A stretch of 32,000 nucleotides of DNA from Wolbachia endosymbiont of Litomosoides sigmodontis. GTDB taxonomy: Bacteria; Pseudomonadota; Alphaproteobacteria; Rickettsiales; Anaplasmataceae. The notes beneath the pieces were generated by a model that was not told the origin of the DNA, searched no databases, and saw nothing but the letters and a program-made list of their open reading frames with translations. Below are positions 1-32,000 of this stretch, piece by piece (position 1 is the first letter of the stretch; each line of letters opens with the position of its first letter). Where the stretch lies: NCBI RefSeq assembly GCF_013365435.1, contig NZ_CP046577.1:1013803-1045802 (forward strand), written 5' to 3'. A program made the position numbers and the translations under genes.

Positions 1-160
1 TAATATTAGATTTATCATAATCAAAGAAAATCCTTTTTTCTTTCATCTGCTTAACAATAAAGTTAACTTTATTTGTTGCATTTACCTCTCTTTTTTGGCA
101 AGAACTTATACCAGTAAACAGTAAACAAAAACAGCACATTGCAACTAATTTATTCCACAT
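1..160 (-). CDS. pal: Peptidoglycan-associated lipoprotein (Pal/OmpA family), N-terminal 53 codons; continues past the window start
   Basis: Not in the ORF track because it runs off the window. Reverse translation from the ATG at 160..158 gives MWNKLVAMCCFCLLFTGISSCQKREVNATNKVNFIVKQMKEKRIFFDYDKSNI. This shows a signal peptide, a lipobox-like ISSC, then the FDYDKS opening typical of OmpA-like domains. GGAGG lies about 7 nt upstream of the ATG. Confidence 0.6.
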   Translation of the reverse strand, partial: MWNKLVAMCCFCLLFTGISSCQKREVNATNKVNFIVKQMKEKRIFFDYDKSNI

Positions 161-431
161 TACTAAACCTCCATAAATTTTAAAACAGTGCGTAACTTTA
201 ATTTTTAGTAGTTAATAGTCTCTCTATTGCAATATAGTCAAGAAAAATAAAATACTAAACACTTTTTCTACAGTTTTACAATTAATTTTCTAATAAAATG
301 CCAGATCTTTGGTAGAAAAATCTGGCAAAGGTACAATTTTTTATTGTGATTTAAGTAAATATACTTTGTAACTTTATTATTAATCTATTACGATATTAAA
401 CAGATGTTTTCTAAATAAAGATGCACAAATT

Positions 432-1859
432 ATGAAATCTTACAAGTTTCTAGAAGAAGTATTACATAGATTAAAGAATATTGAGAGTACACTAAAAGTA
501 CTAGATCAGAGTCAACTGAACGTAGAGGATAAAATTGAACAAATGGGTCTCCTAGAAGAAATTAGACATGAAGTTATCTCTCACAACATAATAAAAGAGT
601 CACTAGCAGAAGCAGGTGCCCTTGGTAACAAAAAGAAAGGTGATAGTTGGCAGCTAAAGTTAATAGAGAGAATGCATAAAAGTAACAGTGCTATTCCCAT
701 TGATTTAGTAAAATCCCTGTCTAAAGCTAAAATTGAGTGCCAAAATTTATGGAGGCTATCTCAATCTGAATCTAGTAGCTTAGAAAAGCTAAAAGAACGC
801 TTTGCTGACTTGATCAAACTTATTCGTGGAGTAGCTTCAATAAAATCGCAGCAATTAAAATGTTCAAAATATGATTCACTGCTTGCTGACTACGACTCTG
901 ATATTACAGAAAAGGATATAAAAGAAATATTTTCCAAGCTAGGCAAATTTTTTAGCGACAATATAGATAGAATAATTGAAAAGCAGAAGAAAGACAAGAT
1001 TACTAATATACAGAAGATTACTACTCAGAAGCAGATTGAACTTGGCTCGTTATGTTTACAGCAAATAAGTGTTACGTCACACCATACTTTTTATCACTAC
1101 CCTATAGATTACGACGAATCTGATTTTTGTTACGGTTTGTTTTTACTTTTACGGTGTAGTGGTCATGAAATTTATCAAAGATGTTTAGCACAAAATTCTA
1201 TAAGAAGCTCATTTACAAAACACGTTATGTGTGAAGCTCAAGGATTGTTCATGGAAAGAATGATTGGAACATCAAGAGAATTTATTAAATTTATTCAACC
1301 GCATATAAAAGAGAAGTTTACTATAAAAGGCAAAGTTAATGCAAAGATCAATAGTATTGAAAACTTGTACTTGATTTTTAATAAAGTGAATCTTTCCTCT
1401 CCTTTAAAGAAGGCAGATGAATTTAGCCTGCTAGCCCATATCATGTTGAGAACAAAGTTAGAACAAGACATAATAAATGGTACGCTAGAGGTCAAAGACT
1501 TGCATGACGCATGGCTAGTAGGTATGGAACATTATAAAATCCCAGTCAAAGCTAAAAATGAACTAGACACTTATTTTCAAGATAAATATTGGGTAAGCGG
1601 AACTATAGGCTATTTCCCCATTAAAATTATAGCTTTAATTATTGCTGTACAGATTTTTTCTTTCATAAAAAAAAATCATTACGAGTTTTTGGGTGCTATA
1701 ATAAAAGGAGATTTTGGGTTACTCATTGGCTGGTTATCTCAAAACGTATGTAGTGCAAGGTGTGGTTTTTTGGATCTGATGAAAAAAGTAACAGGTAAAG
1801 GCTTAGATGTTGAATGCTGTACTAGCTACTTATCTGAAAAGTATGATTTATCTCAATAA
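432..1859 (+). CDS. M32-family (carboxypeptidase Taq-like) metallopeptidase homolog with a degenerate active site
   Basis: 475-aa ORF. Family-level resemblance from memory: HHTF at the HPF position, DYDESDF, GLFMERMIG, LEVKDLHDAW, and GYFP near the C-terminus. The canonical HExxH position reads R-C-S-G-H (nt 1152-1166). Confidence 0.7.
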   Translation: MKSYKFLEEVLHRLKNIESTLKVLDQSQLNVEDKIEQMGLLEEIRHEVISHNIIKESLAEAGALGNKKKGDSWQLKLIERMHKSNSAIPIDLVKSLSKAKIECQNLWRLSQSESSSLEKLKERFADLIKLIRGVASIKSQQLKCSKYDSLLADYDSDITEKDIKEIFSKLGKFFSDNIDRIIEKQKKDKITNIQKITTQKQIELGSLCLQQISVTSHHTFYHYPIDYDESDFCYGLFLLLRCSGHEIYQRCLAQNSIRSSFTKHVMCEAQGLFMERMIGTSREFIKFIQPHIKEKFTIKGKVNAKINSIENLYLIFNKVNLSSPLKKADEFSLLAHIMLRTKLEQDIINGTLEVKDLHDAWLVGMEHYKIPVKAKNELDTYFQDKYWVSGTIGYFPIKIIALIIAVQIFSFIKKNHYEFLGAIIKGDFGLLIGWLSQNVCSARCGFLDLMKKVTGKGLDVECCTSYLSEKYDLSQ

Positions 1860-1873
1860 AATGGTCTCTTTGA

Positions 1874-2956
<1,083 letters not shown>

Positions 2957-3030
2957 GTATGATAACTGTTTTGAAGGTAATTTATTAATTTTTTTTTGAT
3001 GAAATTGTGCATCATAAATTAGATTACAGG

Positions 3031-3479
3031 ATTAATTATCTATCATTGTTAATAGGTCAAAATAAGTGACATTGCAGAATTGTTTAATTACGGAGTAAGG
3101 AAGAGAGGTAATAAATTTGCACAAAGCGCTCTCAAGTAAAGCAATTTTATTATTGCCTTTATTATACAAAATGTTCTGTTTTATATATAACCAAAATCTC
3201 TCAATAAGGCTGAGCTCCAGTGAGTATGGTAATAGATATATAACCTAGATATTTTTAGATACCTTTAAATTTTTCAACCTATATCAATTAACACAATCCA
3301 TGATAAGAGAGGCTTTCCATGTTTTTAAATGTTGTAACCTTTATTCAAGGAATATATTCACATAATCAGTGTTGACATTCGGTATAAATAAGCTAGGATT
3401 CTCTTCATTTTTAAGCTCAATTGTGCTGTAGAGATAAAATTTATGCCTACCTAATTTTACTTTAACTGTGTTTTAACAC
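3031..3479 (-). mobile_element. Degenerate IS630-family element, 3' (right-end) half only; forms the left arm of foldback composite A
   Basis: Reverse complement of 4135-4572. About 350 bp (3062-3410) differ from the partner arm at only 3 positions. The outer about 30 bp and inner about 60 bp are more diverged. It carries the antisense of the transposase C-terminal remnant. Confidence 0.85.
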
Positions 3480-4572
3480 CAACTCTCCTGCGTAAAAAAT
3501 GGACAAATAATAATGAAAAAGAAGCCATATTGAAGTAAGTAAAATAGCAAGATTTAAATGGCACTAGAATCAAAATTATTAGGTAAAAATCATGAAATTA
3601 GTGAAAGAAATGCTGAAGACAGTACAAAACAACGCATATGTTGCAAAAAACCAATGCTGTAATTGCAGCAAAAAAGCACAGTATAACAGCCATAGCAAAA
3701 GTATGTTGTTGTATTTTTTAAATAGCACTAACTGCATGAATAAAGCACTTAAAATTTGGAAGAGGAGAAAATTCCTTGCCTCCCCCTCTAAACGTTATAG
3801 AAAAAGCAGATTGAATCAGAGCTAATTTGAATAAGTTGAAGTATAGATACCAAAAAAACTAATATCATCACTAAAAAAATGAGAATAAGAACCCAGGAAA
3901 AATTTGCCTTAAATGTCAGTAAGTCTATAGCACATCGTAATATACAAAAAATGAAATTTTCATATATTACGCAAAACCAATTCACAATAAACAAGATAAA
4001 GATAGATAAGAAGAGCTAAAAAAACTTAATGAGATTATTGGTAAGCACCCTAAACAAGAGGTTATTCATCTTTGATAAATTGCAGTTTAGCATATATTCA
4101 AGTTGACACGGGTATTTAAAAACGGCATTAGAACATAGGTTAAAGTAAAATTAGGTAGGCAAATTTTTTTATCTCTATAGGCCAATTAAGCCTAAAAATG
4201 AAGAGAATCCCAGCTTATTTATACCGAATGTCAACACTGATTATGTGAATATATTCCTTGAATAAATGTTACAACATTTAAAAATATGGAAAGCCTCTCT
4301 TATCATGGATTGTGTTAATTGATATAGGTTGAAAAATTTAAAGGTATCTAAAAATATCTAGGTTATATATCTATTACCATACTCACTGGAGCTCAGCCTT
4401 ATTGAGAGATTTTGGTTATATATAAAACAGAACATTTTGTATAATAAAGGCAATAATAAAATTGCTTTACTTGAGAGCGCTTTGTGCAAATTTATTACCT
4501 CTCTTCCTTACTCCGTAATTAAACAATTCTGCAATGTCACTTATCTTACTCACTAACAATAAGAATTGGTAT
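3480..4572 (+). mobile_element. Degenerate full-length IS630-family element (transposase pseudogene); body plus right arm of composite A
   Basis: The sense frame reads ...LIMDCVN*YRLKNLKVSKNI*VIYLLPYSLELSLIERFWLYIKQNILYN...ALLESALCKFITSLPYSVIKQFCNVTY. This corresponds to the IS630/Tc1-mariner LIMDNA..H (second D) and LPPYSPELNPIE..W motifs. Multiple stops and frameshifts are present. The right end ...AAGAATTGG is followed by TA. Confidence 0.85.
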
Positions 4573-5335
4573 TATTTCAGTAATGCTTCTTTTCCATTAT
4601 TATCTATCCGTTCTTTATAAAGTAGAAATTGGTATAAAAACTTTAAACTAAGAAATCTCTTCCTAAGTTTAGCAGATTTCTTCTATTCGGTGCTATTTAG
4701 TAAATTTCTCAAATATTTGTATTATCTACCGTCATCCAGCTGTTTGTTAGCGTAACTTAGAGATATCGCGAATAAATCTCGGTACAATGAATTGCGTCTA
4801 ACATGTAACCAGGGAAAAAAGGTATAAATCCTAATAGTATTGAAACGGCAATGTTCGATATCATGAAAATAACTGACACTGAAAGCCTACTGTTTATCTT
4901 AAATCAATTCTGAAGAATTAAAGATTATATATGCACCAAAATCACTACTTTATCACTATAAAAGTAATTGCCACTTATATTTTTGGACTATCTTCATAAT
5001 AATTAGAGACTACTTCATTAAGTGAATGAAAAATATTTCCCCCTTCTTCAAGAAATTTGTTATATTGGTTGTGGTTACTTGATTTCATTTTTACTGGCCT
5101 ATTTTTTCTTAAGCAATTAAATAGTCATTTATAATGAACTCTATCAGCAACCACACTAAGTTTCTTGGCCATTATGCAACAAAGCCATGCCAATGTCAGT
5201 TACTCTGGTAACAATAGAAAGTTGCAGTTACCCAAGCAGCTAATACTGGGATTTAGGCTTTTTACACTGAACTCCCTATCATAAGATAAAGAGAGGCAAA
5301 GCTTACCCCATTTACTACATTTACTTATAAGTTAT

Positions 5336-6451
5336 ATGCTAAAAGAACTTAAAATTGAACCTCTGTTAAAAGATAAAGCTCCACATCAAATCAAGGCTGT
5401 AGTTGCAATGTCTGGTGGAGTAGATAGCTCCGTTGCTGCAGTGTTACTACATCATCTCGGGTATCAAGTAATTGGTGTAACTCTTCAGCTATATGCTACT
5501 GATAGTAGCAATGCCAATGCAAGAAAAGGTGCATGCTGCGCCGGACAAGATATTTACGATGCCAAGCATGTAGCTGAAAGTACTGGGTTTCCTCATTATA
5601 TCTTAAATTATGAAAAAATATTCAAAAAAGAAGTGATAGAGAATTTTGCACAAACCTATATGCAGGGAAAAACTCCTATACCATGCATAAAATGTAACCA
5701 AACAGTAAAGTTCCGTGATTTATTACAAATCACAAAAAATCTTAGTGCAGATGTCTTAATTACAGGACACTACGCGAGAAGATTAGAAAAAAATGGTGAA
5801 GTAAAGTTGTATAGAGGCATAGATAAAAGTAAAGACCAAAGCTATTTTCTGTTTACCATAACAAAGAAGCAGTTGGAATTTTTGAGATTTCCACTTGGCA
5901 AGTTCTGTAAACACGATGTAAGAAAATTAGCAAAGTACTTTAATTTGCCAATTTCTGAGAAGCCAGATAGTCAAGATATATGCTTTGTTTCCGAAAGCTA
6001 CAGCAAAACAATAGCTAAGCTAGCTCCACAATCTGTACAGAAAGGCAAAATTGTAGATGTAAATGGAAAAGTACTAGGCGACCATAATGGTATAGTAAAC
6101 TTTACAGTGGGACAAAGAAAAGGGTTAGGTATCGCACATAGTGAACCTCTTTATGTTGTAAGAATCAACACGAAAAATAATGAAATAGTAGTAGGACCAG
6201 TTAATGCACTAATGCAAAGAAAAGTATTAGTTAAGGAGTTAAATTGGTTAGAACAACCAAAGGAAGGTATGGAAGTAATTGTAAAGCTCCGTTCATCACA
6301 CTCGGGAAATTTGGCAACAATATATCCAATCAGAGAACAAAATAAAGCTTATGTCATTTTAAACGAAGATTACTTTGGCATCAGCCCTGGCCAAGCCTGT
6401 GTAGTATACAAAGATGAGCAAGTTATCGGGGGTGGATGGATATGTTCTTAA
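5336..6451 (+). CDS. mnmA: tRNA-specific 2-thiouridylase MnmA
   Basis: 371 aa. PP-loop AMSGGVDSSVAA, plus CCAGQD, PCIKCN and KDQSYFL. Confidence 0.95.
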   Translation: MLKELKIEPLLKDKAPHQIKAVVAMSGGVDSSVAAVLLHHLGYQVIGVTLQLYATDSSNANARKGACCAGQDIYDAKHVAESTGFPHYILNYEKIFKKEVIENFAQTYMQGKTPIPCIKCNQTVKFRDLLQITKNLSADVLITGHYARRLEKNGEVKLYRGIDKSKDQSYFLFTITKKQLEFLRFPLGKFCKHDVRKLAKYFNLPISEKPDSQDICFVSESYSKTIAKLAPQSVQKGKIVDVNGKVLGDHNGIVNFTVGQRKGLGIAHSEPLYVVRINTKNNEIVVGPVNALMQRKVLVKELNWLEQPKEGMEVIVKLRSSHSGNLATIYPIREQNKAYVILNEDYFGISPGQACVVYKDEQVIGGGWICS

Positions 6452-6471
6452 CTAGAGGTTCTATAGTGTTA

Positions 6472-7538
6472 TACTAATTCTCACTATACAAGAAACGGAT
6501 CTTCAATAATGGAAAGAAGCTATACTGAAACAAGTAAAATAGCTATATTTAAATAGTATCAAAATTATTAGATAAAAAATCGTGAAATCAGGAAAGAAAT
6601 GCTGAAGAAAGTATAAAATAACTCATATGTTACAAAAAAATCAAATGCTGTAATTGTAATAAAAACATAGTATAACAGCCGTATCAAGAATAGCACTAAC
6701 TGTATGAATAAAATACCTAAAATTTGGAAGAGAAAAAATTATTTTCTCTTTCCAATGCGTGAAAAAATTAGATTAAATCCAAGTTAATTTGAACAAGTTG
6801 AAGTATGGATATAAAAAAACCATAATATTATCATTAAAGAAATAAGAACTCAGAAAAAATTTGGCTTGAATATCAACAAGTCTACACTACACCGTAGTAT
6901 GCAAAAAATAAAGTTTTATATATTACGCCAAGACCAATTCACAATGAACAAGATAAAGGTAGACAGGAAAGAGTTTCAAAACAACTTAATGAAAGTATTG
7001 ATAAGTATCCTGAATAAGAGTTATTCACCTTTGATGAATTGCAGTTTGGCACATGTTCAAAAGTTGAATACTGTGATTTTAAAAAGGCATTGGAACATAG
7101 GTTAAAGTAAAATTAGCTAGACAAAATCTTTATCTCTATAATGCAGTTAATCCTAGAAATGAAGAGAGTTCTAGCTTATTTGTATCAAATGTTAATACTG
7201 ATTATATGAATACATTTCTTGAATAAATGCCGCAATATTTAAGAATACGAGAAGCCTTTCTTATCATGGACTATGCTAGTTGATCTAAGCCAAAAATTTA
7301 GAAGTATTTTAAAATATCGAGGCTATATACTTACCACTACACCTCTTAAGCTTATCCTATTGAGAGATTTTGGTTTTATATATAAAATGGAATATTTTAT
7401 GTAATAAAGTCTATATCTATAATACAATCGCCTTGCTTGAGAGCGCTTCGTGCGAATTTATCACCTCTCTTTTTCACCACGCAATTAAACAACTCTACAA
7501 TGTTACTTATTTGACTCACTAACAATCAGAATTCACTC
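6472..7538 (+). mobile_element. Degenerate full-length IS630-family element (transposase pseudogene)
   Basis: Colinear with 3480-4572, 11307-12339 and 22089-23191 at roughly 75-80% identity by eye. Left end TA|CTAATTCTCACTATACAAG. It contains the remnants ...SPLMNCSLAHVQKLN (FxDE region) and ...LIERFWFYI. The longest ORF is 79 aa. Confidence 0.85.
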
Positions 7539-7848
7539 TAACAATCAACTGATAAAATTACATCTAAGTTGTAAAATTGTGCAAGATACTTTAATTATCA
7601 TCAGAAGCAGTTGTTTCTAAAATGGGAGCAATTACTTCCTCTTAATAATTTACCATATCTAAATATGTTCTTTATGTATTTACTAATATCTAGAAATTGC
7701 ACATCAAACACAACTCTGCCATTTTTTTGCGCAAGTTATAAATACTTTCCTGGTACAAAACATCAATTCTTATATCTTCATTTGGAGGTATATATAATAG
7801 AACTTCGCTTTCTACTATCTTTCTAGTTATTCTACGTATAGTTCCCGA
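7539..7848 (-). pseudogene. RhuM-family (virulence-protein-like) gene remnant, N-terminal part only, abutting the IS right end
   Basis: Minus-strand frame: NSGTIRRITRKIVESEVLLYIPPNEDIRIDVLYQESIYNLRKKMAELCLMCNF*ILVNT*RTYLDMVNY*EEVIAPILETTASDDN*. This parallels the remembered RhuM N-terminus (..YxxEDgxIxIEVxxxxETVWLTQxQMAELFxxxxxxIxxHIKNIFxxGELxEExVxxxFxxTAxDGK). There is no start codon and there are at least 4 in-frame stops. Confidence 0.45.
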
Positions 7849-8415
7849 ATTTTAAAAATTTACTCCATACTGTAGAGTATGTTTTGGCTGTTCATTAGCC
7901 AATTTTCAATAGATTGTTTGTGCTTTTCTATTTTATAGTAGTGCCCAAGTTATCCATATTTAATTCTCTCTTTCTCTACCAGTTCTAATAATGTGCTGTT
8001 TTCTGACAAATTACATTAATAATTTAACCTTTATGCTGAAAATAGCAATCCATTTCTGAAATGTGTGATAAATTATACTCACTTGGGGCTGTAGAGACTT
8101 TTAGAGTATTTACTTTATTCATCATAAAAACTATCATATGCAGTGTAATATTGACCTCATACTCGTGGCTTAATTTATAAGTCAGTGTATGTCTTATATT
8201 ACACATTCCTAATTTCTCATTGAGTACTGATAGTAATCAGTATATCAAGATTACCTCCACAAGGTAATCCACGTATAACTCTAGTGCCTTGTAAAAGGTA
8301 ATACAAAAATTAAAATGAAATTTGATACAGGTTTATGATTGGAATAAATATATTGAATTTAAGTCATTCATATCATGCTGCTTATTTGTATGAAACTTAC
8401 CTTCTCCTTCAAAAG

Positions 8416-9666
8416 CTAACTCACCATAATTTTTATGTGGCGTTTCTTTCCTGCAGAAAGTTTTATAAACGACTGATCTTTAAAGCTTTTAGAATTTATT
8501 ATGTAATTAATATCATTTATAGTATGATCATTAACTCTGCATCCATTGCCCTGTATTAAACGCTTTGCAGCACCTTTTGAAGGTTCAAGACCTATATCAT
8601 ACAGTAAGCCTACTAACGATATGCCATTTGCTACTTGTTCTTTTGTTATAGTATAATCAGGAAGTAGAGAGTCGTCTTCATTTTCAAAAACAGAGACTGC
8701 AGCAGATTGTGCAAGTTCTGTTTCTTTATCACCATGACATATTTTTGTCACCTCTGTTGCCAAAACTTTTTTTGCTTCGTTTATTTCTTGATTTTTTAAA
8801 GATTCTAGTTCTTTAATCTCATCAATTGATAAGTCAGTGAAAAATCTCAAAAAGCGCCCAATGTCTTGATCATCAATGTTGCGAAAGTACTGCCAGTAGT
8901 CATAAGGCTTTAGCATATCACCATCAAGCCACACAGTACCACTCTCAGTTTTGCCCATTTTTTTTCCATGAGTACTCAACAAAAGAGGCGTAGTAAGACC
9001 AAATAGCTCAGGTAAATTCAATTTTTTGCCAAGTTCAATTCCACTTATTATATTTCCCCACTGGTCCGATCCTCCTATTTGTAAACGGCAGTCATACCTT
9101 TTGTTTAACTCAGCAAAGTCGTAAGCCTGTAATAACATGTAATTAAATTCTAGAAAACTTAGATTTTGTTCTCTATCAAGTCTAGTTTTTACACTATCAA
9201 AACTGAGCATGCGATTTACAGAAAAATGCACCCCTATATCACGCAAAAAATCTATGTATTTTATATTATCTAGCCAATCTGCATTATTTACTATAATTGC
9301 ACCAGTCTTTCCATCATCAAAAGATACCATTTTCTCAAGCACTTTTTTTATGCTAGATATATTTTGATTTATATTTTCAATAGGCAAAAAGCTTCTTGCT
9401 TTGTCTTTACCAGATGGATCACCAATCTTTGTTGTGCCACCTCCAAGTAAAACTATCGGCTTATAACCGAATTTTTGTAGGTGACGAAGCATCATAATTT
9501 GGATTAAGCTACCAATATGAAGACTTGACGCTGTACAATCAAACCCAATATACGCAACCACATAGTTATCCTGTAATAGTAATTGGTCTAACCCTTTAAT
9601 ATTTGTACATTGATACAGATATCCTCTTTCTTGAATGAGATTTAAAAATTCAGACTTGTGCTTCAC
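8416..9666 (-). CDS. tyrS: Tyrosine--tRNA ligase
   Basis: 416 aa. HIGH motif as HIGSL and KMSKS motif as KMGKT. GGSDQWGNI is present, and the C-terminus is S4-like (AAKRLIQGNGCRVN). Confidence 0.95.
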   Translation of the reverse strand: MKHKSEFLNLIQERGYLYQCTNIKGLDQLLLQDNYVVAYIGFDCTASSLHIGSLIQIMMLRHLQKFGYKPIVLLGGGTTKIGDPSGKDKARSFLPIENINQNISSIKKVLEKMVSFDDGKTGAIIVNNADWLDNIKYIDFLRDIGVHFSVNRMLSFDSVKTRLDREQNLSFLEFNYMLLQAYDFAELNKRYDCRLQIGGSDQWGNIISGIELGKKLNLPELFGLTTPLLLSTHGKKMGKTESGTVWLDGDMLKPYDYWQYFRNIDDQDIGRFLRFFTDLSIDEIKELESLKNQEINEAKKVLATEVTKICHGDKETELAQSAAVSVFENEDDSLLPDYTITKEQVANGISLVGLLYDIGLEPSKGAAKRLIQGNGCRVNDHTINDINYIINSKSFKDQSFIKLSAGKKRHIKIMVS

Positions 9667-9724
9667 GGTTTACTTTTATTAATTAAAGTGATTCTAACTC
9701 ACAAATCTTATAAATGGAAGAAAG

Positions 9725-10051
9725 TTAATTCCACAATTCTTCTATTTTATAATATTCCCTTACCTCTGACCTGAATATATGAACCATTATGTCTTGAAAA
9801 TTCAAAATCACCCAATTGCCTTCATCCATACCTTCCACATCTATTTTATAATATTGCTTAAAACTTTTTATTACATGTTCAGCTAATGCCTTCACATGGC
9901 GACTTGAATCACCAGATGCAATAATCATATATTTTGCAATAAAGGTTTTATTTTGCACATCAAAAATGACTATATTATGACCTTTATTTTGATCTATTGT
10001 ACTTACAATTGTGCTTTTTATTGATTCTGTATCACTGGATACGTTAGTCAT
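9725..10051 (-). CDS. rsfS: Ribosome silencing factor RsfS (iojap family)
   Basis: 108 aa. Typical iojap core: IAKYMIIASGDSSRHVKALAEHV...EGMDEGNWVILNFQDIMVHIF..EVREYYKIEELW. Confidence 0.85.
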   Translation of the reverse strand: MTNVSSDTESIKSTIVSTIDQNKGHNIVIFDVQNKTFIAKYMIIASGDSSRHVKALAEHVIKSFKQYYKIDVEGMDEGNWVILNFQDIMVHIFRSEVREYYKIEELWN

Positions 10052-10220
10052 TATACTAGATTATATAATTCATTTATAATTATACACCCAAAATCTCTAA
10101 ACATAAACCATTTTGATATAGTTGCTTGCTAAGCAAGTAGTTTAAGCTTTCAGTGTAACAATATGTACAGCACATATCCTCTTGTATACAATGAAAGGTA
10201 ATTTCTCTATTATATTTATT

Positions 10221-10763
10221 ATGAGTAAGACTCTCATTTACTTAATCGGCTTCCTAGGTAGGAGAAAATTGATTATTGCAAAAGAACTATGTAAGGTCAT
10301 TGATGCGGTGATAGTAAGCAATAACCTTTTTAATAATATTATACTCAAAATCGTTAAATTAAGTAATACCGAAGTTACAGGTAACTTATGAAAAAAATTT
10401 TTACAATCAGAGAAAATATGTTAGCAATATTAGAACAGTATTCCACAAAATCAAAGCATTACATATTTATAAATGAATTATATAGATGGTAATCCCCGCA
10501 CCTAAAAAGTATACTACTCAGTAGTAAACTTAAGCAAAAAAATGAGCGTAAAAATTCTTTTTATGGTATTACGTTGCAATAGTAAAGGACTAGTAGAGCG
10601 GATCCAATCAGAAGATAGGCATCAGGAAAATAAAATTACCGATTTAGATCTTGCTTCAAAGAAAATTGAAAGAAAAAGGTTATTTGTATCTAAAGGTGCT
10701 TTTGAGATTAACAACTCGAAATTAAGCGTAAAGAGGGTTGCAAAAAAATTGCTGACAAGATAA
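10221..10763 (+). pseudogene. P-loop kinase/AAA_33-like ATP-binding protein pseudogene, split into three frame fragments
   Basis: Fragment 1: MSKTLIYLIGFLGRRKLIIAKELCKVIDAVIVSNN. Its Walker A is degraded to GFLGRRKL and it ends in a stop at 10389. Fragment 2 is shifted at an A7 run (10391-10397): KKIFTIRENMLAILEQYSTKSKHYIFINELYRW*. Fragment 3 returns to the first frame: ILFMVLRCNSKGLVERIQSEDRHQENKITDLD...FEINNSKLSVKRVAKKL. Confidence 0.5.
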
Positions 10764-10823
10764 AGAACAGAAAAAGATTAATTAAAACCTCCGCAACAAA
10801 TAATCTAATAACAGGACATACTT

Positions 10824-11306
10824 GTGATTGAGCAAAAAGATAAATATCGTCCTTGCGTTGGCATAATGCTATTTAACAAACAAGGACATGTATTCATTGG
10901 GAAACGCTTTGATAGCGACTCTTACTGGCAAATGCCACAAGGGGGAATTGATGATGGTGAAAAGCTAGAGAAAGCAGCACTACGGGAATTGCTAGAGGAA
11001 GTTGGTACTGATAAAGCAAAGATTATAGCTAAAAATAAGGATTGGATATATTACAACTTGCCTAAGGAAATTATACCAACATGCTGGAACGGGAGATATT
11101 TTGGCCAAAAGCAAAGGTGGTTCTTAATGAAATTTAATGGAGAAGATAAAGATATTAATATCAACTATACTGATCATCCAGAGTTTAAGGCGTGGCGTTG
11201 GCAAAGTGTAGATAATTTAGTAGCTAATGCCATACCATTTAAAAAGAAAGTTTATAAAACAGTGATAGAAGAGTTTTCTCCTCAAATCAAAGTCTCTATA
11301 TATTAA
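10824..11306 (+). CDS. rppH: RNA pyrophosphohydrolase (Nudix; RppH/NudH/IalA type)
   Basis: 160 aa with a GTG start. Nudix box GGIDDGEKLEKAALRELLEEVG, plus WQMPQGG and QKQRWFLMKF. Confidence 0.9.
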   Translation: MIEQKDKYRPCVGIMLFNKQGHVFIGKRFDSDSYWQMPQGGIDDGEKLEKAALRELLEEVGTDKAKIIAKNKDWIYYNLPKEIIPTCWNGRYFGQKQRWFLMKFNGEDKDININYTDHPEFKAWRWQSVDNLVANAIPFKKKVYKTVIEEFSPQIKVSIY

Positions 11307-12339
11307 TACTAATTCCCACTATACAAGGAACATATAAACAATAATAAAAGAGAAGCCTTACTAAGTAAGGTAGCAAGATTCAAATGACATTGAAATCAAT
11401 AATTATCAAATGAAAAAACCGTAAAATCAGCAAAAGAAACACTGAAAAAAGTACAAAATAACGCATATGTTACATTCAAGAACAGCATTGACTATATGGA
11501 TAAAGCGCTAAAATTTAGAAGAGAAGAAAAGTTGTTTACTCTCTATCAAAGTTATAGAAAAACTAGATTGAATTAGAGTTAATTTAAATAAGTTGAAGCA
11601 CGAATACAAGAAAGTTATAACATCACCATTTAAAGAAATAAGAATAAAAAAATCCAGAAAAATTTTTGCTTAAATGTCAGTAAGTCCTACAATACACCAT
11701 AATATACAAAAATGAGTTTTCATGTATTATATCAAGATTAATTCACAATAAATAAGATATAAGGTAGACAGGAAGAGTTAAAAAAACTTAATGAGACTAT
11801 TGGTAGGTATCCTGAACAAGAGTTATTCATCTTTGATGAATTGCAGTTTGGTACATGTTCAAAAGTTGAGTACTGGTGATTTAAAAAAGGCGTTAAAACA
11901 CAGATTAAAGCAAAATTAGGTAGATAAAACTTTTACCTCTATAATGCAGTTAATCCTAGAAAAGAAGAGAGTTTTTAGCTTATTTGTCCTAAATGTGTGA
12001 TCAACACTGATTGTATGAATATATTTTTTGAACAAATACCACAATATTTAAGAATATTAGGAACCTTTCTTATTATGGACTGTGCTAGTTGATCTAAGTC
12101 AAAAAATTTAGAAGTATCTAAAATATCTAGGCTATATATCTACACCACACCTACCTAAGCTTAATCATATTGAGAGACTTTAATTGTATATAAACAGAAT
12201 ATTTTATGAACAAAAAGTCTATAATAGAATTGCATTACTATGAGAGCGCTTTGTGTAAATTTATCATCTCTCTTTTTCACTACTCAATTAAACAACTTTG
12301 ATAATGTTATTCATGACTCAAATAATAATGAATTAATAT
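11307..12339 (+). mobile_element. Degenerate full-length IS630-family element (transposase pseudogene)
   Basis: Left end TA|CTAATTCCCACTATACAAGG starts directly after the rppH stop codon. It is colinear with the other copies and retains ...ELFIFDELQFGTCSKVE... and ...IERL*LYINRI... remnants. There is no ORF of 60 codons or more. Confidence 0.85.
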
Positions 12340-12768
12340 CAATATCCATTCACTCAATCTAGCATACTATTTTTATAGTAAACACTATTTACAAAAAAAA
12401 CTCAAAGAAAATTAAGGATTAATTTTATTTACGTGTATGAAAATAAAAAACCTCCTTATTTTCAATTTTCCCCAAAAATGGAATATAGAGGAGTTTTTTC
12501 ATCTTTTTCCTCTAGTTGATATTCTAGTCTGTAATTCAGTTTGGCAAAATGATTAATACATACCTCCATAAATGGTAGTTTAAGCTTTTCAAAAAGCCAA
12601 AATTCCATATAATTCTAGTTATAAATTATAGATTCTAGAAAAGATACTATCACAGATTCATTAAATATGAACAATTTCCTAAAAAACGAGCAGTATTATT
12701 TTCGCATAGTGCAAAGTGTTCCCATTTAAATTCTATGTCGTCCATATAATCAACTTACTTAAAAAATT

Positions 12769-15276
12769 ATGAATTTCTTTAGAGAAAAAAACACTCCTGT
12801 AATAGAGCAATATTTAAGACTAAAAGCTCAATATCAGGATCATCTGTTATTTTATAGACTGGGAGATTTTTACGAGTTATTTTTTGATGATGCTATTAAA
12901 GCTGCAAAGTTGTTGAATATAGTACTAACTAAGAGGGGCAATTCGTATGGGCAAGAAGTGCCGATGTGTGGAGTGCCAGTACATAGTAGTGAATCTTACC
13001 TTCATAAATTAATAGATTTAGGATTTAAAGTAGCAATCTGCGATCAGTTAGAAACTGCTGATGAAGCAAAAAGGAGAGGCTATAAATCTATAGTAAAACG
13101 TGATGTAGTGCGAATTATAACTCCAGGGACAATTGTTGAAGATTCGCTATTAGAGGATAAAAACAACAATTATCTCGCATCTATAGTTGAGCAAAATGGG
13201 GAGTACGCTATTGGCTGGCTTGAATTGTCAACAGGAAAATTTTTTCATACCTTAACGAATTTAAAAGCTCTGGACAGTGATTTATTGCGCATATCACCAA
13301 AAGAATTACTAATTTCTGATAAATTAGCTGAGGATAAAAAAATCAGATCAATTTTAAAAAATTATAAAATATCGATTACGCAGCATGCACAGAGCTTTTT
13401 TGAGCATAATAAATCTCATAGAACACTGTGCGAATTTTATAAAGTTAGAGAACTTGGGGTTATAGGAAATTTCAGCAAAGTGGAGATTATGGCGTGTGGT
13501 ACACTGCTTGAATATGTTAGAGTAACACAAAAAGGCTCCATTCCAAGACTTGAATTACCAAAACCCTATAAGCAGCAAAATTTCATGCTTATTGATACCT
13601 CAGCAAGAAGAAATCTTGAGTTATTTTTAACTCAGTCTGGTGAAAAGAAAGGCTCACTAATTTCAGTTATCGATCACACAGTAACAGCTTCTGGTGGACG
13701 TTTGCTAAAACAAATGCTTGCATCACCGCTCGCTTGTTCTAAGGCGATTAACTTGAGGCTCAGTACCATTGAATTTTTTGTAAATAACCATGAACCACGC
13801 AAGAAAATACGGGAAATATTATCTAACATTTCAGATATTGAAAGGTGTTTATCACGTTTAATGCTGGGACGTGGTTCACCAAAAGATATTAATTTATTAA
13901 AAATAGGCCTTGGAAAAACTTTAGAGTTATCTCAGCTTTTATCTAGAATTAAATCTAGTAAAAATGAACCTCTCTTACAAGAATGTATCATCCCAATATT
14001 TGATGCTGAGATTCAACAATCAGTGACGCGTGCTGAAATGACAGTAAAATCAGATGAAAATGAACTTAGTATGATACATAAAAGCCTTGGCAACCATAAA
14101 GACCTATTAGAGCTTCTAAACAGCGCTGTACTTGATAATAATCTCAGCTCTGCAAAAGAAGGAGGATTTATCAATCCAAAATATAATCAAGAGCTATCCG
14201 AGTTATCTTATGTGCTGAGTAATAGCAACAAACTAATAACAAAACTTCGTGAATCTTACCGTGACCTGACTGGTATTGCTACGTTAAAAATATTACACAA
14301 TAACATACTAGGCTATTACATTGAAGTATCAGCAAACCACAAAATAACTTCAGATATATTTATTCACAGGCAAAGCTTAGCAAATAGCACGCGCTATACT
14401 ACTAATGAATTAAAAAAATTAGAAAATAAAATTCTTACAGCACGTGATGCTCTAATCAGCTTAGAAATAAAAATCTTTAGTGAATTGTGTAGTAAAATTG
14501 CTAAAGAATCTGAGAGTATTGCTCTTGCTGCAAATGCTTTGGCAAAACTCGATATCAGAACCGCGTTTGCAGAGCTTGCGGTACAAAATAGTTACACGAA
14601 ACCCATCATTGACGATAGTAAGGAATTCAATATCTGCAATGGAAGACACCCAGTTATTGAAAATAACGATAAATTCATTGCAAATAGCATCAATTTATCT
14701 GGTATACATCTAATTACTGGTCCTAATATGGCTGGAAAAAGCACTTTCTTGAGACAAAACGCTCTCATTGCAATTTTAGCTCATATGGGCTCATTTGTGC
14801 CAGCAGATAGTGCACACATTGGAGTGATTGATAAGATATTCAGCAGGGTTGGCGCAACAGATAATATAACAGCTGGTTACTCTACCTTCATGGTGGAGAT
14901 GCTTGAAACAGCAACCATAATCAATCAGGCAACAGATCGTTCCTTGGTAATACTTGATGAAATTGGTAGAGGAACAGGAGTATATGATGGCTTATCTATT
15001 GCTCAGGCAGTGATTGAACATATTCACAATGTAAATAAGTGCCGTGCCATCTTTGCAACTCATTATCATGAACTAACTAAAGTAAGCAAATACTTGAAAA
15101 GTGTAAAATGTTTCTGCGTAAGAATAAAAGAATGGAATGGAGAAGTGATTTTTTTACGTGAAGTAGTTGAGGGCGTTGCAGATGAGTCATACGGGATACA
15201 TGTGGCAAAACTTGCTGGTTTTCCTGACCATATTTTAAATAGAGCAAGCGAAGTTCTTGAAGAGCTAAAAGCTTAA
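12769..15276 (+). CDS. mutS: DNA mismatch repair protein MutS
   Basis: 835 aa. N-terminal [34 protein letters not shown], Walker [14 protein letters not shown], plus [12 protein letters not shown] and FATHYHELT. Confidence 0.95.
13985..14045. repeat. Degenerate two-hairpin palindromic element inserted in frame in mutS
   Basis: tatcatcccaatatttgatgctgagattcaa..caatcagtgacgcgtgctgaaatgacag, translated [19 protein letters not shown]. It shares its organisation with the repeats at 20536-20598 and 25081-25166. Confidence 0.55.
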
Positions 15277-15342
15277 TCAAGAAAGTCGTTAATTGTAAAA
15301 TTTAATATAAGTAGTAAAATAGAACTACTTAATAAAAAATAT

Positions 15343-16527
15343 ATGTTAATTAATACAACATTGGAGCTGGAGAATATATGTGAAGAGCTAATAGCAAAAA
15401 AGCCGAAGTTTATAGCAGTTGATACGGAATTTATTAGAAATCACTTAACCTATTACCCCAAATTGTCGTTAATTCAAATTTCTTATGGAAAGAAGAATTT
15501 TATTATAGATGTATTAGCACCAGAGATTGATTTATCATTTATTAAGAAAATCATGCTCAACCAAGAAATAACTAAAGTATTCCATAGTTGTCGGCAAGAT
15601 ATAGAGTCTCTATTCACTATGTTAAAATGTATTCCTGCTCCTATTTTTGATACCCAAGTTGCTGCTATGTTTTGTCATTATTATCACGACTTTATTGGTT
15701 ACTCAAAAGTAGTAGAACAATACCAAGGAGTAGTATTAGATAAAATTAAAGCTAAAAATTCAGATTGGTTAAGAAGGCCATTGTCCGAGGATCAATTAGA
15801 CTACGCAATAAGCGATGTGGTACACTTATATGACTTACACCAAATATTATACGATAGACTTGAAGAAAATAGCAGAATAGACTGGTTTTATGAGGAGATG
15901 GAATCAGTAGTTGATATAAATAGATATTTGCATAATCCAAAAGATGCATGGAAGAAGATTAAGTTTAATTATGAGGTAAATCCAAAATTGATGGTAACTA
16001 TTAAAGCAGTTAGTGAATGGCAAGAGACCTTAGCACAGCGTTATAATATAAACCGTAATAAAATAGTGAATAATGCTGTAGTAGCTGGTCTTATTGAAAA
16101 AAACGTGGAACACGTTGACGAAATTTTGGATGATCTTAGGAGGAACACAAAAAATATAAGAGAGGAAGATTTATTAGAATTTATAGATGTTTTTAATGAA
16201 AATGAGAAAAACTTTATGCAGCAAGATTATACTTTGTTAAAAAATTATGATAGGTCTGTATTCGATATGCTCTCAATTATTTTAGAGAACAAATGTAAGG
16301 AAAATAATATATCAAGAAAATTGGTTTCGTCAAAAGATGAATTAGTTGAATCAATGCACGGTCAGGTAGATAAACTATTTAAGGGATGGAGATATATTTT
16401 TTTTGGTATGTCAATTGAGTCATTTTTGAATGAAAACTCAAAGTTTGAAATTTCAGTAATAAAATCTGCAAATAATACAGTCAAAATTCGGAGTGACTTA
16501 GTGAAGGTAAATTGTAAATTGAATTAA
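15343..16527 (+). CDS. rnd: Ribonuclease D
   Basis: 394 aa. DEDD exonuclease motifs AVDTEF, HSCRQDIE and DYAISDVVHL. The C-terminus is HRDC-like. Confidence 0.85.
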   Translation: MLINTTLELENICEELIAKKPKFIAVDTEFIRNHLTYYPKLSLIQISYGKKNFIIDVLAPEIDLSFIKKIMLNQEITKVFHSCRQDIESLFTMLKCIPAPIFDTQVAAMFCHYYHDFIGYSKVVEQYQGVVLDKIKAKNSDWLRRPLSEDQLDYAISDVVHLYDLHQILYDRLEENSRIDWFYEEMESVVDINRYLHNPKDAWKKIKFNYEVNPKLMVTIKAVSEWQETLAQRYNINRNKIVNNAVVAGLIEKNVEHVDEILDDLRRNTKNIREEDLLEFIDVFNENEKNFMQQDYTLLKNYDRSVFDMLSIILENKCKENNISRKLVSSKDELVESMHGQVDKLFKGWRYIFFGMSIESFLNENSKFEISVIKSANNTVKIRSDLVKVNCKLN

Positions 16528-16612
16528 CCATAAAGACTTAATAAATCTACTATATCTTTTACTTGAGAGAGAACATATTCTTTACTTGCTCTGGTGTCAA
16601 TGATAAAGTCAC

Positions 16613-17125
16613 TCATTTGCCTTTTTTTTTAACAGGTAATTGGATACTAAAAATTAGATTCAGCTTTTTTTTATCCATATTACGTTCACTGAGCCTTTGA
16701 GCTTGTGTAGTACTATCTGCATAGACGAAAACAATAAAGTCGCAATATAAACGAAATCTCACTTCTAGTAGAAGTGGAACGTCTAAAACTAAGAGTTTTC
16801 TATCGATCCCTTTCTCACGAGCAATAAAAATTTCCAGTTCATTTCGCACAGAGGAATGAACTAAAGATTGGAATTGTCTCCAATTTTCATCATAAATTAA
16901 GAAATATTTGGACAATACTGTTTTATCTATTTTACCATTTATTATTACTCCAGGAAATTTTTTTTCTGCGTAGCTTATTATGTTTTTATCCATTCTATAA
17001 AACTGGCGTACAACAGAATCAGCATCAAATACAGCAGCACCAAATCTTTTAAAGCAATTTGCTACAAAACTCTTCCCTACTCCAATTCCACCCGTTAGAC
17101 CTATAATCATATACAAAAAACACAT
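16613..17125 (-). CDS. coaE: Dephospho-CoA kinase, C-terminally truncated by a frameshift at a T9/A9 run; conserved C-terminus continues to 16524 in the +1 frame
   Basis: P-loop MIIGLTGGIGVGKS, with LVLDVPLLLE. The ORF stops 3 codons after the homopolymer at 16622-16630. The next frame reads MSDFIIDTRASKEYVLSQVKDIVDLLSLYG*. Confidence 0.85.
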   Translation of the reverse strand: MCFLYMIIGLTGGIGVGKSFVANCFKRFGAAVFDADSVVRQFYRMDKNIISYAEKKFPGVIINGKIDKTVLSKYFLIYDENWRQFQSLVHSSVRNELEIFIAREKGIDRKLLVLDVPLLLEVRFRLYCDFIVFVYADSTTQAQRLSERNMDKKKLNLIFSIQLPVKKKGK

Positions 17126-17171
17126 TATGAAGCTATACTTAAAGTAGCTGCTTTTTTTTATGTGTCTACTT

Positions 17172-18248
17172 ATATCAATTCTTATTGTTAATAGTCCAAA
17201 TAAGTGACATTGTAGAGTTGTTTAATTATGGAGTGAGAAAGAGAGGTAATAAATTTGCACAAAGCGCTCTCAAGCAAAGCAATTGTACTATAGACTTTAT
17301 TACGCAAAATACTCTGTTTTATATATAACCAAAAATCTCTCAATAGAATTGAGTTTTGATGAGTATGGTGATAGGTATATAATCTTGATATTTTTAGATA
17401 CCTTTAAGTTTTTTGAATTATGTAAACTAACATAATTCATGACAAAAAAGTCTTTTCGTATTCTTAAATATTACGACATCTGTTCAAGAAATATATTTAT
17501 ACAATTAGTGTTAATATTCGCAGTATAAATAAGTTAGCACTCTCTCCATTTCTAGAATTAACTGCACTGTAAAGATAAAAATTTTATCTACCTAATTTTA
17601 CTTTAGCCTATGTCCTAATACCATTTTTAAACTACCTGTGCCCAACTTTCAAATGTGTGCAACTTAGGACTTATCTAAGATGAATAACTTTTACTCAGGA
17701 TATCACTAATAGTCTCATTAAGTTTTTTATACTCTTCCTATTTGCTTTATCTTGTTCATTATAAATTGGTCTTAGTATATCATGGTTATGATATAGATTT
17801 GCTAACATTTAAGCTAAATTTCTCCTAGATTCTTATTTTTATTTCTTTAATGGCAATACTAGAATTTTCTTGCATCCATACTTCAATTCGTTTAAACTAA
17901 CTCTAATTCGATCCAGTTTTTCTACATCGTTAATGAGAAGTAAATAATTTTTCTTCTCTTCCAAAGTTTAGGTGCCTAGCTCATGTAGTCAATGCTGTTT
18001 TTGAGTGCAACATATTTTTGCCACGGCTGTTGTTATACTGTGCTTTTTGCTACAATTATAGCATTTAGTTCTTTTACAAAATATACACGTTATTTTGCAT
18101 TTTCTTCAGCGTTCCTTTTGCCAATTTCACAATTTTTTATTCAAAAATTATTGATTTCAACGTCATTTCAACCTTGCTACTTTACTACTTCAGTAAGGCT
18201 TCTTTTCTATTATTGTTCATACGTTCCTTGTATAGTGGAAATTAGTAT
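17172..18248 (-). mobile_element. Degenerate full-length IS630-family element (transposase pseudogene)
   Basis: The right-end TIR (TCAATTCTTATTGTTAATAG) is at 17175 and the left end (rc TACTAATTTCCACTATACAAGG) is at 18248. It is colinear with the other copies on the reverse strand and has no intact ORF. Confidence 0.85.
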
Positions 18249-18705
18249 TATGAGCATGCTTTATTTAAAGACAGAGCATTTCTTGCCTTTCTTCTAAGAG
18301 ATATATTCTGCAATAACCTTAAACTTACCACTAATATTAATATGAGCTCTTCAAGTTTTTTGTACCCTAGCGTAAAAGAAATTAATATGGTTGATAGAGT
18401 CATCAATATAATTGAAAATAAAATAGAGCAACCTTTTCTTCATATCTATCGCCAATACAAGTGCCAAATATAGCAGCACAGATTAATCTCATCAGAAAAT
18501 TCACTGCAAACAAATACCTCAAAAGCCTTTAATATGCTAGCCAACTAATCGCCAGTTATTTTATAGGTGACCAAAAAACATGTGATCACACTATAATTAA
18601 AGTGTTATAAATTAAACTTGATAGTATTACTCTTGTTACTTACCACATAATCTTTTACATTCAGAATATGAAGAGTAAAATAAATCAGGAGGTTTCTTGT
18701 TCATT
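18249..18705 (-). pseudogene. ProP-like MFS transporter remnant (N-terminal about 150 codons), cut off by the IS at 18248
   Basis: Minus-strand fragments: FLMRLICAAIFGTCIGDRYEEKVALFYFQL, matching the MFS G-x-x-x-GDRxGRK loop. After a frameshift: LFSIILMTLSTILISFTLGYKKLEELILILVVSLRLLQNISLRRKARNAL, matching the RLLQGxSxGGE region. This runs straight into the IS terminus. Confidence 0.45.
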
Positions 18706-20224
18706 GATTACATATAAATTTAAAAGTGACAAGAGTTTTGAGTCTTCAGCCAATTACAAGCCATAACAAAGTTGTAGGTTTTAAATTGCTGATGCAACTA
18801 ACTTCCTAACCGTAGAATCTTTTAAAGTCTTATTCATACACTCAACTTACTCAAGGTAAAAAATTTGACATCTTTTTAACGTTTTAGCATAATTATATAC
18901 GTAGAAAAAACTCAAAAAGTTTTACCTAGTACAGTTTTTTATGCTCATTTAATAGTTTTTTTAAAGAGAAGTATTTTTAAAATACAAAGAAAGATTTGTG
19001 TCTAATAAATGGTAGAAATTTATATGGTTAAGTTGCTTTGAACGATTTGTGAATTAACAAAAAATCTTTTATTAGAGCATTTTATATGCATCGAGGAAAA
19101 ACTTGTTAAGTAGATGACTTAATCAAGAAAGTCAAGAATAGTATTATTACTCCAGATAGAGTGAACCATCAGAATTAGACAGAAAGTAAGCAACAGTTTT
19201 AACAAAATAAAAGTTTTTATAGAGGTAGAAAAAAGAAATATTGAAGTATATTGCATTTGACTTAAAGAAGATAAATAAAAGAATTTCTTAAAAGAGTTTA
19301 AACAAATGTACACAGATTTCTTAGAAAAAGAAAAAATACCCTCCTTAGCAAGGAGAAAATTAAAGATATTAGCTGTAGTATACTTAAATATGGCAACAAT
19401 AAATAAAATCAGTATATAAAAATACTTTATGAACCTATTATAAGTGGAAATCTTGGACATACCATACTAATAAAGAAAAATCTAGATAGTAGTTTTGCAT
19501 TTTATAATCTTAATTATGATGCAGCTTTTAATCTGACAGAAGAACAGCTATGTAAGGCTGTATAATCATTTTATAGCTACATGAGAATAAGCAAATTGTG
19601 TATTGCCGCGCTATTAATCTTATTAACCTTACTGTTGCTGGAATTGCCATAGCAGTATACGATTATAATACAATTGCCAGTGTATCACTATAATTTATTT
19701 AGCAGACTTGTCAATTTTGTGTTGCTTAAATGAAAAATTAGTGCTGCAAATGTATAATACTATTACATCAGCCAATAAGTATAACAGCTCTTTGTTAAAG
19801 AGAGTGAAACTGAATTAAAAAATTCATAGGTATTGGATAATAAACGACAAATCAAAGAATGCAGCTATTATAATTGATTCACAAGTAAAAAGTGTAACTG
19901 AGAAAAACCTAACTTTAAACAACATTTATAACCTATATCTTATAACTTATAACCACCTCTTTCACCAAATAGGTAGAGTGAGAGAGTATACATCACAGTT
20001 TGTTTTATATCATAGTGATATGTCTTATTTTTTGAAACACGGGAAAAAATATGAGTATGATATAAATACTATGTTAATAACGATATCTCATTAAATTTTA
20101 ATATTTTTTATATTATTGACTATATTAAGCATTTTTATATTATTGCCAATATGTTTCTATAAAATACCATGCTTAAGTAAAAAAAGTTATTTTTATATGG
20201 ACAAAATCTTTTGATAAAACAGCT

Positions 20225-21226
20225 ATGACACATACTCCAGTCTTGTTAAAAGAGATGCTATCACAACTTTCACCACAAAATGGTGGTATATATGTAGATG
20301 CCACATTCGGAGCTGGTGGATATAGCAAAGCAATACTGGAGTCAGCTGATTGCAAAGTGTATGCAATTGATAGAGATAAGACTGTTATTAAATTTTATGA
20401 AGATTTAAATGTTAGATATCCCAGCAGGATAAAGCTATTTATTGAAAGATTTAGCAATATGAAAAATATATTAGACAATGATAGCCTTGAATGCTTAGTA
20501 GATCCCTCTATTACCTCAAAATCCTCTTCCGTTATCTCATCTATGATTCAAAAAAAAAATATATGTATTCCAGTGTCAAACACTGAAATGACACTAAGTA
20601 ATGCTGTAGATGGGGTTGTATTTGACATAGGAGTTTCATCTATGCAACTTGATGACGGAGATAGAGGATTTTCATTTTTACACGATGGTCCGCTTGACAT
20701 GAGCATGGACAACTCCTCTCATATAAACGCTTCAACATTTGTTAACGCTTTACGTGAAAAAGAAATTGCAAATACTATATATAACTACGGAAATGAGCGT
20801 CATTCATATAAAATTGCAAGAGCGATAGTAAATGCACGGAAGAAAAAAACTATTAAAACTACATTAGAGCTTGCAAATATTGTGCGTTCTGTAGTGTTTC
20901 GTAGAAAAAGTAAAATTGATCCTGCAACTAAGACATTTCAGGCAATCAGAATATGGGTAAACGACGAGCTGGAAGAACTTAAAAAGGGCATTAAAGCAGC
21001 ATCTGAAATTTTAAATAAGAATGGCAAGTTAATAGTTGTCACTTTTCATTCTTTAGAAGACCGTATAGTCAAAACTTTTTTTAAAAGTTTATGCGAGCCA
21101 AGATCTACCGATTGTAAGGCATTCTCTCTTCTAAATAAAAAAACAATCAAAGCAAGCGCAGAAGAAGTAAATGCAAACCCACGTTCGCGTTCAGCAAAGC
21201 TAAGAGCTATACAGAGGTTATTATAA
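20225..21226 (+). CDS. rsmH: 16S rRNA (cytosine1402-N4)-methyltransferase RsmH (MraW)
   Basis: 333 aa with HTPVLLKEML, DATFGAGGYS, FDIGVSSMQLD, VVTFHSLEDRIVK and NPRSRSAKLR. Confidence 0.95.
   Translation: MTHTPVLLKEMLSQLSPQNGGIYVDATFGAGGYSKAILESADCKVYAIDRDKTVIKFYEDLNVRYPSRIKLFIERFSNMKNILDNDSLECLVDPSITSKSSSVISSMIQKKNICIPVSNTEMTLSNAVDGVVFDIGVSSMQLDDGDRGFSFLHDGPLDMSMDNSSHINASTFVNALREKEIANTIYNYGNERHSYKIARAIVNARKKKTIKTTLELANIVRSVVFRRKSKIDPATKTFQAIRIWVNDELEELKKGIKAASEILNKNGKLIVVTFHSLEDRIVKTFFKSLCEPRSTDCKAFSLLNKKTIKASAEEVNANPRSRSAKLRAIQRLL
20483..20600. repeat. Degenerate palindromic element inserted in frame in rsmH
   Basis: About 35 extra codons (SLECLVDPSITSKSSSVISSMIQKKNICIPVSNTEMT) sit between the conserved F..M.N.L and VDGVVFDIGVSS segments. 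The insert contains an A10 run and the hairpin ccagtgtcaaacactg followed by aaatgac. Confidence 0.55.
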
Positions 21227-21250
21227 GAATTTTCTGTATCCATTCAATAG

Positions 21251-21527
21251 TTATATCTTTTTACTATTGTAGGGCTGTTTAAGGTAAAATTACACGTTCA
21301 GTTATTAAATAAAGAACTATATAGAAATAAGAAATGAGATTAATTTGGTATAAAATGACATAAAAGTTCTACAAGCAAAATGGAACTATTTGAATAATCT
21401 AAAAAGGCTTAAAAAGCTTATGAAAAAATATTTGAGATATAACTCTTTAGTATTGCCCTGTCAAGTCAAAAACCTTGCTGCTATAAATAGCTACAGTACA
21501 TTAGCCAATTTAAAAAACCTAAACTAA
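21251..21527 (+). pseudogene. ftsL: ftsL-like cell-division gene remnant immediately downstream of rsmH
   Basis: First frame: LYLFTIVGLFKVKLHVQLLNKELYRNKK*. Shifted frame: EINLV*NDIKVLQAKWNYLNNLKRLKKLMKKYLRYNS... This matches the alphaproteobacterial FtsL signature (I.VL.AEW.YLN.P.RL..LA.K.L.L.P) and the expected dcw-cluster position. There is no start codon, at least one frameshift (about 21335) and an in-frame stop at 21351. Confidence 0.45.
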
Positions 21528-21646
21528 TGATTTAGCAACTCTCTGCTTAAATATAGAGCAGATTTTCCAGTATAACCTTGATTTTTTATACGTTTTACTT
21601 CTTTCTCTATATTTGGTTATAGGCTTAAAAACAAACGGTAATCTTA

Positions 21647-22090
21647 ATACCAATTCTTATTGTTAGCGAGTTAAACAAGTGAATTGCAGAATTGTTTAAT
21701 TGCGAAATGAGAAAGAAGATAATTAAATTTGCACAAAAAGCTCTCAAGCAAGGTAATTATATTACAAACTTTACTACGCAAAATGTTCTATTTTATACAC
21801 AACCAAAGTCTCTCAATAGAATCAAGCTTTGGCAGTATGGTGGGGTGGTATATAACCTAGATATTTTTAGGTGCCATTTAAATTTTTTGACTTATTTCAA
21901 TTAGCACAATTCACGATAAGAAAGGCATCTTACCTTCTTAAATATTGCAATATTTCTTCAAAAAATATATTCATACAATCAGTATTAACATTAGGTATAA
22001 ATAAGCTAGAATTCTCTCTATTTTTAGAATAGACTGCACTGTAGAGATAAAATTTTGTCTACTTAATTTTATTTTAGGCTGCATTCTAAT
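21647..22090 (-). mobile_element. Degenerate IS630-family element, 3' half only; forms the left arm of foldback composite D
   Basis: Reverse complement of 22750-23191. 21706-21931 is identical to rc(22906-23131). The outer end is TA|CCAATTCTTATTGTTAGCGAG. Confidence 0.85.
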
Positions 22091-23191
22091 ACCAATTCCC
22101 ATTATTACATAATGGTAGAGATAGATAATAATAGAAAAGAAACCCTATTGAAGTAAGTAAAATAGCAAAATTTAAATGGCATTAAAATTAACGAATCAAA
22201 AAAGTTGTAAAACTAGCAAAAAAATGCAGAAGAAAGCGCAAAATAACACATATATTGCAAAAAAAACAAATACTTAATTGCCGCAAAAAATTACAATATA
22301 ACAACCATAGAAAAAATATATTGTATTTTAAGAACAGCATTAATTGCATGAATAAAGTACCCAAAATTCGGAAGAGAAGAAAATTTTTTGCCTCTCTAAA
22401 CGTCATAAAAAAATCAGATTGAACCAGAGCAAATTTGAATAAGTTGAAGCACGGATACAAGAAAATCATAACATTACTATTAAAGAAATAGGAGTTAAAA
22501 ATCCAGGAAAAATTTGGTTTAAATATCAGCAAATCTACAGCATACCATAAATATGCAAAAATGAGCTTTCGTGTATTATATCAAGACCAATTCATAATGA
22601 ACAATATAAAGGTAAACAAGAACAATTTAAAAAAACTTAATGAGCTTATTGGTAAGTATCCTAAACAAGAGTTATTCATCTTTGATGAATCGCAGTTTGC
22701 ATACATTCAAAAGTTGAACATCGGTAGTTCTAAAAGGACGTCAGAATATAGGTTAAAGTAAAATTAGGTAGACAAAAATTTTTATCTTTACAATACAGTT
22801 AGTTCTAAAAACGGAGAGAGTCCCCTAGCTTATTTGCACCCAATGTAAATACTGATTATTGTATGGATATATTTCTTGAACAAATGTTGCAATATTTTAG
22901 AAGACAAGATGCCTTTCTTATCGTGAATTGTGCTAATTGAAATAAGTCAAAAAATTTAAATGGCACCTAAAAATATCTAGGTTATATACCACCCCACCAT
23001 ACTGCCAAAGCTTGATTCTATTGAGAGACTTTGGTTGTGTATAAAATAGAACATTTTGCGTAGTAAAGTTTGTAATATAATTACCTTGCTTGAGAGCTTT
23101 TTGTGCAAATTTAATTATCTTCTTTCTCATTCCACAATTAAACAATTCTACAATGTCACTTATTTTATTCATTAATAATGAGAATTAGTAT
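22089..23191 (+). mobile_element. Degenerate full-length IS630-family element (transposase pseudogene); body plus right arm of composite D
   Basis: Left end ATACCAATTCCCATTATTAC. The sense fragment (ORF 22561..22761) reads ...KQELFIFDESQFAYIQKLN, which holds the first D of the DDE triad. Downstream, ...LPKLDSIERLWLCIK matches the PELNPIE..W region. The right end ...GAGAATTAG is followed by TA. Confidence 0.85.
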
Positions 23192-23585
23192 AAATATAAT
23201 AATACAACAGAAGTTATAGATAATATTACAGAAAATAACCATAATGATATCATCCTTATAGCAAATTTTCTTGCTTTATCCTTTAATTTCTCTTCAAGGA
23301 ATTTTGAATTAATAGTTCTAGAAAAATAAGGACAGCCAAATAATGCTTAACTAATTCACTTTCTTGCTTCTTAGGTATACCTTTACCAAGTACATTAACC
23401 TTAATATATCCAAGTACTCCAAAAAAAGTTTATACACGTTATCCATCCATCTTTTAGCTTGATATCATTATCTAGATAACAAACAACTTCCATTTATCTT
23501 TAGTAAATATTCAGTCATTTTAATATAAAAATTTAAAAAAAAGCCAAGATAGCTTTAAAATATGGACTATAACATAATAAAAGCC

Positions 23586-24185
23586 CTATAGAAAACTCCC
23601 TACAATTTCTTTTAGATGGATTTTAAATTTTTGAAACATCAAAACATTATTGATGAGCTTATCAAGAAATGATAGAGTATGTGCAAAACCTTCTGAATAG
23701 TCATTAATAAAAAAGAGTATTGTGCTTAAGTATATCCAAGCTAGTATTATCCGTTTTGTATAGTAATTAAAATTTGTCGATTGATCATGAATACTATACC
23801 AAATCACATTAACTGTTTCATACAAAAGTTTACTAGAAAAGTATGTATTTTTTGGTAATACAGAAAAGAATAAAACATTTTTTAAAAACTCTCTGTAATT
23901 TGGTAATTTAGCATAATTTGAGAGATGTATTTGAATAGCTAACCTTATTCGCTCCCGTATTTTCATATCTTCTAAATTAGATTTTCGAAGTTCAGCTTCC
24001 ATTGAAGCATTTAAGTTCTCCATTATGTGCTCTAAAGCACTATATATCCCATTACAAAATTTGCAAAAGCTATTAGCTAGATTAAGGTTTGTGCACACTT
24101 TTAGGAGAGTTTTATCGCTTATCCCTTCAAATGGAATAACTTTGATTAGCTCATCTATTATCAACTTTATTTCATCTTGTTCCAT
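23586..24185 (-). CDS. COQ9-family protein (rpsU-divergently-transcribed-protein type)
   Basis: 199 aa. The C-terminal half, DQSTNFNYYTKRIILAWIYLSTILFFINDYSEGFAHTLSFLDKLINNV, matches the remembered COQ9 signature (D.StDfNwYTKR..La.iy.sT.l....D.S..f..T..FLdrRi..V). Confidence 0.7.
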   Translation of the reverse strand: MEQDEIKLIIDELIKVIPFEGISDKTLLKVCTNLNLANSFCKFCNGIYSALEHIMENLNASMEAELRKSNLEDMKIRERIRLAIQIHLSNYAKLPNYREFLKNVLFFSVLPKNTYFSSKLLYETVNVIWYSIHDQSTNFNYYTKRIILAWIYLSTILFFINDYSEGFAHTLSFLDKLINNVLMFQKFKIHLKEIVGSFL

Positions 24186-24197
24186 AACAACATTGTA

Positions 24198-25754
24198 CTA
24201 AATAGCACGTGTAATTGTAAACGAATCTCTGAGATTTTCAAACATCCTACAAAATGCTTCACCACGCTCTTCAAAATTTCTCCACTGATCGAAAGAAGCA
24301 CATGCAGGAGAAAGTAATATTGTTATCTTTTCTTTGCTTTTTATAGCCTCTTCAAAAGCAAGTCTAAATGCGTTTTCTAAATTACAACATCTAACGTAAT
24401 CCACTTTATTTTCCATAGTGCTTGCAAAAACTTCTGTTGATTCCCCAATAAGAAAAGCTTTTTTAATCTTTGTAAAATGCTCGCTTAATGACTCTATACC
24501 TCCTTCTTTACTTTTCCCACCAACGATCCAATATATGTTTTGATAAGATAAAATCGCCTTTTTGCTTGATTCAGCATTAGTTGCTTTGCTATCGTTTACA
24601 AAAAGCACATTTTCTATTTTGCCAAGTAGTTCATTTCTGTGCTTTAACCATGAAAAGGATTTAATTCCATCGATAATGGTGCTGCTATCTATTTTAAGCA
24701 GCTCACACACAGCATATGCAGCTGCTATGTTTTCCGCATTAGATGTTAAGTTTATTTTTGCCTCACTTACCGATAAGTCATAATTTTTTAATTTCAATGA
24801 GATCTCCTGAATCCTAGCATCTTTTTTATCATCCAACAAAAAGCATATTCTTGAGAATGGAATCTTATTTCCAGTAAATTTATTAAAAATATCAGCGGTA
24901 ATTTCATTATCACATCCTATCACTGCAACTTTACTACTGCTTATTAGCTTCGATTTAATCGCTATGTAATTTTTCATACTTCCATGTCTGTCTATATGAT
25001 CTTGGGTAATGTTAAGCAGCACTGAAATATCTATCTTTACCATACTAGCCATCCTTTTTGCCACTCCGCTTACCTCTTTTGTCATATCAGATATTCTTTT
25101 TATCATCCAAGTAGTACAATACTCTGATCCAGAAAAAAAAGTATAGTCATGCACTGGAATAACAGCAGGCATATTTATTAGCTCCAATTGAAAAGAGGAA
25201 AATTCAATTACATAAATCTCCGCATCTTTTTCTAGATCCAAAATAGGAATACCTAAATTTCCACCAATAGCTACTTTTTTTCCAGCAGACTTTAATATGT
25301 GCCCTATTAACGACGTAGTGGTTGATTTGCCATTCGTTCCTGTGACACCTATAACCTTCTGATTTGCAGCTTTAACTTCTAGAAATAGTTCAATATCAGA
25401 TTTTATTTTACAGTCAAAACTTCTTGCAAGTTTTACTATCCAATGCGGCTTCGGATATGAAATTGGCACTCCAGGACTTAAAATCAATGCTTTTATCTCG
25501 TGCCAATCGTACTTTTTTGGATGGATAAAATTACACTCTTTATACGTTATTTTCGCATTTGCTATTTGTTCTTCACTATCATCCCACGTGTACACTTTTG
25601 CACCACTTTTTATTAAAGCATTAATAACGGACAAACCAGTCTTACCAAGGCCGAAAACCGCAATATTTTGATTTTTGTACTTGCTCAGTTGTATCACTTG
25701 TTTTAGGAAGATATCATATAGATTGTTAATAGTCCTAATGTAAAGAGTTTGCAA
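24198..25754 (-). CDS. murD: UDP-N-acetylmuramoylalanine--D-glutamate ligase MurD (with about 43-codon insertion)
   Basis: 518 aa with VFGLGKTG, GVTGTNGKSTT, EFSSFQLE, NITQDHIDRHGS, NDSKATN and SPACASFDQ. The N-terminal start is uncertain. Confidence 0.9.
   Translation of the reverse strand: MQTLYIRTINNLYDIFLKQVIQLSKYKNQNIAVFGLGKTGLSVINALIKSGAKVYTWDDSEEQIANAKITYKECNFIHPKKYDWHEIKALILSPGVPISYPKPHWIVKLARSFDCKIKSDIELFLEVKAANQKVIGVTGTNGKSTTTSLIGHILKSAGKKVAIGGNLGIPILDLEKDAEIYVIEFSSFQLELINMPAVIPVHDYTFFSGSEYCTTWMIKRISDMTKEVSGVAKRMASMVKIDISVLLNITQDHIDRHGSMKNYIAIKSKLISSSKVAVIGCDNEITADIFNKFTGNKIPFSRICFLLDDKKDARIQEISLKLKNYDLSVSEAKINLTSNAENIAAAYAVCELLKIDSSTIIDGIKSFSWLKHRNELLGKIENVLFVNDSKATNAESSKKAILSYQNIYWIVGGKSKEGGIESLSEHFTKIKKAFLIGESTEVFASTMENKVDYVRCCNLENAFRLAFEEAIKSKEKITILLSPACASFDQWRNFEERGEAFCRMFENLRDSFTITRAI
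25038..25166. repeat. Degenerate palindromic element inserted in frame in murD
   Basis: Plus strand: gtcatatcag...tatcatccaagtagtacaatactctgatccagaaaaaaaagtatagtcatgcactggaataacag. On the coding strand it reads AVIPVHDYTFFSGSEYCTTWMIKRISDMTKEVSGVAKRMASMV. It lies between the conserved SSFQLELINMP and KIDISVLLNITQDH segments. Confidence 0.55.
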
Positions 25755-25814
25755 ACACTAATTATTACTTGTAAGATATAAGGAAATTAGTAAGGATTTT
25801 AATAGGAAAATAAT

Positions 25815-26162
25815 ATGCCATCCGTCACTTTTATTCTACCCGATGGAAGCAAGAAAGGCTATGAAGCTACAGAAGGGGAAACTCTACTTAATTTAGCCCA
25901 CAGAAGTGACCCAGATTTGCTTGAAGGTGCATGTGAAGGCTCTCTTGCTTGTTCTACGTGCCACGTAATTGTTGATCAAAAATTTTATGATGCTGTAGAA
26001 ACACACAACCCTATATCTGACGAGGAAAATGATATGTTAGATCTAGCTTTTGGCTTAACCGAAACATCAAGACTTGGGTGCCAAATAAAAATTACAAAAG
26101 ACATTGACGGTTTATGTGTAACCATACCAAGAAGTACAAGAAATATATCACTGGATAAATAA
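25815..26162 (+). CDS. 2Fe-2S ferredoxin, adrenodoxin/Fdx type
   Basis: 115 aa with CEGSLACSTCHV ... LGCQI cysteine ligands and a DMLDLAFGLTETSRL segment. Confidence 0.9.
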   Translation: MPSVTFILPDGSKKGYEATEGETLLNLAHRSDPDLLEGACEGSLACSTCHVIVDQKFYDAVETHNPISDEENDMLDLAFGLTETSRLGCQIKITKDIDGLCVTIPRSTRNISLDK

Positions 26163-26176
26163 GGGAATGATTAGCT

Positions 26177-27226
26177 ATGCGTAAGGTTTTCATCCATACA
26201 ATAATTTTTTTATTTCTACTTATCCTTATAGCTTACAGTGGCTTTTGGTATTTTTCTGCATGGAAGATAAAAAATCTTTTGGCAAAAATAATATTATATA
26301 CTAACAATGAAAAATTTAATATTTCATATAACCTTAGTGGATTCCCTTTTAGTCCAATTCTTCACATAATAAACCCAAAGCTCTTCAACGAGCAATTAAC
26401 TATTTCGTCTGAAGCTTTGCTGATAAAAAATAGATTATTCGATAAATCCTTATACATCTATATACCAAGTAATGAAGTCAATATTACTACTCATGATGCT
26501 AAGAAAAAGAACATAAAATGCTATACAAACAATAATAACCATTTTTTCATCAAACTAAATGACTTACCATTTTCGCTGCGACTTAATAAAAATGGCACTA
26601 TGATAGACTATGTAAACATGCTTCGTTACGAAGATTACGGATTAAAATGCAACACTTCAGAAAATCAACAAAGCGTTATAACCGAAGCAAATGGTAAAAG
26701 TAACTATATTCAATTTCATTTTGATAAAGAACCAAATGGCAACACTAAGCTAGGGTTTGATTTTTATATCTATCGATACAAAAACCTTGTAAGTCCTGAA
26801 CATTACCTTAATATCAATACTAAATTAGGTTATGAACTTATAAATCACATTTCAGCTTCCAGAGTTAATTTCAATATAGAAAGATTTTTAATTCAGAGTA
26901 ATAATTTTTCTCTTACTGCAAATGGTGGAGTGCAAAATTATAACTTGGTTACGTCTTCATTCACAAACAAGGTTAATGTGGCCGTATCTAATTATAAAGA
27001 ATTAATCTTGCTTTTAACTGGTGAGAAAAATCACTCAAAAGCTTTAGATGCATTCGAAAAATTAATATCTTCCTTATCAGAAAAAAAAACTAATGATAGC
27101 ATTCAATTTTCAATAAAATATAATGATAACCTGGGATCAAGCTTTATTGGAAAATTGTCCACCACTGATTTTATGAACCAACTAAGTAAAGTCAACGAAC
27201 TAACCAAAAATGAAAATATTAATTAA
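26177..27226 (+). CDS. Hypothetical membrane-anchored protein (possibly DUF2125-like)
   Basis: 349-aa ORF with a single N-terminal TM helix (IIFLFLLILIAYSGFWYF) and an Asn/Lys-rich body. It overlaps the ccmH start by 17 nt. The family assignment is from memory only. Confidence 0.55.
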   Translation: MRKVFIHTIIFLFLLILIAYSGFWYFSAWKIKNLLAKIILYTNNEKFNISYNLSGFPFSPILHIINPKLFNEQLTISSEALLIKNRLFDKSLYIYIPSNEVNITTHDAKKKNIKCYTNNNNHFFIKLNDLPFSLRLNKNGTMIDYVNMLRYEDYGLKCNTSENQQSVITEANGKSNYIQFHFDKEPNGNTKLGFDFYIYRYKNLVSPEHYLNINTKLGYELINHISASRVNFNIERFLIQSNNFSLTANGGVQNYNLVTSSFTNKVNVAVSNYKELILLLTGEKNHSKALDAFEKLISSLSEKKTNDSIQFSIKYNDNLGSSFIGKLSTTDFMNQLSKVNELTKNENIN

Positions 27227-27584
27227 TTTATTTTTCATACTGATATTCTACTCAAGCACAAATGCTTTTATTTTAGATAACAAGCTCAGAGACAAAAGCA
27301 TGGAAAAGCGAGCAACTAATTTATTTAAAATGATAAAGTGTCCAATATGTTCTGGTGAGTCATTATCTGAATCCGGATCCCAAATTGCATATGATATGCG
27401 TAAAATGATTCGTGAAAAAATCAGTCATGGATATACTGACGAGCAAATAACTTTAGAGCTAAGAAATTTTTATGGAGATTCAATTATAATCGCTCCACCT
27501 GTAAAATTTAGTACTTATATTTTATGGCTTATTCCACTTGTAATTCCACTAATAGGGTGCTTTTTAATACGAAAATATACTTAA
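27210..27584 (+). CDS. ccmH: Cytochrome c-type biogenesis protein CcmH
   Basis: 124 aa. Signal peptide, the CPICSGESLSES (CxxC) motif, A.DMR..I...I..G.TDEQI, and a C-terminal TM helix. Confidence 0.85.
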   Translation: MKILINLFFILIFYSSTNAFILDNKLRDKSMEKRATNLFKMIKCPICSGESLSESGSQIAYDMRKMIREKISHGYTDEQITLELRNFYGDSIIIAPPVKFSTYILWLIPLVIPLIGCFLIRKYT

Positions 27585-27667
27585 GTAGTGCATGTTTTCT
27601 CTCTAAAAAAGATAGAAAATTAATTAATTCTTCTCTTTCCACTATTAACGGATTAATAACACAACTA

Positions 27668-28766
27668 ATACCAATTCTCATTATTGGTCAGTCAAATAAG
27701 TGACATTGCAAGTTGTTTGATTAAGAGTAAGAAAGAGAGAAATAAATTTGCATAAAGACTCTCAAGTAAAGTAATTGCATTATAGACTTTAATTATATAA
27801 AATGTTCTATCTTGTATAGAACTAAAGTCTCTTAACAGAATTAAGCTTAGGTAAATATGATAGTAGGTATATAATACTGATGTTTTCAGGTATCTTTAAA
27901 TTTTTTTGACTTATGTCAACTAGCACAATTCATGATAAGAAGGATTTCTCATATTTTTAAATATGACAACATTTGTTCAAGAAATATATTTATATAATTA
28001 ATGTTAACATTTGGCATAAATAAGCTAGAATTTTCTCCATTTTTAGGATTAAGTACACTGTATAGATAAAAACTTTATCTATCTCAGTTTACTTTAACCT
28101 GTGTTTTAATGTCCTTTCTAAATCACCTATGCTAATAATCTTTAAATGTGTATCAACCGTAATTTATCAAAGATAAATAATCTTTATTCATAGTATCTAC
28201 TAATAGTCTATTAGGTCTTTTTTTAAAACACTTCATTATTTATCTTCATCTTGCTCATTAGAATTAGGTTTGACGTAATATACGAAAATTTCATTTTTTA
28301 CGTATTACAGTATACTACAGTCTTGCTGACATCCAAGATAAACTTTTCCTGGATTATTATTCTCATTTCATTAAAGGTAATATTAGGTCTTTTTATATTC
28401 ATACTTCACTTTCTTCAAATTAACTCTAATTCAGTTTTTCTACAATATTAAGGAAAGTAAACAATTTTTTACTCTATCTAAAAATTTTAGGCACTTTATC
28501 CATGCAGTTAATGCTGTTCTTATAAAAGAAGACACATTTTTGCTAAGGCTGTTATACTACTTCTTTGCTACAATTACAGCATTTAATTTTTTTACAATAT
28601 ATGTATCATTTTACACTTTCTTCAGCATTTTTTTTGCTGATTTTACGATCTTTTTTCATTCAATAATTTTAATTTTAATACTATTTTAATTTCGCTATTC
28701 TAGCTATTTCAGTAAGGTTTCTCTTCCATATTATTTGTCTCCGTTCCTTGTATAGTTATATTAACA
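27668..28766 (-). mobile_element. Degenerate full-length IS630-family element (transposase pseudogene)
   Basis: Right-end TIR ATACCAATTCTCATTATTGG at 27668. The left-end remnant (rc ..TAATATAACTATACAAGGAACGG) is at about 28766. It is colinear with the copy at 17172-18248 and has no intact ORF. Confidence 0.8.
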
Positions 28767-29029
28767 TAAGCTAAAATATTTAGTATAAAAAGCTTTTTAC
28801 TTATTTTACTACTAGCTTTGTTTCCATTTTTAGAAGCACCCACAAGTGCTGATGGTGTTAAAGAAAACTACAACTATGAACATTATCCTAAATTGAACCA
28901 TAATTATTTTATAGATGAACTGTATGTTATAAAGAAAAATTATTATAGATAAGATGAGAAATTAAAAATATCAGCAGATAAGAGAATAAAGAAGATAAAA
29001 GAAAGACCGTTTTAACGGTGACACTAAAA

Positions 29030-30421
29030 CTAGTGATTTATAAATTCCTCTAGCTTTACTATTCTTTCAAATTCTTCTTCAGTGAGTAGCTCAAGCTTTA
29101 CTGCTGCTTCTTTTAAAGAAATATTTTCTTTACAAGCAAATTTTGCTATTTTTGCTGCATTGTCATATCCTATATGTGTATTCAATATAGTAACCAACAT
29201 CAATGATCGATTTAATAGATCTTTTATCCTCTTTTCATTTGCCTTAATACCAATCACACACTTTTCTGTAAAATTCAAACTTGCATCAGCCAAAAGGCTT
29301 ATAGACTGCAAAACATTGTAGATTATCACTGGTTTAAACACATTCAGTTCAAAATGCCCATTTGAACCACTGATAGTTACGGTAACATGATTCCCCATAA
29401 CTTGAGCGCATACCATAGTCACTGCCTCACATTGAGTTGGATTTACCTTACCTGGCATGATTGAAGAACCAGGCTCATTCTCCGGTAATGTAATTTCTCC
29501 AATTCCACATCTTGGACCAGAGCCAAGCAATCTTATATCACTTGCAACTTTCATTAAACTGACTGCTACCGTATTAAGTGTTCCACTCAATTCAACTAGA
29601 GCATCATTTGCTGCTAATGCTTCAAATTTATTGTCTGCTGAAGTAAATGGAAGATCACTAATTTCTGCAACTTCTTTAGCAAAATCCTCAGCAAAACCTT
29701 TTTTAGTATTTAATCCAGTACCAACTGCAGTGCCACCTTGTGCAAGCTCATATAGATTGCTCAGAGCTGATTTTATTCTCTTTATTCCCTTTTTAATTTG
29801 AGCTGCATAGCCAGAAAACTCCTGCCCTAGTGTCAGAGGTGTTGCATCTTGCAAATGAGTACGACCTATTTTTATTATATTTTTAAATTCCTGAACCTTG
29901 CCATTCAATGCTTTATGTAACACTTCAAGATTTGGAATGAGAAAACGATTTATCTGCCTTGCTGCCGCTATATGCATTGCTGTTGGGAAAGTATCATTTG
30001 ATGACTGACCGTAATTCACATGATCGTTTGGATGCACTGGAGACTTACTACCCAAATTGCCGCCTAAAATCTCTATTGCACGATTACTTATCACTTCATT
30101 TATATTCATATTAGTTTGAGTTCCAGACCCAGTTTGCCACACGACGAGCGGAAATTCGTTATTGAATTTACCATCTATTATTTCTTTTGCAGCTGTACAG
30201 ATTGCATTTCCCACTTTTTCATCAATAACACCATGCTTCATGTTTACACGTGCTGCTGCAAGTTTTACCATTGCTAATGCTTTAATTATGGATTCTGGCA
30301 TTTTTTCTATGCCAATTCTAAAATTCTCTAAAGAACGTTGTGTTTGTGCCCCCCAATAATGTTCACTTGGTACTTTTACTTCTCCTAAACTATCTAATTC
30401 TATTCTAGTTTTTTTACCCAT
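29030..30421 (-). CDS. fumC: Fumarate hydratase, class II
   Basis: 463 aa with the signature [11 protein letters not shown], plus [11 protein letters not shown], and HPNDHVN. Confidence 0.95.
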
Positions 30422-30579
30422 GCTTTTTTCCCCAATGGTATGAAAGTATCTGACCTAACACTAGCTTCACTATATAATTTTTCCATGTGAATACCTCTAT
30501 TTTTCACTTAATTAAATCATACTAGACTTTAGTGTCAAGTACATGGATATTATAATATCTTGATATTTCATAGTAAATA

Positions 30580-30640
30580 ACGTCGTATCAGTGCATTCTT
30601 CTTCTATCATTCTAGTGTATAACACTAAAATCTAGTAAAC
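30580..30640. repeat. Possible highly degenerate intergenic copy of the palindromic element
   Basis: cgtcgtatcagtgcattc...tcattctagtgtataacactaaaatctag. It has a tagtgt/acacta hairpin and a tcat-c-ag prefix resembling the tcatcccagtg...cactgg pattern. Confidence 0.25.
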
Positions 30641-31249
30641 TTATTTACTATTTTCATCACCTTATAGTTTTCCAGTATGAGCAGCTAGAGTTACACAGTA
30701 AGATACTGTTAGCTATAAGTTATTAAGATAATTTATCAAATAAAAAACTATTTAATATCTCTTTTAGGAGCTTAATGTTAATGTCATATATACTTAACAA
30801 GTAGCTAACTTTGAATTGCAAATACCTATAATGTCGCTCTTTTAAAGAGAAACGCAGAAGCTTACCAAGTATTTTTTGTTAAAAAAAATAAGACTAATTG
30901 AGCTTTTAACTACCTTAAAAAAAAGGTAAAAGGAACTTAGCGATGTGAGTTGCTTACTGTTCTCTCAAAAATTTGGCCTAAGTTTCTCTTCACATTATAT
31001 AAGCAAAATTCAGCTAACGTAAATAAAAACTTATAAAGAAATGGAATATCTATACAAGTAAAGGTAAAACATAATAAGCCAAATTTAATACTAGGCCTTT
31101 GTCGCTTAGAACAAAGAAAGATAAACTTTAGGCTTAAAACACCCTGCTCTTTTATGATGAGAGAATTGACAAAGTTTGTCAAGTAGGTTTTTAGACTATC
31201 CAAATGATAGCTTCAGATAAAAACTACACAGTTTGCAGAAAGTATTGAT

Positions 31250-32000
31250 TTAGCTTTCATAATCACTCAAGTTCAATATTACTTTATTGATATAGCGTTC
31301 ATTTGCATCTTTTATAATAAACTTCATGCCATTTTTATATTCGATGATTTCACCTACAGAAGGTACTCTACCAGCAATCGAAAAAATTAATCCACCAAGA
31401 GTAGCATAATCTTCTTCAGGATCACGTAATTCTATTTCCAAATTTTCCTCTATATCCTTTATAGGAGCTCTCGCTGATACTTCATATTTATTTTTGGACA
31501 ATTCAACAATGACGTGTTCAAAAGGCTCGTTTCCATTGTTAACGCTTGGTATTAGTTCCCTCACAAGGTCAGTCATTGAAATCAAACCGTCAGTTCCACC
31601 ATATTCATCCAATACAACAGCTAAGTGTGACCTAGAGGATCTCATTTTAACAAAAAGGCTAGTAGTCTTCATCGATGGTGGAACAAATATCACATTTTGT
31701 ATAATATTTCTTAAATTAAAATTCTTGTCTTTACCAAAGAGAACGTCCTTTATATAAAAAAAACCTATTATGTTATCAAAATTATTCTTATAAATTAATA
31801 TTTTGGTAAGGCAAGTGCTTTTTACTTTTTTTATTATTTCATGTCTACTTGATTCGATATCTACTGCACATATTTCCGTACGTGGAGTCATTATATCAAT
31901 TATGTTACAATCGTGAAACTTTAGCAGACCATTAAATATACTAAGATCAGGTAAATCTTTCATTAACGCTTCAGTTGCACACCTCTTTAATATATGTATT
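31250..32000 (-). CDS. corC: CBS-domain / CorC_HlyC-domain protein (CorC/TlyC hemolysin-C type), N-terminus beyond the window end
   Basis: The frame stays open upstream of the listed Met to the window edge (IHILKRCATEALMKDL...). It has DIMTPRTEI, a tandem CBS pair, HLAVVLDEYGGTDGLISMTDL, and a C-terminal transporter-associated domain (TLGGLIFSIAGRVPSVGE). Confidence 0.85.
   Translation of the reverse strand, partial: IHILKRCATEALMKDLPDLSIFNGLLKFHDCNIIDIMTPRTEICAVDIESSRHEIIKKVKSTCLTKILIYKNNFDNIIGFFYIKDVLFGKDKNFNLRNIIQNVIFVPPSMKTTSLFVKMRSSRSHLAVVLDEYGGTDGLISMTDLVRELIPSVNNGNEPFEHVIVELSKNKYEVSARAPIKDIEENLEIELRDPEEDYATLGGLIFSIAGRVPSVGEIIEYKNGMKFIIKDANERYINKVILNLSDYES

What the first reader, a model, noticed from the sequence alone, without database searches (positions are those of the whole stretch)
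3031..4572. Foldback composite built from a dead IS630 element: an inverted 3' half fused to the complete left end of a full-length copy (locus A)
A roughly 445-bp segment (3031-3479) is the reverse complement of the last roughly 440 bp of the adjacent full-length element (4135-4572). The result is a 1542-bp unit with very long terminal inverted repeats around a roughly 655-bp centre. Both outer termini are therefore IS right ends.

By eye the arms differ at only 3 positions over about 350 bp (3062-3410 versus 4200-4545). Any other copy of this IS in the window is about 20-25% diverged from them. The inner junction (about 3478) joins an internal transposase position directly to the full copy's left terminus. 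This looks like a nested insertion whose other half was lost.

If transcribed through, the unit would fold into a roughly 400-bp dsRNA stem. As DNA, it is a long cruciform-prone palindrome that most bacteria eliminate.
Basis: seen in the sequence. Interest (0 to 1): 0.7.

Follow-up and report, generated by a model that had tools for sequence, protein, structure and literature searches.

The report
Old nested IS630 pair, arms homogenised
Two dead insertion-sequence copies nested head-to-head in a filarial-worm Wolbachia genome form a 1.5-kb unit whose 440-bp inverted arms look young, but the structure is ancient and the arms have been kept alike by one arm repeatedly being copied onto the other.

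Summary
Window 3034-3473 is the reverse complement of 4128-4574. The core (3062-3412 vs 4194-4544) has 3 mismatches, while other copies of the element are 75-82% identical. The element is a dead IS630-family IS in Wolbachia wLsig.

The arms are not young. The same composite, with the same junction and flanks, sits between mreB and mnmA in wLbra, a separate species and assembly. It therefore predates their split and is not a mis-assembly.

In a four-way arm alignment, 57 sites agree within a genome but differ between genomes (including a 7-bp indel). Only 7 sites agree between orthologues. Identity drops to about 57-85% at both arm edges. This is arm-to-arm gene conversion in both lineages.

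A 66-bp inverted left-end remnant at 4575-4640 shows that the host copy was not wholly lost.

The architecture is a class. Eighteen of 77 left-end-bearing IS segments surveyed have an inverted 3' arm on the left end, and 7 share this junction.

How the class arose (hot-spot insertion or transposition as a unit) is unresolved. No function is indicated. Gene conversion among dead IS copies in filarial Wolbachia has been reported before, so this is a variant of a known kind.

The parts
3034..3473 (-). Left arm: inverted 3' part (IS positions about q1104 to q655) of a dead IS630-family copy (the 'host' copy G). Its outer 28 bp (3034-3061) are a degenerate right terminus.
   Evidence: blastn against the full copy; alignments; orthologue in wLbra L059 7218-7662
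3062..3412 (.). Homogenised (gene-conversion) tract of the left arm. It pairs with 4194-4544, with 3 mismatches and a 259-bp perfect run.
3474..3475 (.). TA dinucleotide at the junction between the host's internal position q654/655 and the complete left terminus of the full copy.
   Evidence: Seven loci share the junction ...AACCTGTGTTC|TA|ATACCAATTCC...
3474..4574 (+). Full-length dead IS630-family copy (X), TA to TA. The transposase reading frame is destroyed.
   Evidence: six-copy alignment; the consensus of 32 copies translates to an IS630 transposase, NF033545 254 bits and Pfam DDE_3
3476..4127 (+). Spacer between the arms: the 5' 654 bp of the full copy (HTH part of the transposase up to just after the first catalytic D).
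4128..4574 (+). Right arm: the 3' part (q655-1104) of the full copy, with an intact-looking right terminus ...GAATTGGTAT|TA.
4194..4544 (.). Homogenised tract of the right arm.
4575..4640 (-). Inverted 66-bp left-end remnant (q66 to q1) of another IS copy, abutting the full copy's right end. Best read as the left end of host copy G. It is about 75% identical to the full copy's own left end.
   Evidence: local score z = 11.2 against shuffles; conserved in wLbra
21643..23197 (.). Second composite of the same architecture (locus B): inverted arm 21643-22097, full copy 22098-23197, same q655 junction. The identical tract is 21706-21931 / 22906-23131 (226 bp, 0 mismatches) inside arms that are otherwise about 80% identical.
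   Evidence: In wLbra only about 125 bp of the outer arm survives.

Best explanation
The window comes from the chromosome of Wolbachia wLsig, the obligate symbiont of the filarial nematode Litomosoides sigmodontis. The feature is a relic of two IS630-family insertion sequences nested in opposite orientation.

One copy (X, 3474-4574) abuts the 3' part of another copy (G, 3034-3473) through a TA. G's left end survives as a 66-bp stub at 4575-4640, and G's positions q67-654 are missing. Both copies are dead.

The structure arose before wLsig and wLbra diverged. Since then the two 440-bp arms have repeatedly been copied one onto the other, which is non-reciprocal arm-to-arm gene conversion. As a result, substitutions and even a 7-bp indel that arose in one arm are now found in both arms of the same genome. 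The arm edges, which lack flanking homology on one side, escaped conversion and diverged.

Shown here:
- the anatomy;
- the age of the structure;
- the concerted evolution of the arms, in both lineages;
- the existence of a class of such composites.

Inferred:
- The order of events: inverted insertion at a TA in another copy, then loss of the host's internal segment.
- Dispersal of the class by transposase acting on the two outward-facing right ends.
- The enzymology of conversion. It could be RecA/AddAB-dependent repair. It could also be RecA-independent template switching between the close inverted repeats. The second option is attractive because published annotation lists no recFOR or ruvAB in either genome and no recA in wLbra.

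No present-day function is indicated.
For: Identity of the genome:
- FumC and TyrS of the window map exactly to OY365737.1, 1,045,802 bp.
- That is the wLsig genome size in PMC8116671.
- The window's RsmH is 100% identical to a protein named as from Wolbachia endosymbiont of Litomosoides s... (name cut off in the output).

IS630 family:
- The consensus transposase scores 254 bits on NF033545 (cut-off 100) and hits Pfam DDE_3 at 6.6e-31.
- Termini are flanked by TA, and 12 of 25 outward left-end flanks begin TAG.

Age:
- wLbra contig WQMO01000004 has the same mreB-[arm][full copy][66-bp stub]-mnmA arrangement with the same junction.
- wBm has only 755 bp between mreB and mnmA and no IS.
- The 32-kb window is collinear with wLbra, and all other IS copies are shared.

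Conversion:
- Arms are 93.3% (wLsig) and 93.4% (wLbra) identical within a genome, but orthologous arms are only 82-84% identical.
- There are 57 concerted sites against 7 orthologue-agreeing sites, and the latter lie only at the edges.
- Polarised with the IS consensus, 37 derived changes are shared by both arms in wLsig and 13 in wLbra.
- In a tree, the arms cluster by genome rather than by orthology.
- The tracts are sharply bounded.
- Similar tracts occur in other close inverted IS pairs in wLbra: L014 has a 130-bp perfect run and L037 a 213-bp one.

Class: 18 of 77 left-end-bearing IS segments carry an inverted 3' arm on the left end, and 7 of these have this junction.

Recombination genes: supplementary table of PMC8116671 and Table 1 of PMC4224334.
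Against: - Three other composites with the same junction in wLbra (L017, L036, L054) have arms only 72-82% identical and no long tract. Conversion is therefore locus-dependent, and I cannot say why A and B kept it.
- Every origin model needs one deletion that ends exactly at an IS terminus. The left flank 2957-3032 has no IS similarity.
- wBm does not give a clean empty site, because about 320 bp there are unrelated.
- One recent conversion per lineage cannot be told from continuous conversion.
- I could not verify the recA status of either genome myself (one search was uninformative).
- mutS in the window is intact. That should hinder recombination between diverged repeats. It implies that conversion never lapsed in the core.
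Confidence: 0.85

Rival explanations
1. Young foldback. The inverted arm was created recently, by a recent nested insertion of a sister copy or by fold-back or template-switch duplication of the full copy's own 3' half. On this view the arms are alike simply because they are new.
For: - The core is 99% identical while all other copies are 75-82%.
- A 7-bp microhomology, GGYRTTA, links the reverse complement of the left terminus and internal q648-654. It would fit fold-back priming.
Against: - The same composite and junction are present at the orthologous site in wLbra.
- The arm edges are about 57-85% identical, with sharp transitions.
- Orthologue-specific differences survive at the edges, and 50 polarised derived changes are shared by both arms within one lineage only.
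- The 66-bp stub is only 75% identical to the full copy's left end.
Confidence: 0.04
2. Assembly or polishing artefact. The inverted junction is chimeric, or the two arms were homogenised by read mis-mapping during consensus polishing.
For: Repeats of this kind are a classic source of such errors. I had no reads to inspect.
Against: - Two assemblies of different species, made from different data, show the same architecture and junction.
- wLsig is a single-contig genome (Table 3 of PMC8116671).
- Polishing cannot plausibly overwrite 350 bp at about 15-20% divergence.
- The homogenised tracts carry lineage-specific derived states in both arms.
- Tract borders differ between the two genomes.
Confidence: 0.02
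3. Functional hairpin. Selection keeps the arms complementary because a read-through transcript (from mreB) or the DNA itself needs the long stem. Possible roles are terminator or insulator, antisense or dsRNA, or interaction with host RNA pathways.
For: - Complementarity is retained in two lineages across about 16-18% divergence, with about 50 double changes.
- The predicted stem has 417 pairs and an arms-only energy of -657 kcal/mol, against -150 to -180 for shuffles.
Against: - Gene conversion produces exactly this pattern without selection.
- The same kind of tract occurs in unrelated inverted IS pairs.
- Sister composites with the same junction have decayed arms.
- Locus B was largely deleted in wLbra.
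- The arms are identical rather than merely pairable: only 5 G-U pairs out of 417.
- There is no Rfam match.
Confidence: 0.05
4. Origin of the class, version 1: one composite transposed as a unit. A single nested pair formed once. Transposase then moved it using the two outward right ends, seeding locus B and the other loci that share the junction.
For: - Seven loci share the identical junction.
- At five of the six loci checked (winB, L017, L036, L054 and, less clearly, others), the DNA beyond the full copy's right end is unique sequence flush with the terminus. There is no host 5' remnant.
- Locus A alone keeps such a remnant, as a birthplace would.
Against: - Neither the 5' parts of the full copies nor the host arms of these loci form a clade. 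Mean host-arm to host-arm identity is 79.1%, the same as between simple copies.
- The full copy at L054 groups with a simple copy (L027 6482-7575) in both halves, while its host arm does not.
- No presence/absence polymorphism with a clean empty site was found. Locus B in wLbra is a deletion, not an empty site.
Confidence: 0.3
5. Origin of the class, version 2: recurrent insertion at a hot spot. The element prefers particular TA sites inside its own sequence, so inverted nested insertions arose independently many times at the same position. Host 5' parts were later lost.
For: - Of 95 TA dinucleotides in the consensus, only two are followed by (A)GAACAC. They are exactly the two recurrent junctions, consensus positions 665 and 814.
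- Left-end flanks show a TAG preference, like the CTAG target of IS630.
- The phylogeny is star-like, and host and insert lineages are discordant at L054.
- Many other junction positions also occur.
Against: - It requires repeated loss of the host's 5' part exactly flush with the insert's right end.
- No intact, undeleted nested precursor was seen among the loci surveyed.
Confidence: 0.4

Closest known systems
Gene conversion among non-functional IS copies in filarial Wolbachia (Cordaux 2009, Mol Biol Evol 26:1679, wBm). Its title is cited in PMC3205602, PMC3004938 and PMC4224334; the paper itself is not held, so details come from my memory.
   Same: The symbiont clade is the same (supergroup D). 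The IS copies are dead. Sequence identity is maintained without transposition, by gene conversion.
   Different: - Here conversion is between the two closely spaced inverted arms of one composite.
- It is demonstrated with an orthologous outgroup genome, with lineage-specific derived changes in both arms.
- It occurs in genomes reported to have lost recFOR and ruvAB (wLsig) and also recA (wLbra).
TIR-TIR ectopic recombination with conversion in Wolbachia ISWpi1 (Ling & Cordaux 2010, PMC3004938)
   Same: Recombination and conversion occur between inverted repeats belonging to one IS locus in Wolbachia.
   Different: That case involves 23-bp TIRs and inversion of the element. Here the tracts are 226-351 bp. 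No inversion of the spacer is seen between wLsig and wLbra.
Arm-to-arm gene conversion in large palindromes and inverted repeats, such as primate sex-chromosome palindromes, plastid inverted repeats and bacterial tufA/tufB (established knowledge)
   Same: - Paralogous arms are more alike than orthologous arms.
- Substitutions are shared by both arms.
- Identity decays at the arm boundaries.
   Different: The scale differs (0.44-kb arms, 0.65-kb spacer). The content is dead transposon sequence rather than genes. The host is a 1-Mb obligate endosymbiont.
Nested IS insertions and composite or long-TIR cut-and-paste elements: 18 nested IS cases in Wolbachia (PMC3205602); Tc3 and other long-TIR Tc1/mariner elements, and mariner constructs with two 3' ends (established knowledge)
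   Same: One IS630/Tc1-mariner-type copy lies inside another. The resulting unit is bounded by two identical-type ends in inverted orientation.
   Different: Mobility of this unit is not demonstrated. The long 'TIRs' are coding sequence duplicated by nesting, not evolved transposase-binding arrays.

Membership tests
IS630 family insertion sequence | DDE transposase of the IS630/Tc1-mariner type | tested here: met
   The consensus of 32 copies translates, across one frameshift at an A7 run, to a 334-aa protein. It scores 254 bits on NCBIfam NF033545 transpos_IS630 (cut-off 100). It also hits Pfam DDE_3 at 6.6e-31 and HTH_33.
IS630 family insertion sequence | Short terminal inverted repeats and insertion at TA (CTAG-like) with TA duplication | tested here: met
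   The termini are TA|ATACYAATTC...GAATTRGTAT|TA. Twelve of 25 outward flanks at left ends begin TAG. Duplication as such could not be shown because no clean empty site was found.
IS630 family insertion sequence | Intact transposase gene (an active element) | tested here: not met
   No ORF longer than 77 aa lies inside 3034-4640. All copies in the window are 18-30% diverged from one another and full of stops.
Concerted evolution by gene conversion between repeats | Paralogues within a genome more similar than orthologues between genomes | tested here: met
   Arms are 93.3% and 93.4% identical within genomes, and about 99% in the core. Orthologous arms are 82-84% identical. The tree groups arms by genome.
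Concerted evolution by gene conversion between repeats | Lineage-specific derived changes present in both copies | tested here: met
   37 such changes in wLsig and 13 in wLbra, polarised with the IS consensus, plus a shared 7-bp indel.
Concerted evolution by gene conversion between repeats | Mosaic tracts with sharp borders, beyond chance | tested here: met
   Perfect runs of 259, 148 and 226 bp. Analytic bounds are 5e-13, 6e-6 and 9e-16. None of 20,000 permutations reached them.
Mobile long-TIR / foldback-type composite transposon | Several copies with the same internal structure at unrelated genomic sites | tested here: met
   Seven loci share the q655 junction, and at least 4-6 share the q811-823 junction.
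Mobile long-TIR / foldback-type composite transposon | Copies descend from one another, forming a clade distinct from simple copies | tested here: not met
   The trees are star-like. No clade appears for the full-copy 5' parts or for the host arms. Bootstrap support for 'all type I' is 0.
Mobile long-TIR / foldback-type composite transposon | Insertion polymorphism with an empty site and a target duplication flanking the whole unit | tested here: inconclusive
   Locus A is shared by both genomes. At locus B, wLbra has a deletion derivative, not an empty site. wBm at locus A is not cleanly alignable.
Structured or regulatory RNA | Match to a described RNA family | tested here: not met
   No Rfam 15 match with E-value up to 1 in 2800-5400.
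Structured or regulatory RNA | Transcription through the unit, or small RNAs derived from the arms | not testable with these tools
   No expression data are available here.

The most novel reading that the evidence does not exclude
In two obligate mutualist Wolbachia, published annotation lists no recFOR or ruvAB, and no recA in wLbra. In these genomes, close inverted IS repeats may be homogenised by a RecA-independent template-switching process at the replication fork. That process would have kept a 350-bp hairpin-capable stem intact since before the species split. In addition, the recurrent 'two right ends' IS630 composites may be a family that was mobilised as units during the ancestral IS burst. 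They would be a bacterial counterpart of long-TIR Tc1/mariner derivatives.
Probability: 0.2. Interest if true: 0.6.

Novelty: new variant of a known kind. Interest (0 to 1): 0.45.

Why it matters
This is a clean, datable example of concerted evolution in a tiny, supposedly static endosymbiont genome. About 50 substitutions and an indel were copied between the arms in each of two species after they split.

It shows that high similarity between IS fragments in such genomes cannot be read as recent transposition or recent rearrangement.

It also gives a natural assay for which recombination route still works in genomes that have lost most of the homologous-recombination pathway.

Finally, the recurrent junctions document self-targeted nesting during an ancient IS630 burst. 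They raise the testable idea that elements with two right ends were mobilised as units.

None of this overturns current understanding. Gene conversion among dead IS copies in filarial Wolbachia has already been described.

Tried and rejected
- **Continuation of the host copy on the left flank.** I tested whether the 66-bp stub at 4575-4640 continues to the left of the composite, which would have shown the composite inserted as a unit into a third copy. Region 2957-3032 has no IS similarity (z from -0.8 to 1.6).
- **Empty sites.** wBm lacks the IS at locus A, but about 320 bp there are unrelated, so no exact target could be read. At locus B, wLbra first looked like an empty site from gene spacing. 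It is in fact a deletion that leaves about 125 bp of the outer arm.
- **Common descent of composites.** Trees of full-copy 5' parts and of arms are star-like. Even the A orthologues get only 51% bootstrap support.
- **Host remnants at other composites.** Only locus A and L011 6782-6851 have one.
- **Third orthologous comparison.** I tried the wLbra L036 composites against wLsig. The wLsig protein P0242 could not be located by exact look-up. The window's own MnmA also failed.
- **recA status.** E. coli RecA run by tblastn against all held DNA found nothing, but only about a third of wLbra is held, so this is uninformative.
- **Literature.** A search for the accession numbers found nothing. Cordaux 2009 is not held.
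- **Rfam.** No match.
- **Region 4738-5016.** It is absent from wBm, but it is ordinary intergenic DNA, not a repeat.
Full report
**1. The observation.**

The repeat finder reports arms 3059-3439 / 4167-4547, 381 nt and 98% complementary, and a 31-nt extension. blastn of the full copy against the window extends the match to 3045-3476 (minus strand) against 4128-4560.

A global alignment of the two arms shows exactly three mismatches (3395/4211, 3339/4267, 3321/4285) across 3062-3412 vs 4194-4544. It contains a 259-bp perfect run.

The other copies of the element in the window are 75-82% identical to these arms. They lie at 6467-7539, 11308-12340, 17166-18250 (minus), 27658-28772 (minus) and 22098-23197.

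Two points need correcting:
- The arms are a mosaic. Identity falls abruptly to about 85% at the inner edge (3413-3473) and to about 57% in the outermost 29 bp.
- The structure does not stop at 4572. Region 4575-4640 is an inverted copy of the first 66 bp of the IS.

**2. What the repeated element is, and where the window comes from.**

A six-copy alignment defines an element of about 1.1 kb with termini TA|ATACYAATTC ... GAATTRGTAT|TA. The majority consensus of 32 copies translates, across one frameshift at an A7 run, into a 334-residue protein. That protein scores 254 bits on NCBIfam NF033545 'IS630 family transposase' (cut-off 100). It also hits Pfam DDE_3 and HTH domains. Every copy in the window is riddled with stops.

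Exact look-up of the window's FumC and TyrS places it in NCBI record OY365737.1, which is 1,045,802 bp long. That is the length reported for the complete wLsig genome, Wolbachia of Litomosoides sigmodontis, supergroup D (PMC8116671). The window's RsmH is 100% identical to a protein whose name reads Wolbachia endosymbiont of Litomosoides s... in the output.

The neighbours are housekeeping genes: mreB, mnmA, tyrS, mutS, rnd, rsmH, murD and fumC.

**3. The composite is old and is not an assembly artefact.**

A scan of species-representative genomes with a conserved IS motif found 56 loci. Most are in wLbra, the Wolbachia of L. brasiliensis.

One wLbra tile carries the 3' end of mreB (93.7% identical), followed by the same inverted arm and the same junction. 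The full wLbra locus is L059, with mreB at 6065-7141 and mnmA at 9524-10636. It has the whole arrangement: arm, TA, full copy, 66-bp stub and flank. The intergenic length is almost identical, 2382 bp against 2379 bp.

wBm has only 755 bp and no IS between the two genes.

The entire 32-kb window is collinear with wLbra contig 4. All the other IS copies are shared. The only large difference is a 1.5-kb deletion in wLbra at locus B.

So the composite predates the wLsig/wLbra split. The two genomes are about 11-12% diverged over this region and about 16-18% diverged in the IS sequence. An independent assembly of another species reproduces the structure.

**4. Why the arms are alike: gene conversion.**

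I aligned four arms: the left and right arms of wLsig and of wLbra.
- Arms within a genome are 93.3% and 93.4% identical, and about 99% in the core.
- Orthologous arms are only 82-84% identical.
- At 57 sites, including a 7-bp indel, the two arms agree within each genome but differ between genomes.
- At only 7 sites the orthologues agree and the arms differ. All 7 lie at the inner or outer edge.

Polarising with the IS consensus gives 37 derived changes shared by both arms in wLsig, 13 in wLbra and 5 orthologue-type sites. In a neighbour-joining tree, the arms of locus A group by genome rather than by orthology.

The perfect runs are far longer than chance allows. For A in wLsig, A in wLbra and B in wLsig they are 259, 148 and 226 bp. 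The bounds are 5e-13, 6e-6 and 9e-16, and none of 20,000 permutations reached them.

The edges keep old differences that both species share. This shows the arms were already distinct before the split. The core has been homogenised since then, independently in each lineage.

A rough calculation gives the timing. In wLsig the arms differ at 3 of about 350 sites, while 37 derived changes accumulated over about 400 sites. That puts the last homogenisation within about the most recent 5% of the time since the split. For wLbra the figure is about 10%. This is inference.

The process is not peculiar to locus A:
- Locus B has a 226-bp identical tract inside arms that are about 80% identical elsewhere.
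- The wLbra remnant of B keeps the consensus GCGCTC where both wLsig B arms share a derived AAGCTC.
- Other close inverted IS pairs in wLbra show the same kind of patch (L014, L037).
- It is not universal, however. Three composites with the same junction (L017, L036, L054) have arms only 72-82% identical and no long tract.

**5. Origin of the architecture.**

The left arm plus the 66-bp stub read as one minus-strand host copy G. G's positions q67-654 are missing, and the full copy X sits between its two parts.

The junction lies at a TA. It is also preceded in intact copies by GGCRTTA, which resembles the reverse complement of the terminus. So both a true insertion junction and a microhomology deletion fit.

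The architecture is a class. In 333 kb of wLbra plus the window, 18 of 77 IS segments that include a left end have an inverted 3' arm abutting that left end.
- In 7 of them the arm starts at consensus position 660-664. These are A in both genomes, B, L017, L034, L036 and L054.
- In 4-6 of them it starts at 811-823.
- Seven other positions occur once each.

Of the 95 TA dinucleotides in the consensus, the only two followed by (A)GAACAC are at positions 665 and 814. These are exactly the two recurrent junctions. Left-end flanks favour TAG, as for the CTAG target of IS630.

Two accounts remain open.
- Recurrent insertion at hot-spot TAs. This is supported by the motif, by the star-like trees, and by L054, where the full copy groups with a simple copy in both halves but its host arm does not.
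- Dispersal of a composite as a unit, using its two outward right ends. This is supported by the flush, remnant-free right junctions at most loci.

Both need steps I could not demonstrate. I found no clean empty site.

**6. Mechanism of conversion.**

Published annotation lists recJ, ssb, recA, polA, dnaE, ruvC and recG for wLsig. For wLbra it lists only recJ, ssb, polA, dnaE and recG. recFOR and ruvAB are absent from both (supplementary table of PMC8116671).

mutS is intact in the window. Mismatch repair hinders recombination between diverged sequences. The simplest history is therefore that the core has been converted continually since the arms were alike, and that the tract shrank from its edges.

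I could not decide whether the route is DSB repair through AddAB/RecA/RecG or RecA-independent template switching between neighbouring inverted repeats. My attempt to check recA was uninformative.

**7. Function.**

RNA read through the unit would be predicted to form a very long stem. There are 417 arm-arm pairs, the longest helix is 277 bp, and the arms-only energy is -657 kcal/mol against -150 to -180 for shuffles.

Nothing indicates that this is used:
- There is no Rfam match.
- Sister composites have decayed arms.
- Locus B was largely deleted in wLbra.
- The arms are identical rather than merely able to pair.

With a 654-bp spacer, this is not the kind of palindrome that bacteria rapidly destroy (established knowledge). 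Its persistence is therefore not surprising.

**8. Comparison with what is known, and verdict.**

Several related findings are already in the literature:
- Nested IS insertions in Wolbachia are documented, with 18 cases in PMC3205602.
- Conversion between the inverted repeats of one IS locus in Wolbachia is documented for 23-bp TIRs in PMC3004938.
- Gene conversion that maintains dead IS copies in the filarial symbiont wBm was reported by Cordaux 2009. Its title is cited. The paper is not held, so the details come from my memory.

What is added here:
- an orthologue-calibrated demonstration of arm-to-arm concerted evolution, in two genomes with a depleted recombination pathway;
- a recurrent class of IS630 composites with two right ends, and two hot junction sites.

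That makes it a new variant of known kinds, of moderate interest (0.45).

Noticed in passing
window 21643-23197; wLbra L063 about 11420-11545: There is a second composite of the same architecture (locus B). In wLbra only about 125 bp of its outer arm remains. A 1.5-kb deletion there removes the rest plus 87 bp of flank (window 21778-23283).
   Followed up: yes
IS consensus positions 665 and 814 (window 4125-4140 for the first): The two recurrent junction classes fall on the only two of the 95 TA sites in the IS that are followed by (A)GAACAC (TTAGAACAC and TTAAGAACAC). This may be a self-targeting hot spot. The motif was noticed after the fact.
   Followed up: partly
IS consensus around position 590 (window about 4015-4030: GCTAAAAAAACTTAATG): The reconstructed transposase needs a frameshift at an A7 run between the HTH part and the DDE part. 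This could be a programmed frameshift site of the ancestral element, or a shared early mutation.
   Followed up: no
wLbra L014 3071-3353 / 4119-4381; L037 4266-4554 / 4774-5063; L011 3163-3350 / 4090-4278: Other closely spaced inverted IS fragments in wLbra also contain long perfect tracts (130 bp and 213 bp) inside otherwise diverged repeats. This includes pairs built from left-end parts, with two left ends facing outward.
   Followed up: partly
wLbra L011 6782-8000: This is a second locus with the same layout as locus A. A host left-end stub (q4-72) abuts the right end of an inverted full copy. The host resumes at about q790 on the other side, so the host's internal part is again missing.
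   Followed up: partly
window 12769-15276: mutS is intact (973 bits on the MutS equivalog model), although published annotation reports loss of most homologous-recombination genes in this genome.
   Followed up: no
arms of locus A, wLsig vs wLbra: The wLsig lineage carries about three times as many derived substitutions as wLbra (37 vs 13). Overall GC>AT changes number 29 and AT>GC 20. The rates are unequal, and there is no obvious GC-biased conversion.
   Followed up: partly
whole window vs wLbra contig WQMO01000004 1-35502: All six IS loci in the 32 kb are shared by both species. In this region there has been no IS gain since the split, only decay, conversion and one deletion.
   Followed up: yes
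L005, L007, L008, L015, L020, L021, L033, L035, L058: Copies of the same IS group, about 70-81% identical, occur in arthropod Wolbachia (hosts Cantharis cryptica and Psylliodes chrysocephala). L015 also has a 122-bp inverted repeat that is 99% identical, spaced 691 bp apart.
   Followed up: no

Follow-up and report, generated by a model that had tools for sequence, protein, structure and literature searches.

An old, dead pair of IS630-family elements in the Wolbachia of Litomosoides sigmodontis, with the left end of one copy joined to the inside of the other, inverted copy

We analyzed a window of 32,000 nt from the genome of wLsig, the Wolbachia of Litomosoides sigmodontis, together with sequence from its sister wLbra, the Wolbachia of L. 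brasiliensis, and from wBp and wBm, the Wolbachia of Brugia pahangi and Brugia malayi. wLsig and wLbra are IS-rich among filarial strains (PMC8116671), and about 23% of the window, whose DNA has about 30% G+C and carries ordinary housekeeping genes, consists of a single decayed insertion sequence (IS). Mapping with BLAST, MAFFT and nhmmer resolved nine segments of this IS at six loci, comprising four simple copies (B, C, S and E) and two composites (A and D). No intact reading frame was found among the IS copies in the 32,000-nt window; all copies are dead. Locus D, the subject of this work, is an old, dead IS630-family pair in which the left end of one copy is joined to the inside of the inverted other. 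Its features, in window coordinates, are:

21645-21647, no strand: TAA triplet outside the outer (right-type) end of the arm, candidate for the 3-bp target duplication, with further TAA triplets at 23191-23193 and 22087-22089
21648-22089, minus strand: left arm, with terminal TA at 21648-21649 and the reverse complement of IS 656-1096 at 21650-22089
22090-23190, plus strand: full-length decayed copy, with TA at 22090-22091, body at 22092-23188 (IS 1-1094 of 1096) and TA at 23189-23190
23191-23193, no strand: TAA triplet beyond the right terminus
21683-21979, no strand: left copy of a gene-conversion tract, 297 nt, 97% complementary to 22858-23154, with a perfect run at 21706-21931
22858-23154, no strand: right copy of the gene-conversion tract, with a perfect run at 22906-23131

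The original prediction had placed the composite at 21647-23191, which is correct to within 1-3 nt. The arm represents the 441 bp at the right of another IS copy in inverted orientation, and the internal sequence with which it ends (..TTC-TAA) is similar to the CTWAG target discussed below. The full copy reads TA-CCAATTCC...GAGAATTAG-TA, is 83% identical to the consensus and has broken frames; its left terminus forms the internal junction (..TTCTAA-TA-CCAATTCC), where it is joined to position 656 of the inverted copy and the joined strand reads C-TAA-C, like the target of the IS itself. The product is a unit of a 441-bp arm plus a full copy, bounded on both sides by right-type termini (TACCAATTCTTATTG at 21648 and CATTAATAATGAGAATTAGTA at 23190) and holding the rest of the transposase gene (IS 1-655) at its center. 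These two outer right ends, in inverted orientation, bound the unit as putatively competent transposon ends. The nhmmer matches of the composite arms lie far beyond chance (E-values of 5e-119 and 5e-112), and chance resemblance is excluded for them. A cryptic left-end fragment following the right end of D was considered and rejected, since its local alignment was equaled by 23% of shuffles; beyond 23190, nhmmer detected no IS remnant at D and local alignment did no better than shuffles. An FB-type foldback transposon was likewise discarded, the arms of D being a plain inverted duplicate of IS 656-1096 without tandem subrepeats. D is what remains of an IS630-family element in a derived form with long inverted repeats.

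The IS consensus, compiled from 28 near-full copies, measures 1096 bp, or 1100 bp when the terminal TAs are included, and the 1100-bp element has the termini TACCAATT..AATTGGTA. Its size and its short terminal inverted repeats (TACCAATTCC.. and ..GAGAATTGGTA) are those of an IS630-type element (about 1-1.4 kb). The C-terminal translation of the consensus matches NCBIfam NF033545 with 157.7 bits (cut-off 100) and Pfam DDE_3 with 109 bits, and its N-terminal part matches the helix-turn-helix domains HTH_32, HTH_33 and HTH_Tnp_Tc3_2. On the evidence of this predicted transposase, the element belongs to the IS630 family, within the IS630/Tc1/mariner superfamily. The remaining IS segments of the window are:

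3043-3478, minus strand: arm of composite A, IS 652-1089 inverted (body 3043-3476), with a scrambled outer terminus and the junction TAA-CA
3479-4571, plus strand: full-length decayed copy of A with terminal TA (body 3479-4569)
4572-4634, minus strand: inverted left-end fragment of A, IS 1-61 (4572-4632) plus TA, directly adjoining the right end of the full copy
6474-7535, plus strand: simple decayed copy B, from consensus mapping and nhmmer
11309-12340, plus strand: simple decayed copy C, from consensus mapping, with an internal deletion of about IS 171-227 that is specific to wLsig, the wLbra ortholog being complete
17174-18245, minus strand: simple decayed copy S, 81-86% identical to its wLbra ortholog (L044/L054)
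27669-28756, minus strand: simple decayed copy E, with an ortholog in wLbra

The composite does recur within the window with the same internal junction, as originally proposed, and alignment confirms at base level that the two junctions are homologous: both fall at IS 656, reading GTTTTAA-CA-CCAACTC at A and ATTCTAA-TA-CCAATTC at D, where the CA of A is a mutated TA. The further claim that A and D have the same architecture holds for this shared junction and fails for the remainder of A, which has a scrambled outer end and an extra inverted 61-bp fragment. The fragment is well supported (nhmmer E = 2.7e-11; alignment score of 77 versus a shuffle maximum of 29) and is without counterpart at D. 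The full copies of A and D are 77.9% identical, no closer to one another than to the simple copies. A is orthologous in wLbra, the arm lying at L018:7236-7668, with a flank 94% identical and the CA-CCAACTC mutations in common; the scrambled outer arm end is also the same in wLbra, so it was already scrambled in the common ancestor of wLsig and wLbra.

The arms had been described as uniformly 97-98% alike. What we find instead, at both composites, is perfect tracts flanked by arm sequence that is 78-85% like its partner (78-82% outside the tract at D): positions 21706-21931 are the exact reverse complement of 22906-23131 over 226 nt at D, as are 3062-3320 of 4286-4544 over 259 nt at A. Since orthologous IS copies of wLsig and wLbra are only 81-86% identical, a perfect tract must be the product of recent conversion, and the 97-98% arm identity is recent gene conversion and not a sign of recent origin. 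Three derived bases are common to the D tract and the arm's ortholog in wLbra, which indicates that conversion ran from the arm to the full copy. Among the wLbra composites, L032 and L046 are without such a tract and L013 has a terminal one only.

The age of D can be read from the rsmH-COQ9 spacer of wLbra, which retains a remnant of about 130 bp of the outer end of the D arm at the exact insertion point (AATCC-TAA-TACCAGTTC...), the sequence AATCy-TAA-TACCA at D's outer left end thus being present in both strains. BLAST locates this remnant at L054:11426-11538, corresponding to IS 968-1096, with an internal 16-bp deletion and three shared derived substitutions; the rest of the composite and about 85 bp of the right flank have been deleted in wLbra. 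Because the arm remnant occupies the same insertion point, at least the arm copy of D predates the split of wLsig and wLbra. Their common ancestor already carried the composite at A, and for D the ancestral evidence is the arm copy. The elements are ancient.

A TA dinucleotide is found at every IS terminus (T 0.82-0.89, A 0.91), with T-W-A-(G) next to it on the outer side, and at D the TA is present on both outer flanks and also at the internal terminus (22090-22091). Of 26 copies, 12 have their flanking triplets as direct repeats and two as palindromes, and the triplets match in three of four young copies from insect Wolbachia. The empty site of wBp reads ACTATAGACC-TTA-GCTCACAAAATCAG, and the corresponding occupied site of wLbra reads actatagacc-tta-[TACCAATTC...GGAAACCGGca]-tta-agctcacaaaatcag; in short form, GACC-TTA-GCTCAC in wBp faces GACC-TTA-[TA..IS..cA]-TTA-aGCTCAC in wLbra. 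This empty site pairs with an A-type composite (one right and one left end) that runs from L030:7874 to L032:1304 in wLbra and fills one CTTAG target, with TTA as the duplication. At the partial empty sites of copies S and C, wBm homology starts or stops at the triplet, not at the TA. Furthermore, the internal junction sites of the consensus all lack TA at the place where a TA target would need it, the consensus being CG before 656 (TA in two of 40 copies) and TT before 806 in 46 of 46. On the basis of one complete empty site and these statistics, we take the target to be C-TWA-G, the duplication to comprise 3 bp (TWA) and the TA to be borne by the element. The IS therefore agrees with the IS630 family in protein and size and departs from it in its duplication, insertion at TA with the TA duplicated not being what its copies display. 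No description of a TWA duplication for this IS group was found in the literature searched.

These results bear directly on the reading of D. The original prediction took the TA flanking D for a target duplication, and this is refuted by the wBp empty site, by the flank statistics and by the TA-less internal sites of the consensus; because TA travels with the element, its presence on both flanks is uninformative on how D arrived. The three TAA triplets of D (outer left, inner and right) are equally uninformative, since TAA is the commonest triplet. In D-type composites the outer triplets match in two of six, which is no better than chance, the numbers being small and TAA too common, and one of the matches, CAA/TTG at L046, is compromised by the 16-18 nt of right terminus that are duplicated there as they are in L023. 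No clean empty site was found for D in wLbra, which is deleted there, or in wBp, where homology ends 43 bp before the site; nor was one found for the D-type composite at L032:4838-6363, on whose left side synteny with wBp extends as far as CTAC-TAA and whose right flank is absent from 21 kb of wBp.

A degenerate 23-mer derived from the IS retrieved 48 stretches from the genome collection, all but one of them from Wolbachia and 37 (about 270 kb) from wLbra, a draft assembly. The resulting sample covers about 27% of wLbra, in blocks picked for holding the IS motif, and 3% of wLsig, and IS DNA makes up 20-23% of the sequence sampled (wLsig window and wLbra blocks). Within it, 25 of 145 IS ends adjoin IS-internal sequence, of which 24 are real cases, all 24 inverted. 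These end-to-internal junctions are exact to the base, none showing filler or imprecision, and in the sampled wLsig and wLbra sequence all 24 lack the other half of the copy that was interrupted. Simple nested insertion was consequently rejected as a description of these structures, none of the 24 junctions keeping both halves.

The search of a related strain for more composites, which had been proposed at the outset, yielded five further loci in the wLbra sequence (L013:7052, L030:462, L032:5281, L046:2889 and L034:72) in addition to the ortholog of A (junction at L018:7667). The junction of the left end to position 656 is hence present at no fewer than seven distinct loci of wLsig and wLbra (A, D and five in wLbra), all with different flanks, so that the same internal structure stands at several unrelated loci, as in a unit transposon; the flanks of D match none of the wLbra loci. 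About ten further classes of end-to-internal junction were identified, all inverted and one-sided. Left ends are joined to about IS 806 (six loci), 402, 567, 763 and about 1035, and right ends to inverted IS 56-65 (seven loci including A), 569 (two), about 255 and about 276; the right-end positions 56, 61 and 65 all lie within TTACTTACTTCAG and may constitute a single class. Sites 656 and 806 share the 9-mer TWAGAACAC, and the 806 class may derive from the 656 class through a 150-bp deletion between 9-bp repeats. The existence of several other junction classes, including singletons (IS 402, 567, 763, about 255, about 276 and 569), establishes that junction formation itself recurred. In the wLbra composite from L030:7874 to L032:1304 the order is full copy (minus), arm (plus) and left fragment (minus), which would correspond to the architecture of A after inversion of the center by arm-arm recombination. 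A partial copy starting at IS 656 in the Wolbachia of Cantharis cryptica (L031) was rejected as an instance of this composite, an IS5-family element being inserted there. Near-intact copies of the IS occur in the Wolbachia of Cantharis cryptica and of Psylliodes chrysocephala, those of one genome being 98-99% alike. A junction-specific pattern returned one unrelated match in JGI metagenomes, and the IS motif returned none in viral contigs.

The original prediction framed the problem correctly as a choice between a single origin followed by mobilization of the unit and repeated regeneration of the junction by some mechanism. The tree of arms and simple copies that it put forward as a test was computed, and it resolves the matter in neither direction and has little power, since the phylogeny of the copies is a star, their mean pairwise identity being 81%. 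The seven arms of the 656 class have a mutual identity of 0.806, against 0.809-0.816 for random copies, and have one derived column in common, where 0.5 would be expected of random groups. The 806 class is likewise without shared signal, except for the pair L008 and L035, whose composites are 93-94% identical in the full copy as well as in the arm and stand in different flanks, which shows that copying of a composite as a unit can occur.

We rank first the explanation that the composites spread as units, probably on two right ends, to which we would give slightly less than an even chance; the ranking follows from the one-sidedness of the junctions, the usage of internal sites, the L008/L035 pair and the precedent of Mos1. 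Of the case initially made for mobilization through two right ends, the recurrence with the same internal junction stands and the TA argument falls; new support comes from the seven or more loci, the one-sidedness and the overuse of 656. Points against unit spread are the absence of phylogenetic signal, the outer triplets matching in two of six, the singleton classes, the failure to recover a clean empty site for D and the sampling share. The principal competitor, which we consider somewhat unlikely, is a hotspot at which each composite arose separately, the transposase joining an IS end to the target-like position 656 of an inverted copy. This could proceed by ordinary nested insertion and later loss of the other half, or by one-ended self-integration, in which the left 3'-OH of an excised element attacks the opposite strand at 656 and the foldback product is then filled in and integrated. 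A hotspot accommodates the ten or so junction classes, all at T-W-A-G/C half-sites, and self-hits are to be expected where IS DNA occupies such a share of the sampled sequence; autointegration is documented for Sleeping Beauty (PMC3952818), and one-sidedness and inverted-only orientation are intrinsic to self-integration. It also fits the observation that the nearest relative of an arm is usually its own partner (L010 0.92, L041 0.90, L032 0.85), but this likeness is equally explained by gene conversion, which is demonstrably active. Site usage speaks against it. In a half-site weight matrix built from 119 genomic flanks, 656 and 806 rank about fourth to fifth among plus-strand sites, each accounting for about 6% of the weight summed over the sites; they nevertheless receive seven and six, respectively, of about 17 left-end junctions; the higher-scoring sites 567, 408 and 438 are used once or never, and 679, 23 bp from 656 and of comparable but slightly lower score, is never used. 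No preference for the extended TWAGAACAC was detected in genomic insertion flanks. The nested version of the hotspot requires, in addition, that the identical half vanish precisely at every locus, and since independent nested insertions would be expected to leave some copies with both halves, their absence among the 24 junctions counts toward unit spread. The pattern suggests that the two dominant junction classes are founders that were amplified.

Construction in situ by repair seems improbable to us. Following excision, gap repair would copy the sister inward from the right end, switch template at CTWA microhomology to the flank of another copy and then copy that whole copy, giving a product that is one-sided by construction. 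The TA that junctions carry in place of the consensus CG at 654-655 and TT at 804-805 (46 of 46) would find an explanation here, as would the CTWA/TWAG tetranucleotide that the junction sites share with the universal flank (C-TWA-TA...). The 3-bp duplication at the empty site, however, explains an element-borne TA more simply, and a 4-nt microhomology, available at many IS sites, leaves the dominance of 656 without explanation; no products in direct orientation were seen, and all junctions are base-exact and free of filler. We judge it very unlikely that the composites were copied without transposition, through duplication of segments or through ectopic exchange between IS copies with shuffling of their flanks. 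At copy S, copy C and L032:6363, synteny with wBm or wBp does break off exactly where the IS ends, and L023 and L046 have a common right flank and different left ones, but the likeness between composites ends exactly at the IS termini, the full copies of A and D show no special affinity, and homologous exchange is unable to make an end-to-internal junction. An assembly artefact or chance resemblance is scarcely credible: long inverted arms are prone to mis-assembly, but an independent assembly, from another species, has composite A at the orthologous position, with 86% identity and shared junction mutations, and the nhmmer E-values are extreme. Schemes based on adjacent deletion, sister chromatids or inside ends are inseparable from the other explanations on these data.

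Under the preferred explanation of spread as units, the composite would have formed once or a few times in a burst of the IS before wLsig and wLbra split, along with a sibling form that also carried an inverted left-end fragment of 61-65 bp, as at A. The transposase of the IS would then have carried the composite, as one unit, into new CTWAG targets, D-type copies using two right ends and A-type copies the outer right end together with the left end of the interrupted copy, and the IS family would later have died. Since then, the copies have decayed to about 81% pairwise identity and been trimmed by deletions, as at D in wLbra, where some 130 bp are kept, and arm-arm recombination in wLsig has wiped out the divergence over 226-259 nt at A and D. 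A broader proposition, which we regard as doubtful, is that an IS duplicating 3 bp (TWA in CTWAG) routinely turns into foldback derivatives by one-ended self-integration at internal mimics of its target, and that the two-right-end products are its preferred substrates, which would be why they make up at least a fifth of the full-length copies in Litomosoides Wolbachia.

A TWA duplication, if general for this group of Wolbachia IS, would correct the annotation of its copies and their boundaries. We see no evident consequence for host biology, and the structures are of moderate interest to specialists in insertion sequences. The perfect tracts within arms that have diverged by about 20% show that close inverted repeats continue to recombine in a Wolbachia that is an obligate mutualist with a reduced genome, a point that matters for the rearrangement-rich supergroup D genomes. 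Chloroplast inverted repeats and Y-chromosome palindromes are known to have their arms homogenized by gene conversion, and, as in palindromes, the close inverted arms described here are identical over a tract while their flanking parts diverge, albeit on a smaller scale (226-259-nt tracts and a spacer of 0.7-0.9 kb) and in a reduced endosymbiont genome. Nested or neighboring copies are also known to provide alternative pairs of ends, as with the inside and outside ends of Tn10/IS10 and with maize double-Ds, an element inserted, in inverted orientation, into its own copy. Composites of the Tn10 type differ from D in that two whole IS copies flank a cargo, and double-Ds retains both halves of the interrupted copy, unlike the composites reported here.

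No description of one-sided inverted IS630 composites was found in the literature searched. Nested IS insertions and degraded, mostly non-functional fossil copies, including those of the IS630 groups ISWpi10 and ISWpi11, have been described in Wolbachia in a study that counted 18 split copies (Cerveau et al. 2011, PMC3205602). They resemble the present case in being decayed IS630-family copies with one IS inside another. When the two are set side by side by description, they differ in that the structures analyzed here never have two halves, are always inverted and share a same-base junction at a minimum of seven loci. [quoted passage not shown] A parallel to D is provided by Mos1, a member of the same superfamily, which with two right ends transposes 26-fold better than with its natural pair in vitro (PMC4505599). 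In both cases the unit is bounded by two right ends, but the Mos1 construct is an engineered mini-transposon with 28-bp ends, whereas the inverted duplication in D arose naturally, spans 441 bp with the end included and is known from the sequence of dead copies. If the composites did spread on two right ends, they would represent a natural bacterial counterpart of these engineered mariner substrates and would reveal a route by which long-terminal-repeat derivatives of Tc1/IS630-type elements originate.

The IS630-family element carried by these loci appears, from sequence comparisons, to duplicate 3 bp on insertion (TWA within a CTWAG target) and not TA, and the TA dinucleotide appears instead to form part of the element's own termini. 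Both points follow from the agreement of one full and two partial empty sites with the flank statistics of all copies in the window. The full empty site (n = 1) is given by sampled stretches L030:7874 to L032:1304 of wLbra, the Wolbachia of L. brasiliensis, against L053 of wBp, the Wolbachia of Brugia pahangi, at ~13007. Two copies (L023:6470-6486 and L046:1797-1813) have, beyond the right terminus, TA and then an imperfect second copy of the element's last ~16 nt (CAACAGTGAGAATTGA); they share this terminal repeat despite their unlike left sides.

In composite loci A and D, an inverted right-hand arm is joined at element position 656 to the left end of a full copy. The following features were located in the window:

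4572-4634, inverted: left-end fragment of the element, 61 bp, adjoining the right end of the locus A full copy
3062-3320 and 4286-4544, inverted relative to each other: perfect tract, 259 nt
21706-21931 and 22906-23131, inverted relative to each other: perfect tract, 226 nt

Outside the perfect tracts the arms are ~80% alike; the tracts themselves are the product of recent gene conversion, which acted on closely spaced inverted repeats within a reduced endosymbiont genome, and at D the arm was the donor. The junction between the right end and element positions 56-65 seen at locus A is also present in wLbra (L007:7858, L008:6854, L023:2830, L032:1241, L035:9 and L038:2955). Two wLbra composites (L008:6789-8000 with L038:1-209, and L035:1-1360), in which the left end is joined to approximately position 806 of an inverted copy, each carry an inverted left-end fragment as well; they are 93-94% identical and differ in their flanks, and the pair arose by later duplication of a whole composite.

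Comparison of the wLbra rsmH-COQ9 spacer (L054:11003-11837) with window 21227-23585 reveals that nearly all of the D composite is gone from wLbra together with ~85 bp of right flank, through a single deletion, so that only the outermost ~130 bp of the arm remain. Simple copy C has an internal deletion (window 11465-11475; approximately element positions 171-227) that is absent from its wLbra ortholog (L054:1001-2071) and hence arose in the wLsig lineage.

At several loci, synteny with Brugia Wolbachia ends precisely at element termini (window 17126-17175 and 12338-12400 against L051 of wBm, from Brugia malayi; L032:6363 against wBp L053), which suggests element-associated rearrangements in supergroup D. 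Around the right terminus of copy B (window 7500-7560 versus L051:1230-1400), the sequence is CAGAATTCACTCTA in wLsig and TGAGAACTTACTCTA in wBm; the wBm sequence could be either a tiny vestige of that element end or a chance resemblance. To the right of locus A, a short sequence (window 4697-4784) recurs in wLbra (L008:1105-1188, L045:7323-7347) and in one insect Wolbachia (L016:7515-7599), and may be a member of a further small repeat family.

In the Wolbachia of Cantharis cryptica, IS630-type copies are 98-99% identical, indicating recent activity there, and one young copy (L031:2825-4400) contains an IS5-family element (transposase motif KRWVVERSFAWL) inserted at exactly the same TTAG, at position 656.
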